Shown: piece after piece, positions 1-64,000 of the stretch | How positions within the stretch are numbered: position 1 is the first letter of the stretch | Layout: the number at the start of each line of letters is the position of its first letter | Virus record (IMG/VR): IMGVR_UViG_3300010413_000010 | Coordinates: 1 to 64,000 of that record | Direction: 5' to 3' (one strand) | DNA: 64,000 nucleotides | From: a virus | Made by a program: the position numbers and the translations under genes | Notes under the pieces: model-generated | What the model was told of the DNA's origin: nothing | The model's database searches: none | What the model saw: the letters and a program-made list of their open reading frames with translations, nothing else

Positions 1-373
1 AACCGAAACGAGACCGGCGGGAAATCGACCAAGCCCCATAATACAGAATATAGAACCGGGAAGACTCCCGGCTCCGGCCTACCGTCTGCGGATTTCCTGA
101 AAAGTAGACTAAATTTCCCTTTAGTCTACTCCCAGGGCTGCCTGAAAGTTAGGGGAGGCGAAGCAAGTTAGTCGCCCCTAAACAACGCTTTCGCTAACTG
201 GACCCCGGAATTTTTTAATAATTTTGGACTCCCTACGGGCCGTTTTTTTAAAAAGGAGTAGAGGCCCACCGGTTTGGCATTAGTACTTCTGTGTTCATAC
301 TGACTATCTTACCCTAAAATTTTTTATAAGTAAATTCCTCTCTCTTTTGGGGTTTTCTGGTATACTTCTTTTT

Positions 374-544
374 ATGAACGAAGTTAAAAACGCCGTCATA
401 CAGATGCAGAATGTTCAGCCTATTGAACATATTGATTGCCCTTACTGTGATGAACCACTGCTGGTAGGAACTGAGACCGTGATCGCTGTAGTCACCTGCT
501 CTCATTGTGGGTTAACCTTTTCGTTCTGCAGGGATAGTGTATGA
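374..544 (+). CDS. small zinc-ribbon protein (CPYC...CSHC)
   Basis: Two CxxC motifs; ATG 374 lies 7 nt after TATACT (361-366). Confidence 0.6.
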   Translation: MNEVKNAVIQMQNVQPIEHIDCPYCDEPLLVGTETVIAVVTCSHCGLTFSFCRDSV

Positions 545-807
545 ACGAAATCACATTACCCCAGGATTTGTCGACTCTTGGGAACCGTTACTTTTATGAA
601 CATGCCGATGAGAATGGTCTTTCTCTTCTGACTCCTGAATACGAGATTGCCCTTTCTAAAACTGATCCTGTACTGGGGCAGAAGATTGTTGATATCTGCT
701 GGACTGCTGACCGGGACGGGGAGATGTTCAAGATTGAGATGGATAATGGAAAACAGATCGAGGTCTACTTAAACGCTGACGGAAAGATTGAGATCAGTAG
801 CGATTAG
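541..807 (+). CDS. hypothetical acidic protein
   Basis: ATGA overlap with upstream gene; 88-aa ORF. Confidence 0.55.
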   Translation: MNEITLPQDLSTLGNRYFYEHADENGLSLLTPEYEIALSKTDPVLGQKIVDICWTADRDGEMFKIEMDNGKQIEVYLNADGKIEISSD

Positions 808-870
808 ATTTACCTCCTCCAGTCCTCCGTGGTATACTACTGGAGCAATTAAACAAACGGAGGATAAAAA

Positions 871-1245
871 ATGGAAGTTAGAATTTCAGAAACCTTTATA
901 CCGGATTATGGAGTATTGTGCTGCGCCAGTTGTGGTAGCCCTTTTCTTCACCATATTCGAGCGGAAGCTTTCTCTCGGATGGAAGACAGTGAAACAGGTT
1001 TTCATATCCGAACCCAGAATCTCACAAAAGTGAATTCTCCTGAAGGAGAGGTTTTTAATGAAGTTACTACCGACTGGGAGGCTTCGATTGATATGAACAT
1101 GGCCGGGAATCCGAGTGCGCGCCGTTCTGGAGTCTTGATCACTTTTTACTGTGAAGAATGTGAAGACTTAACTGTTCTTTCTATCTTCCAGCATAAGGGG
1201 AATACTCTATTAGAAACTGAAGTGCTGAAGAAAGACCGGTCATAG
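871..1245 (+). CDS. hypothetical Zn-binding phage protein
   Basis: SD GGAGG; CASC and CEEC motifs. Confidence 0.65.
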   Translation: MEVRISETFIPDYGVLCCASCGSPFLHHIRAEAFSRMEDSETGFHIRTQNLTKVNSPEGEVFNEVTTDWEASIDMNMAGNPSARRSGVLITFYCEECEDLTVLSIFQHKGNTLLETEVLKKDRS

Positions 1246-1294
1246 AATGGGTCCTTCTGTTGTTCGTTCCCCTTACCAATGGAGTAATTTACCT

Positions 1295-1582
1295 ATGAGT
1301 GACCAAACTTGTATACACTGCAGGAAACTTTTTGAAGGGAGTAAAAACCGGAAACCAAAGGGGAGCTATCTCCCCGAGGGTTTTCTCTGTAAAGATTGCA
1401 TGGAGTTGAAGATCGATGTATGGCGGGTAGTAGTGGGTGGTGCTTCTCTGTGCGGTAAGACCAAAGAAGAAGCTCTGATTGTTGTGGATCACTTGATGGA
1501 TAAAGTCGGTCCGGCAGTGTCTGTGCAGCATGTTCTTATGCCAGCGCTTGACTACTACTCTTTAGACGACTTGACGGGATAG
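1295..1582 (+). CDS. Zn-finger protein, paralog of 8832..9107
   Basis: CIHC..CKDC followed by VWRVVVG, shared with 8832..9107. Confidence 0.6.
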   Translation: MSDQTCIHCRKLFEGSKNRKPKGSYLPEGFLCKDCMELKIDVWRVVVGGASLCGKTKEEALIVVDHLMDKVGPAVSVQHVLMPALDYYSLDDLTG

Positions 1583-1649
1583 TTTTCCCTGTACTCTCTC
1601 CTTTTTATAAAACTACCCCTTAATACCAGTCTCTGATATACTGCTGATT

Positions 1650-2069
1650 ATGAAGAAGCGAAAAGAGACTGTTAGACTAGTTGATCCTAAAACCGGGGAA
1701 CCCGTACATGATGCCACGAAAACATTTAACGGGGTGGATTTCCATTGGTGCGCTCCAGGGCATCTCCCTCCACTGGATCACACCTTGATGGTATTTAGGC
1801 CAATGGAATTTGAAAACAAAGCCGATGGTGGGAGTGTTGTAGCTGCTGAAGAGTATCTTGTAGAGCTGTGGTATGTAGAGCCTGGAATCGCCTGTACCTA
1901 TTATGCGCTGAAGGACTACGATAGCGATTTGGATTTCCACCCACAGGCGGAGGGGCTTTTCTACGCTGTAGTTGACAGAGAGACGGTGTTAAAATTCACT
2001 ACCGAAGGGCAGTATGAGCATTTTCTAGACTTGAAGAGGGAGGATGAGAGACAGTATGAACCCCAATAA
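1650..2069 (+). CDS. hypothetical protein (leaderless)
   Basis: 139-aa ORF; TGaTATACT 7 nt upstream of ATG. Confidence 0.6.
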   Translation: MKKRKETVRLVDPKTGEPVHDATKTFNGVDFHWCAPGHLPPLDHTLMVFRPMEFENKADGGSVVAAEEYLVELWYVEPGIACTYYALKDYDSDLDFHPQAEGLFYAVVDRETVLKFTTEGQYEHFLDLKREDERQYEPQ

Positions 2070-2238
2070 AAAAGTTCTATTACTGGGTGCGGTTATTTTT
2101 GATTGCGTTGTTATTGCATATTACCTGGGTTCTCTACGGCTTCCGGCATTCTGGATGAAGGTAACACTTGGTGTTGGTTTTGCTGTCAGTGTTGGAGCTC
2201 TTGTGCCTTTTATCGTTAGGAAGATCGATAAGCTTTAA
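2044..2238 (+). CDS. small 2-TM membrane protein
   Basis: Two hydrophobic segments and a basic C-terminus. Confidence 0.55.
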   Translation: MRDSMNPNKKVLLLGAVIFDCVVIAYYLGSLRLPAFWMKVTLGVGFAVSVGALVPFIVRKIDKL

Positions 2239-2465
2239 CTCCTCTCCCGATACTCCCGATTATAAGCATCGACATGCTCTTTGTTTTCTCGTCTCCACCT
2301 GCGGTTATACTCTCTGCAGTGTTCGATATTTTTATCTCTCCATGCTTTTTTAGCGATCCTTTTACAGTCTTTACAACGGCTGTCTTTTCCGTACCGGCCG
2401 AGCCGACTTTTGGAGAAGTATTCCAGAGGTTTTTCGATGTGGCAAATCGTACAAGTTTTTTTCAT
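2235..2465 (-). CDS. Zn-binding protein resembling the N-terminal module of phage HNH endonucleases, with no nuclease domain
   Basis: KTCTICHIEKPLEYF...SRCKDC plus a basic helix. Confidence 0.55.
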   Translation of the reverse strand: MKKTCTICHIEKPLEYFSKSRLGRYGKDSRCKDCKRIAKKAWRDKNIEHCREYNRRWRRENKEHVDAYNREYRERS

Positions 2466-2866
2466 AGGTAACTTTTTTCCTTATGGCCGTCGCTTATTAT
2501 GAGGACGGTCACCGTCGACTTTAAATAGCGTACAGGGCTACCCACAAATGAGGCTGAGTTGATATCTTTCTTTATCGGTTTTACCCAGATGTGCGTGTCA
2601 TCTTCTTGGAAGAAAATACCGATAGAATCGTGGTCCTGGGGCTCAGAATAGGTGTCTTTGATCTCCTCTTTTAGCTTAATGTGGAGGAGTGTTGGTTGGA
2701 GTTGTTCGATCAGTGCTTCCATCTGATCGACTATGGTGGTTGTGTCCTCAGTGCTTTTGGCAGCAGCATCAAGCGCGGCGTGTATGGACTTATAGGTTCG
2801 CCGTATTCTTAGTAAAGCAAAGGTACTGAAGGTGAGAGCTGAAAAGGAGAAAATCAGAGTTATCAT
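2462..2866 (-). CDS. membrane-anchored hypothetical protein (leaderless)
   Basis: N-terminal hydrophobic helix; TAGACT 7 nt before ATG. Confidence 0.55.
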   Translation of the reverse strand: MITLIFSFSALTFSTFALLRIRRTYKSIHAALDAAAKSTEDTTTIVDQMEALIEQLQPTLLHIKLKEEIKDTYSEPQDHDSIGIFFQEDDTHIWVKPIKKDINSASFVGSPVRYLKSTVTVLIISDGHKEKSYL

Positions 2867-2911
2867 GTACTTTAGTCTATACCTATAAGAAGGGAGGTGT
2901 AAAGTTGTTTT

Positions 2912-3235
2912 CTATGTGTCTTGAAAGCCACCTTCTTCAAATTCCAGACACTCTTCGGTTGTTCTCTGCCATAGCTGGAAGTAGTACATGAACCGCTGTT
3001 GGGGCTTTGTGAAGGTTCCGCCATTGTTGGCGAAGACTAAAATGTAGGGGATGTCTACAATCCCGCCCATTGCCCCCATAGGGATTCCTTCAATTTCTCG
3101 TTGGTAAGGGGAACAATTATTTCCGGGAGAGGCTTTCATGGCGAAGATGAAAGGAGAGTCGGTTTCTATGATGTTGTACTGGGCTCTTTCCTCTGCGTAG
3201 GCCAGGGCGTTCTTAATGTATTCTACAAAGTTCAT
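2912..3235 (-). CDS. hypothetical protein
   Basis: Abuts 3236..3592 in the same operon. Confidence 0.5.
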   Translation of the reverse strand: MNFVEYIKNALAYAEERAQYNIIETDSPFIFAMKASPGNNCSPYQREIEGIPMGAMGGIVDIPYILVFANNGGTFTKPQQRFMYYFQLWQRTTEECLEFEEGGFQDT

Positions 3236-3592
3236 CTAATTCTCCCACCAGCCGGTCAGAGAGTTGCGGAGGTCTTCGCTCTCATGGAGTGGCCCCCACA
3301 CATCTTCTAAAGAGAGAAAAAGAGATCGCTGGACTTCCGGGTGTTCTTTTACCCAGGCTTGAACTGCAGCTCTCTTCTCTATTGGGTTATCAGAGGCAAG
3401 ACCACAGTCAAGAAAACCGTCAACAAGGCGCTCATTCATAGTGCAGGAGGTACGGCAATTATGTTTCTCTACAACTGATATCCAGTCATCCAGCAATTTG
3501 TCGCGGTCAGTGGTGTCAAAAGTGAAGGCGAACCAGCAGCCGAGTTCTAAGTATTCACCCTTATGCAGTTTCTTTCTCAGTCTTTTCTTCAT
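3236..3592 (-). CDS. YggL/DUF469 family (putative 50S ribosome-binding) protein
   Basis: N-terminal KKRLRKKLHKGEYLELG and C-terminal RAAVQAWVKEHPEV...LEDVW typical of YggL. Confidence 0.75.
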   Translation of the reverse strand: MKKRLRKKLHKGEYLELGCWFAFTFDTTDRDKLLDDWISVVEKHNCRTSCTMNERLVDGFLDCGLASDNPIEKRAAVQAWVKEHPEVQRSLFLSLEDVWGPLHESEDLRNSLTGWWEN

Positions 3593-4275
3593 CTGTTTTT
3601 CCTGTAGATATAGAGATTATCATGAATCCCCCACCAGGAGGGGAGATGTACTACGTCTACTTCTTCACAGTTTTCATCAAGGTACGAGTGGAAGTCGTCA
3701 TCTGCGGTACAGCCACCTCTGCCTTCTCCGACATAGAAAACTACTCGCCCAGGCTGTAGAGCCTGGATAACCTCATGTGCCCAGGTCTCATCGTAGGAAG
3801 GCCAACTGATGAATAAGTCGCGTTCCGGGTATTTCTCGACAGCTTCTACCCCCTGCAATTCCTCTATACGGTCAAAATGAGACCATACCCATTTCTCAGG
3901 ATTGATGTCAGTGGCGATGATATCAGCACCTTTTACCTGGAGGGTCCTTTCAAGGAAACCGGTTCCGGCGCCGACAGATAGAAGTTTTGTTGAGATCGAT
4001 AGTACCTTCTCTGTTGCCTCATTGCTCCATAAAGGGAATCCGTAACGGCGAATGTATTTACGCCGTACCATATGAGAGAAGGGGCTGAAATTCATGGAAA
4101 AGAAGTTCCGTTCGAGGTAGGTTTTGTCAGTGAGGGATAAGATGAGTTTATCCCAGTCGCCGGTTTTCTTAATTTCGTCGCAGAGGTCCTCAAGGAGATT
4201 CGCCTCCTCGTTCAGAAATTCTGCTAACCGGGGAAGGTCTTTCATCAAGTCAAGTTCAGCTTGAAGGTTATCCAT
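3589..4275 (-). CDS. class I SAM-dependent methyltransferase-like protein
   Basis: LLSVGAGTGFLE motif I, IIATD, LFISWP, YVGE..GGCTA. Confidence 0.7.
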   Translation of the reverse strand: MDNLQAELDLMKDLPRLAEFLNEEANLLEDLCDEIKKTGDWDKLILSLTDKTYLERNFFSMNFSPFSHMVRRKYIRRYGFPLWSNEATEKVLSISTKLLSVGAGTGFLERTLQVKGADIIATDINPEKWVWSHFDRIEELQGVEAVEKYPERDLFISWPSYDETWAHEVIQALQPGRVVFYVGEGRGGCTADDDFHSYLDENCEEVDVVHLPSWWGIHDNLYIYRKNR

Positions 4276-4339
4276 GGGGGTATTTTACTTTAAAAGAGAT
4301 ATTAAGTAAATTCTTTCTCTTTAGGGGTGTCGCTGCTTT

Positions 4340-4861
4340 TTAGTCTTCTGCGCTATTTCCCCATTTCTCCGCTTCTTTACGGGCTGCTTCCATTAGAGGT
4401 AAACCTTGAATTACCATTTCACATCTTTCAACCATTTTTTTGTAGCGTTCATACGTCTGTTGAAGTTTTTCAGGATCGTAGCGCCTTAAAACTCTGATTC
4501 CCCCAACAATTGAATTACAGGGGCGACAATAGTAGGACGTTCCTCCCTGCTTACTTCCTTTCTTTGTTGCCCGATTTTCATCGGTTAAGACAACTCCGCA
4601 GATTGAACATTTGCGGACAAGGTTTTTCTGCTCTGGCGGGGTGTAACGAAAGAGTTCAACGCGGTGGTAAACTCGGTGTATTCCGCCAGGGAAAAGGACT
4701 CTAAGTTTAAGATTCTCAGAGTGCGTAACAGTTCCGATGTTTCCTGCTTCGTTATAGAGAACGGGGAATCCTCGATCCTCTCTATATCTTTTCGGTCGTA
4801 TTTTGACTTGTTCACCGACATTGATCTTGTAGAGTTGGGAATATGAACGTTTCTTTTTCAT
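4340..4861 (-). CDS. hypothetical protein with CxxC Zn finger
   Basis: CSICG...YCRPC; TTGACA-17-TAATTT promoter 6 nt upstream of ATG. Confidence 0.55.
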   Translation of the reverse strand: MKKKRSYSQLYKINVGEQVKIRPKRYREDRGFPVLYNEAGNIGTVTHSENLKLRVLFPGGIHRVYHRVELFRYTPPEQKNLVRKCSICGVVLTDENRATKKGSKQGGTSYYCRPCNSIVGGIRVLRRYDPEKLQQTYERYKKMVERCEMVIQGLPLMEAARKEAEKWGNSAED

Positions 4862-4901
4862 GTAATTAAATTATTACAGAAAAAAACAAGTGTCAATCCG
4901 T

Positions 4902-5093
4902 TTATGACAACCTCATGTAGACGATATTTAAGAGTTCGTGATCTTGATCAATCAGCCCCATGTATTTCTTAAAAGCTTCAGGGGGCTGAAATTCAGTAAG
5001 AAGTTTTGGGTACTCGTCCAGGAGCTCTTTGATCTCAGTACGGAGCTTTTCGCGGGCAGCTGAGACTTCATAGAGGTTCATTGATTTTTCCAC
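4902..5093 (-). CDS. small helical protein, paralog of 9938..10117
   Basis: Shared EI..LL..Y..LL....PP....KYM.L.DQ pattern. Confidence 0.6.
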   Translation of the reverse strand: MEKSMNLYEVSAAREKLRTEIKELLDEYPKLLTEFQPPEAFKKYMGLIDQDHELLNIVYMRLS

Positions 5094-5376
5094 TTTCCTT
5101 TTCCATCCATTTCTGGCCCAAGAGAAAGCCTAACCAGGCACTGTTGATGTTATCATCACTGAAAAACTTTCCGTCGAACTGAATATGTTCAGAAACAAGA
5201 AATTGAAGCTCAAAAGCTTTCTTTGCACGTTGGATAAACGGGCCGTCGGTAAATACAGCTTCTGTATCAACCATACGGTTTATTTCAGCAATCAGCATCT
5301 TCCTGAAGTGTAGGCTACTGTCATCTTGGGTTTTCCAGATAAAGTCTTTCAATTCGTGTGCTTCTTTTTCAGTCAT
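5068..5376 (-). CDS. hypothetical protein (leaderless)
   Basis: TTTACA-17-TACACT, then ATG after 6 nt. Confidence 0.55.
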   Translation of the reverse strand: MTEKEAHELKDFIWKTQDDSSLHFRKMLIAEINRMVDTEAVFTDGPFIQRAKKAFELQFLVSEHIQFDGKFFSDDNINSAWLGFLLGQKWMEKESGKINEPL

Positions 5377-5412
5377 ACAGAGAGTGTACCAGAAGGTCGT
5401 AGTTTTGTAAAT

Positions 5413-6069
5413 TTAAGCCCTCTTCTCGACTGCTACTGCAGGATCGATGAAGTAGAAGTCGCGGTTTGGCCCCTGGTTCCTCCCATTGTTTAAGAAGTTA
5501 CGGATGCACTTGGTGGATACTCCAGCGAATTTGGCAGCTTCTGTCATCGTCTTGAAGTGTCGAATTACTCCTGTCCCAGCGATAAGTACATCGACAGGGC
5601 GGGGTTTGTTTTGATTCTTGTTGCCTTTCATCGAATTGAGCCCCGTTTCCCTGGCGTGACGGGCGTTTTCCTTCTCTGTAACCCACTCAAGGTTGGTGGC
5701 ACTGTTGTCGTATTTATCACCGTTTTTGTGGTTTACACAGGGCTTATTCTCTGGGTTCGGGACGAAAGCCAGGGCAACAAGCTTATGAATAAATGTTGCC
5801 CACTCGTGGGGGTTGCTCTTCAGCCGGATTCTGTAGTAGCCGGTGTTATTGGTTTTGTCCGGTTTCATGAAGTTCCCTCTACGGGTGTTTTTTACTCTTC
5901 CAAGAGAAGAAACGTGGTAGTGCTCATAGTGTTCGGCTGGGACGGGTCTCCATTCTTCTGGTTTTAAAATGCTTTTAGTTTCCACCTCTTCCTCCTTAAA
6001 ACCACCCCTGAGATGGAGGTGGCCTTTAAGCCGGGTGAGGTGGTTTAGTTGTGAGATTGTTTTGCCCAA
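5413..6069 (-). CDS. free-standing HNH homing endonuclease (NUMOD4-HNH-NUMOD1 type)
   Basis: EEWRPV..YHVSSLGRVKN, HKLVALAF, VNHKNGDKYDNSATNLEWVT..EN, FKTMTEAAKF; start codon uncertain. Confidence 0.85.
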   Translation of the reverse strand: MGKTISQLNHLTRLKGHLHLRGGFKEEEVETKSILKPEEWRPVPAEHYEHYHVSSLGRVKNTRRGNFMKPDKTNNTGYYRIRLKSNPHEWATFIHKLVALAFVPNPENKPCVNHKNGDKYDNSATNLEWVTEKENARHARETGLNSMKGNKNQNKPRPVDVLIAGTGVIRHFKTMTEAAKFAGVSTKCIRNFLNNGRNQGPNRDFYFIDPAVAVEKRA

Positions 6070-6087
6070 CGTGGGGCCTGATAGTGT

Positions 6088-6136
6088 AAAAAAAGAGACC
6101 TCTCGCCGGGTATGGCAAAAGGTCTCTGGTAAATGT
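6088..6136 (-). ncRNA. candidate short transcript or attenuator (promoter, 14-bp hairpin, U tract) upstream of the HNH gene
   Basis: Minus-strand TTGACA(6171-6166)-17-TAACCT(6148-6143); hairpin AGAGACCUUUUGCC/GGCGAGAGGUCUCU followed by a U run. Confidence 0.45.
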
Positions 6137-6227
6137 ATTTTTAGGTTACTCCAAAACCTCTAATATGTCAACATTTTTTTGTCGAACTTTTCGTCCCTTT
6201 TTTCGTATAATAAGGTGGAGGTGAAAA

Positions 6228-6404
6228 ATGTATCATTGCCCGTTTGGTAAAGGCTATGTGGAGCTCTTCCCCTACTTAGAGGAGAGCCTCTGTAACATAG
6301 GGTTGTTCTGTGAGGCAGAGTGTCCCTATTCGTATGACCACGAGAAAGAGGAGGAGTTCTACACCTGGCTATGGGACGGAGTTATAGAAGGGGATTTCGG
6401 TTGA
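6228..6404 (+). CDS. 58-aa acidic Cys-containing protein (absent from ORF track)
   Basis: TATAAT, SD GGAGGTG, MYHCPFGKGYVELF...GDFG*. Confidence 0.55.
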   Translation: MYHCPFGKGYVELFPYLEESLCNIGLFCEAECPYSYDHEKEEEFYTWLWDGVIEGDFG

Positions 6405-6435
6405 AAACCTAGTGTATTTTGGTATACTGATAAGC

Positions 6436-7179
6436 ATGAATGAAAAAATCAACATTGATCCTGTAGATGGTGTAAGAATAGTTGAGTCTGTGAGTGAGTT
6501 TGATTTCTATGAGAAGGAACCAAAATCGTTTCAGGGATGGTTTTATGAGCACCATCCGAATCTGTATCAATTTCTAATATTCCAGATTCCAGGATACCTG
6601 CGGGAAGTGCAGTACTTGTTACAGCGTTGGTTTCGTCGGCATCATATGAGTGATAACCAGCTCTACGGGTTTGGACCTTACATGGCAAAAATACTCTTGC
6701 CAAAACTCAAGACACTAAGAGCCCTGGAAGTTAGTCAAATTCCTCCCGATTTCTATGAACTGGCCGAGCTACCTATGGTGACGTTAGAGCAGTATGAAAA
6801 AGCTCGTGCCGAAGGCAAAATTCTTGGAACAGGGAAAGTGGGCTGGTTAGAAACTATTGAAGAAATGATTTATGCTTTTGAGTTCTTACTGTACCATGAG
6901 TCGGGTGATAAGAAACAAGAGGCTTTTTATAAGAAGTATGGGCTGGTAGACCCCTACGCAGAAGTAGAAGATAATGCCTTCTGGAGCTATCACTGCACCA
7001 ACCCAACCGGGGACTACGTCGGATGTGGACCAAGCGACTACGAGAGAGTAAAGAATGATTCAAGATACGTTATTCATGGTAAAACCAAAGAATACTGTAA
7101 TCTCAAGGCAATTAGGCAGAACTGGATGCGGGCGACGAAGGGGCTACAGCTTTTTGGGAAGTACTTTTGGGCTCTGTAG
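6436..7179 (+). CDS. conserved-type hypothetical phage protein (leaderless)
   Basis: W.E.IEEMIYAFE and GLQLFGKYF motifs common in phage proteins; ATG 7 nt after TATACT. Confidence 0.65.
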   Translation: MNEKINIDPVDGVRIVESVSEFDFYEKEPKSFQGWFYEHHPNLYQFLIFQIPGYLREVQYLLQRWFRRHHMSDNQLYGFGPYMAKILLPKLKTLRALEVSQIPPDFYELAELPMVTLEQYEKARAEGKILGTGKVGWLETIEEMIYAFEFLLYHESGDKKQEAFYKKYGLVDPYAEVEDNAFWSYHCTNPTGDYVGCGPSDYERVKNDSRYVIHGKTKEYCNLKAIRQNWMRATKGLQLFGKYFWAL

Positions 7180-7196
7180 GTTGATTAGGGGAGACT

Positions 7197-7460
7197 ATGA
7201 CGTGTGCTAATTGTGGAAGAGAATGTGGGGGAGCTCCTGCCGGATTTTACACCGACAGCCATTACTACTGTATGGCATGTGAGTCTGCAGCACTGCAGCG
7301 CCGGATGTTTGAACGTTCCTTCGGGAGACCGAAGAATTACTTCAAGTTATCTTATGAAACTCAATGGGACATCGATGATAAACTCGGTATCTTGGACTGG
7401 GACGAAAAGATTCTGACTCCAGAGGATCGAAAAAGGTTCGATGAGCATTATGATAAATAG
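7197..7460 (+). CDS. hypothetical Zn-finger protein
   Basis: CANC..CMAC; SD GGGGAG. Confidence 0.55.
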   Translation: MTCANCGRECGGAPAGFYTDSHYYCMACESAALQRRMFERSFGRPKNYFKLSYETQWDIDDKLGILDWDEKILTPEDRKRFDEHYDK

Positions 7461-7902
7461 CGAAGTAACTGGAGACCTCTTAAAGTGTGCTGAAGAAGGC
7501 CGATACGATCTGATAGTTCATGGCTGTAACTGCTTTCATACTATGGGGGCCGGGATCGCAAAGCAGATCAAAAAGCAATATCCTGGAGCGTACTTGGTGG
7601 ACATAAGTCATACCATTAAAAGTGATAGTTCCAAGCTTGGGTTTTATACTTTCTATGATACTGGGTATTTCCTAATTGTAAATGCGTACACTCAGTACGA
7701 TTTCAGAGGACGTAACAATGTTGATTACCGGGCGATCCGAACAGTGTTTGCACGGCTGAACCGGGATTACGCCGGTAAGATGGCCGGAATTCCCATGATC
7801 GGCGCCGGACTCGCCGGGGGAGATTGGGGTAGGATTGCGGCCATCATCAACCAAGTTACCCCTGATCTGAGTATAGAATTGGTGCGGTACAGGAGCGCAT
7901 GA
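7441..7902 (+). CDS. macrodomain (Appr-1-p processing / ADP-ribosylhydrolase) protein, copy 1
   Basis: GDLL, IVHGCNCFHTMGAGIA, IVNAYTQY, PMIGAGLAGGDW. Confidence 0.9.
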   Translation: MSIMINSEVTGDLLKCAEEGRYDLIVHGCNCFHTMGAGIAKQIKKQYPGAYLVDISHTIKSDSSKLGFYTFYDTGYFLIVNAYTQYDFRGRNNVDYRAIRTVFARLNRDYAGKMAGIPMIGAGLAGGDWGRIAAIINQVTPDLSIELVRYRSA

Positions 7903-7945
7903 ATTCGGGTTTCTCATAAAGTGCGGTTTGTGGTATCATGTCTGT

Positions 7946-8128
7946 ATGGTTAAAATAGAAAAGTCTGTTCGTGATTTTCTTTTCAGCGTAGCCTACATTT
8001 TTGCTTTAAGCGTACTTGGTACTCTCATTTGGATCATACCGAAACCTGTGGCAATTGGCTTGCTTATTGTAGGATTTGTCGCCGGTGGTCTGGTTCTTCA
8101 CCGGATAATTGATAGGAAGAGAAAATGA
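7946..8128 (+). CDS. small 2-TM membrane protein (leaderless)
   Basis: Two hydrophobic helices; TGgTATCAT 6 nt before ATG. Confidence 0.55.
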   Translation: MVKIEKSVRDFLFSVAYIFALSVLGTLIWIIPKPVAIGLLIVGFVAGGLVLHRIIDRKRK

Positions 8129-8310
8129 AGAAAAAGCAAATGCTGATCTTTCTAGCTTTTTTACCAATACAAACAACTATTGTGATACTTATAACACAGA
8201 GAATTGGGAATCTGTGGATTACAGCTCCGCTGTCTGGCTTGATTGGGTTTTCATTCGGGTTTGTGATTCATAGGGTAGTACGTAAAACAGTTCAGCAAAC
8301 AGAGGAGTAA
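8125..8310 (+). CDS. small 2-TM membrane protein
   Basis: ATGA overlap; two hydrophobic helices. Confidence 0.55.
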   Translation: MKKKQMLIFLAFLPIQTTIVILITQRIGNLWITAPLSGLIGFSFGFVIHRVVRKTVQQTEE

Positions 8311-8312
8311 AA

Positions 8313-8831
8313 ATGGAACACACACATGGGAACTACAAAGGTAAGGTTCTAAACCAGATAAACTTTTATTATGATGATGAAGAAAACCTTCCGTGGCTGG
8401 TCTGCCGGAAGAACGATTCTGGGTATGTGCTTGCTGAGGTATATCTAGGAGGAGAGGAGGAGCCGAAGGGGGTAGGAACAGAATCAATTACAGCGGCTGC
8501 TGCGTGGCTTCTGAAAACGTATGACTACAAGGTAATTAAAGACATTATGCCAATTAGTGCCTTTATTACCGTAAGTACCTACGAGCAGGGAAGAGAATTC
8601 GACCTCTGCCCTGTGTGTCGAAACAATACCGAAATGCCCCTCATGCGAGTACGTCTATGGAGTGACACTTTTACTGAAAAGCTAATAGCGGGAAAAATTG
8701 AGCTGAAAGATGTGAAACCAAGAGATTTCCATTCGGAGATACACACTGTAATTGGTGACAATCTGGTGATGTATATTCGACAGTACGTCGACGGCGAGAG
8801 CATGACGGCTGATAAATGGAAGAAGAAATAA
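8313..8831 (+). CDS. hypothetical protein
   Basis: SD GAGGAG; 172-aa ORF. Confidence 0.6.
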   Translation: MEHTHGNYKGKVLNQINFYYDDEENLPWLVCRKNDSGYVLAEVYLGGEEEPKGVGTESITAAAAWLLKTYDYKVIKDIMPISAFITVSTYEQGREFDLCPVCRNNTEMPLMRVRLWSDTFTEKLIAGKIELKDVKPRDFHSEIHTVIGDNLVMYIRQYVDGESMTADKWKKK

Positions 8832-9107
8832 ATGGAGTGCCTCCACTGCCAACGTGAGATAGATGAAAACGGATCGAGTTATTCGCTGGAATGGGGAGGG
8901 TATATATGTGCTCAGTGCAGTGACTTGGAGATGACCGTCTGGAGAGTTTTGGTAGGTAAAACCACTTTGATCGTTGCAAGTAAAGGGGAGGCGATGGAGA
9001 TTTTAGAGCGCCTCCCAGAAGCTGAAAAAGCCACTACAATCATTGAGCCTGTTTATATGAGCGTTATAGATTTCTATAAGATAGAGGACCTCTTTGAGGA
9101 GGAATAA
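8832..9107 (+). CDS. Zn-finger protein, paralog of 1295..1582
   Basis: CLHC..CAQC, VWRVLVG. Confidence 0.6.
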   Translation: MECLHCQREIDENGSSYSLEWGGYICAQCSDLEMTVWRVLVGKTTLIVASKGEAMEILERLPEAEKATTIIEPVYMSVIDFYKIEDLFEEE

Positions 9108-9146
9108 ATTCTCGACATGTGAGAATAGGGACGGTATAATGCCCAC

Positions 9147-9641
9147 ATGATTAAAAACATTATAAAAGGTGATTTAATTGAGTATGCAGAGAAGGGACGT
9201 TACGACATGATTGTGCATGGATGTAACTGTTTTCACAACATGGAAGCCGGTTTTGCGAGGCAGTTAATAACACGATATCCAGGCGTGTTCCGGGCCGACT
9301 GTGAGCAAACCAATAGCGGAGATCGAAAAAAGCTTGGGCGTCATACCAAGTTTCACACAGGGAAATTTCTAATAATTAACGCTTACACTCAATTTTCTTA
9401 TGGCGGAGAACGGGACATATACTACCCGGCACTGTCTAGAGTGTTTTATGACTTAAACCATCAGTATCCGGGTACAAAGGTGGGAATCCCGAAAATAGGG
9501 ACGGGCATAGCCGGTGGGGATTGGGACATTATTTCCGAACTAATAAATGCTACTACCTCCAACCTCGATATCGAAGTAATTGAGCCACGGGTGAAGAAGT
9601 CAAAGCTTATGGAGAGTATGGCTTCCTTAGTGGGGGGTTAA
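9147..9641 (+). CDS. macrodomain protein, copy 2 (leaderless)
   Basis: IKGDLI, IVHGCNCFHNMEAGFA, INAYTQF, PKIGTGIAGGDW. Confidence 0.9.
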   Translation: MIKNIIKGDLIEYAEKGRYDMIVHGCNCFHNMEAGFARQLITRYPGVFRADCEQTNSGDRKKLGRHTKFHTGKFLIINAYTQFSYGGERDIYYPALSRVFYDLNHQYPGTKVGIPKIGTGIAGGDWDIISELINATTSNLDIEVIEPRVKKSKLMESMASLVGG

Positions 9642-9722
9642 TACCCTACAGGGGATAATCAGGAAGTATACCCGACAGGGTATGAAACTGACTGATACTC
9701 CCTGAGTGTACCCGTCCGGGTA
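9642..9722. repeat. three palindromic TACCC-N4-GGG(T/G)A boxes
   Basis: 9642-9655, 9669-9682 and 9709-9722, between convergent genes. Confidence 0.6.
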
Positions 9723-9725
9723 TGG

Positions 9726-9935
9726 TTATAAATCCTTATTGTTCCAGGGACCGAGGCATGTGCAACTTTTGAATTCTGGGGCATCAGGGCCGATGAACAA
9801 TCCATCCCAGTCCCAGCAGAAATGATACCCTTGAGCGTGTTCTTCTTTGGTGTACCATTCTTTTGGTTTTGGGGCACCCCCTTTTCCGCCGTACATACTG
9901 TAGTGGACGTGTTCATCGAATCGCTTTCTGTCCAT
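9726..9935 (-). CDS. hypothetical protein
   Basis: 69 aa; HFCWDWDGLFI...EF..C.C motif; follows 9938..10117. Confidence 0.55.
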   Translation of the reverse strand: MDRKRFDEHVHYSMYGGKGGAPKPKEWYTKEEHAQGYHFCWDWDGLFIGPDAPEFKSCTCLGPWNNKDL

Positions 9936-9937
9936 TC

Positions 9938-10117
9938 CTACCTCAAATTTTTCAGAATGTTTTCGAGGATAATCTGTTTCTGATCAACGAGGCTCATGTA
10001 TTTCTCCCAGACGTCAGGCGGTTCCATTTTCTCTAGAAGGCTGGAGTATTGCTGTAATAGCGCATCAATCTCACTCTGAATCTTCGTTTTCTGTTCCTGG
10101 AGATTACCATTGTCCAT
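9938..10117 (-). CDS. 59-aa helical protein, paralog of 4902..5093 (absent from ORF track; leaderless)
   Basis: MDNGNLQEQKTKIQSEIDALLQQYSSLLEKMEPPDVWEKYMSLVDQ...; TGaTATACT 6 nt before ATG. Confidence 0.65.
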   Translation of the reverse strand: MDNGNLQEQKTKIQSEIDALLQQYSSLLEKMEPPDVWEKYMSLVDQKQIILENILKNLR

Positions 10118-10227
10118 GGAAAGAGTATATCATAGAAAAAACTGTGTTGTAGCAAATACTACTATTCGCTATAGTGTATACAATCTGAAAATGGTGCTAT
10201 TTAAGTAAAGTTTTAGTTCAAATTCGA

Positions 10228-10806
10228 GTGGGTAAAACTATGTACAGTTGGATGCACCTCGATACTGATAACTTCCTGGAGGAGGTCGGAAGGCCTCGCC
10301 TCGGGCGAAAGTACCATGTACACTATTGCCCTGAAAGGAGACTGTTGTTTCGTATCGCTGAAGGACCCTTTGATTCTGATTATGTGGACCGTGTAGGAAT
10401 GGTTTACAGGGATATGGAACATGCCGCTGTGGATGCGGATTTTGAGCCAGTGATTGAAATAATACAGCACCGGAATCAGGCTGCGTATATTGGAGATGCA
10501 GCGGAAAAACACCGGCGCTTTATATTAAGTCGAAAAGACACAGCCTTATTTGTTGGTGGTACAATTTTCGTTTTTGAGCCAACTTGTACTACGTTGTTGA
10601 GCTATGTGACGGCATATCTCCAGGCACTGCAAAGTCATGGGGTTTATGTGAGTGTCCAGCCTTCTATTGATCGAGCAGTCGAATATGCGACAGTTTTACG
10701 GAATAGGATTCGGGGGAAACGAGGTCTACCCCCGGTTATAGTAGGAGAAAATCAAAAAGAAGAACCTAAGATATGTGAAATCTTAGATGAAGTACACACG
10801 ACATAA
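10228..10806 (+). CDS. STAS/SpoIIAA-like protein, tandem paralog 1
   Basis: Shared GPF, FVF..C and S...AV..R patterns with 10819..11307; fold is inferred. Confidence 0.45.
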   Translation: MGKTMYSWMHLDTDNFLEEVGRPRLGRKYHVHYCPERRLLFRIAEGPFDSDYVDRVGMVYRDMEHAAVDADFEPVIEIIQHRNQAAYIGDAAEKHRRFILSRKDTALFVGGTIFVFEPTCTTLLSYVTAYLQALQSHGVYVSVQPSIDRAVEYATVLRNRIRGKRGLPPVIVGENQKEEPKICEILDEVHTT

Positions 10807-10818
10807 TGGGAGACAACC

Positions 10819-11307
10819 GTGAGCCTCTTTATTGATGATACAAACAGTTTTGAAAAATACTTCAAGAATGCACCGGACGGGGAACTGTCTTTTACTGCTA
10901 CAGACCAAAGAGTTGGTTATAGACTTTACACGATGGATGGCCCTTTTGGGCCTAAAACAGTCTCGGTCCACAGTCAAATTGGGGGAGAACACTTAGAAGA
11001 GTGTACCAGGGATGGACACCCGTATGTTGTCATTGTACTCTTTACGAAGATAGCTGCTGTTAAAAAAGGAGGTCTCCCTCTTGTAGAAGCTTGGGCCGCG
11101 AGAGGTGTTCGATTGAGGAAGAGTTATCCTCACATTTTATTTGTCTTTTCGAAAGATTGTTTAGTTGACGGGGCATTCATGAAAGAGGTGGGCACGGCTG
11201 TGAAAAAATACGGATACTTGATTGAACTTTACACTTCGACAACTGCGGCTGTTAGAAGAGTAAAGTCAATACGGCGTGAATGGAGGGAGTTCACCGAGGT
11301 CTCTTAA
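10819..11307 (+). CDS. STAS/SpoIIAA-like protein, tandem paralog 2
   Basis: As above; SD GGGAG. Confidence 0.45.
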   Translation: MSLFIDDTNSFEKYFKNAPDGELSFTATDQRVGYRLYTMDGPFGPKTVSVHSQIGGEHLEECTRDGHPYVVIVLFTKIAAVKKGGLPLVEAWAARGVRLRKSYPHILFVFSKDCLVDGAFMKEVGTAVKKYGYLIELYTSTTAAVRRVKSIRREWREFTEVS

Positions 11308-11316
11308 AAGCTGAGA

Positions 11317-11345
11317 TTGACGTGAGCAAAATTGTCTGGTATAAT
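11317..11345 (+). promoter_or_regulatory. strong sigma70-type promoter
   Basis: TTGACG-17-TATAAT with extended -10 TG. Confidence 0.8.
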
Positions 11346-11350
11346 TACAC

Positions 11351-11415
11351 AAAAGTCCTTTATGGCCTTTTTGTTGTTTTAACCGCCGGAGTGTTACTCT
11401 GGCGGTTATTTTTTT
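11351..11415 (+). ncRNA. candidate ~65-nt small RNA
   Basis: Promoter at 11317-11345 followed within ~35 nt by terminator TAACCGCCGGAG-TGTTA-CTCTGGCGGTTA-T7; no credible ORF. Confidence 0.6.
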
Positions 11416-11422
11416 ATTCTTC

Positions 11423-11456
11423 TTGCAATTGGAATATAATTATAATATAATTATAT
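11423..11456 (+). promoter_or_regulatory. promoter with overlapping palindromic operator for the mazE-mazF-like fusion gene
   Basis: TTGCAA-17-TATAAT; 23-bp palindrome ATATAATTATA-A-TATAATTATAT (11434-11456). Confidence 0.7.
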
Positions 11457-11479
11457 CTGAGCGAGAATGTGGAGGTATG

Positions 11480-11959
11480 ATGGAAACGTTTGAAGTAACG
11501 CTGCGTAAATGGGGAGATTCTCTAGGGATGACTCTCCCATTCTCACTACGAGAGTCCCTGGGCCTGTCGGCTGGGGACAAACTCATTCTTACCGCTACGG
11601 ATGAAGGCTTTACTGTTGCTACAGTAAAGGGTGAGTGGCTGGACGATTACAGGACAAGTGACCCGATTGTAGATGTAGATACAGGTGATTACATAAATGT
11701 CGGGGGGTCCCAGTACATGGTGTTATCAGCTAAAACCTACCATAGTCAGACTGGTCGAGCCCTTTGTGCTCCAATAGTTGGACAGGCAGGAAAGAAACCT
11801 GCACTAGCTGACGGCGCCGGACAGTTTATTCTTTTGGATGAGATTGAGACAGTTGGGCTAGGGCCAACATCTGAGAAGATTAAAAAACTAAAAATGAAGT
11901 GTAACCGAGCGGTTTTAAAGGAGGTATTAAACAGAGTTTCAGAAATCATTGCTCGGTAG
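11480..11959 (+). CDS. AbrB/MazE DNA-binding domain fused to a degenerate PemK/MazF-like domain
   Basis: LRKWGDSLGMTLP..LRESLGLSAGD (MazE); GDYINV..VLSAKTYHSQTGRALCAPI..LLDEIETV..VLKEVLNRVSEII (MazF-like); SD GGAGGT. Confidence 0.75.
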   Translation: METFEVTLRKWGDSLGMTLPFSLRESLGLSAGDKLILTATDEGFTVATVKGEWLDDYRTSDPIVDVDTGDYINVGGSQYMVLSAKTYHSQTGRALCAPIVGQAGKKPALADGAGQFILLDEIETVGLGPTSEKIKKLKMKCNRAVLKEVLNRVSEIIAR

Positions 11960-11985
11960 TACCTCATCGATAAAGGGGGAAATAA

Positions 11986-12885
11986 TTGTTTATCGAATAT
12001 ACAACAAAAAGGTTTAACAGATCGTCGTTGGAAATAATTGACCACGCCAACGAGATCATCGCTGATTATGACAATCGGGGGCTGATGCTGACGCTACGAC
12101 AGCTTTATTATCAGTTCGTCGCGCGGGGCTACATTGAGAATACGGAACGATCTTACAAGCGGATCGGGAACATCATCAGTGACGCTCGGTTGGCTGGACT
12201 GCTATCGTGGACAGCTATAGAAGATCGTACTCGAAATTTGAGTCGGGTTTCTACATGGGATTCTCCCAGCCACATCATGGGTGCGGTCATCAAGCAGTTC
12301 AAACTGGATAAGTGGGCCAACCAGCCGAACATGGTCGAGGTCTGGGTTGAGAAGGAAGCTCTCTCCGGGGTTGTCGAACAGGCCTGTCGTCCATACCAGA
12401 CTCCCTATTTTGCTTGCCGTGGCTACGTGTCACAGTCCGAAATGTGGAGAGCTGCCGAGAGGTTTTACCGGTACGCTAAAGAAGGGAAGGACGTTTACGT
12501 TCTCCACTTAGGCGACCATGACCCGTCCGGGATAGACATGACCCGCGACATTATGGACCGGCTGGAGACCTTTGAAGATTTTTCGACTTTAGTTGAGAGA
12601 GAGGCCCTGAACTTTAATCAAATCGAAGAGCTTCAGCCCCCTCCCAATCCTGCAAAGACCACTGACAGTCGTTTCAAGGATTATAAGGCGAAGTACGGGG
12701 AAGAGAGCTGGGAGCTCGATGCATTGGACCCTCAATATCTTATTGATCTCATTCAGAACTACATCGACAACCTTCTGGACCGTGACCTCTGGAATGAAGG
12801 ATTGGAACAGGAGAAAAAAGCCATTGCGACTCTGGAGGACGTTGAGGCAAGTATTGATGAAGACTGGGAGGCCGATGATGAGTGA
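11986..12885 (+). CDS. winged-helix plus TOPRIM protein (topoisomerase VI-A/Spo11-like fold)
   Basis: LTLRQLYYQFV, VEVWVEKEAL, LHLGDHDPSGIDM, WELDAL. Confidence 0.75.
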   Translation: MFIEYTTKRFNRSSLEIIDHANEIIADYDNRGLMLTLRQLYYQFVARGYIENTERSYKRIGNIISDARLAGLLSWTAIEDRTRNLSRVSTWDSPSHIMGAVIKQFKLDKWANQPNMVEVWVEKEALSGVVEQACRPYQTPYFACRGYVSQSEMWRAAERFYRYAKEGKDVYVLHLGDHDPSGIDMTRDIMDRLETFEDFSTLVEREALNFNQIEELQPPPNPAKTTDSRFKDYKAKYGEESWELDALDPQYLIDLIQNYIDNLLDRDLWNEGLEQEKKAIATLEDVEASIDEDWEADDE

Positions 12886-13321
12886 TGAATCTCGACCTGT
12901 TGGCGTCAAGATTGAAGAGTCCCACTGCAATGTTTGTGGGAAGGCCTTAACCGAATACACTTCGATTAAGTTCGGAATCGGCCCCGTCTGCAGGGCCAAG
13001 ATGGGGATTAAGAATAATCCTTCAGGATCGCAACGGGAGATGTTTATGGGAAGTTTTGAAGCACAGTTTGATTCTTTTGTACGAGATGGGGTCTTGGCCG
13101 TGATTGACACCGGTTGGAAAGAATCCCGGTCCGTAACAAACGACGTAGAGAATGTCGTAATCAAACTGAATGAGGAGTACGGGGACCTGACTCAATTCAA
13201 GAGGATCATATACCGGGATTCCGAAAAAGAGTGGGATCGTATTGTGGTGGATGAAAAGAGCCAGTTCCAAGCCTTTGCCCCATGCAAAGACCGTGGCAAT
13301 GGAGATTTTGGAGAAAATTGA
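12878..13321 (+). CDS. DUF6011-like Zn-finger protein
   Basis: CNVCGKALTEYTSIKFGIGPVC; C-terminal SVTNDVENV..IIYRDSEKEWD. Confidence 0.65.
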   Translation: MSDESRPVGVKIEESHCNVCGKALTEYTSIKFGIGPVCRAKMGIKNNPSGSQREMFMGSFEAQFDSFVRDGVLAVIDTGWKESRSVTNDVENVVIKLNEEYGDLTQFKRIIYRDSEKEWDRIVVDEKSQFQAFAPCKDRGNGDFGEN

Positions 13322-13413
13322 TATTTGGGGTTGACTCTGATAGGGATTCGTGATATGATACAGCATACGGTAAAACACCGTCACAAATCCCCTACATTTC
13401 CAGCGCACACGAC

Positions 13414-13764
13414 TTGCTACGTGAAACACACCTGCGGTGGAACTGTCTCTTCATAGCAACCCTATTTAAATCCTCATCCTGTGGTGCGCTGGTCCTGGAG
13501 AACAAGCGTATGCACAACGATGTGTTCGTCAAATTAGAACGAATCAATAATGCCACCCTCTCATGGGAGGGTAGCTCCCCTGACTATGTTGTCGGGGTGC
13601 GGTATCTGCCTCGGGATGAAATCCCTCGGGTAGTTGAACTGACGGTTGCTGGCAAAACTGAGTCGCGGAACGGAGAACTCGATCTTGAGAAGGTTGATAC
13701 TTACCGGGCAGCGACAAAGACCTTTGAACTGCTGTTTGCGTTAAGACGCAGTTTGGAGGAGTGA
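13414..13764 (+). CDS. hypothetical protein
   Basis: ORF downstream of TTGACT-17-TATGAT promoter (13331-13359); start uncertain. Confidence 0.45.
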   Translation: MLRETHLRWNCLFIATLFKSSSCGALVLENKRMHNDVFVKLERINNATLSWEGSSPDYVVGVRYLPRDEIPRVVELTVAGKTESRNGELDLEKVDTYRAATKTFELLFALRRSLEE

Positions 13765-13961
13765 TGGCAATTCATTTATTTGGTGCCTATGATGAGGCAC
13801 AGCTCATTTGCGATGAGTGTGGAGAAGAGCTAATCTTTTTCGATAAGGAGGAGGCTGTGGAATTCAAAAAGAGTTCCGATTGGACTTCTTTCCGGCTGAA
13901 AGATGGTTTTCTTGATCTTTGCCCGAGTTGCACTGAGCTCTATAAACGGAGACACGGATGA
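13761..13961 (+). CDS. small Zn-binding protein
   Basis: CDEC...W...DLCPSC. Confidence 0.6.
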   Translation: MMAIHLFGAYDEAQLICDECGEELIFFDKEEAVEFKKSSDWTSFRLKDGFLDLCPSCTELYKRRHG

Positions 13962-14215
13962 TAATAGTAGGATGGCTTTTAGCTTTGTATTTTGCTGTCG
14001 GCGCGGTTGTAGCGGTTGGGTTCCATTTTTTGATGGAGTTCACAGTCAAATACTATGACGAGGACTCCCCGACTTACAAGGCGATGGAGGCGATGATGCA
14101 GAGATCAGGCCACTTTCTGCTTTTACTGAGTGTTGTACTTACTTGGCCCCGTGATATTCGCGGGGTCATCATAGCCTGGAAAAAACTAGTTAAAGTGATG
14201 CGTGAGGACAAATGA
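13958..14215 (+). CDS. 2-TM membrane protein
   Basis: Hydrophobic segments, LTWP motif. Confidence 0.55.
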   Translation: MIIVGWLLALYFAVGAVVAVGFHFLMEFTVKYYDEDSPTYKAMEAMMQRSGHFLLLLSVVLTWPRDIRGVIIAWKKLVKVMREDK

Positions 14216-14391
14216 TGCCCATTTACGATCTTCAATGTGAAAGATGTAAAAAAGTGGTCGAGGTCATAGTCTCTCGACCGGAAGACAGGCCCACGCACTG
14301 CCAGTGCGGAGGGCCTTTTTTTATGCTCTATTCTCCTCCGAATGTTGTATTCAAGGGGAAGGGGTTTTATTCAACCGATAATCGGCGGTAG
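14212..14391 (+). CDS. FmdB-family zinc-ribbon protein (absent from ORF track)
   Basis: MPIYDLQCERC...CQCGG...VFKGKGFYSTDN. Confidence 0.8.
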   Translation: MMPIYDLQCERCKKVVEVIVSRPEDRPTHCQCGGPFFMLYSPPNVVFKGKGFYSTDNRR

Positions 14392-14400
14392 ACAGGGAGA

Positions 14401-14428
14401 CACGACGAAACCCTGAAAATGATATAAT
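14401..14428 (+). promoter_or_regulatory. putative late promoter (terminase operon)
   Basis: CACG-N10-GAAAATGATATAAT, same layout as 20614-20641. Confidence 0.6.
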
Positions 14429-14456
14429 ACCGATTATATTTTGCGCAGGAGTACAT

Positions 14457-15152
14457 ATGGCAATCAATGCTAAAGAACTTCTGGGCTTAGATGAGGATTC
14501 CGGCTCCGCCTTGGAGCGGATTGCACGACAATACAGACTCACTGATCTCCAGAAGAATTACGTTAAATACTACGTTGCAAACAACGGGAACCGCACAAAA
14601 GCAATGCTGGCGGCCGGTTACCAAGCAGACCATAAAGACATGATCCTGGATCGGACAAATAAATCCGATGCAGCCCAGAAAGCAAGGACAACTCTTTCGG
14701 TGACCGGAGTACAACTTATGAAAAATAAGAAGATACTCAAGGCTATCGGAGAGTACAAGGACTGTTACGTTTCTGAACGGCGCGGTGACATTGAAGAGAA
14801 TGTCTATAGAATCGCACAACTCCGAGCGAGTTATGACATCCGCGACATTGTTGACACCATTATCGGGTATTCCCCGGAAGAAATCGCTCAAAAAGTAAAA
14901 GCTCTCCCTGAAGACCTCGCTCTTTGCGTCGATAGCATTCAGTTTAAATACTGGGGCAAGGACGCAGACAGGTTTACTGTCGACATCAAGTTTGCTGACA
15001 GACAGAAAAACATTGAGTTCCTTTCTAAACTCACCGGAATGATGGTGGACAAGAAGGAAGTCAAAAATGTTGGGAACCAGATGCCGACCATCAACATCGG
15101 TATCATGAATTCCGACGGAAACACAGAAAAAGTAATAGTTGAGGAAAAGTAA
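14457..15152 (+). CDS. terS: terminase small subunit
   Basis: LTDLQKNYVKYYV..NGNRTKAMLAAGY HTH; IKFADRQKNIEFLSKLTGM; upstream of TerL. Confidence 0.8.
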   Translation: MAINAKELLGLDEDSGSALERIARQYRLTDLQKNYVKYYVANNGNRTKAMLAAGYQADHKDMILDRTNKSDAAQKARTTLSVTGVQLMKNKKILKAIGEYKDCYVSERRGDIEENVYRIAQLRASYDIRDIVDTIIGYSPEEIAQKVKALPEDLALCVDSIQFKYWGKDADRFTVDIKFADRQKNIEFLSKLTGMMVDKKEVKNVGNQMPTINIGIMNSDGNTEKVIVEEK

Positions 15153-15487
15153 TGAAAATTAAATTAACTGAGGCCTATCAGATCGCCAATCAGATCAGAC
15201 AGATGGGCGATCTACAGCTCCCATACCAAACATGGAAGACACTCCACAATTTCGCAGCCGCGACGGATGAAGAAATTCAAACAATCACTGCTTACCTGAA
15301 GGAGCAAGGAGTTGAGGGAGCTGGGCTGACTACGAAATTAAATGAGGAAGCCGTGAACGTAGAGATTGCTGTCGATAAGTACAGAACTCTCACAGAAGAG
15401 AATTTCAGCCAACTCAAGCTTACCGGCTCACAGTTTTCTGTTCTGAGTTTTTTCTTGAAAGAAAAAATGAAGGAAAAGAAAAAGTAA
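15152..15487 (+). CDS. hypothetical protein (DUF1617-like?)
   Basis: TAATG coupling to terS; family call weak. Confidence 0.5.
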   Translation: MKIKLTEAYQIANQIRQMGDLQLPYQTWKTLHNFAAATDEEIQTITAYLKEQGVEGAGLTTKLNEEAVNVEIAVDKYRTLTEENFSQLKLTGSQFSVLSFFLKEKMKEKKK

Positions 15488-15518
15488 CCTCGTTTAAAAA
15501 ATATATTACGGAGCAAGC

Positions 15519-16376
15519 ATGGAAGCCTTGATGACCACACTCGCAGGGCTGTTCCCCGAATTTTTCTTATATGTTCTATTTCTCATCGTAGCCATCCTCA
15601 TAATTGTTAAGGTAACAAAGGAAGGGACTCTGAGCTTCGGAAAAGCGAAACTAACTTTCAAAAACCGAGACGATGGTGCTATCAGGCAGGAGCTGTTTCA
15701 GGAAGGGCTGGCGTACCGGGAGTACACAGCAAAACTGGAAAAAGAAGTTTACGTGATAGCTTACCAAGAAAAACCACAACGTGCTGAACAGATTAGAAAG
15801 GAGATGGTCGCTACCTACGTCGCAGAAGTAAGCCGTCGATTTATCACGACTCTTGAGGCTAAAGCGAAAGAAAAAGGTGCAAACGACACAGAACTACAGA
15901 GAGATATCAACCGGGTACAGCTCGTAACAAAACTCATGGATTATGTCGTACGGGACAAACTCACGGAAGTCACCGTGAAGAACCACTTTGCCCGAGGAAA
16001 TGATGCTGAGTACGAGAAGAAAATTGCCGAATGGCAAGCAGCTCTCGAAGCCGATCTTAGAATTGAGATCGACATGAATCACCCATATGACAACATCACG
16101 TTTACTGAGAGCCAGGAAATAAAGGCCAGCGTAAAAGAGCACTACATCAAAATTCTAACTGATTTGATGCGACGGAGCCGCGCTGCTGCCCTGGACTCAA
16201 ACGAACGAATAGGCGCACTCAGAAAGGCGATAGAGTTGATCGACCGGGCTTACGCTGAAGGAACACCTATCAGGGCCAAAACCTTGAATGACTGGAAACA
16301 GGCTGGGTGGGACGGTTGGCGTGAAGAAATTGTAAAAAATAAAAACTTAATCTACGAGGTTGAAGCTTTAATTTAG
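15519..16376 (+). CDS. membrane-anchored helical protein
   Basis: Single N-terminal TM followed by a long helical soluble domain. Confidence 0.6.
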   Translation: MEALMTTLAGLFPEFFLYVLFLIVAILIIVKVTKEGTLSFGKAKLTFKNRDDGAIRQELFQEGLAYREYTAKLEKEVYVIAYQEKPQRAEQIRKEMVATYVAEVSRRFITTLEAKAKEKGANDTELQRDINRVQLVTKLMDYVVRDKLTEVTVKNHFARGNDAEYEKKIAEWQAALEADLRIEIDMNHPYDNITFTESQEIKASVKEHYIKILTDLMRRSRAAALDSNERIGALRKAIELIDRAYAEGTPIRAKTLNDWKQAGWDGWREEIVKNKNLIYEVEALI

Positions 16377-16397
16377 CCTCACACGAACAAAACAATT

Positions 16398-17936
16398 ATG
16401 GACATTAAATTTTTCCCAACGCAATACGAAGCGTTAACAACGGAGGGAAATGAAGTTTTCTTCGGCGGAGCAGTCGGTGGCGGAAAATCTTTTTTGCTTA
16501 GATATGCCGCTATTTTGTTTGCTTTATACATACCGGGGCTACAAGTAGTCCTCGTGAGGCGGCGCTATCGTGATTTAAATTTAAATCACCTACACGGACC
16601 AGAAGGCCTCCTAGCTATTCTGGAACCTTTTACGAAGGCAGGGTTATGTAAGATTAACCTGTCAGACCTTCGCGTGGACTTCCCTCACCCAGGTGATAAA
16701 ACAAGTCAAATACATTTGAAGCATTATCAACATGAGAAAGATTATGTAGGGTTTCAGGGACAAGAAATCCATCTTTTACTCATAGATGAGCTAACTCACC
16801 TTACAGAGAAAATGTATACATATCTGCTTACTCGTCTTCGCCTCGGTTCTTTTGAGATTGATTACGAGGAAGTGCGGAAACATCTTCCTTTTGTATATGA
16901 TGACTTCTTCCCACGAATTCTTGCAGGATCAAACCCTGGTTCCATAGGGGCACGGTTTGTAAAACGGAGATGGATTGATCCGGCGCCGCCGAAGAAAGTC
17001 TGGAAAGCTCCTGCAGCCGAAGGCGGAATGAATCGCGTCTTCATTCCATCCAAAATCACAGACAACGTTTACATAATGAAAGAGGACCCTGGATACATTA
17101 ACCGTGTAAGAGCCGTTGGCGGTGCTACCGCTGATGCTCTGCTGAATGGTAAATGGGACATCACAGAAGGTGCAGCCCTCGGTGATATCTGGGACGAAGA
17201 TATTCATGTAATCCCTCCTCTCAAAATACCCGACAATGCCACAATCTACCGGAGTATGGACTGGGGAACTTTTCATCCCTCTGTTGTTCTATACACCATG
17301 GAGACTGCAGGGGAGGAATTAGAAACGGTTACTGGCGAGAAACTTATCTTTCCGCCCCGTTCTCTTATTGTCATCCATGAAATCTATAACTGGGACGGCC
17401 AAGACGAAAACGCCGGTAACCGTCTTCCTGCAACTGAAGTAGGAAGACAGATGGCCGACTTTGAAGCGGCCGTACCTTGGCGAGACAATATCCGGGTTGG
17501 ACCTGCTGATGTGCAGATTTTTCAGCAGCGTGGGGGGTCTCACGTCACCATCGATGACCTTCTACGCGAAGGGTACAACGCAAGAATGCAGGAGATCGCC
17601 CGAAACGATTCAACTTATAAGTGGCGGTATGACGCTCATGTTCTTTTTGAGAAGGCAGATCAGTCCTCCGGGTCGCGCGTAACAGGCCTAGGTCTAATGC
17701 GTGATTTTATGCAGGGCTCTATTGACTACTTCCACAAGGGAGAGGAATGGAGAGGTCTATATTTTGTTAACACCGCCCGACACTGCATTGCCACAATACC
17801 TGACCTTCCTCGGTCAGAAACGAAACCGGAGGATGTTGAAACCAAAGATGTTCCTGATCACGCATATGACGCCATTAGATACATGGTGATGTCTCAGGCT
17901 GGTGAGTTTCAACAACTCGAAGTACGAGGTTTATAA
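16398..17936 (+). CDS. terL: terminase large subunit
   Basis: Walker A FGGAVGGGKS, Walker B LLLIDELTH, GSNPG, nuclease SMDWG and DHAYDAIRY. Confidence 0.95.
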   Translation: MDIKFFPTQYEALTTEGNEVFFGGAVGGGKSFLLRYAAILFALYIPGLQVVLVRRRYRDLNLNHLHGPEGLLAILEPFTKAGLCKINLSDLRVDFPHPGDKTSQIHLKHYQHEKDYVGFQGQEIHLLLIDELTHLTEKMYTYLLTRLRLGSFEIDYEEVRKHLPFVYDDFFPRILAGSNPGSIGARFVKRRWIDPAPPKKVWKAPAAEGGMNRVFIPSKITDNVYIMKEDPGYINRVRAVGGATADALLNGKWDITEGAALGDIWDEDIHVIPPLKIPDNATIYRSMDWGTFHPSVVLYTMETAGEELETVTGEKLIFPPRSLIVIHEIYNWDGQDENAGNRLPATEVGRQMADFEAAVPWRDNIRVGPADVQIFQQRGGSHVTIDDLLREGYNARMQEIARNDSTYKWRYDAHVLFEKADQSSGSRVTGLGLMRDFMQGSIDYFHKGEEWRGLYFVNTARHCIATIPDLPRSETKPEDVETKDVPDHAYDAIRYMVMSQAGEFQQLEVRGL

Positions 17937-19636
17937 TGGGTCTTGAATTACTAGACAATTTGAAAGTTGGAGATGAGGTAGACTTCGACATATGGGCAGT
18001 TCACCCTGATTACAGCGATATGGCAGATGAATGGCAGAAATGCCGGGACTGCTATATCGGAGAACGGGCTGTTAAGGCAGCCAAGCTAGACGACAACAGC
18101 CTCCCAGGAACACGGTATCTACCTTCTTTAACCGAACAGACTACGGCTGAATATAATGCTTATCGAGATCGTGCGCAGTGGTACGGGGCCACCTCACGTA
18201 CAGTTGATGCTTACTTAGGTATGATTTTCAGGAAGCCGGTGAGCTTCAGAGCCCGGCACGACGACAACGAAGACAAAGAGCTGGATAAATTCATCGAAAA
18301 GTACCTCGACTCAATGGCAGTCGATGGGAAGAACATGAATGAATTCAGCCATGAGGTAACAGAAGAAATCATTGTTACCAATCGAGTAGGTATTTTAATT
18401 GACGCCCCTGAAAGCGGAGATTTGCCTCCGACTCTGGCAGAAATTGAAGCTAAGGGGATTTTCCCTCGTTTATCTCTCTACAAGACGGAATCGATTATTA
18501 ACTGGCATATCGTTCAGGAAAAGGGGAAAGATATTCCTGTCCTCTTTGTTCTGTACGAGCCAGAGGAGATGTTCGAAACCGATACGTTACGGACAACTCT
18601 GATTGATTCATTTCGGGTACTGTACTTGGAGAACTGGGAAACTCCTGGATTACGACGGTACAAACAGATACGGTTTCGTGTCCTTTCCGACAGGCATGGC
18701 CGGAAAGAAAAGTTAGAGGTCAGCTCAGTTGCTTATCCCTCTGTACTGGGAAAACCACTGGACCATATTCCGTTTTATATTTTGACCGATCAAGGGCTTG
18801 ATTACAAGCGGATTAGGCCACCGATGATATCCCCGCTTTCTACTGTGAATATTGGCCATTATCGCAACTCAGCTGACCTCGAACACGAGTGTCATATGGT
18901 GGCCCTGAAAACTCTAGTTTTCCCTGGCTGGGACAGGAAGACCTATGGGAACCCGAAAGTTGGTGGAGCGATGGCTGTCCCGAAAGACTGCGTTGTGCAA
19001 CTTTTAGAGCCTTCTAGTGATTCGTCGATCAGAGACGAGATGGTGTTGAAGGAAGCCAGGCTCGCGGTTCTAGGAGCCGAACGTATATCACAGAAACAAA
19101 GATACCTACCTTCAGCTAGTGTTGCTGAGATTACCGCTTCTGCCGAAGCCTCAGTAATTCAGAACTTCCTGACATCCTTAAATCTCGCCATGAATACTGT
19201 GGTCACTGCTGCCATTGCATGGGCGAAACCTACATGGCCGGAATGGGAAGATGGTGAGCTGAATGTTCAGTGCATTATTAACACCGACCTTGCGGACAAT
19301 GCGCTCACAGGGGCCGACTTAGTTAACTTCATCAAAGCCTACCAGCAGGGCGGTATCAGCCTAGATACTCTCTACTACAACTTGGAACGCCGGGAAATCT
19401 ATCCCGCCGGTTGGAGCAAAGAGAAGGAAATTGAGAGTCTCCATAAGACCAGAGACCTTATTCTGGATGCAGCTATGGAGAAAATTGTCAACGGAGAAAC
19501 TGAAAATCCCTATTTCCCCCAGACAGAGACTGATGATAAATCAAGCTCCGGGGACAAGCAAACCTCTTCGGAGGGAAGAGGGGATGACCAGTCCGTTCAG
19601 GCTATCGGTACGAAGGCCAGAGTTAGGCGGTCATAA
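17936..19636 (+). CDS. portal protein (DUF4055 type)
   Basis: HPDY..WQKCRD...YLP....Y..Y..RA..Y..T.RT....GMIFRK; NIGHYRNSADLEH; follows TerL. Confidence 0.9.
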   Translation: MGLELLDNLKVGDEVDFDIWAVHPDYSDMADEWQKCRDCYIGERAVKAAKLDDNSLPGTRYLPSLTEQTTAEYNAYRDRAQWYGATSRTVDAYLGMIFRKPVSFRARHDDNEDKELDKFIEKYLDSMAVDGKNMNEFSHEVTEEIIVTNRVGILIDAPESGDLPPTLAEIEAKGIFPRLSLYKTESIINWHIVQEKGKDIPVLFVLYEPEEMFETDTLRTTLIDSFRVLYLENWETPGLRRYKQIRFRVLSDRHGRKEKLEVSSVAYPSVLGKPLDHIPFYILTDQGLDYKRIRPPMISPLSTVNIGHYRNSADLEHECHMVALKTLVFPGWDRKTYGNPKVGGAMAVPKDCVVQLLEPSSDSSIRDEMVLKEARLAVLGAERISQKQRYLPSASVAEITASAEASVIQNFLTSLNLAMNTVVTAAIAWAKPTWPEWEDGELNVQCIINTDLADNALTGADLVNFIKAYQQGGISLDTLYYNLERREIYPAGWSKEKEIESLHKTRDLILDAAMEKIVNGETENPYFPQTETDDKSSSGDKQTSSEGRGDDQSVQAIGTKARVRRS

Positions 19637-20604
19637 TGACTAAAACCGAGGAGCTACTTGAGAAGACAATAGCCCTCGATGTTCTACGAGACCAAGTGTC
19701 TGAAGATTTCTATCAGACACTTCTTGTAGCGTATCAGCGGTTAATCAGGCGGGTTTCTCGGATATTATCCCCCGAGTTCGGGGTTGAGTTGACGTTATCC
19801 GAGAGACGGATAATCAAGAAAGAAGTCGCTGAAGAGATCAAACTTTACCGGGAAGAGCTTACTTATTTGGCAGAAAGCAACTTGGAGGAATTCGTCGGCA
19901 CTTTCTACGGGACCGAAAAGAGTATTGCTAATGAGGTAAAAGAAGAAGACTACAAGGACAAAGCTGGTCTGTTCACTGGCTTCCTTACTAAATACCACGC
20001 TATAGAACGCGGAAAAGTTGTGCAGATTGAGGCATTACTAAAAGCGCATATTGCGCTCCTCACCAGCGATCTTGAACAATTGATCAATAGGACTGGGGTG
20101 GTTGTAGAAGATGAACCTGTGGTCAAGACCTACTTTTCCCAGGCAGCTTTAAAAAATCAGAACAACCTCAATTCTATTGCACTGACTGCTGTTGCTATGG
20201 CAGCGGCTCATGCAAGACAGATGTTCCTGAAAGCGAATAAGAAGTATTTTCGCGGGTATCAATGGGTCAGTATTTTGGATGGGAAAACGTCTGACTACTG
20301 TCAGTTCCGGCACCTTAAAGTTTGGTACTGGGATGATCCAGAAAAATCTACTCTCCCTGCTGAAGAGTATCCTCCAGGGCATTACCGTTGTCGATCTGGC
20401 ACGGCTTCCATCTTCAAGGGAGAGGAGGCTGTACAGACTCCGACCTATGCCGAGTGGCTCGAAAGACAACCGGAAGAGCTCCAGAAAGAAATTTTAGGTG
20501 TTCGCCGGTTTGCGCTCTATAAAGCAGGGAAACTCGATTTGGCGGATTTACATACTGTTTCAGGGCAGCGCCGGACTATTTCGGACTTAAAAAAGCTGTT
20601 TTGA
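19636..20604 (+). CDS. minor head morphogenesis protein (SPP1 gp7/Mu F-like)
   Basis: YQWVSILDGKTSDYC, PPGHYRCRS, TYAEWLERQP. Confidence 0.85.
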   Translation: MTKTEELLEKTIALDVLRDQVSEDFYQTLLVAYQRLIRRVSRILSPEFGVELTLSERRIIKKEVAEEIKLYREELTYLAESNLEEFVGTFYGTEKSIANEVKEEDYKDKAGLFTGFLTKYHAIERGKVVQIEALLKAHIALLTSDLEQLINRTGVVVEDEPVVKTYFSQAALKNQNNLNSIALTAVAMAAAHARQMFLKANKKYFRGYQWVSILDGKTSDYCQFRHLKVWYWDDPEKSTLPAEEYPPGHYRCRSGTASIFKGEEAVQTPTYAEWLERQPEELQKEILGVRRFALYKAGKLDLADLHTVSGQRRTISDLKKLF

Positions 20605-20613
20605 ACAGGGTGT

Positions 20614-20641
20614 CACGCGCAAAATGAGAAAATGTTATAAT
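20614..20641 (+). promoter_or_regulatory. putative late promoter (scaffold-capsid operon)
   Basis: CACG-N10-GAAAATGTTATAAT. Confidence 0.6.
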
Positions 20642-20772
20642 TCGTTTCAGTTTATAACTATACACATCTAACGCCTCTTTTCATGTGTCGGTGACCGTGA
20701 TCTGCAGGTAACACTACCCCGGCCCGAGGCCGGAAATCCAACTTACATATTTACCAGAGGTAAAGACCTACT

Positions 20773-21540
20773 ATGACTCTTGACGAATTGAGAGCACTGA
20801 TACGTGCTCAGATTGAAAAATCCATCTCAGAAGAGGCGGAAATCTCTTGGGGCGAGATTGATTCGGCGATAAAAAAAGTCGTTGACGCATCGATCTCAGG
20901 TGTAATCGAAAATCGGGACAAGATTCTCGGAGAGAAGAAAACCCTTAAAGAGAAAACCGATGAGCTTGAAGCAAAAGTGAAAGCCATCGAGGATGCCGGT
21001 ATTACCGTAGAATCCTATAACGAACTTAAAGCAAAAGTCGAAGCCGGAGGTTCCAGTGGAGACGCTGATCACCCCGACATTATTGCGGTTCAAAAAGAAT
21101 ATTACGAGAAAGGCCGGAAGGCAATGGAGCAGGAGCTCAAGCCGACCATCCAGGCTCTTACTACCGAGAAAGATAGTCTCGAAAAGACTACAACCGAACT
21201 TAAAACCAAGCATGTCAATTCACTCAAGGACTCGGAGCTCAACCGAGCAATTAGTGAGCTTCGTGTAGAAGCTGATCCTTTTTGGTTCAAAGGCTTCGCT
21301 GCTTCCGCTTCTGTGGAATACAACGAAATCGAGGACCGAGTTGATATTGAACTTCCCAACCCCATTGACCCGTCTCAGCGTGTCCCTCTGAAAGACTGGA
21401 AGAAACTCTTCAAAGTCTCCGACGAAGGAAAAAAGCGCATCCGGGTGGATATTTCTGGTGGTGGAGCTGGGGGGTCAAACGGAAAGGGTGGACAGAAATC
21501 CCAGACATTAGCTCAGGAAATCAACTCAATGTTCACCTAA
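20773..21540 (+). CDS. head scaffolding protein
   Basis: Coiled coil, NRDKILGEKK, SGGGAGGS tail; directly before the capsid gene. Confidence 0.8.
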   Translation: MTLDELRALIRAQIEKSISEEAEISWGEIDSAIKKVVDASISGVIENRDKILGEKKTLKEKTDELEAKVKAIEDAGITVESYNELKAKVEAGGSSGDADHPDIIAVQKEYYEKGRKAMEQELKPTIQALTTEKDSLEKTTTELKTKHVNSLKDSELNRAISELRVEADPFWFKGFAASASVEYNEIEDRVDIELPNPIDPSQRVPLKDWKKLFKVSDEGKKRIRVDISGGGAGGSNGKGGQKSQTLAQEINSMFT

Positions 21541-21572
21541 GAAACTAACCCTTACCATTTTGGAGGAAATCT

Positions 21573-22550
21573 ATGTCTCTCAAAAATACCTTTAGAGAGC
21601 TTGCGATTGCTAACGCTGACAAACAGCGTGATATCGTAGACCCCATTCTTGAAGAGGCTCCCATCCTGGGCTTTACCCCCATGCAGGAGACCTCCGCTGG
21701 TCTGAACCACAACTTTGAAAGGCTGCTCTCCGTGACCGGCCCCGGCGTGGTTGACCTGGACGCCGAACTTCCTCAGATCGGCTCCGAAACTGAGCTGGAC
21801 AGTGTAACTCTCCAGTTAATCGGTGGACTGATTGAAGCCGGTGAGGATAAACTAAGAACATTAGGCATGACTCCCGGCGAATACTTCGCCAACAAAATCC
21901 AACCGGCTATCAAGTACTCTGCAATGAGTTCGGAACAGGCCATGCTCTATAATGTCCTTCGGGCTGGCGCGATCCAGGCTCGTACCGACGCAGTTCTCCC
22001 CGAGGCTGCTGATCATGCGCTTGACGCTGGTGGTGATGCTACTGCAAATAAGTATAGCATTATCGCTGTCAAGTGGGAACGCGACAACTGTCAGGGGCTC
22101 TATAACCCCTCCGGCTGGAGCAATGGAAAGATGTTTGACATTTCCCCCATTAACGGCGGAAACAAATACTTCCTGAAGGAGTCTGCCGGTAAAGTTCTTG
22201 GATACGGTATGCGTGTGAAATCTGACATCGGGTTTCTGCTTGCTAATCCCCGGAATGTTGCGACCATCGTTAACATAGACATGTCTGATGCTGATCCTGC
22301 GAACTGGAAGATTCCTACTCGCTACCAGCTCGACGATGTTCTGGCCGCGATTCGTGCCAACATGGGGGGTAACACTATGCTACTTATGCACCCCAAAGTC
22401 AAAGGCGCTCTCACTGCTATGAAGGAAGAGAAAGTGACTCTTTCTCTCGGTGATAACAACATCGATTATACCTTCGATGCCTGGAACGGTGTCCCGATGA
22501 TCACATCCTACAACTTCCTGCAGGGTGCTGAAGCCCAGGTGACCTTCTAA
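21573..22550 (+). CDS. major capsid protein (HK97 fold, epsilon15 gp7/BPP-1-like)
   Basis: 325 aa; IVDPILEE.PIL..PM, SIIAVKW....GLY, NPRNVATIVNID, WNGVPM; strong SD. Confidence 0.85.
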   Translation: MSLKNTFRELAIANADKQRDIVDPILEEAPILGFTPMQETSAGLNHNFERLLSVTGPGVVDLDAELPQIGSETELDSVTLQLIGGLIEAGEDKLRTLGMTPGEYFANKIQPAIKYSAMSSEQAMLYNVLRAGAIQARTDAVLPEAADHALDAGGDATANKYSIIAVKWERDNCQGLYNPSGWSNGKMFDISPINGGNKYFLKESAGKVLGYGMRVKSDIGFLLANPRNVATIVNIDMSDADPANWKIPTRYQLDDVLAAIRANMGGNTMLLMHPKVKGALTAMKEEKVTLSLGDNNIDYTFDAWNGVPMITSYNFLQGAEAQVTF

Positions 22551-22569
22551 GGGCACTTGCCATCAATAG

Positions 22570-22588
22570 CCCCGGCTTGACCGGGGCA
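22570..22588 (+). terminator. GC hairpin after the capsid gene
   Basis: GCCCCGG-CTTGA-CCGGGGC; weak U tract, so possibly a stability element. Confidence 0.45.
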
Positions 22589-22619
22589 ACCCTTTAATCC
22601 AATAACTAGGAGATTAACC

Positions 22620-22997
22620 ATGTCTAAAGACATCGCTACTCGGCTCTTCAAAGAGCCTTATAGGTCCGCCCAGGATATGATTTTCGACGGTGTAACCGTA
22701 CCTGACGGCGCTGCTGTAACCAGTGAAGCCGTCCTTGTCGGTAAAACCCTCGCTGGTCTTGAGCTGGACTTTCTCGCCGATGCTGCCGTTGCTGGTGACA
22801 TCACCATTGCCATCTCCGGGGACGACTTTACCACTTCCCTGGTTGTGTTCGACAATACCGTCGCGGCTGCGGCCGATGATGTATTCGCTCGGGTAATCCT
22901 GCCCAATGACCTTCCCAGTGAGCTCAAAGTTCGTGTAACTGGATCGGTCGGCGCTACCGGAACTTTTTCCGCCTACCCTGTTTACATCGCTGAGTAA
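22620..22997 (+). CDS. capsid cement/decoration protein (Bbp16-like)
   Basis: 125-aa beta-rich protein right after the capsid gene; strong SD. Confidence 0.65.
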   Translation: MSKDIATRLFKEPYRSAQDMIFDGVTVPDGAAVTSEAVLVGKTLAGLELDFLADAAVAGDITIAISGDDFTTSLVVFDNTVAAAADDVFARVILPNDLPSELKVRVTGSVGATGTFSAYPVYIAE

Positions 22998-23009
22998 GAG
23001 AGGCCGTAG

Positions 23010-23306
23010 ATGAGTACCTTTCTGGACATACAAACCGGAAGGTTCTTTAACACTCGTGCCGAGCTCTTGGCATTTCAGAGAGGGGAGGCTAAAGCTTCCC
23101 CTCTTTCTGTCTCTGAGGAAAAGGTCGAGGTTAAAGAACCCGAAGAGAAGAAAGAAGTCAAAGTTGATGAAACTGGGACTATTACTGTAACTCTCTCCGT
23201 GGAGGAGATGAAAGCACGGTTGAAAGAAATCGGTGTAGACGGGCGAAGCCTTGGTAAGAAAGATGACGAAGGCATCGCCAAGATGTACGCAGCGAAGTTC
23301 AGTTAA
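23010..23306 (+). CDS. small head-associated protein
   Basis: Position; C-terminal HeH/LEM-like EEMKARLKEIGV. Confidence 0.55.
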   Translation: MSTFLDIQTGRFFNTRAELLAFQRGEAKASPLSVSEEKVEVKEPEEKKEVKVDETGTITVTLSVEEMKARLKEIGVDGRSLGKKDDEGIAKMYAAKFS

Positions 23307-23319
23307 GTGAGGGTAGGTT

Positions 23320-23859
23320 ATGCCAGCGTTCGCACATGAAGACGGAACTGGATTAGCTACGGCGAATTCATATGTCGACCTTGATACATTCAAAGATTTT
23401 GCGGACACGTTTGGCTATGACTACTCATCCCTGACGGATACGCAAATTGAAACTCTTTTAATACGAGCGACAATGGTACTTGATGCCAAGTATCGCTCTG
23501 ACTTCCCCGGCGAACGGCAGGTCGTAGGTCAAGCATTAGAATGGCCTCGATCTAACGCGGTCTATGTAGACGGGGAGGAGATCGCTGAGAGCATTGTACC
23601 GAAAGAAGTACAGATAGCTTTGACTGAGATGTTCTATGTGATCCAATCTGGACAAACTGTCCAGCCAATCATTAGCTCTACAGGCTCCTTAGAACTTGAA
23701 CGAGTTCGTATTGAAGGTGCTGTGGAGGAAGAAAAAAGATACAGTTCTTCTGGTGCTGTCCGAGATATTTACACAACTGTCACTGACGCACTGTCCCGTA
23801 TCACCGGAGGGATGGAAGGTTATTACGACCTTAAAATCATCCGAGTCGGAGGTGGTTAA
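23320..23859 (+). CDS. head-tail adaptor (DnaT-like family)
   Basis: EDGTGLATANSYVD, QALEWPR, VPKEVQIA. Confidence 0.85.
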   Translation: MPAFAHEDGTGLATANSYVDLDTFKDFADTFGYDYSSLTDTQIETLLIRATMVLDAKYRSDFPGERQVVGQALEWPRSNAVYVDGEEIAESIVPKEVQIALTEMFYVIQSGQTVQPIISSTGSLELERVRIEGAVEEEKRYSSSGAVRDIYTTVTDALSRITGGMEGYYDLKIIRVGGG

Positions 23860-24275
23860 TGGCGTACGATTATGCCCGTCTTCGGGACGAGGTTGCACAA
23901 CCACTTATTGAGAACTACGGGACAGCACTTCTATTACACCGTATTGAAGATACAACTGAATATGTGAAGCATTACGATCCAGTCACAATGACCTACTACT
24001 GGGAAGAAGTGAGTACTGGAGATCGAATTGATACGGAACCTCTCCCTGTTCAACAAACATACACGGGCTCCTGCGTTATCCAGAGATACCGCACTGACCA
24101 GATAGATGGTGTTATTGTACAGGCTGACGATTTACGCCTTGTAGCTGCCGGGATACCGAAGCCACAGGAAGGTGATGTTTATACCGTCGCTGGGGTTGAT
24201 TACCAGTTCGTTCGTGTTGATGCCGTCTCACCAGGCGCCGTAGATTTGATCTACAAGATACAGGTGAGGGTGTAA
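23859..24275 (+). CDS. head closure protein
   Basis: IDGVIVQADD, PG...IYKIQVR; position. Confidence 0.75.
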   Translation: MAYDYARLRDEVAQPLIENYGTALLLHRIEDTTEYVKHYDPVTMTYYWEEVSTGDRIDTEPLPVQQTYTGSCVIQRYRTDQIDGVIVQADDLRLVAAGIPKPQEGDVYTVAGVDYQFVRVDAVSPGAVDLIYKIQVRV

Positions 24276-24793
24276 TGGATGCCAACGAAGAAGCAATTAG
24301 AACTATTGACTTATTCATCGACTCTACAATGAAGCGATACAAATCGATCTTCAAGGCTTCTGCTAAGAAGATATCGATATACATAATCGATAATACGCCG
24401 ATCTACTTCGAAGAAGTAGACACCGCAGGTCGCACAAAAGCCAACTGGAACATCGCCCTGGATTCTCCCGACCTCTCTAATAACTTAGAGATGACAGACA
24501 GAACCGGTGATACGACAAAATCGAAAATACGCTCTGCAGTTCAGAGTATGAAATTGTCAAATGATTCCACCATCTACTTGGCGAATACAACACCGTGGAT
24601 TCTGATGCTGGAGTACGGGATGTACCCGAATCCTTCAAAGGGCTCTAGGAACCCTGTCACAGGGGATTTGGAAGTGCGTACAATTAACGGTTACTCCAAA
24701 CAAGCTCCTTATGGAATGGTCAGAATTAACGCTGCCCGTTGGCAGGAAATTGTAAGAGAAGAGGCTGCGCGAAAAGGCACCATTGTAGAATAA
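24275..24793 (+). CDS. tail completion/neck protein (HK97 gp10-like)
   Basis: TP..GRTKANW, LEYG, GYSKQAPYGMVR. Confidence 0.8.
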   Translation: MDANEEAIRTIDLFIDSTMKRYKSIFKASAKKISIYIIDNTPIYFEEVDTAGRTKANWNIALDSPDLSNNLEMTDRTGDTTKSKIRSAVQSMKLSNDSTIYLANTTPWILMLEYGMYPNPSKGSRNPVTGDLEVRTINGYSKQAPYGMVRINAARWQEIVREEAARKGTIVE

Positions 24794-24831
24794 ATCACAT
24801 ATGACATCTCCAATTTCTTATTGGAGATTTT

Positions 24832-25260
24832 ATGACAGCATTTGAGATCGAAAAGGCTTTAAATGCCCAACTAGTGCGGTATGCCACAGAGATTGCCAAT
24901 TCTATCGGTGTTGATAACATCGCTTGGGCAAACCACACCTACACCCCCGTCATTGATACTCCTTACATCATCCCCGATTTTATCGCAGCCATGACCCGTT
25001 CTGTCGGAGTAGGGCTGGGTACTCCGAACAGGGTGACTGGGTTTTATCAGCTTGACGTATTCACCCCCTCGAATCAGGGGAAGGGTGATCTTTTGAAAAT
25101 CGTAGATGATCTCCACGAGTACTTCAAACGTGGAACTTCTATCACACATGACGGCACGGAGGTGCGGATTACTAAGTTCCGGCCTGGACCCTCCTTTGAC
25201 AGAGAGGCATGGTTTGTTCAGACAATCCAGATCGATTTTCGTGCTGATCTCGAAAACTAA
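24832..25260 (+). CDS. tail terminator protein (DUF4128-like)
   Basis: IAWAN, GFYQLDVFTP, YFKRGT. Confidence 0.75.
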   Translation: MTAFEIEKALNAQLVRYATEIANSIGVDNIAWANHTYTPVIDTPYIIPDFIAAMTRSVGVGLGTPNRVTGFYQLDVFTPSNQGKGDLLKIVDDLHEYFKRGTSITHDGTEVRITKFRPGPSFDREAWFVQTIQIDFRADLEN

Positions 25261-25275
25261 ATTTGGAGGATTCTA

Positions 25276-26727
25276 ATGGCTTCTGGATCAAATCGATTCC
25301 TACAATATGCCAAACAGACCACTCCCCGAGAGCTCCCGACCCCTGCTACTTTTAAGCGGCTCAGGACTACCGGCGGCTCTGGTCTGGTCAATTCTCGGAC
25401 AAATATTACGTCCAATGAGATACGCTCTGACCGACAGATAGTTGAATCCCGCCTTGGGCAGAACCAGCCCGACGTTTCCATCCCGTTTGAGCTCTCCTTT
25501 GATTCGTTCGATGAACTTATCCAGGGGGCTATGGGTGGTGAATGGCAGGGCGGATACACTGTCGTAGGGAATGCTACTGCTACTGCTACCGGTCAGCTCA
25601 CAAAGACCACCGGGAACTGGACTGACGAAAAGATCGCTGTTGGTGATTATGTCCTGGTCAATGGTGGTACCGAATCCAACCTAGTCGGCGTCGTTGCCAG
25701 CGTTGTGACCAACGTACTGCAGATCAACGACCTGGGGGGTGGAGGTCTCACTATGTCTGCAGAGACTGCAGACTACACCCTGGTAACCGGGCATTACGCT
25801 GAAGCGGTTGCAACCACCCTCGATGTCGTAGCCTCGGCTGGGACTATTACTCGTGGTGCTGGAAGCTGGCTTACTCTCGGAGTAGAAGTGGGTGACAAAA
25901 TTATGTTCACCGGTTTCTCCTCGGGAGGTAATAACGGTTGGAAAGAAGTCACTGCAGTAGAGGCCCTTGTTCTTACCGTAGCTGAAACGATGGTAGATGA
26001 AAGTGCTGTAGCTGACGCTGTTACACTCATCACCTCCACTGGGTTTATCACTGTCGGAACTGGTCTTGATTACTTTGCAGTAGAAGAGGGCTTTACCGAT
26101 ATTACCACCGGCGTGGATATTGACGGACAAGCAATCGCTGCTGGAGCTTTCCATAACATCCTTGGGTGCTATGTTGGCTCTATGGCGCTGAACATCCAGC
26201 CTGACGCTGTATTAACCGGTGAGTTCGGTATGCAAGGTCTGGTCTACAGTGGTTTCAAAAATGCTACCGTTGCTACCGGCGTAGAAGAGTCTAATGTCAA
26301 TGGGGTCCTCGACTCCTTCACTGGAAATCTCTTTATACCCGATGCCCCTGAGATTCAGGGAGTTGTTACCGGTATGAATCTTACCTTGGACAATGGTCTT
26401 ACAAGACGCTTTGCTCTTATGGACCAGAATGCCCTCTCCATCGGGGACGGCCGTTCCAATGTAAACGGTACTCTGAACTGCTACTTTATGGACGCCTCTG
26501 TTTCTAACCTCTTCGAGAAAGAGCAGGAGTTTTCTCTTGCAATCAGAACTGAGGACCTTTCCGGTAACAGTTACACTTTCGGTTTCCCGAGAGTAAAACT
26601 GACCAGTGACGGTCGTGATGTAACCGAAAACGACGTGACACAGAATGTTGGATTCCAGGCGTTAGGTGGTGCGGCCACCGATGCTAAGAAAACCCTGTAC
26701 ATCCTACGTCAGCCTGTCGTCGGATAA
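25276..26727 (+). CDS. major tail tube protein with duplicated internal insertion
   Basis: SNEIRSDRQI, FELSFDSFDELIQGAM, YTFGFPRVK; 483 aa. Confidence 0.85.
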   Translation: MASGSNRFLQYAKQTTPRELPTPATFKRLRTTGGSGLVNSRTNITSNEIRSDRQIVESRLGQNQPDVSIPFELSFDSFDELIQGAMGGEWQGGYTVVGNATATATGQLTKTTGNWTDEKIAVGDYVLVNGGTESNLVGVVASVVTNVLQINDLGGGGLTMSAETADYTLVTGHYAEAVATTLDVVASAGTITRGAGSWLTLGVEVGDKIMFTGFSSGGNNGWKEVTAVEALVLTVAETMVDESAVADAVTLITSTGFITVGTGLDYFAVEEGFTDITTGVDIDGQAIAAGAFHNILGCYVGSMALNIQPDAVLTGEFGMQGLVYSGFKNATVATGVEESNVNGVLDSFTGNLFIPDAPEIQGVVTGMNLTLDNGLTRRFALMDQNALSIGDGRSNVNGTLNCYFMDASVSNLFEKEQEFSLAIRTEDLSGNSYTFGFPRVKLTSDGRDVTENDVTQNVGFQALGGAATDAKKTLYILRQPVVG

Positions 26728-26745
26728 AACAACCAGGCACAATAA

Positions 26746-26774
26746 CAGCCCCTCAGACCGAGGGGCTGACTTTT
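26746..26774 (+). terminator. intrinsic terminator after tail tube gene
   Basis: CAGCCCCTC-AGACC-GAGGGGCTG followed by ACTTTT. Confidence 0.6.
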
Positions 26775-26805
26775 CAATAAATCCACAAACGTAGAGGAGA
26801 TAAGA

Positions 26806-27213
26806 ATGGATTTTAAGAATTTCGATACTAAGAAGACTTCGGACGAAGGGCGCTGGTGCCCTATCTATTCCCCTGATGGTACTCAGTTAGTGGCTGAGAT
26901 TTTAATGGCCGGAAGGGACTCTAAGATTCTGAAAAGACGGCAGCAGGAGCTTGCCAAAAAGAATCAGAGTAAAAAGAAAATCACTCCTGCCGAGGAAGAG
27001 CAGGACACCCTGATTACCCTCGCCACCTGCACTCTGAATTGGAGGATGATAGACGAGGACGGCAAAAAAGGAAAGGACGGAATCTTTATCGATGCCGGTG
27101 AAGAGCTGAAGTGCTCCTTTGATGTAGCCAAGGATTTTTACGAACGGTACACATTCGTGGCCGAACAGGTCGTCGAGTTCATGGCGGATCGTGCCAATTT
27201 TTTGCTGAGATAG
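26806..27213 (+). CDS. tail assembly chaperone (gpG-like)
   Basis: Between tail tube and tape measure; ends in EQVVEFMADRANFL. Confidence 0.85.
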   Translation: MDFKNFDTKKTSDEGRWCPIYSPDGTQLVAEILMAGRDSKILKRRQQELAKKNQSKKKITPAEEEQDTLITLATCTLNWRMIDEDGKKGKDGIFIDAGEELKCSFDVAKDFYERYTFVAEQVVEFMADRANFLLR

Positions 27214-27578
27214 CCGAGAGGTTTGCGGAAGCAATACATAAAGAGTTCTCCCTGGAATGGGAGAACGATGAGGGTGTATCTGCCCGATCCCGGCTAGAAC
27301 AAGTGTGGACACAAACAGGGATCAGACCCCCTGAATTGGAAATAGAACCGCTTCCCGTGGAGCTTCAATACCTACGGGAAGTTTTCTGGGACTTATGGAG
27401 CTCCGATGGTTGGAGCTGGGGTGAGTTCAAAGCTTATCAAGACTTGATGGGCATGGACTTCAACCTCGCTGAGATCACGACATTACGAGCCGCTCATGGG
27501 CGTTGTTCGAAATTCGTTAGAGACAAAATTAAAGCCAAGAATACTCCGAAGTCCAAGAAGTCGCCGGGGAGAAAATAA
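27198..27578 (+). CDS. gpT-like extension reached by -1 frameshift at T TTT TTG
   Basis: -1 frame open from 27198 to 27578 (FAEIAERF...RSRLEQVWTQTGIRPPEL). Confidence 0.8.
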   Translation, partial: FFAEIAERFAEAIHKEFSLEWENDEGVSARSRLEQVWTQTGIRPPELEIEPLPVELQYLREVFWDLWSSDGWSWGEFKAYQDLMGMDFNLAEITTLRAAHGRCSKFVRDKIKAKNTPKSKKSPGRK

Positions 27579-30500
27579 ATGAGTGCTGATTTTGCACAAC
27601 TCATATTAGCGATAAAAGCTGAAGGTGCTGAAACCGCGAAGAGAGCGGCCGCTTCTGTAAGACAGGAGATGGTTGGGCTGAAAGATGCCATCGAAAAAAA
27701 CACCAAGGCTATGGAGCAGAACGGCAGAGCTACCAAAAAGGGAGCCAAAGATACCGATACTGCTGCAAAATCGCAAAGGGATCTTCAGAAACAATTAACA
27801 GCATCCTCGGGCCGGTTGAAAGTTCTGGGCCGGGATATCAACAAGTATCTCACCATTCCGATGATGGCATTTTCTGGTGCCTCAATTAAGATGGCGAACA
27901 ACCTCAACAAGGGGATGGGGAATGTCTCAGCCCTGATCGCTGGACAGACTGATCGAGTCAACGAACTCAAAGATTCTGTTCGGGATATGTCGGCTGACAC
28001 CGGTAAAAATTTTCAGGATTTAACCGATGGGCTCTATCGCACTATAAGTGTGTTTCAGGATAATGCTGATACAGTAAGCCGGTTGAACACTGCTGTGAAG
28101 ATGGGTATTGCCGGTTATGCGACTACAGCTGAGTCTGTCCAACTTTTGTCTTCTGTGACAAGAGCGTATGGAGATACATCGGCGGCCGCCGTAGAAAAAG
28201 TGGCTTCGTTGTCTTTCGAGGCAGTGAGGCTCGGAGATACGACAATACCCGCACTCAGTGGAGCTATGCAGGTGGCAACTGACCGTGCAGTGCGTCTTGG
28301 GATTTCTCAGGAAGAACTCTTTGCAACTATGGCGACACTTACTGGAATCACAGGCGACGCTTCAATGGTTGCCACGCAGTTTCGCTCGGCGATGGACTCC
28401 TTACTTAATCCTACCGAAGCTCTTCAGGACTTACTGAAGAAGCTTGGATACGAGTCAGCAGAAGCTGCTATCGAAGAAGAGGGGCTCCTCGGGGTCCTGA
28501 CCAAGATTAAGGCTGCCGCTGATGCAACTGGTCAGCCCTTACAGGATTTCATCACCAGGAAAGAAGGTATCACCCTTGCCAGTAGGTTAGCTGGTGAGCA
28601 GATGGATGACTTTGTGTTTAAGCTCGGGGAGATCACTAAAAATACCGGAGCGGCAACAGACGCCTACAACGAAGTAACTGGAGGCGTTAACAAGTTCGGG
28701 ATAGAGCTTGGTAAAGCCAAACAACGACTTGCTTCAGCTTTATCTGTCATCGGAGATAATTTCCTTCCAATGATCGTCGATTTAGCACACGGTCTTGCTT
28801 TGGTGGTTGAAGCCTTTTCTCTTCTACCTAGTCCCATACAAAAATCGATTTTAGCGTTGACAGGGCTGGTAAGTGTTTTGGGTATTTACTTCCAGATTTC
28901 TGGTGCTATTAAAGGTATGAAGCTTGCTGGTGTATTTGTAAAGACGGCGACTGGAGCGGGAACTGCAACTACCGCAGTAACCGGACTTAATACTGCTTTG
29001 GGTGTAACTGGTTTGCTTCTTGGAGGTATTGCACTGGTTGCTGTCGCTGTTGGTGTTGCGTTTGCTAAACACCAACGAATGATTGAGCAGTCAGCGAAAG
29101 ACATGGAGACCCGATTAAAGAATCTTAAAGGGCTCCAAGAAGACATTATGAATTCCGGTGTAAACGACAATGCCTATAACGCTATGAAAGCTGCGTACAC
29201 GAGTAAGTACACAGCAGCAGGAGCGGTCCCGATTTTTACTAGTGACATGTCTGGTCGGACTGGTGCATTGAACAGTGGACAGACGATGACCATCAAAGAA
29301 ATGTCTACTGATGAGATCAAGGCACAGATGGCACAGTATGAACGAGAAATGCAAACTTTACGAGAGAACTTCATTGACGTTACAACTGAAGAGCTTGATA
29401 AGATGAAAATAGCAGCTCATGTCGCTATTGCTAATTTCCAGAAGGAGTTCGTTACACCCCATGAAGGGGTTGAAGGTGGTTTTGAGAAATTTCTTGCTGA
29501 AACCTTTATCATCGCTACTCCGAGTGAAATGGCTGACATAAAAACAAAGTTCTCGGACGAAGTGAAAGACTTTGAAGCTCTCTATGACTTAACCTCGGAA
29601 CAATTAGCCAATGCTCTTGATTATAAAATGAAGGCAGATAAGGGCGGGATGCTCTACGGCCCCGAACTTGAAGAGGCAATCGAAAACCTTAGAAATCTTA
29701 AAGATAAGCTGAAGACTGTCATGGATAACAAGCTAAACTGGGAGATGGCAGAGGGAGAGAATGCCACTTATATGCAACAGCTTGCTGATATAGAAGGCGC
29801 GTATGAGGCTCTCAGTTTAGCTGAGAAAGGAGTCTTCACTGCTCCTGATCCTGATAAAGACAAAATGAAAACATGGCAGGAATGGTTTGCAGCCATTACT
29901 GATGTGGACTCTGTTGTTAAGGGGATGAGTGGTATAGACGCTGCGAAAGAATACGCTAAGTCCATGGAAGATGCTTTCAACCTGGAATTGGACTTATCGG
30001 CAGCTCTCGGACTGACACCCGATAAACAGGCTCTTGTTGAGGATCAGCTCGGGAAGATAGAAGACGACATCAGGGAACTCCTTACTGGGGTCCCCTTCGA
30101 CGAAATCGATGATCCTTTCAAACTTACGGATTACCTCATGCAAGCTGATCCCGGTCTTGTTAATCAGTACAAAGAAGAGGTCAGTAAACTCGCTGGAACC
30201 GTTGCAGATACTCTCGCAGAATCCTGGAATAAAGCGGATGCTGCCGGTCAAGAATTCAACAAGACGATTGAAGCCAACGGTCTTCGACTCGAAAAGACTG
30301 AACTTACATACGACGAATTAGCTGACCGTCTTGCAATTGTCCAAGAAGAAATGGACAGGATGAAGCTCCTCAACAAAGACATCGATTTCAACGATGAAGG
30401 TTTCCGAAAGCTCTTAGAGCTGTATGACGAACTCATCGCAAAAATGAAAGAGATGAAACCTGCCTATCAGGAAGCGATGGAGCAAGTCAAAGACTTTGGC

Positions 30501-31220
30501 CAGGCTTCGAGAGAGGCAACCTACGATTGGATAGCCGATAAATTACAGCCTGAGACTGTTCAGACCTGGGCTGCAGCTATCGCAGTGGGTGTAGATCAGC
30601 TTTTCAACCTGGCTGGAGCTCTAGGTGACAGTCTTATGGCTGGTTTTGAAGATTTTGGAAAAGCTCTTTCTGAGACAGGGGATTTTGCTGCTGCTTTTGA
30701 TGAAGCTCTGACTTCTATGGTAGATAGCATCATCAATGCCTTACCGACTCTTCTTCTGAATGCAGGTATCCAACTTCTTGGGACTCCGGCGTGGCCGTTG
30801 GGTCTAGCCCTAATTGCATCTTCTGCTGGGGCTGCGATGCTGAAAGGGTTCTGGAATGCTGAGAAGAGTGCTGCCGAAGAGGGTACATCTACGGATGCTT
30901 TCGCGTCTGGTGGAGTCATCAATACCCCCGTAACATTTTCTAATGCTGGCCGCCGGTCTCTTGCCGGAGAAGCCGGATGGGAAGGAATCCTTCCTTTAAC
31001 TAGGAATGCTAATGGAGAGCTCGGTGTTAAAGCCCAGAGTGGGGGAGACACTGAAGTCAATATCAGTATTCAGAACTACGCAGGGGTCGAAGTTGAGCAG
31101 AGTACCGATGCAAATGGCAATATTGAGATAATTCTCAAGAAAACCCTCAAAGGTATGGTCGCTAAAGGCACTCTGGATAAAGAAATGAGAGGCCGGTACG
31201 GTCTCAGAGCAGGATATTAA
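27579..31220 (+). CDS. tape measure protein (TP901-family core)
   Basis: 1213 aa, Ala/Gly-rich; phage minor tail domain; C-terminal FASGGV...GEAGWEGILPL. Confidence 0.92.
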   Translation: MSADFAQLILAIKAEGAETAKRAAASVRQEMVGLKDAIEKNTKAMEQNGRATKKGAKDTDTAAKSQRDLQKQLTASSGRLKVLGRDINKYLTIPMMAFSGASIKMANNLNKGMGNVSALIAGQTDRVNELKDSVRDMSADTGKNFQDLTDGLYRTISVFQDNADTVSRLNTAVKMGIAGYATTAESVQLLSSVTRAYGDTSAAAVEKVASLSFEAVRLGDTTIPALSGAMQVATDRAVRLGISQEELFATMATLTGITGDASMVATQFRSAMDSLLNPTEALQDLLKKLGYESAEAAIEEEGLLGVLTKIKAAADATGQPLQDFITRKEGITLASRLAGEQMDDFVFKLGEITKNTGAATDAYNEVTGGVNKFGIELGKAKQRLASALSVIGDNFLPMIVDLAHGLALVVEAFSLLPSPIQKSILALTGLVSVLGIYFQISGAIKGMKLAGVFVKTATGAGTATTAVTGLNTALGVTGLLLGGIALVAVAVGVAFAKHQRMIEQSAKDMETRLKNLKGLQEDIMNSGVNDNAYNAMKAAYTSKYTAAGAVPIFTSDMSGRTGALNSGQTMTIKEMSTDEIKAQMAQYEREMQTLRENFIDVTTEELDKMKIAAHVAIANFQKEFVTPHEGVEGGFEKFLAETFIIATPSEMADIKTKFSDEVKDFEALYDLTSEQLANALDYKMKADKGGMLYGPELEEAIENLRNLKDKLKTVMDNKLNWEMAEGENATYMQQLADIEGAYEALSLAEKGVFTAPDPDKDKMKTWQEWFAAITDVDSVVKGMSGIDAAKEYAKSMEDAFNLELDLSAALGLTPDKQALVEDQLGKIEDDIRELLTGVPFDEIDDPFKLTDYLMQADPGLVNQYKEEVSKLAGTVADTLAESWNKADAAGQEFNKTIEANGLRLEKTELTYDELADRLAIVQEEMDRMKLLNKDIDFNDEGFRKLLELYDELIAKMKEMKPAYQEAMEQVKDFGQASREATYDWIADKLQPETVQTWAAAIAVGVDQLFNLAGALGDSLMAGFEDFGKALSETGDFAAAFDEALTSMVDSIINALPTLLLNAGIQLLGTPAWPLGLALIASSAGAAMLKGFWNAEKSAAEEGTSTDAFASGGVINTPVTFSNAGRRSLAGEAGWEGILPLTRNANGELGVKAQSGGDTEVNISIQNYAGVEVEQSTDANGNIEIILKKTLKGMVAKGTLDKEMRGRYGLRAGY

Positions 31221-31222
31221 AT

Positions 31223-31645
31223 ATGACAGTAGTTAACTGGCCTTCAGAACTACCTCAACAGGTGTTACAGGACGGTTTTTCGGACACCCCAGGAAATGGG
31301 GTGATCCGAAGTGATACTGATACCGGGTATCCATTCATACGGCGCCGTTTTACGGCTACTGTGGATACCTACAACATCGCAATGGCGATGACTTTTGATC
31401 AGTACCTCATCTTTCGGAACTTCGTTAAGAATACCCCGAACCACCCCACATTACCCGGCATTGCCGGAGGAAGTGTCAGGATCAATTTCCCTGACCCGGT
31501 GTGGATTCCTGGTGACGGTGAGACCGAAGATGACCGGCCGTTAATCGAAGTACGACTCGTGACAGACTCATCCCCCTACACGGCAACGCCGCTAGGACAG
31601 AGTACTGAGATGCGGGTCACTTTTAAATTGGAGAAAACCCCATAA
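31223..31645 (+). CDS. distal tail protein
   Basis: WPSELPQ, IRSDTDTGYPFIRRRFTA. Confidence 0.75.
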   Translation: MTVVNWPSELPQQVLQDGFSDTPGNGVIRSDTDTGYPFIRRRFTATVDTYNIAMAMTFDQYLIFRNFVKNTPNHPTLPGIAGGSVRINFPDPVWIPGDGETEDDRPLIEVRLVTDSSPYTATPLGQSTEMRVTFKLEKTP

Positions 31646-32130
31646 TGTCTAGAACAGTATCAAGTACTGTTCGGTCTGAAATTCAAGCTTCGGAAACATA
31701 TTTAGTCCCTCTTGTTGTGTTAACTATTGACCACCCGAATATGGCTGAACCCGTCCGGGTGGTCAACAATAATGAGGACATTGTTTTTGAAACCAACACT
31801 TACAAGGCAGCTTCGTTTAAGTTCACCCCTCCTTCACAGGAAGGGTCAGAACTGAGTGGCGCAACAATTACTATCGCAAATATCGATAGAAGCCTTATGT
31901 CGATTTTAAGAGCTGTGACCGACCCGCCTACCATCGAGGCGGTCATTGTTCTTGTAGGTGATACCGGCGTGGAGAGGGAAGCCGGACCCTGGACTTTCGA
32001 CTTAGCCGGTATTCAGTATGACAAGGATAAGATCACCGGCCAACTTACTTATAACTTCAGACCGAAACAATCGCTTTCGACCATAAAGGTCACCCTTCGA
32101 GATTTTCCCTCCCTTATTGTCTACCAATAG
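31645..32130 (+). CDS. minor tail protein (DUF1833-like)
   Basis: LTIDHP...PVRVVNNNEDI, ITIANIDR. Confidence 0.8.
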   Translation: MSRTVSSTVRSEIQASETYLVPLVVLTIDHPNMAEPVRVVNNNEDIVFETNTYKAASFKFTPPSQEGSELSGATITIANIDRSLMSILRAVTDPPTIEAVIVLVGDTGVEREAGPWTFDLAGIQYDKDKITGQLTYNFRPKQSLSTIKVTLRDFPSLIVYQ

Positions 32131-32516
32131 TGGACATCAGTAAATACATCGGCATCCCGTACCAGTCTCATGGTAGAAGCTTTGACGGCTGCGACTGCTA
32201 TGGGCTTGCTCGATTAGTGCTTAAAGAAGAATTCGGAAAAACACTCCCAGACATATGGAATTACACATCTGCAGGTCACCTGCCTTCAGTAACAAGGGCC
32301 TTCAAAGAGAATGCCCCCATCCTTGCAGATCGGGTCAAGACCCCAAAACCAGGAGATGTGATTCTTTACAGGTTCTTCGGCTACACCTCCCATATGGGGG
32401 TGTATGTGGGTGATGGAAAGGTTTTGCACATTACGGCAAACACCCACTCGGTTTGTGTTCCTGTAGATTCCGGGATTCTTCGTGGCCGTAGAGAAGGATA
32501 CTATGAAATCAGATAA
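32130..32516 (+). CDS. NlpC/P60 tail-tip peptidase
   Basis: YIGIPY..GR...DCYGL, SHMGVYVGDGKVLH. Confidence 0.9.
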   Translation: MDISKYIGIPYQSHGRSFDGCDCYGLARLVLKEEFGKTLPDIWNYTSAGHLPSVTRAFKENAPILADRVKTPKPGDVILYRFFGYTSHMGVYVGDGKVLHITANTHSVCVPVDSGILRGRREGYYEIR

Positions 32517-35500
32517 CATTACGCTGATTGTCTCTGACAATCCGTTTACTACAGACAAAGAAATATACAGTGTCGAACGGAAGACCTACCGGGAACTCTT
32601 TGATGAGTACACCCGTGGAAAGTACCCGATCTCTCAGGCTGTTATTTATGACACAGATATCAGGATAGAGGATTTCGATACCACCCCGGAATCGGATAAC
32701 GTCATTATTCGAATTGTTCCGGCGTACACTGGCGGTTCCGGCAATGCTGGTTCTGATATGGGTAAAGCTGGAAACATGACGCTCTTAACCACTATAGCTG
32801 TAGGAATAGCTATTTTTGCTGCGGGTGTGATGACTGGAGGTGTTGCTTGGGGCGTCATGGCCGGTGTTTTTATCGGTGGTGGTCTTGTCGGTGGTATTGC
32901 TGTCCTCGGTGGGTATGCACTCGATAAACTGGCGGCGAGTATGGACGGCTTGGATACTGGTGGAGGAGACAGCCTCAACGGTATTCGAGGCGGGGAGAAC
33001 CGCAGGAACGTTGGGGGGAGAATCCCCCTCCTTCTGGGAAGACATCTCATTTACCCTGATAGGGCAGCGAACCCATACCTCACTGGGATTGATGGGACAA
33101 GTGAAACTGAAATACATCTTCTCTATATCCTTGGGTATGAGAATGTCCGACCTATAGCCGGAACTTATAAGTTTGGGGATCAACTCGCGTCTGAAGTTAC
33201 TGACATTGCAAACAATTTGGATGTTGATATCGGAACCACGGGGCAACACCCTCAGTATCCTATTAGTGTTTTGAGCACTTACCCAGGGAAGGTTGTTTAC
33301 CTTGATCGTGATGATATTGAGGGGTACACCCCCCGTTCCCCCTTAGAAGATAACCTTGTTTTAACAACCCCTACAGGGACCGGTGATATTGAGATCGGGC
33401 TACAGTTTCCTCAAGGACTTTATACTCGTCTTGACAACGGGAGCGTTTCATACACAACGTACCCTTTAACAATAGAAATTGCCTCTGTTGAAGACCCGGA
33501 CACAAAGTATAAATACCGCTATGACAGTGGTGTCCCTATAGCCGGAGTAGGTAAAGCAACATTCACAGGTGACGTTGAGTTTGCATCTCTACCTTCAGAT
33601 GACACAAAAATCGGTGTTTCAGCCTACGAATATGGGCATGATTACACAAAGCTATCTTCAAAATCTCAAAGTGGGCGTCGTATCGCAGCTTCAATTGACT
33701 TTGATTTAGCAAGTAATCCAGTTCACAGTCCGTCAGGGCAATATATAATAACGGTACGTCAATATTACGCTATGGGTGATCCTGATGGGAAAATGATGGT
33801 GATGGCTGTGGAGTACGTAAACTTCACTTCGTCCAGCACTACATATCCTATAGCAACAGACATCAAAGATGATCTAACTACTATAGGTATCACCGTTCCA
33901 TCTACAGAGAGCAGTCAATCCCTGTCCGCTTTCAACTGTGAGGCCCAGCTTTATACCCGCGATTATTCTGGTTCAGGAACTGGAGCGTCTGCATGGACTG
34001 CCGGAATAGCGACAAGTAATCCCGCCTCGATGTTTCTATATCTTCTCACTGATCCTTTAGTGAATAAAGATGCTACAAAAAATGAAGCACGGATTGATTG
34101 GCCAGCTTTAGAAAACTGGTGGGCTTTCTGTGAAAATGGAGGAAGTGTAGCTGGAGACCCCTTGGAATGTAATATGACATTCCCGGATGTTACGACAACT
34201 GAGGAAGCACTCACAGCGGTCTGTAGAACGGGTCGTGCGGTCTGGACAATTGTTGACGGATTGATAACCGTCATAATTGACGAAGAAAAACCGGTCGTGA
34301 CCCAATATTTCACACCACGTAACAGTTTCAACTTCAGTGGGTCTAAACCGTATGCAACCCCCGTCTCAGAGCTTCGGGTTACCTACATCAATAAAGAGAC
34401 ATGGACGGAAGATGAACTCATAATTGATAATCCGTGGGCTACTGGGGATAGTTTCGAGGAAATTCGTGCATCAGGGATGACTTCTTATTCAGAGGCATAT
34501 CGCTACGGGCTTTATCTTCTGGCTGCCAGGACATTACGTCCTGAGACATTCACCTTCACGGCCTACATGGACTCCATTGTTTGTACGATTGGGGATCGAG
34601 TGCGGCTGTCCCATGATGTCCCCTTAATAGGGGCAGGAGTAGCTGGACGGATTACCGGGCTGGTGACTGATGGGGGAGGGCTCGTAACTCAAATATGGGT
34701 TGATGAGCAGTTTACCTTCACCGACGGGGAAACTCACCGGTTATTACTCCGGCCGTTAGACCCAACCGAAACTTTTGAGAGTGTTGAAAATTCTCTGATG
34801 GTTGAAGTTGTTACTCCAGCGTCCCTTACAAATGAAGTCTATGTTGATGGAGAGACCTATTACAGGTTCGATTTAACAACTCCCACGGATGAAACCAAGT
34901 TTGCAATTGATCAGCTCTTCATGCCTGGCATCTCTGGACAGGAGACCTTGGACCTTCTTATTGATTCAATTCAAGTCGTTGATGAGCAGTCCGTTGAAAT
35001 CACTGCGATACCTTACTCTGAGGCAATTTATTCCATTGATGAGAGTGGAATACCTGCTTATGTTGCAAACATAACTCTTCCTCCTGCCGGTTTGAACGAA
35101 CCGAACTTCTCCGGCATCTATGATCTCGCAGCTCAGATGGCTGCTTTAGAAGAAGCCAAAGCCGAATTATATGGCAAAGTCGGGTTTAGTCAGATAGTTG
35201 ACGGATATATTCCTGCTGGAGATATGTCCACTCTGGACCCTCCTTCTGCAGCGCTTACTTCACAAGGCCGAACCATATCGATGGCGATAGCGTTACCTTC
35301 AGGACTAGTTTCTGCAACCTTGGTGACTGAAGCACAGATATCGGATGATGGTGCGACTTGGTACTCTATGCAGGACGGTAGTGATCCGGCTGGTGATACA
35401 AGCTGGATGACTTCTTGGCAAGGCACACTCGATGATGTAACTGCTTTTACTGGACTGCAGTATGTTTTAAACCGAATACCCTTCGGCGGAACCGAAGGTA

Positions 35501-38178
35501 TTCCGACGGAGAAGACTTACTATTTTAGGTTCCGGTTTGTAACTGGATATTCAGCTAGAGTAGAGACAGCATGGTCGGCTACTTATTCGATAGCTGTGAA
35601 ACCCCTCACAACGATAGACATCGAAGGGGGGAAGATCACTACCGAAAAGATTCAAGCTGACGCGATTACTGCTGATTTGATTGCAACCGGTGCTGTGACT
35701 GCAGACGCTATCGATGTTGATGATCTTTTCGCACAGACGATAACAATCCCGGCAGGCGGTTCGTTAACGGCCGGTGATGTGGAACTTTCCAGTACAGGAC
35801 TTACAGGTCCCGGTTTTGCTATTACGGCTTCCGGTATAGCTGCTGATCAGGGGACTATTGGTGGGTTCAATATTGGAGCAACCAGACTTTTCTCCGGTGC
35901 CGCTGCAGGTGACGGCGCACGGATACAGCTCGATGTAACTCAGAATCGGTTTGCCATCTATGACGCATCGAACATTGCTAAGGTAGCTTTGGGTTATCTC
36001 GGAGGGATCGAGTCTTTCAACAGTAATCAGTACGGCCTTTATATTGCCGACGGTAACGTCGCACGATTTGAAGGTGGCGCGGAACTCGTAGGTAACGACT
36101 ACACAATTGCCCAGGATGGTGCCCTCGTTATTGAGAACGCTGACGGTGCTGCAGTTGCACGGTTCGGTTCTGTAGGCACCGGAGAAATTGGGATGATCCT
36201 TGGTTTTGCTGACCAGGGTGGTGGCACGTTAGACTCTCCTCAAGATTGTGACCGACGTATTTACATCGATGCGGATGAGTTGGGTTTAGAGCAATGGACA
36301 AATGCCGCGTGGTCGACTGTTAACAGTGTTCGGATCGGTGGTGCAGATGAGAACGGGAACTTCACACCCTATTTTTTTGGCCGGGGGCTCCGCAGCTCGT
36401 TGGCAGATGCCACAATGGGGAATTATATTCCGACGGCAGATACTGCGGTATGGAACGCCGAAGACGCCTCGAACCGATTGATATCGAACCAGGGCAAGGA
36501 ATTAACATACGTGCAGTATTTTCTTACTGGTGAGAGTTATCAGAAGTTCGGTACAGCTGGATTTCGTATTAACGCAAACGCAATGGACCGGTACGGGTAC
36601 ATTAAAGCACCGCTAGGTATTTCGGTTTTCTCCCAGTCGTTTCTTGCTGGGGTTTGGATGCGAATCGATAGTGGCTATATAGACGATTCACGTGTGTTCC
36701 TGCAAGTTGGGGATACATCCAGTACCGTTGCAGATAATTTTTATAGCTTTACTGCATATTACGACACGAATACACTCACATTAAAATCCAGTGTTACTGA
36801 TCCATTAGCAACGAAGTCTGAACAGTTGCCGTTGGATACATTTTTCTTTCTTGGGTTGTTTTATGATGAACCAAACTCAAAGATTTATGCAATACAGAAT
36901 GATACCATATTGTTTGAAGCGGATGCGTCTACTTTTACGTCGTTAAACTCTGACGGGACCGTGTTCGTGTATGGGAGAGAAGTAGACCTGTATTTTGATG
37001 ATCTCTTTTATTCTCCGGGTTTCGATTCTATTGATGCGGTGCTACAGTATGTTCAGCGGAATGAGGCGTGGGATATATCGGGAACCCTCCGAGATTTGTT
37101 TATTACTCCCGCTGCTGGTGGGGTTGTTCGTGTTATAGGTGGGATTAGCTTTGAGGGGCCTCTTGGCTTTACCGGTTATGATCCACTTGTACCTGTAGAA
37201 CGTAATCATCAGATATGGCTGAAAGGTGATGTCATTAAGTTTCAGGAGTATACCAACAACGGTTGGACCTCCGTCAACTCGATTATTATCGGCGGGGTAG
37301 ATGATAATGACATATTCATCCCTCTAGTCGGTAGTCGCGGTGGCTATAACGTAATGGGTGGACCTCCTGCGGGTGAGCCGTTCCCGAGTGAAGAGTTCAA
37401 ATTATTTAACTTTGAGAATGGTTTTGTAGACCAGAATGGCGAAGAAGCCTACTCGATGGCACGGGTAACTACGACAACTACATGGTCGAAGTTCGGCACG
37501 TACTCTCTGGCGTGTGATACTACCAACTCGTACGGTACACTTCACCCCGACTGGCGATCATGGACTTTTGGCGAAGACCAAGCGTTTGCTGCTTATTTTT
37601 GGCAGGATAATATTGATGGCGGCGGAGCTACATTCTTCCAGATACGTGATGGATCAATAGATAACGTTTTTCTGATCGGCTCCATGAACTCTACTGAAAT
37701 ACAAATCAGAGTTATTAAAGGGGGGGTAACCGAATATTCTGCAGCTATTGACGTAGGGGTCTCTACGGATGGAGAACACTTCATTGCAATGAGCTACGAC
37801 AGTACTGCAGATATTTTGTACTGGTGTTTCGACGATCAGGTTTTTAATACGGGGGTTATTGGAGGCACTTGGGATGAGGGTTCTGGATACTGTGAAGTAT
37901 CGGTTCAAAACCGCCCTACTAGCATAATCACGTATGCTGACGAAGTTCTGTTCGCCCCTGACCAGACCGTTCCTGTTGAAGTGTTTCTTCAACATTACCG
38001 CTCTGACCTTCCTTGGAACACGTCTTATTCAATTAAAGATTATGTTTTGCACCCCGCTCCTGGCGGGGTTGCTCGGACTATGGGAACTCACGTAGCTGAC
38101 GCATATCAGTTCCCGTATACAGATGCTCGAATAGAATACAACCCCGACACTGAAACCATCGATTTCGTTTTCACTTAA
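32503..38178 (+). CDS. central tail tip/host-specificity protein (I+J-like) with two C-terminal LamG-like repeat modules
   Basis: IP.LLGRH, FPQGLY, SNPA, FTPRNS, GDRVRLSHDV; ITADLIATGAVTAD repeats; duplicated C-terminal modules. Confidence 0.85.
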   Translation: MKSDNITLIVSDNPFTTDKEIYSVERKTYRELFDEYTRGKYPISQAVIYDTDIRIEDFDTTPESDNVIIRIVPAYTGGSGNAGSDMGKAGNMTLLTTIAVGIAIFAAGVMTGGVAWGVMAGVFIGGGLVGGIAVLGGYALDKLAASMDGLDTGGGDSLNGIRGGENRRNVGGRIPLLLGRHLIYPDRAANPYLTGIDGTSETEIHLLYILGYENVRPIAGTYKFGDQLASEVTDIANNLDVDIGTTGQHPQYPISVLSTYPGKVVYLDRDDIEGYTPRSPLEDNLVLTTPTGTGDIEIGLQFPQGLYTRLDNGSVSYTTYPLTIEIASVEDPDTKYKYRYDSGVPIAGVGKATFTGDVEFASLPSDDTKIGVSAYEYGHDYTKLSSKSQSGRRIAASIDFDLASNPVHSPSGQYIITVRQYYAMGDPDGKMMVMAVEYVNFTSSSTTYPIATDIKDDLTTIGITVPSTESSQSLSAFNCEAQLYTRDYSGSGTGASAWTAGIATSNPASMFLYLLTDPLVNKDATKNEARIDWPALENWWAFCENGGSVAGDPLECNMTFPDVTTTEEALTAVCRTGRAVWTIVDGLITVIIDEEKPVVTQYFTPRNSFNFSGSKPYATPVSELRVTYINKETWTEDELIIDNPWATGDSFEEIRASGMTSYSEAYRYGLYLLAARTLRPETFTFTAYMDSIVCTIGDRVRLSHDVPLIGAGVAGRITGLVTDGGGLVTQIWVDEQFTFTDGETHRLLLRPLDPTETFESVENSLMVEVVTPASLTNEVYVDGETYYRFDLTTPTDETKFAIDQLFMPGISGQETLDLLIDSIQVVDEQSVEITAIPYSEAIYSIDESGIPAYVANITLPPAGLNEPNFSGIYDLAAQMAALEEAKAELYGKVGFSQIVDGYIPAGDMSTLDPPSAALTSQGRTISMAIALPSGLVSATLVTEAQISDDGATWYSMQDGSDPAGDTSWMTSWQGTLDDVTAFTGLQYVLNRIPFGGTEGIPTEKTYYFRFRFVTGYSARVETAWSATYSIAVKPLTTIDIEGGKITTEKIQADAITADLIATGAVTADAIDVDDLFAQTITIPAGGSLTAGDVELSSTGLTGPGFAITASGIAADQGTIGGFNIGATRLFSGAAAGDGARIQLDVTQNRFAIYDASNIAKVALGYLGGIESFNSNQYGLYIADGNVARFEGGAELVGNDYTIAQDGALVIENADGAAVARFGSVGTGEIGMILGFADQGGGTLDSPQDCDRRIYIDADELGLEQWTNAAWSTVNSVRIGGADENGNFTPYFFGRGLRSSLADATMGNYIPTADTAVWNAEDASNRLISNQGKELTYVQYFLTGESYQKFGTAGFRINANAMDRYGYIKAPLGISVFSQSFLAGVWMRIDSGYIDDSRVFLQVGDTSSTVADNFYSFTAYYDTNTLTLKSSVTDPLATKSEQLPLDTFFFLGLFYDEPNSKIYAIQNDTILFEADASTFTSLNSDGTVFVYGREVDLYFDDLFYSPGFDSIDAVLQYVQRNEAWDISGTLRDLFITPAAGGVVRVIGGISFEGPLGFTGYDPLVPVERNHQIWLKGDVIKFQEYTNNGWTSVNSIIIGGVDDNDIFIPLVGSRGGYNVMGGPPAGEPFPSEEFKLFNFENGFVDQNGEEAYSMARVTTTTTWSKFGTYSLACDTTNSYGTLHPDWRSWTFGEDQAFAAYFWQDNIDGGGATFFQIRDGSIDNVFLIGSMNSTEIQIRVIKGGVTEYSAAIDVGVSTDGEHFIAMSYDSTADILYWCFDDQVFNTGVIGGTWDEGSGYCEVSVQNRPTSIITYADEVLFAPDQTVPVEVFLQHYRSDLPWNTSYSIKDYVLHPAPGGVARTMGTHVADAYQFPYTDARIEYNPDTETIDFVFT

Positions 38179-38193
38179 AAGAAAAGAGTTATT

Positions 38194-41100
38194 ATGTCTT
38201 TAATATTTCACCTCCCTTTAAACGGGGATTTCACCGAACAGACGGGGGCGGGGCACACTGTTGTCCCGTCCAACGTCTCCTTTACAGAGTCCATATTTGG
38301 AGAGAACGCAGTCTTCGCCGGAACCGTCGATTCAAAGATTGACGTTACTCTGGAATCCCCGACAGATATCAAGTCGATTATGTTCTGGATTAGGACACGG
38401 CATGGGGCACGGCAGATTCGATCCACCGAAGATTCTCAACGTCAGTACTTCCCAACGATATTTCGAGTACCTGCAGTTGCAGGAATGATCTGTCTTAGTG
38501 CGTGGGCGGCGGGTTTAACTAACGAAACCGTCCATCTTTGGAATAATTCATATGCGACGGCAGTTACTCAAGAAATTGCTGAGGACGAAACTGCACATAT
38601 CGCTATGATTTGGAATGCAACAGATTCCCGGTATGATATTTTCATCAATGGACATTATGTAAATTCACATGACCGATCTGAAACTGGAGCTGCGGGGTTA
38701 CTTTCTTCGGTCTCAACATTTATCATTGGAACCGATAGTGCTGCTTATCACTATGACGGTCAGCTCTCCGACTTCCGAATCTATGACCATTCTCTGACTC
38801 CCGCCGAACTCAGGGATATTGCCAAGTATCCGAATAACGGACTTCTGGCTCATTATAAGTTTCAAGGGGATGACCGCGATTACTCTGGGAACGGGTACCA
38901 CGGCTCTGTCTACGCCGGAAAAGAGCAGGCCCATTTAGTCAATGAAATAAACATGAATGACTATGGGATGCTGGCTGTTAAGAACACCGCTACAAGTGCC
39001 TGGGATTCTGGTGCTCGGGCTTACCAGTCATTCCCTGCAACCGATGGTTCAGTTAGCTCCCCTGTATTCACAGAGTGGAAATACCATCTGGTTGACCCAA
39101 CATCTGATGCAGGGTCACATGCAGTTATGGCAGGAATCAGCAACACAGCCGACGCATCAACGGGAGCGTTCGGCCAGATTCAGTGGGCGCTGTACTGTTA
39201 CAATATGTCCCTGCATGTTTACTATAGTGGGACTTCTCAGGGATACACAGGATATCAGCATTATGTTGGTGCCACCTACCGGATGGAGTGGGATGGTACG
39301 TATCTCCGTATTTTACAAGATGGCAATGTAATCTGGACAGATACTCCAACAGTATCTGGTAATCTACGTTTTCGTATTGCTGTTCACAGTTACGGTCACT
39401 CGGATGGAGCTTATAATATTTATCAATCTCCCCGTTCCACGCGGGTCTCTTACTCGGATGTTTGGGACGATACGAAAGCAGTCCAGTTAAGATGGGCTGA
39501 TGATTCGTGGATTGTTGTTAACCATAACGGGGAAATGTCCCGGAAGGTGTTCGGGACAGAGCGATGCCATACTATTTCAGCTTGGATAAACCTAAGTTCT
39601 TGGTCTAATTATGGTTCGTTAATAAATAAGATGACCGGAGCCTCGTGGTCGAACACAACGAATGGTGTCTGGACCTATAGTGCAGGGATTCGTCACATAG
39701 CTGGGACAAATGAAGGAGGAAATCCCACTAACTCTGTAATAGCTGTAACGGAATCACCAACTCTAAACGAGTGGCATCACTTCTGCGCGGTGTCCCAAGG
39801 GAAGTTCGGGTTTTTATATATTGATGGCCAGTTCATCTCGATCTGTGATTATGATGTCCTGTACAAAGACCAAAGTGAGAACCAGCGAGAAATCTGCATC
39901 GGCCCTAGGTATTTACCATCTTCAGGCAGTGAAGGGTTCCCTGGCAAAATTTATGATTTGCGAATTTATTCAGAGCCGTTGAGTCCCAACATCATTCGTG
40001 CTTTAGCTCATTCTCCGTTCCCGACCAAGAAAACAGAGGAAATGATTTCCAACTCTAAATCCCTCATGTTGGATTTCAATTTTGCTGAACGGGCAGAGGT
40101 GACATACAACAACTATGTGAACAACGTAAAACGCGGCGACTATGAGGAGTTGGCGGTTGGTTCTGATGCTAATTTCACAACTGCTCAAGCCGGTGCAGGT
40201 AGTTATGTTGGTGTTGTTGACACTTTTGCTCACGAGGGTGAAAAGTCGTTACGGTTTGTTTCTGGAACTGATAGTTATAAACGGATTTACTACACACTAG
40301 GAGGTGTTTCTGCTGGCACCTGGATGTCTATCTCTGCCTGGGTCTACAATACTGATCCCAGCTTAAACGTGTATCTCCATATGGAAGCTAACGGTGGTGA
40401 CTACACATGGGGGATACCTCAAGATCGGAATTACCACCACGGGACCGGCTGGGAAAGGCTTTGGTGCCGGATCAATCCAGCCACGACATCCGTAACCGAC
40501 CTCTATATGTACATAAACAACAAGACAAGTGGGAATGAAATCTTTATAGATGAATTCCTGTGTGAATCAAACCCAATTGATCATGGTCACACGGTAGGAT
40601 ACTTTTCAAACAACGTAAGGGATTCCTCCGGCTGGCCGTTTAGTTTGAAAAACGATGACGGACTCGGGCGGCGTTCCCCTAAGTGGGTAGAAGAAGGCTA
40701 CAACTCGGTGGGAGCTATTGAGTTTCCGGCCTCAAATGCGACAGCTCAGACAAAGTGGAATAGCAGTAAGATTTCATTCGGTCCTGACCCAATTCTTACG
40801 GTAGCTTATGCTATAAAACGAACCGGCGACATCTCGTCAGGAAAGGCTACATGGGGTCTGGGCTCCCCAGGTTCTCGGTGTGCTCTCTCCAGCTATGTTA
40901 ATGCAGTGAACTCCATCGGGATTGATTACTACGGATCACCAACTTACAAAGCTGATTACACATGGCCTGTAAATGAGTGGATATATGTGGTGGTGGTCAA
41001 GAACCAGACGGGGCTCACCCACAAAGATGGGCACGAGATTTATATCGATGGAGTTAAGCAGGATATTACAGTTCTACGGAGTGGGGCATATCAACCCACC

Positions 41101-42777
41101 CTTTTAGAAGGGCTCTGCTTTGGGGGAATCCATTCAACTGAGACAAATTACTACGCAGAAAACTTCGTCTTAGGCGACTTCAAGGTTTTCCGAAAAGCAC
41201 TTTCCCATACAGAAATCCAGGAACTGACCGAGAAAATGGCGGCTGGTACAGCTACGACTCAGGTAGACAGGGAGGGGAACCTTTACATTGATAAACCTAT
41301 CGTCTCGAAAATGTTCTCACCGGCTCTGGCACTCAATCACCGAGAGTGGTGTGTATCCGAAAGAGGGTCACACACTTCTTGGGTTCGTAACGGAGATGCT
41401 ACTGAAAACTCAATTGTTAGAGGCCGGGACCCTTGGGGTAAGTTCACTCACATATGGGTATGTACACCTGATGCAAATAGTAATGGTGATGGGGGATGGA
41501 ATACTTTTTTCCCAATAGATAAAGACTACCATCATCGATTTTCAGTATGGATTCAGAAAGCGGGTAACGTGTTAGCAGGAAGTACTTACCTGGGCTGTTA
41601 CAATAATGCAAATTTCACGCAGGACCTTGCAGGGACGGGCCAGACAAATCACTACTTTATTGTAGGTGATCCACCGGCTTCAGACCAATGGTATCTCTAT
41701 GTTGGCTACATTCATAAAGCCGGTGCCACTTCTGATGCGTTTGGAGTGTCAGGCTATGTTTACGACACGGCGGGGAATATTGTTCAGACGCATACAAGAA
41801 CACGGGTACGTACAGTGGATGATATTCAGCGTTTTCGCTGCTATCTATATTATTGTACAGATACTTCCGTCCGTCAGTATATGTGTTATCCACGAGTCGA
41901 TAGGATCGACGGGACGGAGCCGGATATATCAGATTTGATCAACGGGCTTTCTTCCATGGAAGATGAGTTCATGAGCCGTTACCCTCATATCCTCCGTGAT
42001 GTCACTTTGGAAGACTCCATCGTTAACTTCGGGAAATTGAAAAACGAGATAGCAAATCTCGACATGAAGTTCAGTGGTGCCAATGGACTGAAAGGGCATT
42101 ACCCACTGCAGTATAATACCAACTTGTTTGCAGGGCAGTATCAACCTACGGTGCATAGTAACATCGCGTATGAGCTAGAAGATGGTTATCCTTGCGCTCA
42201 TTTCACAACACAGACCACTTCTAAGCTCAGTTTTGAAGAGATGTCATGTTCTTCCAGTGACCCTTGGTCTGCTTCAATTTGGGTCAAAGAACCGGCTTCA
42301 GCTGTAGATACCCAGAGGATTTTCCTTGGGTTAGAAGACGCATATGGCCCATACTTTCAGCTCTTAGATAATAATAAATTCCTTTTTAGGTTTTGGGAGA
42401 GCCCGTATGGTTATTATTATGTGTCGAATGCTATTGTTGATAGGACTCAATGGAATCAGTTTACGGTCACTTGGGGAGGTGCCTCTTCTCCAGTATTTAG
42501 AATTTACATTAACGGAGAATTAGACAACACACATGATGTGACGGGTGATACGCAGTATTATCCAAGCGCTCATTTTGATTGTATTGGCCCTGTCTATAAA
42601 CGTGCGGAAAATCATCCTGAATACGACTTCACGGGTTGGGTGAGGGACTTCCGTTTCTATACTGAAGAACTTTCTGCCCTGTATGTAAAACAGCTTCATC
42701 ATGCCACAGAAAGCCCCTTCTTGGGTCTTAACAACACCGGCATTATCACCGACGCTGAGGTCATCAAAGAAGTATAA
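38194..42777 (+). CDS. large multi-LamG/concanavalin A-like receptor-binding or side-fibre protein
   Basis: Four LamG-like units (LIFHLPLNG, LLAHYKFQG, LMLDFNF, LKGHYPL) each ending D.RIY/DFKVF..L. Confidence 0.8.
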   Translation: MSLIFHLPLNGDFTEQTGAGHTVVPSNVSFTESIFGENAVFAGTVDSKIDVTLESPTDIKSIMFWIRTRHGARQIRSTEDSQRQYFPTIFRVPAVAGMICLSAWAAGLTNETVHLWNNSYATAVTQEIAEDETAHIAMIWNATDSRYDIFINGHYVNSHDRSETGAAGLLSSVSTFIIGTDSAAYHYDGQLSDFRIYDHSLTPAELRDIAKYPNNGLLAHYKFQGDDRDYSGNGYHGSVYAGKEQAHLVNEINMNDYGMLAVKNTATSAWDSGARAYQSFPATDGSVSSPVFTEWKYHLVDPTSDAGSHAVMAGISNTADASTGAFGQIQWALYCYNMSLHVYYSGTSQGYTGYQHYVGATYRMEWDGTYLRILQDGNVIWTDTPTVSGNLRFRIAVHSYGHSDGAYNIYQSPRSTRVSYSDVWDDTKAVQLRWADDSWIVVNHNGEMSRKVFGTERCHTISAWINLSSWSNYGSLINKMTGASWSNTTNGVWTYSAGIRHIAGTNEGGNPTNSVIAVTESPTLNEWHHFCAVSQGKFGFLYIDGQFISICDYDVLYKDQSENQREICIGPRYLPSSGSEGFPGKIYDLRIYSEPLSPNIIRALAHSPFPTKKTEEMISNSKSLMLDFNFAERAEVTYNNYVNNVKRGDYEELAVGSDANFTTAQAGAGSYVGVVDTFAHEGEKSLRFVSGTDSYKRIYYTLGGVSAGTWMSISAWVYNTDPSLNVYLHMEANGGDYTWGIPQDRNYHHGTGWERLWCRINPATTSVTDLYMYINNKTSGNEIFIDEFLCESNPIDHGHTVGYFSNNVRDSSGWPFSLKNDDGLGRRSPKWVEEGYNSVGAIEFPASNATAQTKWNSSKISFGPDPILTVAYAIKRTGDISSGKATWGLGSPGSRCALSSYVNAVNSIGIDYYGSPTYKADYTWPVNEWIYVVVVKNQTGLTHKDGHEIYIDGVKQDITVLRSGAYQPTLLEGLCFGGIHSTETNYYAENFVLGDFKVFRKALSHTEIQELTEKMAAGTATTQVDREGNLYIDKPIVSKMFSPALALNHREWCVSERGSHTSWVRNGDATENSIVRGRDPWGKFTHIWVCTPDANSNGDGGWNTFFPIDKDYHHRFSVWIQKAGNVLAGSTYLGCYNNANFTQDLAGTGQTNHYFIVGDPPASDQWYLYVGYIHKAGATSDAFGVSGYVYDTAGNIVQTHTRTRVRTVDDIQRFRCYLYYCTDTSVRQYMCYPRVDRIDGTEPDISDLINGLSSMEDEFMSRYPHILRDVTLEDSIVNFGKLKNEIANLDMKFSGANGLKGHYPLQYNTNLFAGQYQPTVHSNIAYELEDGYPCAHFTTQTTSKLSFEEMSCSSSDPWSASIWVKEPASAVDTQRIFLGLEDAYGPYFQLLDNNKFLFRFWESPYGYYYVSNAIVDRTQWNQFTVTWGGASSPVFRIYINGELDNTHDVTGDTQYYPSAHFDCIGPVYKRAENHPEYDFTGWVRDFRFYTEELSALYVKQLHHATESPFLGLNNTGIITDAEVIKEV

Positions 42778-42783
42778 TCAATA

Positions 42784-42800
42784 GGCGGGGGTCTCCCGCC
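42784..42800 (+). terminator. GC hairpin between tail and lysis genes
   Basis: GGCGGG-GGTCT-CCCGCC. Confidence 0.4.
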
Positions 42801-42818
42801 TTAAATAAGGAACAGCAA

Positions 42819-43070
42819 ATGAAACTCACAAAAAACATAGCAGCGGTAGCGCTGCTGGTGCTCCTGTTGTCTATGGGGATTGTCTTCATGGTCCAGGACG
42901 CAGAGGGTGCAATCTGGAATGACTACTTTAATTTTGCAAAGTGGTATATCGGTGTCTTCTTCAGTGTGAAACTCTTGGGCGATACCGTAAAGTCTGTCTG
43001 GTATAGACCAGAACTTGACCCGAATAACACGAAGGCGCCGGACAAAGAAGCCAATGAAGAAGTTTGTTAA
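42819..43070 (+). CDS. putative holin (2 TM)
   Basis: 83 aa, two hydrophobic helices, charged tail, first gene of the lysis cassette. Confidence 0.55.
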   Translation: MKLTKNIAAVALLVLLLSMGIVFMVQDAEGAIWNDYFNFAKWYIGVFFSVKLLGDTVKSVWYRPELDPNNTKAPDKEANEEVC

Positions 43071-43893
43071 CTGGATAAAGAAGTACGCGACTATCATCCT
43101 GCTCGGTATCATCTCGATACTGGGCGGGATAATCGCAATCATGAGTAGAGGAAGTAGAGATGAAGAAGATAGTACTGATCATAATGATCCTGACCTTATC
43201 AACCGCGATATTGCCAGCCATCGATCTACCGAATTACGGGATCGAACCAGACAGGTGGTACGAAGGATTTTTAATAATCGAGGCGTTGAACGAAATCCAG
43301 ACGCTGACGGAGACGGCAATAGAACAGGCAGTGGAGGAGACCAGCCAGGAGTACCTGGAGCGGCTGGAGAAAGCACTGCAAGCGGAACAGGAAGCAAAGC
43401 AGAAGGAACGAATGTGGATGGGTCTCGGTATCGGATCAGCGGTGACGGCAGTAGCCTCAATTCTAACATTGATCCTATCACAGTAGATGATGTAGGGTTT
43501 CTGGATTACCTGGAAGGCCCTACCATCAAACGCTACGGTGAGAAGCTCCTCACACTTCTGGCTCCGCTTCAGCTCCATTCGAGGAAACTCACCGCAAAAG
43601 AAATTGTTGAAATTTATAACCAGGGGAGGAAAGACCCATCCATTATGGATCGGCAGTGCCGTCTTGGTAAAAACGGATATTTAGTAACCTACCATGCCCG
43701 AAAGATTCTGGGCTTGTCCCACTACCTCACCGATGCTGGTGATAACTCAGACTTCCTCTTGCAAGGGTACAACTATGGGTCACGGTGCGGTTACATCATC
43801 AAGGATAAAGAGGGAAGGGTACTCTATGTCTCTTCCCCCTTACGAAAAACTGACACTTTATTTTCGGTAGACTGCTACCGGTGGGAGGAGTAA
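43054..43893 (+). CDS. N-terminally anchored protein (i-spanin-like outer gene) with disordered linker and globular C-domain
   Basis: TM IILLGIISILGGIIAIM; TAATG coupling to the amidase; hosts embedded gene 43160..43486. Confidence 0.6.
   Translation: MKKFVNWIKKYATIILLGIISILGGIIAIMSRGSRDEEDSTDHNDPDLINRDIASHRSTELRDRTRQVVRRIFNNRGVERNPDADGDGNRTGSGGDQPGVPGAAGESTASGTGSKAEGTNVDGSRYRISGDGSSLNSNIDPITVDDVGFLDYLEGPTIKRYGEKLLTLLAPLQLHSRKLTAKEIVEIYNQGRKDPSIMDRQCRLGKNGYLVTYHARKILGLSHYLTDAGDNSDFLLQGYNYGSRCGYIIKDKEGRVLYVSSPLRKTDTLFSVDCYRWEE
43160..43486 (+). CDS. embedded gene: signal peptide, coiled coil and C-terminal TM (spanin-like)
   Basis: MKKIVLIIMILTLSTAILPA|ID; EQAVEE..LERLEKALQAEQEAKQKER; GLGIGSAVTAVASILTLIL; purine-rich RBS. 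Confidence 0.65.
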   Translation: MKKIVLIIMILTLSTAILPAIDLPNYGIEPDRWYEGFLIIEALNEIQTLTETAIEQAVEETSQEYLERLEKALQAEQEAKQKERMWMGLGIGSAVTAVASILTLILSQ

Positions 43894-44432
43894 TGCTCCA
43901 CATAAACAAAAAGAGCCGCCCCGGAAAGAAGCGACTCTCTACTAAGAAAATTATCATTCATTATACTGGAGGGAATTACCGTAGCCTCGATGAGCTGGAA
44001 AAGTACCTGGCCGGAGAGCATAGATTTGGCGGTTATACCCTGGCGGTGGACGATGTAGGAATCCGGTTGTTTGCTCCGCTGGATGAGATGACTCCCCACG
44101 TTGGTGGGGAACTACTCGATGACTATGAGCGAATCTTCGGTCCTACCAAGATGATCGACGGCTACAGTATCCAGAACTGGCACACCCTCGGGATTTGTTA
44201 CATCCACCAGAACTGGACCGGTGAGCCCTCGAAGGAAACCTACGATGTTCTGGTCAATGTGGTTGCTTCGCTCTGCAGACAGTATGGCTTGTCGGAAAAC
44301 GATGTAGACCGGCATTTTGATGTAACCGGTAAGAAATGCCCGAAGTACTATTCAGAGTCTGGAGCTCTTTGGACACGGTTCCGTCAGGATGTACGAAAAG
44401 CCATCTTTGAAAGACGGCACTATGTGATATAA
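43893..44432 (+). CDS. endolysin, N-acetylmuramoyl-L-alanine amidase (Amidase_2)
   Basis: IIIHYT, DEMTPHVG, RHFDVTGKKCP; SD GGAGGAG. Confidence 0.9.
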   Translation: MLHINKKSRPGKKRLSTKKIIIHYTGGNYRSLDELEKYLAGEHRFGGYTLAVDDVGIRLFAPLDEMTPHVGGELLDDYERIFGPTKMIDGYSIQNWHTLGICYIHQNWTGEPSKETYDVLVNVVASLCRQYGLSENDVDRHFDVTGKKCPKYYSESGALWTRFRQDVRKAIFERRHYVI

Positions 44433-44437
44433 AAGTG

Positions 44438-44462
44438 AAGCCTCCCTTTCGGGAGGCTTTTT
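44438..44462. terminator. intrinsic terminator at the junction of the convergent late and middle blocks
   Basis: AAGCCTCCC-TTTC-GGGAGGCTT-TTT. Confidence 0.8.
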
Positions 44463-44466
44463 GTAT

Positions 44467-45096
44467 TTATGCACCGCCAAGTCGTCTTCGGCGTTCCTCT
44501 TTAAGTTTCTCGTAAGTTGTATCTCTGTATTCAGAGAGGAAGGCTTTTAATTGTGCGAACTGCTCAGGTTCAAGTGTAATAGGGTCGTTGTAATATTGTA
44601 AAGTCAACTGACTGGAGTTCACAACGCTTTCGATAAAGCCGTCTGTATTTATAGGATACAGCCCAATCTGCTCCATCACTTCCCCGCCATATATGACATC
44701 TCGGGAAGGATTGTCATCAGTGAGTGTGGCAAGACCGCTGTCTGTTTTAAACTTCACTTCCCCACTCATAAATCGCCATCTAGGGCCTTTATAGATAATG
44801 CGGAGTGCAAGCATTTTACCGATCCCCTGCACTGGGGTTTCAAGCGTTACAATAGAGGCTTCAAGTTCAACATTCCAAGGAGCGCCCCAGTACCCACCTT
44901 CGAGCGTGAGTTCGTCCAATCTGACAATGTAAGATGACCGTTCAATGTCATCATTGAATTGGATGTAGGTCCGATACTCATACTTTGTTCCCGGCACCGG
45001 TTTTGTTTCATAACCGGTCGGCCCAATAAGCATCGACATGCAACCAGTTAAACTGATGATACACAGCACCAGACTTGCAATAAAAGGTCTTTTCAT
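44467..45096 (-). CDS. lipoprotein
   Basis: MKRPFIASLVLCIISLTG|C lipobox; SD GAGGAG. Confidence 0.75.
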   Translation of the reverse strand: MKRPFIASLVLCIISLTGCMSMLIGPTGYETKPVPGTKYEYRTYIQFNDDIERSSYIVRLDELTLEGGYWGAPWNVELEASIVTLETPVQGIGKMLALRIIYKGPRWRFMSGEVKFKTDSGLATLTDDNPSRDVIYGGEVMEQIGLYPINTDGFIESVVNSSQLTLQYYNDPITLEPEQFAQLKAFLSEYRDTTYEKLKEERRRRLGGA

Positions 45097-45134
45097 ACTT
45101 CACTCTCCTCTTGAAATGCTCTATCTACAATTTT

Positions 45135-45557
45135 TCAGTTCAATGCTTCCTTAATCCCTTCTTCTAAATCAATTAACTTAGAACGTGCGTATCCGTAAAT
45201 CCAGCAGAGAGCTTCGGTAAGGAAAGAGTCATAGTAGTCATGTTCTACTGCTGTAATCCGATATATTATTCGGTGTATAGCTACTTTTTTAGTATCAGGC
45301 CAAAGGACCACAAAGTCCAGTCCCTTATGTAACGCAAACCCAGCAAGTAAACAAAAAGCATAAGAAAGCTTTCTTTTAACTCCTGCTTTAGCTTCTGCAC
45401 CGGCCATCGAACTTAAAACATGAGCGCCGACAAGAGCATCTACGGCTCTCATTACAATCTCATCGGGGTCAGGAGACGTTGATCCTCCCGCAGTGTTTTG
45501 GTGAAGCCATCTTTCATAAAGCTTTTCCTTCGGAAACTGAAGGCTTTTAATATCCAT
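45135..45557 (-). CDS. all-alpha protein, paralog of 45590..46009 (degenerate MazG-like?)
   Basis: IYRI..V.....L.EAL..IYGYA...IDLEEGIKE. Confidence 0.55.
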   Translation of the reverse strand: MDIKSLQFPKEKLYERWLHQNTAGGSTSPDPDEIVMRAVDALVGAHVLSSMAGAEAKAGVKRKLSYAFCLLAGFALHKGLDFVVLWPDTKKVAIHRIIYRITAVEHDYYDSFLTEALCWIYGYARSKLIDLEEGIKEALN

Positions 45558-45589
45558 CTATTTTCCCTTTTAAAATAAGACCAAAGGTC

Positions 45590-46009
45590 TTATTTTTTAA
45601 TCAGTTCCCGGATTCCGGCTTCTATATCTACTTTACGCTTGATGGCAAACCCGTAAAGAAAGTTTAAGGCTTCGCCTATAAGATAGGCGTGATTTGCTTC
45701 ATGTACTCCTGCGACCCTATAGATAACCTGTAGTATTTCTACTTCTTTTCCGGTCAACCAGTTAACTTTATCACTGATTCCGTATTCTCGCTGGACACCT
45801 ATTAAGAGGGCTACGGCCTGAGACAGCTCCCTGTACAGCATCCGCTCTGAATGGTCGCTCTCTACAGAGGAGAGTATACTCACTTTTGTCAGCCGCATAA
45901 TAACATCCATGAGTGTTTCGTTTATCATGGGTTTGTCATCACGGACAGTGGTGTAGTTTATACGCCACCAAGTATGAACTTTTTCATATGGAACATCTAG
46001 AGTATACAT
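45590..46009 (-). CDS. all-alpha protein, paralog of 45135..45557
   Basis: IYRV..V.....I.EAL..LYGFA...VDIEAGIRE. Confidence 0.55.
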   Translation of the reverse strand: MYTLDVPYEKVHTWWRINYTTVRDDKPMINETLMDVIMRLTKVSILSSVESDHSERMLYRELSQAVALLIGVQREYGISDKVNWLTGKEVEILQVIYRVAGVHEANHAYLIGEALNFLYGFAIKRKVDIEAGIRELIKK

Positions 46010-46529
46010 TATCCCACCTTCGGTATGTGAACTCTGCAGACACTGATCCACCGATCACAGCGTTGGCACTGCCTCTGCAGAGTTCCATGCTGACGGCCAA
46101 TCCCGTCGACTTCATTAGGTTCTATTCTACCATAATCATACTGATCGTAGGCATGGCCGAGTAGGGTACAGACTATTCTTTTTTTCATTCCTTCCCTTCG
46201 TAACACTTCGGTGGTGTTTCCCATAATGAAACAGGTGCGCCTTCTTCTCCCCACCACCTTCGTGCCGCTTGTTTTACTTGATCGGTGTAAGCCTCGGGGC
46301 ACTTGCTGAACTTACTACACCCCGTGTGAGGGCAGAAGGTTGTATCTCTGAAACACATCATATCTTTTCTTCGTCCTTGTTTGGGTTTGGATGAGGCGGG
46401 AACATCCATAGTTTTTCTTCTGGAATTTTACTTCGGCAATCTTCACAGTAGCAGGGGTAACCCACCTCGTCACCGAGGAACACACCACAGCGTTCGCAGA
46501 GTACACCGCGTAGAAGCATGTCAGCTATT

Positions 46530-46664
46530 TCACCCATCAACCCAGTCCTCAGCTAGTAGTGCGTAGCACTTCGGGCATTCGCCGTCGGAAGTCAGTTCAA
46601 CACCTTCTCCGGTCCAGCCACACTCAGGGCACTCAAATAGTTCGTGTTCTCTGGCATCTTTCAT
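46530..46664 (-). CDS. 44-aa Zn-ribbon microprotein (absent from ORF track)
   Basis: MKDAREHELFECPECGWTG...ECPKC; ATGA coupling upstream. Confidence 0.55.
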   Translation of the reverse strand: MKDAREHELFECPECGWTGEGVELTSDGECPKCYALLAEDWVDG

Positions 46665-47074
46665 TCCTCTTCCTTCCGAAAGATCACCCCGGTCTTCAGT
46701 TCATCGTCAACAATGACATTTGCTTTCTTATAGGTGATGTCTCTCACTTCTGGGTATCGGGTCTGAGCGGACCCAGTTGTTCTCATCAGTTGCTTATAGT
46801 CGGTGGCCCCGAACAGGACCATCTCTTCTCTAGGTCTTAGGGTAAGGAGCTTTGTTCTAAGAGATGCTCCACGGTTTCTTTTCAGCCTTTTCATCTCCGC
46901 ATCATGTTCAACTTCGATAGCATCGAGATACTTTATCAGTAATAAAGCATCTCTTTCATCTATCTTCATCGCACCGATAGCTTTCCTCATCAGCTTCCCA
47001 GCTTTACTCATCTTCGCCCTCCGCATCACTTTCTTCGGTCTTTGGGCTTTCAATAAGGTTAATCTTCCGTCCAC
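46661..47074 (-). CDS. hypothetical basic protein
   Basis: Part of a coupled - strand operon; true start may be downstream. Confidence 0.5.
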   Translation of the reverse strand: MDGRLTLLKAQRPKKVMRRAKMSKAGKLMRKAIGAMKIDERDALLLIKYLDAIEVEHDAEMKRLKRNRGASLRTKLLTLRPREEMVLFGATDYKQLMRTTGSAQTRYPEVRDITYKKANVIVDDELKTGVIFRKEEE

Positions 47075-47429
47075 AATACGGACAGTATGTAAAGTCCCAC
47101 TTTGTTTCAGGCATTATAGAGTCGGGTTTAAAGAGGCCGAAACCTCTTTTACCTGTTGTTCCAACACATCCGATATTGAAATTCAAATCAAAGACTCTTA
47201 CCCAGTCACAGGCGCTTTCGTCTTTCTTTAGTGCATGGAATTTCCCGTTCAGCTCCCGGAGAATCTTCTGGGCAATTCGATGGTTGAACTGATGACTATT
47301 GTCCATTAGTGGGTGCTGATCTCTCGTCACCATCGAAGACAGGTCTCCAAGAAGTTCTGGGATAGTCTTTTCTTTTAAGTTCTCACTCAACTTCATTATC
47401 TCCTTGAACCGAATCGGTACAAAACACAT
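47004..47429 (-). CDS. hypothetical protein with C-terminal YCPYCG motif
   Basis: FTYCPYCGRKI typical of small phage proteins. Confidence 0.55.
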   Translation of the reverse strand: MCFVPIRFKEIMKLSENLKEKTIPELLGDLSSMVTRDQHPLMDNSHQFNHRIAQKILRELNGKFHALKKDESACDWVRVFDLNFNIGCVGTTGKRGFGLFKPDSIMPETKWDFTYCPYCGRKINLIESPKTEESDAEGEDE

Positions 47430-47451
47430 GCTTTGTACCCAAAAGGTTCAA

Positions 47452-47751
47452 TTACACTACCGGCATCGGAGTTGGGTAGCGCCAGTAGGAATACACTTGA
47501 TGTTCACCGGTCGGCCACACATCACAAACCCACTGATTGTGCATCTCCGGGATACAGACTTCCGTGGTCGTCCCTCTGGGAGGCCGAGCTTTCTTAGTTT
47601 TGATCCACCCATTCTCGTCCATGTAGTGTACCGATAGAATCGCCTTATAGTGCTCTTTCCAGAGAGGGTCTTCTTCCAACACTGGGGTTTCGTGGTGCTT
47701 TTTACAAATCCGTAAGTAATCGTCGCGGTATACGCTAAATGGTTTTTTCAT
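47452..47751 (-). CDS. DUF551-like hypothetical protein
   Basis: GWIK....PP...YW..P.P pattern. Confidence 0.45.
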   Translation of the reverse strand: MKKPFSVYRDDYLRICKKHHETPVLEEDPLWKEHYKAILSVHYMDENGWIKTKKARPPRGTTTEVCIPEMHNQWVCDVWPTGEHQVYSYWRYPTPMPVV

Positions 47752-48248
47752 CTTAGCTCCTGTTCGTCTCCGTATTCGTTATGGAATATCTCGAAAGCAG
47801 ACTTCTGTAAATATTCTTCCAAGGTATATGTATTCTTGGGGATGTAAGGAGAAGGTATCTCGTTAAATGAAAAACCAATCGTTGGCTCATAAACACGTCC
47901 TTCTATAATAGCACACATATGATAGCGCTTAGTTTCCGTGTTGTAAAGAATTTGGAGATACCCTTCATAATGGAATTGTTCCACAGCAATCCAGAGAAGG
48001 AGTGCAGACATATCCTCACAATCCCCGGTTCGCAGAGTTAAAGTTTCTACGGGGTCTTGCCATTCATCATCCGGTTTTAAATCCCAGTCGCTGCTTCCGA
48101 TGTCCGAGACGTACTCAACGTTTTCGTAAATCCAGATATTTGCTTCGATAATCGAATCGAACTCAGGCATAATTACGAAGCCTAAATAAGGGTGACACCC
48201 TACATGCAGACCTATCGATAACACGGTAAGTAATAACAGTTTTTTCAT
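47748..48248 (-). CDS. exported transglutaminase-like cysteine protease (probable lipoprotein)
   Basis: Signal ending HVG|C; EWQDPVETL..RTGDCEDMS; YHM; YEPT. Confidence 0.75.
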   Translation of the reverse strand: MKKLLLLTVLSIGLHVGCHPYLGFVIMPEFDSIIEANIWIYENVEYVSDIGSSDWDLKPDDEWQDPVETLTLRTGDCEDMSALLLWIAVEQFHYEGYLQILYNTETKRYHMCAIIEGRVYEPTIGFSFNEIPSPYIPKNTYTLEEYLQKSAFEIFHNEYGDEQELR

Positions 48249-48312
48249 ATTTACCTCATACGATTTTGTCTTACTGTCAGTCTAACACAGCACGTCGCAA
48301 TTTACAGCAAAT

Positions 48313-48477
48313 TTATCCTTGGCTACACATTGGACAGCTATGCTGCCAACTCCCGTCCCGGCCCTTAAAAGCCTTCCATCCTTCAATCTTCGCTTTATCT
48401 TTCACGATAAAGAGAGGTCCTTCATACTTCGTCTCTACCTTCTTACATACATCACAGAAATATACAGTGGAGACCAT
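48313..48477 (-). CDS. 54-aa Zn-binding protein (absent from ORF track), similar pattern to 13761..13961
   Basis: MVSTVYFCDVC...GW.....HSCPMC. Confidence 0.55.
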   Translation of the reverse strand: MVSTVYFCDVCKKVETKYEGPLFIVKDKAKIEGWKAFKGRDGSWQHSCPMCSQG

Positions 48478-48731
48478 TACGAGGCCTCCTTCATGAAGCC
48501 CCAGTCATGGGCTTTTAAGAGAGCGTCTACTTGCTCTTCTAATGAAGCAGCCGTAGTCTTGTGCAGTTCTGTGAGCTCATCGATCTTGGCCTTGGCCTCC
48601 TCCAGGCTCTTAACCCCACGGGCTTCGAGCTGGTTCATAAGGCCTTGGAGCTCACCTTCAAATCTCGCCTTTGCCTCTCTGGACTGGGCGATCTCTTCTT
48701 TCATCTTGAGGAGTTTTTCTTCAGTAGTCAT
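48477..48731 (-). CDS. coiled-coil protein
   Basis: Heptad pattern; TAATG coupling. Confidence 0.6.
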   Translation of the reverse strand: MTTEEKLLKMKEEIAQSREAKARFEGELQGLMNQLEARGVKSLEEAKAKIDELTELHKTTAASLEEQVDALLKAHDWGFMKEAS

Positions 48732-49042
48732 TAAGCGATCCCCCGCTGCACTTTACGCGCCTGTAAAGCCCGTTTGTTCTTGGCTCGGCGTTTAGCGATC
48801 TTCTTCGCCTTCATCACCTCTTTACCGAGATCAACGTTCTTGGACTTCATCGCCGCTCTTCTTTGAGCGCGATTAGTACCATCTGCAGAGGGGTAGCCGG
48901 TGACTCCTTTTCCCTCAAGGATTTTCCGCTCTCTCTTTGTGATCTTGCATCCTCGTGCCTGACGGCTCAGGATGACACTCTTCAATTCGTCTGTGTTACT
49001 CAATTTTCTGACTCCTTTGGGAGTCAGTCGCTCGGGATACAT
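48731..49042 (-). CDS. highly basic (K/R-rich) small protein
   Basis: NRAQRRAAMK, KKIAKRRAKNKR. Confidence 0.6.
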   Translation of the reverse strand: MYPERLTPKGVRKLSNTDELKSVILSRQARGCKITKRERKILEGKGVTGYPSADGTNRAQRRAAMKSKNVDLGKEVMKAKKIAKRRAKNKRALQARKVQRGIA

Positions 49043-49152
49043 TATGACCAGTATCTATTGCGGGAAGACTCCCTTAAACACTGGTAAATGTATTGAGCTT
49101 AGTTCTTTTTCGGTAGGTATTGCCTAAGCTATTTGTATTAACGTTCAGAGAT

Positions 49153-49181
49153 ATTTTATCATGGAAACCCCAAAATGTCAA
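49153..49181 (-). promoter_or_regulatory. sigma70-type promoter
   Basis: TTGACA-17-TAAAAT with extended -10 TG. Confidence 0.75.
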
Positions 49182-49269
49182 CTATCTCCACTCTAAAAAT
49201 CCCCTTGTAACATTTTATTTTTAAAGTAACTTTGATTTTGTTACAGTGAAATATTTATGTTACATTGCC

Positions 49270-49512
49270 CTATTGTACCCACTCTCTGAACACATCAATG
49301 TTCATAGGGCCGGTTTTTCTATCGACTTCTTTCCCGCCAATAATCTTCACAAAGGTCGGAACGGTTCTTACACCGAACTCTTCCATCATAGCCACGTTGT
49401 CCTCTGCATCGATGTAGTGGATAACATGACCTTCTTCTCGCAGCTTCTCGACTACGAGCTTCATCATTTTACAGGGGTTGCACCACTTGGCCCCAAAGAA
49501 ATTTATGTGCAT
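49270..49512 (-). CDS. trxA: thioredoxin
   Basis: WCNPC active site; GVRTVPTF. Confidence 0.88.
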   Translation of the reverse strand: MHINFFGAKWCNPCKMMKLVVEKLREEGHVIHYIDAEDNVAMMEEFGVRTVPTFVKIIGGKEVDRKTGPMNIDVFREWVQ

Positions 49513-50499
49513 TTATGCGCTCCATTTTAGTAGGTTCTTGTTCTGTTCATACTTAGCGACACTGTTCTGAATGCGAACTTGGTTTTTCAGCCGCTTTTTT
49601 AGAAAATCTAACAACTCCATGTTTTTAAAGAAGCCGGGTTGGTTACACCAGGCGGCAATATCTTTGTAGAAATCTATGTGTTCACTTTCCCAGCAGGAAA
49701 TATCACGCATGACATAGGGGAGGATTTTCCGGTCCCGGAGGAATTCAATACGTTGTACAGTATCTGATAATGGCATCGCCGGATTGATGTAGACGAAAAA
49801 CTTTAACCCCCATGGCTTACACCAGGTGAGAAGTTCCAATTGCTTTTCGATGAGATTTCTATACTTCCAGTCGTCAAACGCAAACACGTATTCACGAGTG
49901 TATCGTATTTGCGATAGAAGAAGAGAATTCTCTTCATCAAGAAGACGTATGTCCAGCCCTTGATTGAATTCGCACCTTATCTTCGCATCGATGATTTCTT
50001 GGAGGATCGCTTTGTGATCTGGGTAAGCAAGGATGTTATTGTCAAGGAACTGTACTACCTTGTGTCGGACGATCTCCTGGAGGCTCTTATCTCTTCGTAT
50101 CATTCCTTCTTTTTGCGGAACAACACAGAAGCTACAATTACGGATGCACCCCCGAGTAAGAAACCCATAAGAGGTGTCATTGTCAGGGTACAGTGAATAA
50201 TCTGGCTCCAGATCATCGATCTCTTGTGGTAACACTTTTGTTAGAGAGTATCCGGTGCCGCCGAACTCGATACTGTCACCTTCGATGTAGTTAATTGACT
50301 TGTTATAGACAACTGAGCAATACACCTGGTCGTACTTCTCCGTGGGGATGTGTTTGATTTCTTTTCTTCTATGTGGAGAGTAGGGGATTTTCAGTTCTAA
50401 TAGTTCTACTGTATCCCCTTTACTCTTATGGTAAGTCGCCAATTTCATCAATGCTAAATTCGGAATAACCGAATCTGCATCGACAAGGAGAATACGCAT
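49513..50499 (-). CDS. radical SAM protein (phage family)
   Basis: TRGCIRNCSFC (CX3CX2C); PNLALMKL; LDNNIL; FNQGLDIRL. Confidence 0.88.
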   Translation of the reverse strand: MRILLVDADSVIPNLALMKLATYHKSKGDTVELLELKIPYSPHRRKEIKHIPTEKYDQVYCSVVYNKSINYIEGDSIEFGGTGYSLTKVLPQEIDDLEPDYSLYPDNDTSYGFLTRGCIRNCSFCVVPQKEGMIRRDKSLQEIVRHKVVQFLDNNILAYPDHKAILQEIIDAKIRCEFNQGLDIRLLDEENSLLLSQIRYTREYVFAFDDWKYRNLIEKQLELLTWCKPWGLKFFVYINPAMPLSDTVQRIEFLRDRKILPYVMRDISCWESEHIDFYKDIAAWCNQPGFFKNMELLDFLKKRLKNQVRIQNSVAKYEQNKNLLKWSA

Positions 50500-50508
50500 T
50501 CTGCCCCC

Positions 50509-50712
50509 TCACTTTATCACCGGTGGTTCAATGTCCCAGGTTTGCCACTGGGTTACATCCCCCAATTGGATCGTATCTGGAAAGTTTTTCTGTGTAATTT
50601 GTATTGCGTATTTGTCAATTTCGGAAGCATAGTATTTTGTAACTGGAATACCCGCCCGTTGGAGTGCCACCTGACCAGCGGATATCCCGTCAAATAGACT
50701 GAGTACTATCAT
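50509..50712 (-). pseudogene. N-terminal fragment of a C5-cytosine DNA methyltransferase
   Basis: MIVLSLFDGISAGQVAL..YYASEIDKYAI..QLGDV (motifs I-III); stops before the catalytic PC. Confidence 0.8.
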
Positions 50713-50722
50713 TTCTTTTCCT

Positions 50723-50962
50723 TTATAATTCGTCGCAGTAGATCGGAGTTCGTTCCCCGTAGTAGGCTCCGGCGATGTTGTAGTCGAAGTAGTCAATCGC
50801 GTTATCAATCCCCATGTCTTTCTCAAGCTGGGAGATTATTCTGTTGGAGGAGTAGATGAGCCTTTCATTTTGTATATCAACACCAATGATGGCATCGTCG
50901 CGCCCAGTAAGAAAAACGAAAGGAATTCCAGGGTAACGGTCTTTTACATCTTGGATTGTCAT
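50723..50962 (-). CDS. conserved-type small phage protein
   Basis: DDAIIG...AIDYFDYNIAGAYYGERTPIY. Confidence 0.65.
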   Translation of the reverse strand: MTIQDVKDRYPGIPFVFLTGRDDAIIGVDIQNERLIYSSNRIISQLEKDMGIDNAIDYFDYNIAGAYYGERTPIYCDEL

Positions 50963-52122
50963 TAGGTTACCTCACACCCCCCGCCACCACAGGCAGCTTC
51001 GGCTTGGAGACTGGTTGTATCTGCATCTTCAATCACTTGGGTGAGATCAATCTGTTTAAGAACCTCGACGCGTTTTTCGAACTCTTCCTTAGAAATATCT
51101 TCAAAAGGAGCCTGAGTGTATGTCCCGCCATCATAAGGAAGAACAGAAATAGCAGTGAAGTCTTCCCGGTTATCCCACATCCACTCCGCTACTTCAGCCC
51201 ACTCGTCAGGCCGAACACTGATTGTGCAGGAGACGTTATTCCGGTTGTCACCTTCTACATGACCGGGCTTCACCCACTCCACGTTGAAACGCCGTACCCG
51301 GCGTAAGGTGCCCAAAGCGGTCTCAGTTCTCAGAACGGCATGATCAGGAGCCTTCTGAGGTACAGTGATGACGGCCATAGTCTCCGGCCGAAACTTCTCA
51401 TCCTCGACGAGCTCAGGGTGGAGGAGAGATAAGTAGCTGTAGATAGCTTCGTTCTTCCCGACCCGGATACGTCTGAGATAGTAATCATTGTGCCAAGCAT
51501 GGACCCCGGAGGAGGTTCCACATACCAACGAAGCAGTTCCTTCGGGCTTGATCGCTGTAGTTCTGGCAGCAGGATTGATGCCAATAGCATGAGCAGTAAG
51601 GGTGTTCATATCCTTTACTTCTTTTGCAACCGTAGCCAGGTCAAGGTTGTCTACCCGGCCGGAGGCGATGCCAGTCATGGATACGCCGATGAGGGCTTCC
51701 TCTTCTGTTGTCTCCTTCCACTTGGCTCCAAGATAATGGAAGTCAGTGTAGGATGCTTGAAGGGTCGCAATGAAGGATGCAGCCCGAGCTCGTTTATTGA
51801 GATCGTCCTGATCCTCAACATCGGAAGCATTGATGGTTACGAGATTGCAAAATTGATGGCTACGGAGAGAAATTTCCCCGCACGGATTAAGCCCCCAGTC
51901 CGTGTTGTCAGTGAACATCACACCAGGCTCTCCAGCACCAGAGGCTTTCACACGATCCCAGACTTTAAGGAATTCTTCCTGGGTGATCTTATTTCTCTCC
52001 ATCACAACGGTGTTGTTAGCTCGTCCACGGTGGGAGTGGAGTTCCCACCAGTTGCCGGACTTACAGGTCAACATCTCGTAATCGTCGAGAGAGAAGAGGG
52101 AGATCATTGCTGCTCTACGAAT
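50962..52122 (-). CDS. nrdJ: class II (B12-dependent) ribonucleotide reductase, exon 2
   Basis: IRRAAMISL, RANN, GEPG, NPCGEI, FCNL, KPEGTAS, C-terminal ACGGGGCE. Confidence 0.92.
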   Translation of the reverse strand: MRRAAMISLFSLDDYEMLTCKSGNWWELHSHRGRANNTVVMERNKITQEEFLKVWDRVKASGAGEPGVMFTDNTDWGLNPCGEISLRSHQFCNLVTINASDVEDQDDLNKRARAASFIATLQASYTDFHYLGAKWKETTEEEALIGVSMTGIASGRVDNLDLATVAKEVKDMNTLTAHAIGINPAARTTAIKPEGTASLVCGTSSGVHAWHNDYYLRRIRVGKNEAIYSYLSLLHPELVEDEKFRPETMAVITVPQKAPDHAVLRTETALGTLRRVRRFNVEWVKPGHVEGDNRNNVSCTISVRPDEWAEVAEWMWDNREDFTAISVLPYDGGTYTQAPFEDISKEEFEKRVEVLKQIDLTQVIEDADTTSLQAEAACGGGGCEVT

Positions 52123-53076
52123 CGTTTACCCCTACGTTTCCATAGGGAACGGACTATCTCTTAACTCTTCTGAGCCTCGGATTTCTTGGAGAGGTTATTG
52201 TGTCGTCTACTCACTCTCTAGTCTCTGAACCTTCCTGTTACTTTTATGACGTTCACAGGAGTGGTAACGGATTGCCATATCGTTAGACTTAGGTTTCCCG
52301 TTTTAACCCGATTAGGTGGCCTTCGTAGTTTAGGCAGCAGGTTGGAGAGCGGCTTTGTATTCGTTCAGAAACATCGACGCTTTCCTTTGTTTTCTATGAT
52401 TGAATAATACAGAAGGCTCGGCATAGAGCCATTCGACAAACGCAGCAACCCGCGCCATGTTACCAAACTTCAAGTCGTAACAGGCTTCATCCCTACGAGG
52501 GCGCACGGTCGTAGCAATGTTTAGCTCCTCTTCCATAATCCTTTGTATAGAGGATAAGAACTCGAAGCTGCTGTGGGTGAATCCAATATTTGCCCAAAGC
52601 CGGTCCCGGTCTTTCCGGTGCCCATAACTTATATGACCGTCCGCATCGAAGAACCCACGGAGATAATGCCTCATCAGGTTCCGGGGGATATTCACAATCC
52701 TTCGGTCGTTTTTCAAACCCAACACACCATACTTATTGAAAAGAGGGGAAAATTTAGAACTAAAGGCTAGTGTTGCAGTTTTTTTCTCCGTCTTAATGTT
52801 GTACTTCTTGTTGATCGTTACTTTATAATTAACTGCTGTGTCGGGGCAGTATAAGCGCTGAAACATTTCAATAAGATATGTATCCACAGAACTCACACTG
52901 AGACGGGCTTTGCGTTTATGAGTAGGTTGATTAAAAATACCATCCCCGGCTAAGTAGCCGATGAGGTAGGCAGACTCTGGGTCGAGTTTGTCGAAAATAT
53001 TCAATCTGTATTTCTTTGCATTTATAAGATACTCTTTCATTTCTGATTTTCTCCTGTATTATGTTATTTAGAGCTG
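52123..53076 (-). mobile_element. group I self-splicing intron (954 nt) in nrdJ
   Basis: Exon 1 ends in U and the intron in G; splicing restores AVLAGG|IRRAAMIS; R GUUCAGAGACUAGA (52230-52217), S AAGAGAUAGUCC (52162-52151); P1 and P10 pairings present. Confidence 0.92.
52330..53040 (-). CDS. intron-encoded double-motif LAGLIDADG homing endonuclease
   Basis: AYLIGYLAGDG and HYLRGFFDADG; own SD AGGAG. Confidence 0.9.
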   Translation of the reverse strand: MKEYLINAKKYRLNIFDKLDPESAYLIGYLAGDGIFNQPTHKRKARLSVSSVDTYLIEMFQRLYCPDTAVNYKVTINKKYNIKTEKKTATLAFSSKFSPLFNKYGVLGLKNDRRIVNIPRNLMRHYLRGFFDADGHISYGHRKDRDRLWANIGFTHSSFEFLSSIQRIMEEELNIATTVRPRRDEACYDLKFGNMARVAAFVEWLYAEPSVLFNHRKQRKASMFLNEYKAALQPAA

Positions 53077-53799
53077 ACCACCAGCTAAGACGGCATCTGC
53101 CAGATGGCACTGGATGTCGTGGACCTCGATGGGTTTAAGTTTCGTTCCAGAACCTCGCTCCTGAAGGGCCGTCTCGAAAACATTTTTAACCTGAACTAAA
53201 GCTTCCCTGAGAGGTTCGGGGCCGGGTGCTTTCCCTCCCGAGGTTATGAGCTCGGCACCTTTCGGCCGGATAGATCGAAAATCGAAATCGATTTCATTCT
53301 TTCCATAAAAGTAGGATTCTACCAGGACACGAATAGCTTCGGCCCAGCCTTCAATGGAATCCGGGATGAGGTAACGCTTTCGTCGATTTTTGTTCACACC
53401 TTGAACAGTAGGCAGGGCTGCTACATGCTGCCGCTGTACCGAGTACCCAACGCCGGTTCCAGATAAAAGGAGGAACATCGTCTCCCAAAACACACTGGGG
53501 TCATCCGCGTTTCGGAATGAACAGTTATATAACCGCACAGGGTTAACCTCGATGGCCTGTCCAGCGAACTGGATCGATCTCATAGAAGGGAGGATTTTCT
53601 TTGGTCGGACATAGACCTCATAGGCCAAGTCGATTTCGTTTTCAAGTTTCGGGAATCGTTTCAAGTGCATCGCCTTGTTGCGATCCACGATTTCATCCCA
53701 GGTCTCTCGTCTTTTTTTAATTGGCAGGTATCGGGCATACTTCATGAATGCGGTTAAACCGCTGAGGATATCCCGAGCAAGCTGCTCCTGTGTAAGCAT
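53077..53799 (-). CDS. nrdJ: class II ribonucleotide reductase, exon 1
   Basis: KYARY...RETWDE, LPSMR, YNCS, LLSGTGVGYS, PDSIEGW, GGKAPGPEPL; SD AAGGAG. Confidence 0.92.
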
Positions 53800-53939
53800 A
53801 TTAGCTCCTTGTGAGTAAAATTGTGTATGTGTTTCCGTGGAATTCCCCGGAACGGGGAGTAGAGGAAAGGCTTGTATTGTATCACGAACGGAGTTCCATC
53901 CGTGTCTCCCTGTTTTTTTGGGAAAGGAGAAAAGAGGGG

Positions 53940-53968
53940 TTGACACCCGCAACGTTACAGGTTATATT
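53940..53968 (+). promoter_or_regulatory. higBA promoter
   Basis: TTGACA-17-TATATT. Confidence 0.7.
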
Positions 53969-54000
53969 TACCTTATCGCTGCTGCGAATAAGGAGGCTTA

Positions 54001-54285
54001 ATGATTGGAAACTTCAGCCATAAAGGTCTGAAGGCTTTCTATGAAAACAGTTCAGTTAAGGGGGTCGCCCCGGAGCATGTAGGTCGGATTGATAGGATTT
54101 TATCGATCTTAGATTCCGCGACAAGCCTACATGACATTCAAAGCTTCCAGAGTTTAGGGTGTCATAGATTGCAAAAGGGAGAACTGAGAGGTTTTTACGC
54201 TGTAAAAGTAACTGGGAGTTGGCGGATTGTCTTCCGGTTCGAACACGGGAAAGCCATCGACGTGGGGTACGTGCAGTACCACTGA
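54001..54285 (+). CDS. higB: HigB/RelE-family toxin
   Basis: MI..F.HKGLK.FY, HRL..G.L.G.YAVKVTG.WRIVFRFE.G.A.DV.Y..YH. Confidence 0.92.
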   Translation: MIGNFSHKGLKAFYENSSVKGVAPEHVGRIDRILSILDSATSLHDIQSFQSLGCHRLQKGELRGFYAVKVTGSWRIVFRFEHGKAIDVGYVQYH

Positions 54286-54377
54286 TCCGATTGGGAGAAC
54301 GGCGCGATCCGGGGCTTCGGCCCCGGAGTTCTTATCCCGACTGAACTCTATAAGTAAAACTAATTAGGGGGTAAAAC

Positions 54378-54686
54378 ATGGCTAGGAGGAAACCGGAGCA
54401 TCCCGGTACTATTTTTAGGGAAGAGTTCCTTCAACCGCTGAAGATAACCGTCACTTCAGCTGCCGAACAATTGGGAGTTACACGTAAGACTCTCAGTGAA
54501 TTTCTGAATGAGAGGGCTGGCTGCTCTCCCGATATGGCTGTGCGTGTTGGACAGGCTACTGGGACTTCACCCCAGATGTGGCTGAACATGCAAACAAATC
54601 TTGACCTTTGGGTCTCTAGTCAAAAAGAAATAAATGTGATTCCTTTTGTACCGCATAATGAAAGTAGCATTATGTTAGAGGGATGA
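54378..54686 (+). CDS. higA: HigA antitoxin (Xre HTH)
   Basis: HPGTIFREEFL.PL, AAEQLGVTRKTLS, GTSPQMWLNMQ. Confidence 0.92.
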   Translation: MARRKPEHPGTIFREEFLQPLKITVTSAAEQLGVTRKTLSEFLNERAGCSPDMAVRVGQATGTSPQMWLNMQTNLDLWVSSQKEINVIPFVPHNESSIMLEG

Positions 54687-54709
54687 CCATCTCAGTGTGT
54701 GAAAGTTCC

Positions 54710-54742
54710 AACCCCTCGGCGCCGTCCGGGGGGTTTTCTTTT
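54710..54742 (+). terminator. intrinsic terminator of higBA
   Basis: AACCCCTCGG...CCGGGGGGTT followed by a T tract. Confidence 0.7.
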
Positions 54743-54779
54743 ATAGTAACTCGGATTATAGTAACCCCCGTTACTATAA
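54741..54779. repeat. TTATAGTAAC x2 direct plus one inverted copy
   Basis: 54741-50, 54756-65, and inverted 54770-79. Confidence 0.65.
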
Positions 54780-54783
54780 CTGC

Positions 54784-55452
54784 TTATGGGAGAATCTGAA
54801 GATTGATAATCTTTGGATCGCAATCCTTGTCCCACGGAAACCTGTTGTCTTTATCCGGCCATACCAACTGTAACGCTGGGAACCTTTTTACTCCATCGTA
54901 ATAGACGTCTGCCTGACAGAGATATTTATCTTTTGTTTCGTCATTCAGTTTCCTGAAATAGACAGGCACTTCGTTTTGAAGTAAGTCAGTGTACCTGATT
55001 TCTGGCCGGAACGTTCGATTATCTTCGGCAATCATCTCTACAAGATCACAGATAAAGGTGTGAGCCATTTGAAAACTGATACCGAAAATAATAATCTCTG
55101 GGTGACGATAAGTTTCAAATAGTCCAATGGAGTAGGTAAAGCACGGAGAATCTTCATCTTCTCCAACACCGATACCTGCCCATCCATATTCTGCTATGAG
55201 ACTTTTAACATCGTCCGGTAGTGATTTACATTTCCCCTGCGCCTCTTCATAGGCAAGCCAGTGAGTTACTTCATCGACGAGCCAGCCTCGGGTCCCGGAG
55301 AAGATGTCGCACTCTTTGTCCATCTCTTCGATGTACCTTCGCTCGTAAGTTCCTTCTGAGAATCCGGTATGCTCAAAATAGTAAACGACTTTTTGGCCGT
55401 GCGCTGGTTTCCGGTCACTCATCTTGATAAAATCGTCGAGGTTGTATCCCAT
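54784..55452 (-). CDS. DUF4262-domain protein with N-terminal DUF551-like module
   Basis: YGWA, FTYSIGL....HPEIIIFG, ALQLVWPD..RFPW; EVTHW. Confidence 0.75.
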   Translation of the reverse strand: MGYNLDDFIKMSDRKPAHGQKVVYYFEHTGFSEGTYERRYIEEMDKECDIFSGTRGWLVDEVTHWLAYEEAQGKCKSLPDDVKSLIAEYGWAGIGVGEDEDSPCFTYSIGLFETYRHPEIIIFGISFQMAHTFICDLVEMIAEDNRTFRPEIRYTDLLQNEVPVYFRKLNDETKDKYLCQADVYYDGVKRFPALQLVWPDKDNRFPWDKDCDPKIINLQILP

Positions 55453-55890
55453 AACTATTCCTCCGTCTTGTTGTATTTCCACGCAGCTTGAAATCCTGAC
55501 CATTTCGCCTTTATATCTCTGGCTACTTCTTCAAGTTGCGGGTCCTCTTCATAGTACATGTAATCTTCCCCATCAAAATCCAGGAAGTCGGGAACTTCAA
55601 AGAATGTTTCAAAGATACATTGACACTGTGATTTCATCTCTTGCACACCTCTTAGTAGACAGAATCCTGATTATATGAACCAGTTTACAGGTCCTTTCCG
55701 GCGTCTTTCCAGCCGTCCTCGGACCGTAGTTTGGCGCCTCCAATACGTAAGTCCAGTGCAATCTTCAGATAGTAATCTCTTTGGTCCTTATAGAAAAGAC
55801 CCAGACTTTCGGCATCTTCCAGGGCTTTCGACATATTGTCCATCTTAGAGGATAATTCAACCCGTTTTACCGCTCGTTCGATATCTGTCA

Positions 55891-56343
55891 TTACGCCTCC
55901 TGTATTTTGGTCAAATCTATCGGATGTTTCCGGTTTACGATTTTCCCTTTCTTAATAATCTCTTTAGCATACAGTTGCTCTCCGGTGAATTTATAATGAA
56001 GGTACGCAACCCGGCAGTCAAACGTTTTGCAGAGCTTTGGTAAATTATCATGGATACCACATTTTCCGTCTTCCAGGTATACGCAGTCTCCGTTTTTGCG
56101 CTGTGGAATCAGCCACGTCTCAGGCTCTTCACAGATTTTCTTTTTGAGTGGATGGGCTTGAATATCATCGATGGCCGCAAAGATTGTCACAGCAGAGTGA
56201 CTACAGCAGAGGTTACAGTTCCCACAGAATTTCCCGTGATATTGGTACTGCAGATACATCGTCGGGTCTTTTGGGATAGACACTGGTAACCCGGTAATTC
56301 CTTCCGTAATTAGAATGATATCATCTTGGCTCGTGTCTATCAT
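55891..56343 (-). CDS. YkgJ-family CxxCxxCC cysteine-cluster protein
   Basis: CGNCNLCC...CVYL..GKCGIH..P..CKTFDC. Confidence 0.8.
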   Translation of the reverse strand: MIDTSQDDIILITEGITGLPVSIPKDPTMYLQYQYHGKFCGNCNLCCSHSAVTIFAAIDDIQAHPLKKKICEEPETWLIPQRKNGDCVYLEDGKCGIHDNLPKLCKTFDCRVAYLHYKFTGEQLYAKEIIKKGKIVNRKHPIDLTKIQEA

Positions 56344-56645
56344 ACAGTCTCTGTCTCATCCTGATCGATCCAGCCAATAGTCAGGGACTCCCACGTATCG
56401 ACCGTTTTTTTATACACTAAGTAATCGCTTACTTTACGCAAAAGGATATAATTTAGGATCGCACTGCATAGTAGAAGAACATGCCAAATTGCAGTTGTTG
56501 GGGCGGAGCCTGTTTTTATCAGAAGAAATGCTGCAACAACTAAACGGCCTCCAGCCACCCCCATCAGTACTAAGCTACATGAAGAAAGGATCGAGGAAAC
56601 AAGAATTATTCTTCTGGTTTTCTTTGTCATCATCGTATTTTCCAT
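56340..56645 (-). CDS. 2-TM membrane protein
   Basis: Two hydrophobic helices. Confidence 0.5.
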   Translation of the reverse strand: MENTMMTKKTRRIILVSSILSSCSLVLMGVAGGRLVVAAFLLIKTGSAPTTAIWHVLLLCSAILNYILLRKVSDYLVYKKTVDTWESLTIGWIDQDETETV

Positions 56646-57715
56646 ACCTCCCCAGATTCCCGCTCTGGCAGATGTGGAAGTCTGATTTGTGGTTCAATCC
56701 AAACGGGTTTCTTCACTTCACCCTTGATCCGGTTCCCCGCCTCGTCTTTCCGTTTCCCATACCAGTAGTAATTGAAGTGTCCAGCTACTCTGATCTGGTA
56801 CTTGTAATCCTTCTTGTACCCGGCTTCGGCAAGCTGTGCCTGGACGTATTTTTTATATTTTCCGCCGACATAACGAACAACATAATCAGCTTCTTCCTTT
56901 AGCTGCCGTTCGGCTCTTCGACGTTTTTTCGGATTGGAAATTTTCTTTATGTAATCATGCGTCCAATCAGGACCAACCTTCTCAACATCATCTTGCAGTT
57001 CAAGATAAGCTCCCAGTGTAAAAACAAGGTTGATAATAACGTCGCGCATCTTGAGGAAAACATCTTTGTATTCCTTAGTATTAAGGGTTTGGTCTTCGCC
57101 AACATACTGGTCGTTTCTCCGGTCCCGCAACACTTCCGCGAGGGCTTCATTGGAGAACTCATGATCCTTTCGAATTGTCATGAAGGTGTACCCACTGCAG
57201 TGAATATGTTCTGGCGGTGTCATCTTGTCCGAGGACCACTCCTTGACTACTGTCCTTAAATCGGCAATCCGCAACAAGTAGTGATCCCCTTTTTCATGCC
57301 ATTGAACATGAATGGCTTCGATCCTTTCAACCTGATCCATTTCCGGGTGCCCGATATCTGCATGAGAAATATTGGGGTACAAGATAAAAGAATTCGACGG
57401 AAAGGCATCTGCAGGGAAGACCCCCCTGTAGCTGGTATTTACCAAAGCAAGCGCCAGATCGCGCTCCAACATTAAGACAGTCTTGGATTTTTTAAACTCT
57501 TTTGCCATGTAAGCATGAACTGCCATGAGGTTGTCCCGGAGGTCCATCTCCACATCTTTACCGAGGAGAGTATCAGCAAGGGGACCAACCCATTCTGGAT
57601 GCCCTTGGTTTGCATGTCTAAACGTCTCAATAAGTTCTTCCCGAGTCTTGGTTTTTGCTTCTTCAAGGAACCCGTCGAGGATTTCGAAGTAGTAGTCATG
57701 CAACTGCTTTTTCAT
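56630..57715 (-). CDS. conserved-type phage protein with C-terminal V.GHF..YWYG...VWIEP motif
   Basis: 361 aa; resembles the widespread RGHWR-type phage motif of unknown function. Confidence 0.65.
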   Translation of the reverse strand: MKKQLHDYYFEILDGFLEEAKTKTREELIETFRHANQGHPEWVGPLADTLLGKDVEMDLRDNLMAVHAYMAKEFKKSKTVLMLERDLALALVNTSYRGVFPADAFPSNSFILYPNISHADIGHPEMDQVERIEAIHVQWHEKGDHYLLRIADLRTVVKEWSSDKMTPPEHIHCSGYTFMTIRKDHEFSNEALAEVLRDRRNDQYVGEDQTLNTKEYKDVFLKMRDVIINLVFTLGAYLELQDDVEKVGPDWTHDYIKKISNPKKRRRAERQLKEEADYVVRYVGGKYKKYVQAQLAEAGYKKDYKYQIRVAGHFNYYWYGKRKDEAGNRIKGEVKKPVWIEPQIRLPHLPERESGEVWKIR

Positions 57716-57791
57716 AACTGTCCTTAATTTTTAATATTGAACATAGAAAGTTCCGGGGCCAGAGGCGGCCCCGGCATTTAAACAAATTCCT

Positions 57792-58817
57792 TTAACGGTA
57801 GGCAGGATTGTTGTACGATTGCTTTCTCTCACGTTGACGCATTGCAAACTCAATAGCAGGTTTTCGGCGCCAGTACTTTCTTCTCCCCCACTTCACGTCA
57901 GGGATTCCGCTGTTTGGTTGAAGGGTTTTCCCTGATATACGAATGGTCGCAAGAGAATATGGAGAGAAATCAGCGAACTCTTCCATGTCTACATACTCTT
58001 TACGAATGGCATCAGCCTCATCTTGGCACGTAACAACAGAACCATCAATAGCAATCTGATAATCAAAAGTAAGAGCTCCTGCTTTCGTCTTATTATAAGT
58101 CACAGCCAGGGCAGCAAGGTATTCTTCGCAGGAGTGGCATTGATCAAGGTCGAGCCCGTGACGCTCAAAGTTGGTCATAAATTTCTCTCGGTCGAATTTT
58201 GGATGTAGAATAAACATCAAAATTGCTTCGTTGAACGTAGCAGACCGATTATAGCCATCTCTGGTTATTGCGTAGCCTACCTCAAGGTATAGCTTCATGA
58301 GTGTATTATGTTCCTTTTCTCTTTCTGGGTTTTTTGCCCAGCGCCCAGCCTTGAAGTCTTTGTTCGCCCCTTTGTTCTCAACAAGGGCCTTCAGGGGATC
58401 AGGTCGCCAGAGATAGATTGATGGTAAAAGATTAACAGTATACTCATCCATGAATTCTTCTAAATAGAGGTACTGTTCCAGTTCCATCTTTGCATAGAGC
58501 TTTTGGTAATCCATCAGTGTCCAGCGAGACTGAGTAGTGTTCAATTTTGCGATAGCTGCTGGCAATTGTTTTTTCTGTAGGTCAGGAATCACCACTGCAG
58601 GTATTACCATTCCTTCTCGAACACCGGCGATGGCCCTGTGCTGTCCATCGAAGATTTCCCAACTCCCTCTGTGCTCTCGGACCGCAATAGGCATTAAAAA
58701 CCCAAACTGTCGTAGCGAATCTCTTAGCTTGTCAACCTGGTTTTCATCAATGTCGCGGTTGAACTCAAGGTACTTTAGTCTGTCGTAATCCTTCGGTGCA
58801 ATTGCAATCAAATTCAT
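57792..58817 (-). CDS. ParB/Srx N-terminal domain protein
   Basis: NRDID..V..L..S...GFLMPIAV, IFDGQHR. Confidence 0.8.
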   Translation of the reverse strand: MNLIAIAPKDYDRLKYLEFNRDIDENQVDKLRDSLRQFGFLMPIAVREHRGSWEIFDGQHRAIAGVREGMVIPAVVIPDLQKKQLPAAIAKLNTTQSRWTLMDYQKLYAKMELEQYLYLEEFMDEYTVNLLPSIYLWRPDPLKALVENKGANKDFKAGRWAKNPEREKEHNTLMKLYLEVGYAITRDGYNRSATFNEAILMFILHPKFDREKFMTNFERHGLDLDQCHSCEEYLAALAVTYNKTKAGALTFDYQIAIDGSVVTCQDEADAIRKEYVDMEEFADFSPYSLATIRISGKTLQPNSGIPDVKWGRRKYWRRKPAIEFAMRQRERKQSYNNPAYR

Positions 58818-58913
58818 TTTAACTCTCCCATAACTTTTGCATTTTCTGCGAGGTTATCCTAACATGATATGGCGAATTTGTACACAATTAAAAGTTTTTG
58901 ATTGATTACTTTC

Positions 58914-59507
58914 CTACGAGTTTATCCCTTTTCGGTAGATTGCCAAGGCTCTTTCAAACGCAGCAGATTTGTGGTATCCGCACGTCTCATATTCATAGCA
59001 ATATCCTCGATATATACAATCGGGAACACAGACATCATATATATCTGGGTCTACTCGCGCGACTTCATCAAGCACTTTTACCCAAGCTTCTCTTGTCTCT
59101 TTTGAAGCTTGATTACACAATCGTTTCCTCGATATATTGATTAAAGCTTGAGCGTTAGCTTCAAACTCATGCTCTACAAGAGCCCCTTGAGGAATCGTAT
59201 CTCGATCAATACCTGTTCTATCTGACCTTTGAGTTCTGACCCAGTGAACAATTCCGAGCCAATGTCGCACAAAATGGGTCGAGACCCAATAAGGGAGATT
59301 TCTCCATTTCACCTTCACAATTAGCTGTCGGATTGGCGAGTGTTCCGCCAGAAGCATCCGGCGCCGCCACTGTCGGGACGGATCACTCCTCCCCGGTTCC
59401 CGGTGGATGGTGGTCCTGGCAGCATCAGCTACATCCCGCCAGGACCCTTTCAGTTTTATGGGCTCACAGTAGGTTTGCACTTTTTTATCCACGCACAAAC
59501 TCCACAT
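58914..59507 (-). CDS. thyX: flavin-dependent thymidylate synthase-like protein
   Basis: AARTT, LAEHSPIR, STHFVRH, QRSDR, SRKRLC.QA..ETR. Confidence 0.75.
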   Translation of the reverse strand: MWSLCVDKKVQTYCEPIKLKGSWRDVADAARTTIHREPGRSDPSRQWRRRMLLAEHSPIRQLIVKVKWRNLPYWVSTHFVRHWLGIVHWVRTQRSDRTGIDRDTIPQGALVEHEFEANAQALINISRKRLCNQASKETREAWVKVLDEVARVDPDIYDVCVPDCIYRGYCYEYETCGYHKSAAFERALAIYRKGINS

Positions 59508-59925
59508 CTATAGCTCCGAGTTTTCCCTCAGATTCATTGATAATTACGCTGAGATAGTTCTTGCAGTCTTCATCCAAGGCAATAACAGTTTCATAATTCC
59601 CTTGGAGGTACTCTCGCTTGGTGCCATCGATACACTCAAACTCAGTGCCAGCGGGAATGACAATATCAGATTTTGTTCTAATCTTCACTCCCATCTTGCA
59701 CCTCCAACGCCGCAATAGTTACAAGAAGCCCTTCCCCGTCGATATAGAAAAAGTCTCCATCAGTATCAATAAAACTAACGAACAATAATCTCTCGCTTCC
59801 TCTAAAAACCGATATCTCGTGCATAAGTTCAGCACCATCCTTTGCCTCGGAGAGGATAGTCGTGTCCACAGCAGTTCCGTCGGGCTTCTGTGCGTGGATC
59901 AAGTATTCTGTTAAACATTCTGTTT

Positions 59926-60555
59926 TCATTCTTTAATCACCTTTACCTTTGAAATGTAATCGTCTCCGCGAGAAACCCGGAAGACCTTGTCGGAGTGCTC
60001 GATAACATCGCTCTCCTTATTGTGCGTGATCATGATGATCTGGAGCTCAAGCTTTTTACTGAGCGTCGAGACCATCTCCATTACTGCTTCCTGAAGGTTT
60101 TCAGAAACATGTTTAAAAGGCTCATCCAAGATAAACGTTGATCTAGTCAGGGGAGTTGAGATATTCCACAAAGCCAGTCGAAGGGCAAAGGCTGCTACAT
60201 CGACAACACCAAACCCTGAAGAAGCAAGCGGTGAGAACCGAACCCCGTTCCGGGTAAAGTAAAGAGAACATTCGGTCTTGCCCCGTTTTACTTCAAAATC
60301 AACTTCAAAATCGTAAGCCTCGTGTTGGTATACGATATCCAGCGCAGAGGTGACTATTGGCTCGATGGAGAGTTTTAACTTCTCCTGTGTCGCCAGGGCA
60401 ACCTCTTGGACGACCAACTGCCCCGCCTCTATATCCAGATATTCCTCATCGACATCTCCAAGCTGCTGAGTGATCTCCCGCGACTGCCGTCGCAAGATGT
60501 CACGCTGTCCTACAAGTTGCGAGATTTCTGTACCCATGCGTTCCATGCTGAACAC
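59926..60555 (-). CDS. SbcC/Rad50 C-terminal half
   Basis: SSGFG signature-like segment, Walker B FILDEPF, IIMITH. Confidence 0.85.
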   Translation of the reverse strand: MFSMERMGTEISQLVGQRDILRRQSREITQQLGDVDEEYLDIEAGQLVVQEVALATQEKLKLSIEPIVTSALDIVYQHEAYDFEVDFEVKRGKTECSLYFTRNGVRFSPLASSGFGVVDVAAFALRLALWNISTPLTRSTFILDEPFKHVSENLQEAVMEMVSTLSKKLELQIIMITHNKESDVIEHSDKVFRVSRGDDYISKVKVIKE

Positions 60556-60703
60556 TCGGTAACCTCCTCATCGTCTTTGAGCAGTTCGCTTAATTGAGAG
60601 GCCTGGTTAACGGCACTTTCCATAAGCTGCTGCCGGGGTATTTTCAGCTCTTCTTTTCGAAGAAGCTCCGCATAAATCAGACCTGTTGCAAGTTCTTTAA
60701 ATG

Positions 60704-61597
60704 TCATTCAAGCCACCCCATAATTAATAGACCGATTCCATCGTCAACATCATTCGTTCGGATGTATTTAAGGAGATTGTCTCGATAGTCGAGAGTCAGA
60801 CCGCGCACCTCTGAAAACTTCTTCCCGAGCGCTTCCAGCCGTTGATCTCTCGCCTCTTCATATTCAATGTGGGAATCATCAAGGATATCCCACTCTATTG
60901 GAACTGAGACGGCTTCAAGCTTCTTTGTAGCCGCATCGAAGACGAATACATGCGGACAATGCTCTTTTTGAGCCGCAGTATCGCGCTTGAAGCTCCCTGG
61001 GTTGATCAGGACTCTTCCATCCATTTCTTCGACGAAACACTGGTGATTGTCGCCGGTCAAAATGATGTCGTACTCTGGGAATTCCTTTAGGAGGTCTCTC
61101 GCTATTTTGCCGTCCATATGAGGGTCAGGTTCTTGGGAGACATACCCATGCCAGACAGCGATTTGAGTAATTGTTTTCAGTGCCGGAACATGCTCTATAA
61201 TTTCTCCGTAGTTGTATCCATAGACACGTACAGGATCGACCCCCTCTTCTTCTGTCTCGAAGGTCGTAGGCTTATCAAGTCTCCTGAACCGGCCGGTCTT
61301 TTCAAGAAAACCAAGAGTTGTTTTTTTCCAGAGCTCTATGTTGTGGTGGAGCTCGTCATGGTTACCGTAAACTCCATGTAGTAAGGGGAGCTCGTCATCC
61401 AGATACGAGGCGAAGGTGAGAGGTTCAGCCCTTTCCCTTGAGCGATCCACGATGTCTCCAGCGCAAATCTGAACGTAGTATGGAAAGGTTTCTCTGAGCC
61501 ACTTAATCAGCTTCCCTTGAGTAGTGAAATAATCATCCTTCCGTGCTACTGGGACGGTTGATCGCAAATGAAGGTCTGCAGAAAATACGAACTTCAT
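60704..61597 (-). CDS. SbcD/Mre11-like metallophosphoesterase nuclease
   Basis: ADLH, AGDIVD, GNHD, WHG, LTGDNH, INPGS. Confidence 0.88.
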   Translation of the reverse strand: MKFVFSADLHLRSTVPVARKDDYFTTQGKLIKWLRETFPYYVQICAGDIVDRSRERAEPLTFASYLDDELPLLHGVYGNHDELHHNIELWKKTTLGFLEKTGRFRRLDKPTTFETEEEGVDPVRVYGYNYGEIIEHVPALKTITQIAVWHGYVSQEPDPHMDGKIARDLLKEFPEYDIILTGDNHQCFVEEMDGRVLINPGSFKRDTAAQKEHCPHVFVFDAATKKLEAVSVPIEWDILDDSHIEYEEARDQRLEALGKKFSEVRGLTLDYRDNLLKYIRTNDVDDGIGLLIMGWLE

Positions 61598-61815
61598 TCA
61601 TCTTCCTCCATTTTAAATATCTTTTTAGCAGTTATAATTCCAACTACATAAAGAACTGTGACAGGCCAAAGGCAAGACATTATTAACGCTATGTCGTAAT
61701 CGTCTTCAACGTGGTCGTAGTGGGATACCCCGAAGTCCAGCTTCACGAAGACGCAGAAAGCGAGACCCCCGAGATACGCATACAGGGCGATGTAGAATAG
61801 GACTATTAAAAACAT
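61594..61815 (-). CDS. 2-TM membrane protein
   Basis: Hydrophobic helices, LWP motif. Confidence 0.5.
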   Translation of the reverse strand: MFLIVLFYIALYAYLGGLAFCVFVKLDFGVSHYDHVEDDYDIALIMSCLWPVTVLYVVGIITAKKIFKMEEDE

Positions 61816-63018
61816 TTATTCTCCTAGGCGGTGGCCACAGAGAATGCAGGAGTCTCCCATGGCCTCATCGAATTCTTCTATTAACTGGTTAAGAGTTGCC
61901 TCTTCCATCTCAATACCTTCTTGCAGTCCCTTCGCCTCAACATACAGGTTTTTGAGAGACTCAAGACTGGTGGCCGTTGATGTCAGCCGCCCCTGCTTTC
62001 GGTCGATTCTCGCAAAATCAATGTCAGGGAGCATTCTGCCGAGAACCCGTTGGATTTCTTCAATATGGCGGACAGCCCCGTCCATTTCTGACTTGTCTAT
62101 GAAAAGTGCCGATTCTTTAGCACATAGAGAAAGGGTTGAATCGATCTTTTTCGAGAGCCCCTCGACATTCTTCGGCATCGCATATTGAATTTTCAAAATT
62201 TGTGCGTATATATAGAAGATTTCTGCTTTTTCCTCTATGAGCGGATCAATCTTTGAAAGAGTCTTTTCTGCCCTGGCTATCCGTTTTTCAAGACGGGAGG
62301 CATCCGGCAAAGCAGCTATTTTTTCTTGAAGGGTATCTATTTTGGTGACAAGGTCCTGTAGAACAGCAATCTCACTGCTGAGTTCCCCTACCCTATTCTC
62401 GTACTCTTGAGATTTTTCGTAGAGGTCTATCAGGGTGTCTAAGTATTCATATTCCTGCTCTTTCTTCTGATTCTCTTCAAGATTTTTGAGTAGCCGTTTC
62501 CGTTCAGCCCGGTTCTGCCTGACAGATCGCTCGGCGTTTACTAATACTTGGTCTATAAGGTCAAGGTTGGTGTATGAGTTGATTCTCCGAATCACCTCCC
62601 CCGCACTTTCCCCAAACAGGAAGAAGTTGTCCTCCTGCTTCTGGACGTTCAATTCTCCAATATTTAGAAACTCTTGCACTTCTGGTACAGAGCCCCTCCC
62701 GAATGCTTTATATTCAACCTTCTCACCATCGATTTCACTGCTATAGCTATTCTCTACACCCTTCGTTCGAGTGACGGTTCCTTCGTCGGTGGTGATATCG
62801 ACAACTGCATTTTCTGTGGGCTTTTTCTTGGCATCCCACGTCCAGGAGGAGACAAAGGCCGTGCCGTCCGGCTTATTCTCGTTGACAAGATTCAGAGCTC
62901 TCATCACTGAGGACTTTCCGTGATCACTTGTTCCTATAAAGACATTCACACCAGGACAGAATTCAACTTCCGTGTCTTTATGACTTTGAAAATTTCTTAA
63001 TCGCACTTTTCGGATCAT
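61816..63018 (-). CDS. SbcC/Rad50 N-terminal half ending at the zinc hook
   Basis: NFQSH, Walker A GTSDHGKSS, Q-loop, coiled coil, terminal CILCG. Confidence 0.88.
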   Translation of the reverse strand: MIRKVRLRNFQSHKDTEVEFCPGVNVFIGTSDHGKSSVMRALNLVNENKPDGTAFVSSWTWDAKKKPTENAVVDITTDEGTVTRTKGVENSYSSEIDGEKVEYKAFGRGSVPEVQEFLNIGELNVQKQEDNFFLFGESAGEVIRRINSYTNLDLIDQVLVNAERSVRQNRAERKRLLKNLEENQKKEQEYEYLDTLIDLYEKSQEYENRVGELSSEIAVLQDLVTKIDTLQEKIAALPDASRLEKRIARAEKTLSKIDPLIEEKAEIFYIYAQILKIQYAMPKNVEGLSKKIDSTLSLCAKESALFIDKSEMDGAVRHIEEIQRVLGRMLPDIDFARIDRKQGRLTSTATSLESLKNLYVEAKGLQEGIEMEEATLNQLIEEFDEAMGDSCILCGHRLGE

Positions 63019-63518
63019 GGCAAACCTCGTCGATAATCTTCTATATAAAGGAGCGGATTTACTCTTTCTCCATTTATGAAGATTTCCAGGTGGAGATGTT
63101 CCCCGTCAGACTGACCGGTGTTTCCGATCCTGCCGATGACATCCCCTGCTTTTACAATTGTTCCTTCCCTGATATATGATTCTGAAAGATGAGCGTAGAG
63201 TGACTCGACACCGTTTTCGTGCCGGATGATGATTGCTCCTCCGTAAATAGGGTGTCCCTTGTAGTAATCGTCAGGTGGGGGCCATGAGTCTGTAACGACT
63301 CCATCGGCAACCGCTACAACCTGCGCTTTCCACACGGATGCAATATCTACTCCAGAGTGGCAGTGGATCGTTTCTGTCAGAGGACTAACTCTGACCCCAA
63401 AAGGGGAGGTGTATCTGCAATCCTCTTCAGCTATTGGGAATTTCAGTAAGATATGCTGCGCTGTTAAGTTCCACATACTGAGTACAAACAGCACACCTAT
63501 GATTTTCTTTCGAGTCAC
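63015..63518 (-). CDS. secreted M23 family peptidoglycan peptidase
   Basis: Signal peptide; TSPFG.R, HSGVDI, YAHLS, GNTG.S.GEHLHLEI. Confidence 0.9.
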   Translation of the reverse strand: MTRKKIIGVLFVLSMWNLTAQHILLKFPIAEEDCRYTSPFGVRVSPLTETIHCHSGVDIASVWKAQVVAVADGVVTDSWPPPDDYYKGHPIYGGAIIIRHENGVESLYAHLSESYIREGTIVKAGDVIGRIGNTGQSDGEHLHLEIFINGERVNPLLYIEDYRRGLP

Positions 63519-63529
63519 TCTCGCTCTCC

Positions 63530-63982
63530 TTAATTCTTAAAAAAGTAGGAAAAGAACCGTTTAAGATCGAGGATGGCGATAGGATTCATGCCGTTACGCT
63601 TATGAACAACAAGCCAGTCCCTCCCCCCCTCTGTGTTAGCTTTGGCCTGTTCTATAGTAGATTTCAGGTTAAAGCTCTCAACGTTCTTACATTCGATATC
63701 GAAAGGGATTTCATCCCGAGCCGGTCCTATGAGCAGAACATCTGTCCCGGAACCACCCATCATTCGGGGCTGTATCATTTCACTGTCGTAACCCCAAGCG
63801 TAGCCGGTATGGTGGCTCAAGATTTCGCAGACATCTTGTTGCAGTTTCCTACCTTTCGATTTTCTTGCTGATACCGAGATTGGTTTCAGCTCTTTGTTAA
63901 TCTTCTTAACCAGCCGTTGGGCCTCTTTGTCATCGAGAGGCTCCAACAAGCTGACAAGACTTTTTAGGTCTTTTCTATTCAC
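63530..63982 (-). CDS. Holliday junction resolvase-like PD-(D/E)xK nuclease
   Basis: KSKGR.LQ, G.DV, IECKN.E, EQAKAN, LVVHKRN. Confidence 0.85.
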   Translation of the reverse strand: MNRKDLKSLVSLLEPLDDKEAQRLVKKINKELKPISVSARKSKGRKLQQDVCEILSHHTGYAWGYDSEMIQPRMMGGSGTDVLLIGPARDEIPFDIECKNVESFNLKSTIEQAKANTEGGRDWLVVHKRNGMNPIAILDLKRFFSYFFKN

Positions 63983-64000
63983 TGTATTCCTCGAAGTCGA

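Follow-up and report, generated by a model that had tools for sequence, protein, structure and literature searches.

A phage-plasmid gene that joins a MazE DNA-binding domain to a degenerate MazF fold: a candidate single-chain repressor

Type II toxin-antitoxin modules consist of two genes, whereas the MazE-MazF-like unit described here occupies a single open reading frame in a viral genome. What does such a protein do if, as a first-pass annotation from the sequence alone proposed, it is a MazE fused in frame to an inactive MazF, acting either as a fixed mimic of a repressor complex or as a decoy against the host's own MazF? The window analyzed covers the opening 64 kb of an IMG/VR record of 98,634 bp and carries terminase, portal-side, and tail genes. 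A plasmid-type maintenance region lies outside the window and includes a tyrosine recombinase gene (80888-81796, minus strand), a gene for a 404-aa protein without an assigned family, and a gene for a ParA-like ATPase at ~84.7 to 85.2 kb.

The open reading frame originally given as 11423-11959 is present and lies on the plus strand, but its mechanical start at 11423 is the TTG of the -35 box in the promoter that serves this gene. Translation almost certainly begins at ATG 11480 or 11477, ahead of which lies a GGAGG at 11471-11475. The public gene call is 159 aa, and the product is ~160 aa overall; residue numbers below follow the 160-aa form (P0001) that starts at the alternative ATG 11477. 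The features of the locus are as follows.

11380-11408 plus a T run to 11416, plus strand: intrinsic terminator with a 13-pair stem and a 3-nt loop (terminator scan)
11423-11451, plus strand: predicted sigma-70-type promoter, TTGCAA-17-TATAAT (10/12; promoter/terminator scan)
11434-11456, no strand assigned: candidate operator, a perfect palindrome (11+1+11) that spans the spacer and -10 box
11471-11475, plus strand: Shine-Dalgarno sequence GGAGG, 4 nt ahead of ATG 11480 (direct reading)
11480-11959, plus strand: predicted coding sequence of 159 aa plus the stop codon (11957-11959)
11504-11638, plus strand: MazE/AbrB swapped-hairpin DNA-binding domain, aa 10-54 (PF04014; the W, G, S, and P of WG.S....P are present)
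11639-11683, plus strand: short acidic linker, aa 55-69, an apparent MazE tail remnant joined to the MazF N terminus
11684-11956, plus strand: degenerate MazF/PemK-fold domain, aa ~62/70-160 (alignments, hidden Markov model [HMM], and structural models)

The strong terminator at 11380-11416 is predicted to end a short upstream transcription unit and to shield the gene from transcription entering from upstream. The terminator scan placed none between 11959 and the next gene at 11986, so the promoter of the fusion gene probably also drives the downstream genes, which are, in order, a "DNA topoisomerase"-like gene (phrog_6247; starting at 11986; E 3e-112), a gene for a DUF6011 protein, several small open reading frames, and the small terminase gene. 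The G+C content near the fusion gene (0.42 to 0.45) equals that of its neighbors. The short upstream unit (11317-11416) has a near-consensus promoter with a TG element, TTGACG-17-TATAAT, followed ~30 nt on by the terminator at 11380-11408, and the predicted RNA is ~60 nt long. Within it, the unpaired 12-mer CCTTTTTGTTGT (11366-11377) has a perfect complement in codons 6 to 9 of the topoisomerase-like gene (12001-12012), and one further occurrence of the 12-mer lies on the minus strand at genome position 96824-96835. A search of 11200-12100 against Rfam gave nothing above the gathering score, and the short RNA had sub-threshold matches only (suhB/mmgR and rteR). The transcript could be a small RNA with targets, or the 12-mer could be a DNA motif.

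The N-terminal half is readily recognized. Residues 10 to 54 match the PF04014 MazE_antitoxin model (E 8.7e-9; 35.6 bits against a cutoff of 24.7, and 37.7 bits in a six-frame search), bearing out the AbrB/MazE domain read by eye, with weaker matches to AbrB-type NCBIfam models and to MazE/AbrB structures; PHROGs contributed nothing beyond a weak match to this domain. The W-G-x-S...P positions are invariant in all 13 sequences compared (the fusion protein, E. coli MazE, and 11 phage-borne MazEs), and the Arg of the "VRIP" strand that is conserved in MazE is a Thr in the fusion protein. A functional MazE wraps MazF with its C-terminal tail, and the fusion protein has lost most of that tail: the toxin-binding motif ITPEN.H...G.E.W is absent, and only ~15 mostly acidic residues separate the AbrB domain from the MazF fold in the alignment.

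The C-terminal half was recognized by none of the curated libraries (Pfam, PHROGs, and NCBIfam). The Pfam PemK model (PF02452) gave no match in the fusion protein even at E of ≤10 and found no PemK gene in the whole record, so the likeness to MazF is remote rather than at the level of the family. Four independent lines of sequence and model evidence nevertheless identify this half as a predicted divergent MazF/PemK fold, an SH3-like barrel plus a C-terminal helix. With E. coli K-12 MazF as the target, BLASTP aligned aa 76-127 with MazF 27-82 (E 3e-5; 29% identity), hhalign against 22 MazFs gave a probability of 68% (E 4.9e-5), and a local HMM of 53 MazFs scored the protein at 18.2 bits, compared with 13.0 for the best of 2000 shuffles, in an alignment that runs colinear with MazF from its position 32 through the entire C-terminal helix. 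A MAFFT alignment, in which identity to any MazF is 20 to 28%, gave the same register, so that the register first drawn by eye has been reproduced by BLASTP, hhalign, the HMM, and MAFFT. One alignment, which combined the whole protein with both MazE and MazF sequences, misaligned the MazF N termini and was left out.

Structural modeling agrees with this assignment. The fourth line of evidence, the single-sequence model from the ESM Atlas (pLDDT 0.73), has a TM score of 0.77 to a MazF cluster over residues 63-160, and a feature search of the Atlas also yields PemK clusters, which we take as a lead only. AlphaFold2 without an alignment reached a pLDDT of 35.6; with the MazF alignment it reached 86 (86.4), and since that model leans on the alignment it is corroboration rather than proof. 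Foldseek matched the alignment-guided model best to E. coli MazF in the Protein Data Bank (3nfc, 5co7, and 5cqy; TM 0.75 to 0.81), with further matches to D. radiodurans MazF and Kid. Complex prediction with two copies of the C-terminal domain scored 0.37 against a mark of 0.42, a value that counts neither for nor against a homodimer.

Although the scaffold appears to be retained, the residues with which E. coli MazF binds and cuts RNA have been lost, D76 excepted. In E. coli MazF numbering, and with conservation counted among 24 reference MazFs, the S1-S2 loop including E24 (23/24) is deleted, leaving a gap of 11 residues that corresponds to the substrate-binding loop noted as missing at the outset, and the KGYPFEV motif is also partly deleted. 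The supposed replacement of the catalytic Arg and Thr is likewise seen: R29 (24/24) is S78, and T52 (23/24) is V101. H28 (His in 10/24 and Arg in 8/24) has become G77, Q77 (22/24) has become E122, K79 (Lys in 17/24 and Arg in 4/24) has become E124, and R86 (24/24) has become K134, while D76 (23/24) is kept as D121. RNase activity has likely been lost with them. Catalytic residues "roam" within the MazF family and differ between subfamilies (PMC3879964), so inactivity is a strong inference only.

The second part of the argument concerns the DNA ahead of the gene. The 23-bp palindrome at 11434-11456, proposed as a site of autorepression, is indeed perfect (11+1+11) and lies over the spacer and the -10 box TATAAT at 11446-11451; shuffles of the window contained no match to it within 3 mismatches. 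Across the whole 98.6-kb genome it occurs in three places (11434-11456, 81815-81837, and 94248-94270), the second and third outside the 64-kb window, and 100 order-3 Markov simulations of the genome produced 0 copies, even at three mismatches. At the second site the same palindrome lies on the opposite strand, with its arms extended to 12+1+12, in front of the tyrosine recombinase gene (PF00589; E 1.9e-15), the only one in the record and close to the gene for the ParA-like ATPase. The layout there is a TTGACT, a 17-nt spacer, a TATAAT within the palindrome, an AGGAGG, and an ATG 23 nt past the -10 box. The first two sites have 24 bases in common, placed alike with respect to the -35 box, -10 box, Shine-Dalgarno sequence, and ATG, and their flanks are unrelated. 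An operator that is kept in the same register in two promoters while the flanks diverge is the mark of one repressor that acts in trans on both. The third site has 2 mismatches and lies ~40 bp upstream of the -35 box of the good promoter of a DUF6876 gene (TTGACA-17-TATAGT), a position that is not one of classical occlusion.

Several smaller features lie close to these sites. Adjoining the third site is the start of a 66-aa open reading frame (genome 94043-94243, minus strand) that has a GGAGG, is hydrophobic in its N-terminal half, and matches no family; its product could be a small membrane protein controlled in the same way. In the -10 region of the short-RNA promoter, 11335-11347 is a partial copy of an operator half-site (TATAATTAC compared with TATAATTAT). 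Together with the operator's right arm (11448-11460) it makes up an 85% inverted repeat of 13 nt, and it may be a weak extra binding site. Near the second site, the interval that separates the recombinase promoter from the 3' end of the 404-aa gene holds three direct repeats of TACC[AT]TTTGT[CT]GTA (genome 81882-81895, 81904-81917, and 82005-82018). These are similar to the 12-mer CCTTTTTGTTGT and may be binding sites for the recombinase or for a replication protein. A scan of IMG/VR for the exact palindrome returned six matches, in genomes of ~23% GC or giant-virus bins and inside TATAATTATAA tandem runs, and we judged them to be chance.

Which protein would bind the palindrome? A genome-wide scan for regulators with three Pfam families (PF04014, HTH_3, and RHH_1) matched only the fusion gene and HigA, whose own operator is different and contains GC. 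The palindrome was assigned to the fusion protein because of the autoregulatory layout and because the three-family scan offered no other candidate but HigA. The HigB/HigA pair lies at 54001-54686; the 53941-54686 interval holds an intact HigB (PF05015; E 1.3e-14), a HigA (HTH_3), their own promoter (TTGACA...TATATT), and an imperfect palindrome (53945-53962), and the pair looks like a working addiction or defense module.

Precedent for the assignment comes from parD of plasmid R1, where the perfect, AT-rich 18-bp palindrome bound by Kis takes in the -10 box and where Kid makes no contact with DNA and yet greatly strengthens the binding of Kis (PMC1865072). [quoted passage not shown] Like Kis-Kid and E. 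coli MazE-MazF, the protein described here combines an AbrB-type antitoxin DNA-binding domain with a partner of the MazF/Kid fold, and at 11434-11456 the palindrome overlaps the -10 box of its own gene just as a perfect AT-rich palindrome includes the -10 box of the parD module (PMC1865072). We infer from this layout and from the family precedent that the fusion protein binds the palindrome, and we propose as a further likeness that its toxin fold, in the manner of those systems (PMC1865072, PMC4333400), aids DNA binding without touching DNA. The systems differ in that two genes are present there and one polypeptide here, in that the toxin active site and S1-S2 loop are gone here and the antitoxin tail is reduced to ~10 to 15 residues, and in that copies of the operator occur here at two other loci of the genome. 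The fusion also fixes the stoichiometry at 1:1, so that, unlike in Kis-Kid and MazEF, there would be no conditional cooperativity.

The domain composition, the lost active-site residues, the three copies of the operator, and the promoter register common to two of the three are best explained, with a probability that we put at roughly 55%, by a single-chain, nuclease-dead repressor of the MazE-MazF/Kis-Kid type that has a built-in corepressor and controls a small phage-plasmid regulon. Such a protein would have originated by fusion of a mazEF/kis-kid-type operon, after which the lineage seen here would have lost both the neutralizing tail and the nuclease site. The N-terminal AbrB/MazE domain would dimerize and bind the 23-bp AT-rich palindrome. 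The C-terminal domain, a MazF fold without the RNA-binding loop or the catalytic Arg and Thr, would be the built-in corepressor and would supply dimerization, stabilization, and avidity, much as MazE is aided by free MazF and Kis by free Kid. The protein would then repress its own promoter and with it the cotranscribed genes from the topoisomerase-like gene at 11986 onward, would repress the promoter of the genome's only tyrosine recombinase gene in the plasmid-type maintenance region, and would also bind the third site, upstream of the DUF6876 gene. With its fixed 1:1 stoichiometry it would be a constitutive, self-limiting repressor that keeps both its own operon and the recombinase gene in check. 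Some antitoxins, MqsA for example, regulate genes outside the operon that encodes them. Like these, the fusion protein is a DNA-binding protein derived from a toxin-antitoxin system with operator-like palindromes at unrelated promoters; however, MqsA-type antitoxins still pair with an active toxin that has its own gene, whereas the toxin fold described here is part of the same chain and apparently dead. Of the two functions suggested in the first-pass annotation, the fixed mimic of a repressor complex has gained from the two further operator copies, one of them in identical register before the tyrosine recombinase gene, because copies that share a register look like the targets of a trans-acting repressor with a regulon; the anti-toxin decoy that it emphasized is the weaker half.

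The protein appears to stand alone. A word-indexed search of 5.8 billion proteins returned only the fusion protein itself, an exhaustive phmmer search of 1.84 billion representative proteins returned no homolog (the other matches being repeat or tandem-AbrB proteins), and the same fusion, for which a search in other phages had been proposed, was found neither by tblastn against 50,697 phages nor in IMG/VR, where the protein matched only itself. Since there is no homolog, conservation and covariation cannot be used for the fusion protein. One related phage locus, found via a neighboring gene, has no MazE-like gene in the syntenic slot, and all 35 viral mazF loci that we examined are two-gene operons, none of them fused (0/35). 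The same related phage argues against the downstream topoisomerase-like gene as a cognate toxin, since phrog_6247 occurs there without a MazE-like partner. Rare singleton MazE-MazF "fusions" do occur in public databases (P0014, P0128, and P0129; 187 to 193 aa; PF04014 plus PF02452), but these are frameshift read-throughs of ordinary operons. Unlike the fusion described here, they have a MazE tail that is out of frame or scrambled, a full loop, and intact R29 and T52. They do indicate that an operon fusion of this kind arises easily. In the literature we found only engineered MazE-linker-MazF fusions and no natural nuclease-dead MazE-MazF single chain with outside operators. The parts and the principle of the toxin as a corepressor are thus already known; it is the natural, streamlined, nuclease-dead single chain with outside operators that we did not find described.

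It could be argued that a singleton without homologs is simply the decaying remnant of a fused mazEF addiction module that has no function in trans, the palindrome being bound instead by an unrecognized phage repressor, by the tyrosine recombinase, or by a host factor. We regard this as unlikely. Frameshift fusions of mazE and mazF do arise, as P0014, P0128, and P0129 illustrate, but those differ in their scrambled tails and intact active sites. Here the open reading frame is intact and has a near-consensus promoter and a Shine-Dalgarno sequence, and the fold-determining positions are kept along the whole MazF domain while those contacting RNA are specifically replaced. The scan for regulators covered three families, so another repressor could own the palindrome, and the second site does adjoin the recombinase gene. 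Recombination core sites normally have an asymmetric spacer of 6 to 8 bp, however, and the palindrome has none; recombination between its three near-identical copies would invite rearrangements of 70 kb. The palindrome is therefore unlikely to be a core site of the recombinase, and its identical -35/-10 register in two promoters counts against this role as well as against a relic.

A role against host defense also appears unlikely. MazF acts as a dimer, and a dead MazF domain might heterodimerize with host MazF, or the protein might occupy host mazEF operators or soak up MazE, and so disarm abortive infection by MazEF. A MazF fold kept without its active site would suit such a decoy, as would the fact that the gene is an accessory insertion missing from the syntenic slot of the related phage. 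There is also a precedent in phage phi3T, which encodes two MazF inhibitors, AimX and the MazE-like YosL (bioRxiv 10.1101/2023.04.27.537455). Those phage proteins, also related to MazEF, neutralize host MazF by an antitoxin-type interaction, whereas the fusion protein is without the required tail and has a MazF fold in its place; the MazF-inhibiting segment of MazE (residues 68-82 in E. coli) is missing from it. No cognate MazF can be named; identity to any MazF is only 20 to 28%; the record has no PemK gene; and all three operator copies are in the phage genome itself, where they would be superfluous for a decoy directed at the host. The decoy is compatible with a repressor role and leaves that function standing, and it has no specific support of its own.

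It is very unlikely that the protein is still a weapon, that is, a self-neutralized fused toxin-antitoxin in the style of CapRel or EzeT with other catalytic residues or another target, serving plasmid addiction or superinfection exclusion: CcdB shares the MazF fold and works without an RNase site, D76 is retained, and the element is plasmid-like and already has HigBA, but of the residues assigned to catalysis or RNA contact in E. coli MazF only D76 survives, the S1-S2 loop has been deleted in full, the change of K79 and Q77 to Glu is unfavorable for RNA binding, and PADLOC gave no match. Fused toxin-antitoxin proteins are known (PMC13423816, PMC4826407), and the variation of catalytic residues between MazF subfamilies (PMC3879964) leaves room for an altered site. 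CapRel and EzeT likewise carry toxin-type and antitoxin-type domains in one chain on a mobile element; however, theirs is a working toxin that a trigger sets free, whereas the fusion protein has other residues at the catalytic positions and has from the antitoxin the DNA-binding half rather than the neutralizing half.

The single-chain repressor thus remains our preferred reading, although the case rests on a single sequence without relatives. Type II toxins moonlight as corepressors, and here this secondary role has apparently become the sole one, the fold having been kept, the chemistry discarded, and the remainder joined to the DNA-binding half of the antitoxin. If true, this would be a clear natural example of a selfish addiction module turned into an ordinary transcription factor. 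It would also provide a natural single-chain MazE-MazF scaffold for structures of DNA binding strengthened by a toxin fold and would reveal a regulatory link in a phage-plasmid between the recombinase and a late-side operon. A bolder version, which we consider improbable, is that a toxin-antitoxin complex was domesticated whole, with MazE2-MazF2 frozen in one nuclease-dead chain that regulates the phage-plasmid by linking the maintenance recombinase to the operon leading into the packaging genes, and that perhaps also blunts host MazEF by subunit mixing.

The early region of the window also encodes two Macro-domain proteins (7441-7902 and 9147-9641), with Pfam E values of 9.8e-5 and 1.5e-3 that are near or below the cutoff. 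These are possible counter-defense genes that would act by removing ADP-ribose.

Follow-up and report, generated by a model that had tools for sequence, protein, structure and literature searches.

A pair of genes in overlapping frames lies between a putative holin and an endolysin in a phage known from metagenomic DNA, which raises the question of whether a spanin-like step of lysis may be carried out by proteins that belong to no annotated family. Among phages of Gram-negative hosts, ~13–15% are without a recognisable spanin (PMC6139136; bioRxiv 10.1101/515445), and the sole known alternative to a spanin is the disruptin peptide (bioRxiv 10.1101/515445). The stretch of DNA analysed here, referred to as the window, is taken from an IMG/VR viral record of 98.6 kb, of which it covers the first 64 kb; the completeness of the record is estimated at 59%. 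The only sequencing run listed as a holder of this DNA is a marine sediment metagenome, from which the DNA may itself derive, and no RNA holder is listed. In the reading preferred here, to which a probability of about 0.6 is given, the locus holds a genuine overprinted pair in a late lysis operon, and the two products would serve the envelope step of lysis.

On the plus strand, a 1527-aa tail-fibre-like gene is followed by the putative holin, the outer and inner genes of the pair, an Amidase_2 gene, and a bidirectional terminator, after which come convergent genes on the minus strand. The putative holin (positions 42819–43070, plus strand; 83 aa) has two hydrophobic segments and a charged C-terminus, and its role is assigned from position and shape; it matches no Pfam or PHROG family, and homologs of 75–78 aa occupy the same position in two related loci, L002 and L003. 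Its 3′ end overlaps the start of the outer gene by 17 nt. The outer gene (43054–43893, plus strand) encodes 279 aa and is defined by its ORF and translation, its homologs, and an AF2 model. Wholly within it, in the +1 frame at an offset of 106 nt, lies the inner gene (43160–43486, plus strand; 108 aa), exactly at the coordinates and in the frames that the first-pass annotation had given for the pair. A Shine-Dalgarno-like GAGGAAG (43148–43154, plus strand), read from the sequence, lies within the coding sequence of the outer gene, 5 nt 5′ of the inner ATG. The segment encoding the outer C-terminal domain (43471–43890, plus strand) runs up to the outer stop codon, which overlaps the ATG of the amidase gene in a TAATG junction.

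The amidase gene (43893–44432, plus strand) encodes a single-domain Amidase_2 endolysin of 179 aa. Its product scores 46.7 bits against Pfam PF01510 (E 5e-12), above the gathering cut-off of 26 and thus within the family, and it also matches PHROG 1794 (amidase) at E 1e-19. The adjacency of the outer gene and the amidase gene recurs in L002 and L003, as does the order of holin, pair, and amidase, and in 3/3 lineages the amidase has no wall-binding domain. Amidases of this kind are more typical of the phages of diderm hosts. Directly after the amidase gene, the late operon is closed by a bidirectional terminator-like hairpin (44437–44460), which has a 10-bp stem (6 GC pairs) and, on the plus strand, a T-run.

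An exhaustive HMMER search recovered eight full-length homologs of the outer protein (274–300 aa, 34–44% identity), together with three further homologs from other metagenomic phages that consist of the C-terminal domain alone (131–144 aa). The family alignment contains 12 sequences. Homologous DNA represents three lineages, namely the window, L002, and the L003–L007 group, and six more full-length outer homologs are available as proteins only (Logan/ENA/JGI). The outer proteins of the three DNA lineages are 34–37% identical. Scans of viral contigs with the outer protein, or with the amidase alone, gave no further homologous DNA, a metagenome scan added nothing beyond close variants of L003, and a degenerate DNA pattern of the inner motif matched only two IMG/VR contigs, both already in the sample. 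Genome contigs gave no match to the outer alignment; with the amidase alignment they yielded just Lachnospiraceae amidases of 30% identity, which are uninformative on the host. The outer protein found no match by tblastn against 50,697 phage records, and a profile search of PDB sequences also found none. Neither the outer nor the inner protein matches a Pfam or PHROGs family, and both protein families are unannotated. The inner gene is, moreover, missed by gene callers: when 5.8 billion non-redundant predicted proteins were searched through a word index, its product turned up as one call only (ENA call P0017), and a separate search gave no extended forms of the inner protein.

The outer protein begins with a basic N-terminus followed by a helix or transmembrane (TM) segment at residues 2–32 (AF2), with the TM anchor at ~11–30. 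By the positive-inside rule, this anchor is predicted to be N-in, which is the topology of an i-spanin. Beyond it, pLDDT falls below 50 at residues 34–45 and 76–133, and a linker of ~65 disordered residues extends over about 75–140. The first-pass annotation had described the outer protein as disordered exactly over the overlap; this is roughly right, but a predicted helix at residues 46–74, which is conserved, also lies inside the overlap. The globular C-terminal domain that had been proposed alongside is well supported, residues 140–279 being modelled as an alpha+beta fold with pLDDT >90.

The fold of this domain appears to be papain-like or DUF261-like, with no invariant Cys or His. When residues 125–279 were compared by VIA-align, the top rows were nearly all papain-fold enzymes (C39 peptidases, DUBs, ATG4, staphopain, and the pseudomurein endoisopeptidase PeiR), at modest Z scores of 5.1–6.2. 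Foldseek gave no PDB match at E 0.001 or better, and BFVD gave a single match, to an unnamed 141-aa viral protein (E 0.01). In the ESM Atlas, the domain lies beside DUF261 and C39 clusters, with a feature score of 0.96 and a structure TM of 0.57/0.64 over 114 residues. A loose resemblance to DUF261 had been suggested at the first reading; it is partly borne out, in that the ESM Atlas points to a similar fold, but not at the level of the Pfam HMM. None of the 12 family members matched Pfam DUF261 (PF03196; gathering score 26.1 bits), even at E up to 10, and a six-frame search of the record with the DUF261 HMM found no match; the positive control, cp32-1 P0018, scored 227.7 bits. An hhalign comparison of the domain with the cp32-1 protein was collinear end to end, but with a probability of 1%.

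The DUF261 protein of Borrelia burgdorferi cp32-1 (BB_RS06020) shares with the outer C-terminal domain a length of ~140 aa, a phage or prophage origin, and its neighbourhood in the ESM Atlas. In contrast, the Cys and His that hhalign places at papain-like positions of DUF261 are not conserved here, and the cp32 gene stands alone, outside a lysis cassette. Neither Cys nor His occupies an invariant or near-invariant column when the 12 sequences are aligned, and there is hence no conserved catalytic pair; the residue after the invariant G162, where DUF261 has Cys in the hhalign alignment, is variable. The domain differs in the same way from the C39 and papain-like proteins of clan CA, from which it is further set apart by its modest Z scores and by the lack of a sequence match to solved structures. 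Since no Cys or His is invariant, it is probably a pseudo-peptidase or binding module whose catalytic Cys and His have been lost, rather than an enzyme.

The history of the locus bears on the same domain. In L006, the C-terminal domain block alone has been swapped for an allele that is ~27% diverged, and the divergent block begins at the inner stop codon and fades out over ~100 nt at the start of the amidase gene. Because it is exchanged as a block, the domain appears to be a separate module, in agreement with the existence of stand-alone C-terminal domain proteins. Such modularity would also fit a history in which the outer gene arose by fusion across an inner gene that was already in place.

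The inner protein has a short, basic, and hydrophobic N-terminus in all three lineages. From a reading of its n-, h-, and c-regions, residues ~1–21 form an apparent cleavable Sec signal, with a short h-region, a Pro before the small residue at −1, and no Cys. Directly after the signal comes a near-invariant stretch, LPNxG...WYEGF, within a conserved mature N-terminus at ~23–42, and the products of all three lineages then share a predicted long helix. At the other end, the last 20–22 residues are hydrophobic in 3/3 lineages (KD 1.9–2.5), with the TM segment at ~86–107, in keeping with the hydrophobic C-terminal helix described at first reading. The AF2 model, which is of low confidence (pLDDT ~50), places a helix at residues 2–16, a loop at 17–29, and a helix at 30–107. 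The absence of Cys, which had been remarked for the signal peptide at first reading, holds for the whole inner protein, both in the window copy and in L002 and the L003–L007 group.

The defining features of spanins (Kongari et al., 2018; PMC6139136) provide a measure for these products. The gene layout is that of an embedded two-component spanin, with the smaller gene in the +1 frame of the larger and both in a lysis cassette. As with lambda Rz/Rz1 (PMC6139136), the small gene is wholly embedded in the larger lysis gene, the larger product is anchored by a type II TM segment at its N-terminus, and the embedded gene has its own Shine-Dalgarno sequence and an N-terminal export signal. However, the proteins themselves are different. 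An i-spanin has a coiled-coil periplasmic domain, and Rz has two coiled coils, whereas the outer protein has one helix (46–74), ~65 disordered residues, and a globular alpha/beta domain. Rz1 is a Pro-rich outer-membrane lipoprotein, whereas the inner protein has no lipobox and no Cys, is predicted to be helical, and ends in a TM segment. The order of genes is also distinct, here being holin, pair, and endolysin, and there is no sequence similarity to Rz or Rz1.

The comparison with u-spanins has a similar outcome. The inner protein has the C-terminal TMD of a u-spanin, and like T1 gp11 (PMC6139136) it combines an N-terminal export signal and a C-terminal TM with the absence of periplasmic Cys. 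Unlike T1 gp11, it has no outer-membrane lipoprotein signal with a lipobox Cys, which u-spanins need (as do o-spanins); u-spanins have a beta-rich periplasmic domain, where the inner protein has one long helix in a low-confidence AF2 model (pLDDT ~50), and its gene is embedded in another gene. Nor is either product of the type of the phiKT gp28 disruptin, a small cationic amphipathic peptide (bioRxiv 10.1101/515445). As judged from sequence and predicted structure, neither product fits the definition of an i-, o-, or u-spanin. In the 98.6-kb record and the related loci, no canonical spanin, small lipoprotein, or u-spanin candidate was found; at an estimated completeness of 59%, the record may lack a part that holds a spanin. 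Two lipoproteins, one of 209 aa encoded on the minus strand next to the amidase gene and one of 146 aa in L006, were considered as spanin parts and rejected, as they are not homologous and have no C-terminal TM.

A lysis-related role for the pair is likely, because it lies between holin and endolysin, its start and stop codons overlap or abut those of its neighbours on both sides, this arrangement is found in three diverged lineages, and the operon ends after the amidase. In the mechanism proposed, the outer product would be a type II (N-in) inner-membrane protein in which a fast-evolving disordered linker carries a papain-fold domain. The inner product would be translated from its own Shine-Dalgarno sequence in the +1 frame of that linker and exported by Sec, yielding a helical mature protein of ~85 residues that is held in the inner membrane by its C-terminal TM and exposes the conserved N-terminal motif. 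Both products would face the periplasm or wall compartment and would act at the envelope step that follows the holin and the amidase, either as a spanin equivalent or as an accessory to the endolysin or holin. The domain at the end of the long linker, the conserved N-terminus of the inner protein, or both, would engage the wall or the outer layer.

Disruption of the outer membrane, which the first-pass annotation had proposed for an atypical diderm envelope, is the leading specific mechanism, but it can be put forward only tentatively. That no canonical spanin was found in the record is compatible with such a mechanism without proving it. Both predicted anchors are apparently in the inner membrane, with no outer-membrane tether evident, and this placement counts against outer-membrane disruption. 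The host is also relevant to the question. The nearest relatives of the terminase are in phages of proteobacteria (39%), and the nearest cultured-phage relatives of the amidase are the catalytic domains of Bacillus and Listeria phage endolysins (~31% identity). Because these amidase relatives are Firmicute-phage endolysin domains, the host may be a monoderm, which would have no outer membrane to break.

The closest rival, little less probable than outer-membrane disruption itself, accepts the pair as real and as part of lysis, with the products acting as a lysis regulator or endolysin accessory rather than as an outer-membrane disruptor. It may be imagined in three variants. In one, the tethered and catalytically dead peptidase-fold domain would target the amidase, which has no binding domain of its own, to peptidoglycan or activate it there, in the manner of degenerate LytM factors. 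Degenerate LytM factors activate cellular amidases. In the other two, the pair would be an antiholin or holin accessory, or would act in the periplasm, as T4 Spackle does, to guard against lysis from without. Several features already described speak for such a role: the TAATG junction couples translation of the outer gene to that of the amidase gene, the amidase is without a wall-binding domain throughout the three lineages, the peptidase-like fold has no invariant Cys or His, and both products look as though they are anchored in the inner membrane. The exchange of the C-terminal domain as a cassette is also what would be expected of a surface- or wall-recognition module, and the inner protein gives an echo of Pfam T4_Spackle that is weak and non-significant (E 0.1). 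On the other hand, no homology was found to any known antiholin, releasin, Spackle, or amidase activator, the putative holin offers just short loops to a periplasmic regulator, and the comparison with LytM factors is one of analogy.

It is improbable that the pair is real and unrelated to lysis, as a moron or superinfection-exclusion module carried within the late operon would be. The fact that DUF261 of Borrelia cp32-1 adjoins an integrase, far from blyA/blyB, would suit such a module. What would not suit it is that three diverged lineages have the pair directly between holin and endolysin, its start and stop codons overlapping or abutting those of each neighbour.

These readings take both frames to be genes, and for the inner frame the length of the ORF is not in itself telling. 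When the outer protein was held fixed and its synonymous codons were resampled, a +1 ORF of this length appeared in 6–21% of trials. This follows from the composition of the outer linker, in which few residues have T at codon position 2 and +1 stops are accordingly rare. It could be argued from this that the inner ORF is no gene, that its frame is open through the hydrophobic-poor composition of the linker, and that its conservation mirrors that of the outer protein. Any linker poor in K, E, and Q can indeed yield hydrophobic +1 stretches, and the stretch that encodes the conserved inner motif also encodes one that is conserved in the outer protein. Four kinds of evidence make this explanation highly unlikely.

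First, the features of the inner gene are at fixed places in diverged DNA. L002 and L003–L007 both carry a +1 ORF of 106 codons in the corresponding place (the window copy having 108 aa), and AGGAG stands 9 nt 5′ of the inner ATG in L002 and L003, so that a Shine-Dalgarno sequence precedes this ATG in 3/3 lineages. Under a null in which only the outer protein is maintained, both hydrophobic ends of the inner product occurred together in ≤0.07% of resamplings (P ≤0.0007) in each of the three lineages. Second, the inner protein is better conserved than the outer protein over the overlap, with BLOSUM scores per residue of 1.54 vs 0.78, 1.55 vs 1.07, and 2.64 vs 1.92 for inner vs outer, and the 45 residues at the start of the inner protein are conserved better than any other part of the locus. 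Third, the variable overlap sites among L003, L005, L006, and L007 all fall (10/10) at outer codon position 1, equivalent to position 3 of the inner codons; the chance that ten of ten sites fall on one named codon position is (1/3)^10. Each of these sites alters the outer protein and is silent for the inner protein in at least one variant, and the changes in the same four variants amount to 11 non-synonymous and 0 synonymous for the outer frame, as opposed to 1 non-synonymous and 10 synonymous for the inner frame. Fourth, the codon usage of the inner frame is coding-like: over the overlap, the codon log-likelihood is −4.06 per codon in both frames, compared with −4.34 for the +1 frame of a true gene. 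Conservation and the substitution pattern, rather than length, argue decisively for the reality of the inner gene.

Two further analyses were dropped as evidence. A codon-choice DP found the inner motif to be encodable by 6/6 of the protein-only homologs, a result that is circular with the conservation of the outer motif, and a test of achievable hydrophobicity was close to saturation and fell short of significance for most of the proteins. As a separate observation, the achievable-hydrophobicity window sits 5–13 residues before the C-terminal domain in 8/9 proteins.

For the outer frame, the resampling was reversed. With the inner protein fixed, the outer frame stayed open across the overlap in just 0.1–0.2% of codon resamplings (P 0.001–0.002), and it is open in 3/3 DNA lineages and in six more full-length proteins. 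The C-terminal domain has no ATG, GTG, or TTG in frame near its start in the window, L002, or L003, and between L007 and L003 it has accumulated 21 synonymous and 3 non-synonymous changes, which is the mark of purifying selection. Hence, it is most improbable that only the inner gene and a separate C-terminal domain gene are real and that the long outer frame is an annotation artefact joining an upstream TM mini-ORF to that domain through an accidentally open frame: stand-alone proteins of 131–144 aa do exist in other metagenomic phages and the linker is almost free to evolve at the protein level, but against this stand the open frame kept at such odds, the missing start codon, and the conservation of the N-terminal anchor and helix motif.

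The dual coding is therefore very probably genuine. A comparison of selection on the two frames across homologs had been proposed in the first-pass annotation, and its outcome points to selection on both, because the outer frame is kept open against the odds, the C-terminal domain is well folded and has no start of its own, and the inner protein is conserved. The substitution pattern further indicates that the outer linker need only stay open and that the inner frame sets the sequence. The architectural reading of that annotation, a real embedded +1 pair in a lysis cassette whose inner product is not a lipoprotein, is borne out by conservation, by the pattern of substitutions, and by the absence of Cys.

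Embedded pairs in lysis cassettes are known already; what sets this one apart is both protein families, the absence of a lipoprotein, and the domain make-up of the outer protein. The locus is a clean phage example of overprinting under opposite regimes, in which the inner protein is conserved and the outer linker is free as long as it remains open. It presents a conserved, doubly selected, and unannotated pair exactly where a spanin-like function is expected, a candidate lysis accessory of a new kind, with both products small enough for complementation testing in E. coli. A bolder and rather doubtful extension of the preferred reading is that the pair, or the inner protein alone, would provide a lipid-anchor-free third route to the final step of diderm lysis. 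The inner protein, a C-terminally anchored helix cleaved by signal peptidase, might use its conserved aromatic and hydrophobic mature N-terminus in the manner of a class I viral fusion peptide, aided by a binding domain that is tethered like those of TonB or TolA and encoded in the overlapping frame. If true, this would be a new class of spanin equivalent, hidden from annotation by overprinting.

In the outer gene, the C-terminal domain, which probably has a papain-like or DUF261-like fold, is exchanged on its own between two close variants of the related phage loci, L006 (1753-2260) and L003 (5412-5920), which are near-identical elsewhere. The L006 allele of this domain is approximately 27% diverged from that of L003; 53 of the differences are non-synonymous and 55 are synonymous. 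Divergence begins at the stop codon of the inner gene and dwindles within the initial ~100 nt of the amidase gene. The replacement appears to reflect cassette-like recombination, or diversification, of the domain.

The L003 lineage also carries a 94-aa ORF with two TM segments (L003:4522-4806, + strand; also present in L004-L007), which overlaps the putative holin and sits immediately upstream of it. This ORF, possibly encoding an additional holin or an antiholin, is missing from the window and from the related locus L002.

Directly past the amidase terminator, and convergent to the amidase, lies the gene of a predicted 209-aa lipoprotein (44467-45096, - strand; lipobox LTGC), which lacks a C-terminal TM and matches no Pfam or PHROG family. 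A 146-aa transglutaminase-like lipoprotein is encoded downstream of the amidase in L006 as well, at a distance of ~0.5 kb, but the two proteins are not homologous. The only other lipoprotein predicted in the 98.6-kb record is a 282-aa protein encoded past the window end (89585-90433, + strand; lipobox ISGC).

As read from sequence similarity, the host signals of amidase and terminase conflict. Among cultured phages, the single-domain amidase (43893-44432, + strand) has its closest relatives in Bacillus and Listeria phage endolysins, namely their N-terminal catalytic domains (~31% identity), whereas the terminase is closest to counterparts from Pseudomonas, Salmonella, and Acinetobacter phages (39%).

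In Borrelia burgdorferi cp32-1, the DUF261 gene (24609-25034) is flanked by a DUF244 gene and an integrase, distant from blyA/blyB. Its sequence contains a Gly-Cys pair followed further on by a His, at positions that may correspond to a papain-like active site; on that reading, DUF261 would be a candidate cysteine peptidase family.
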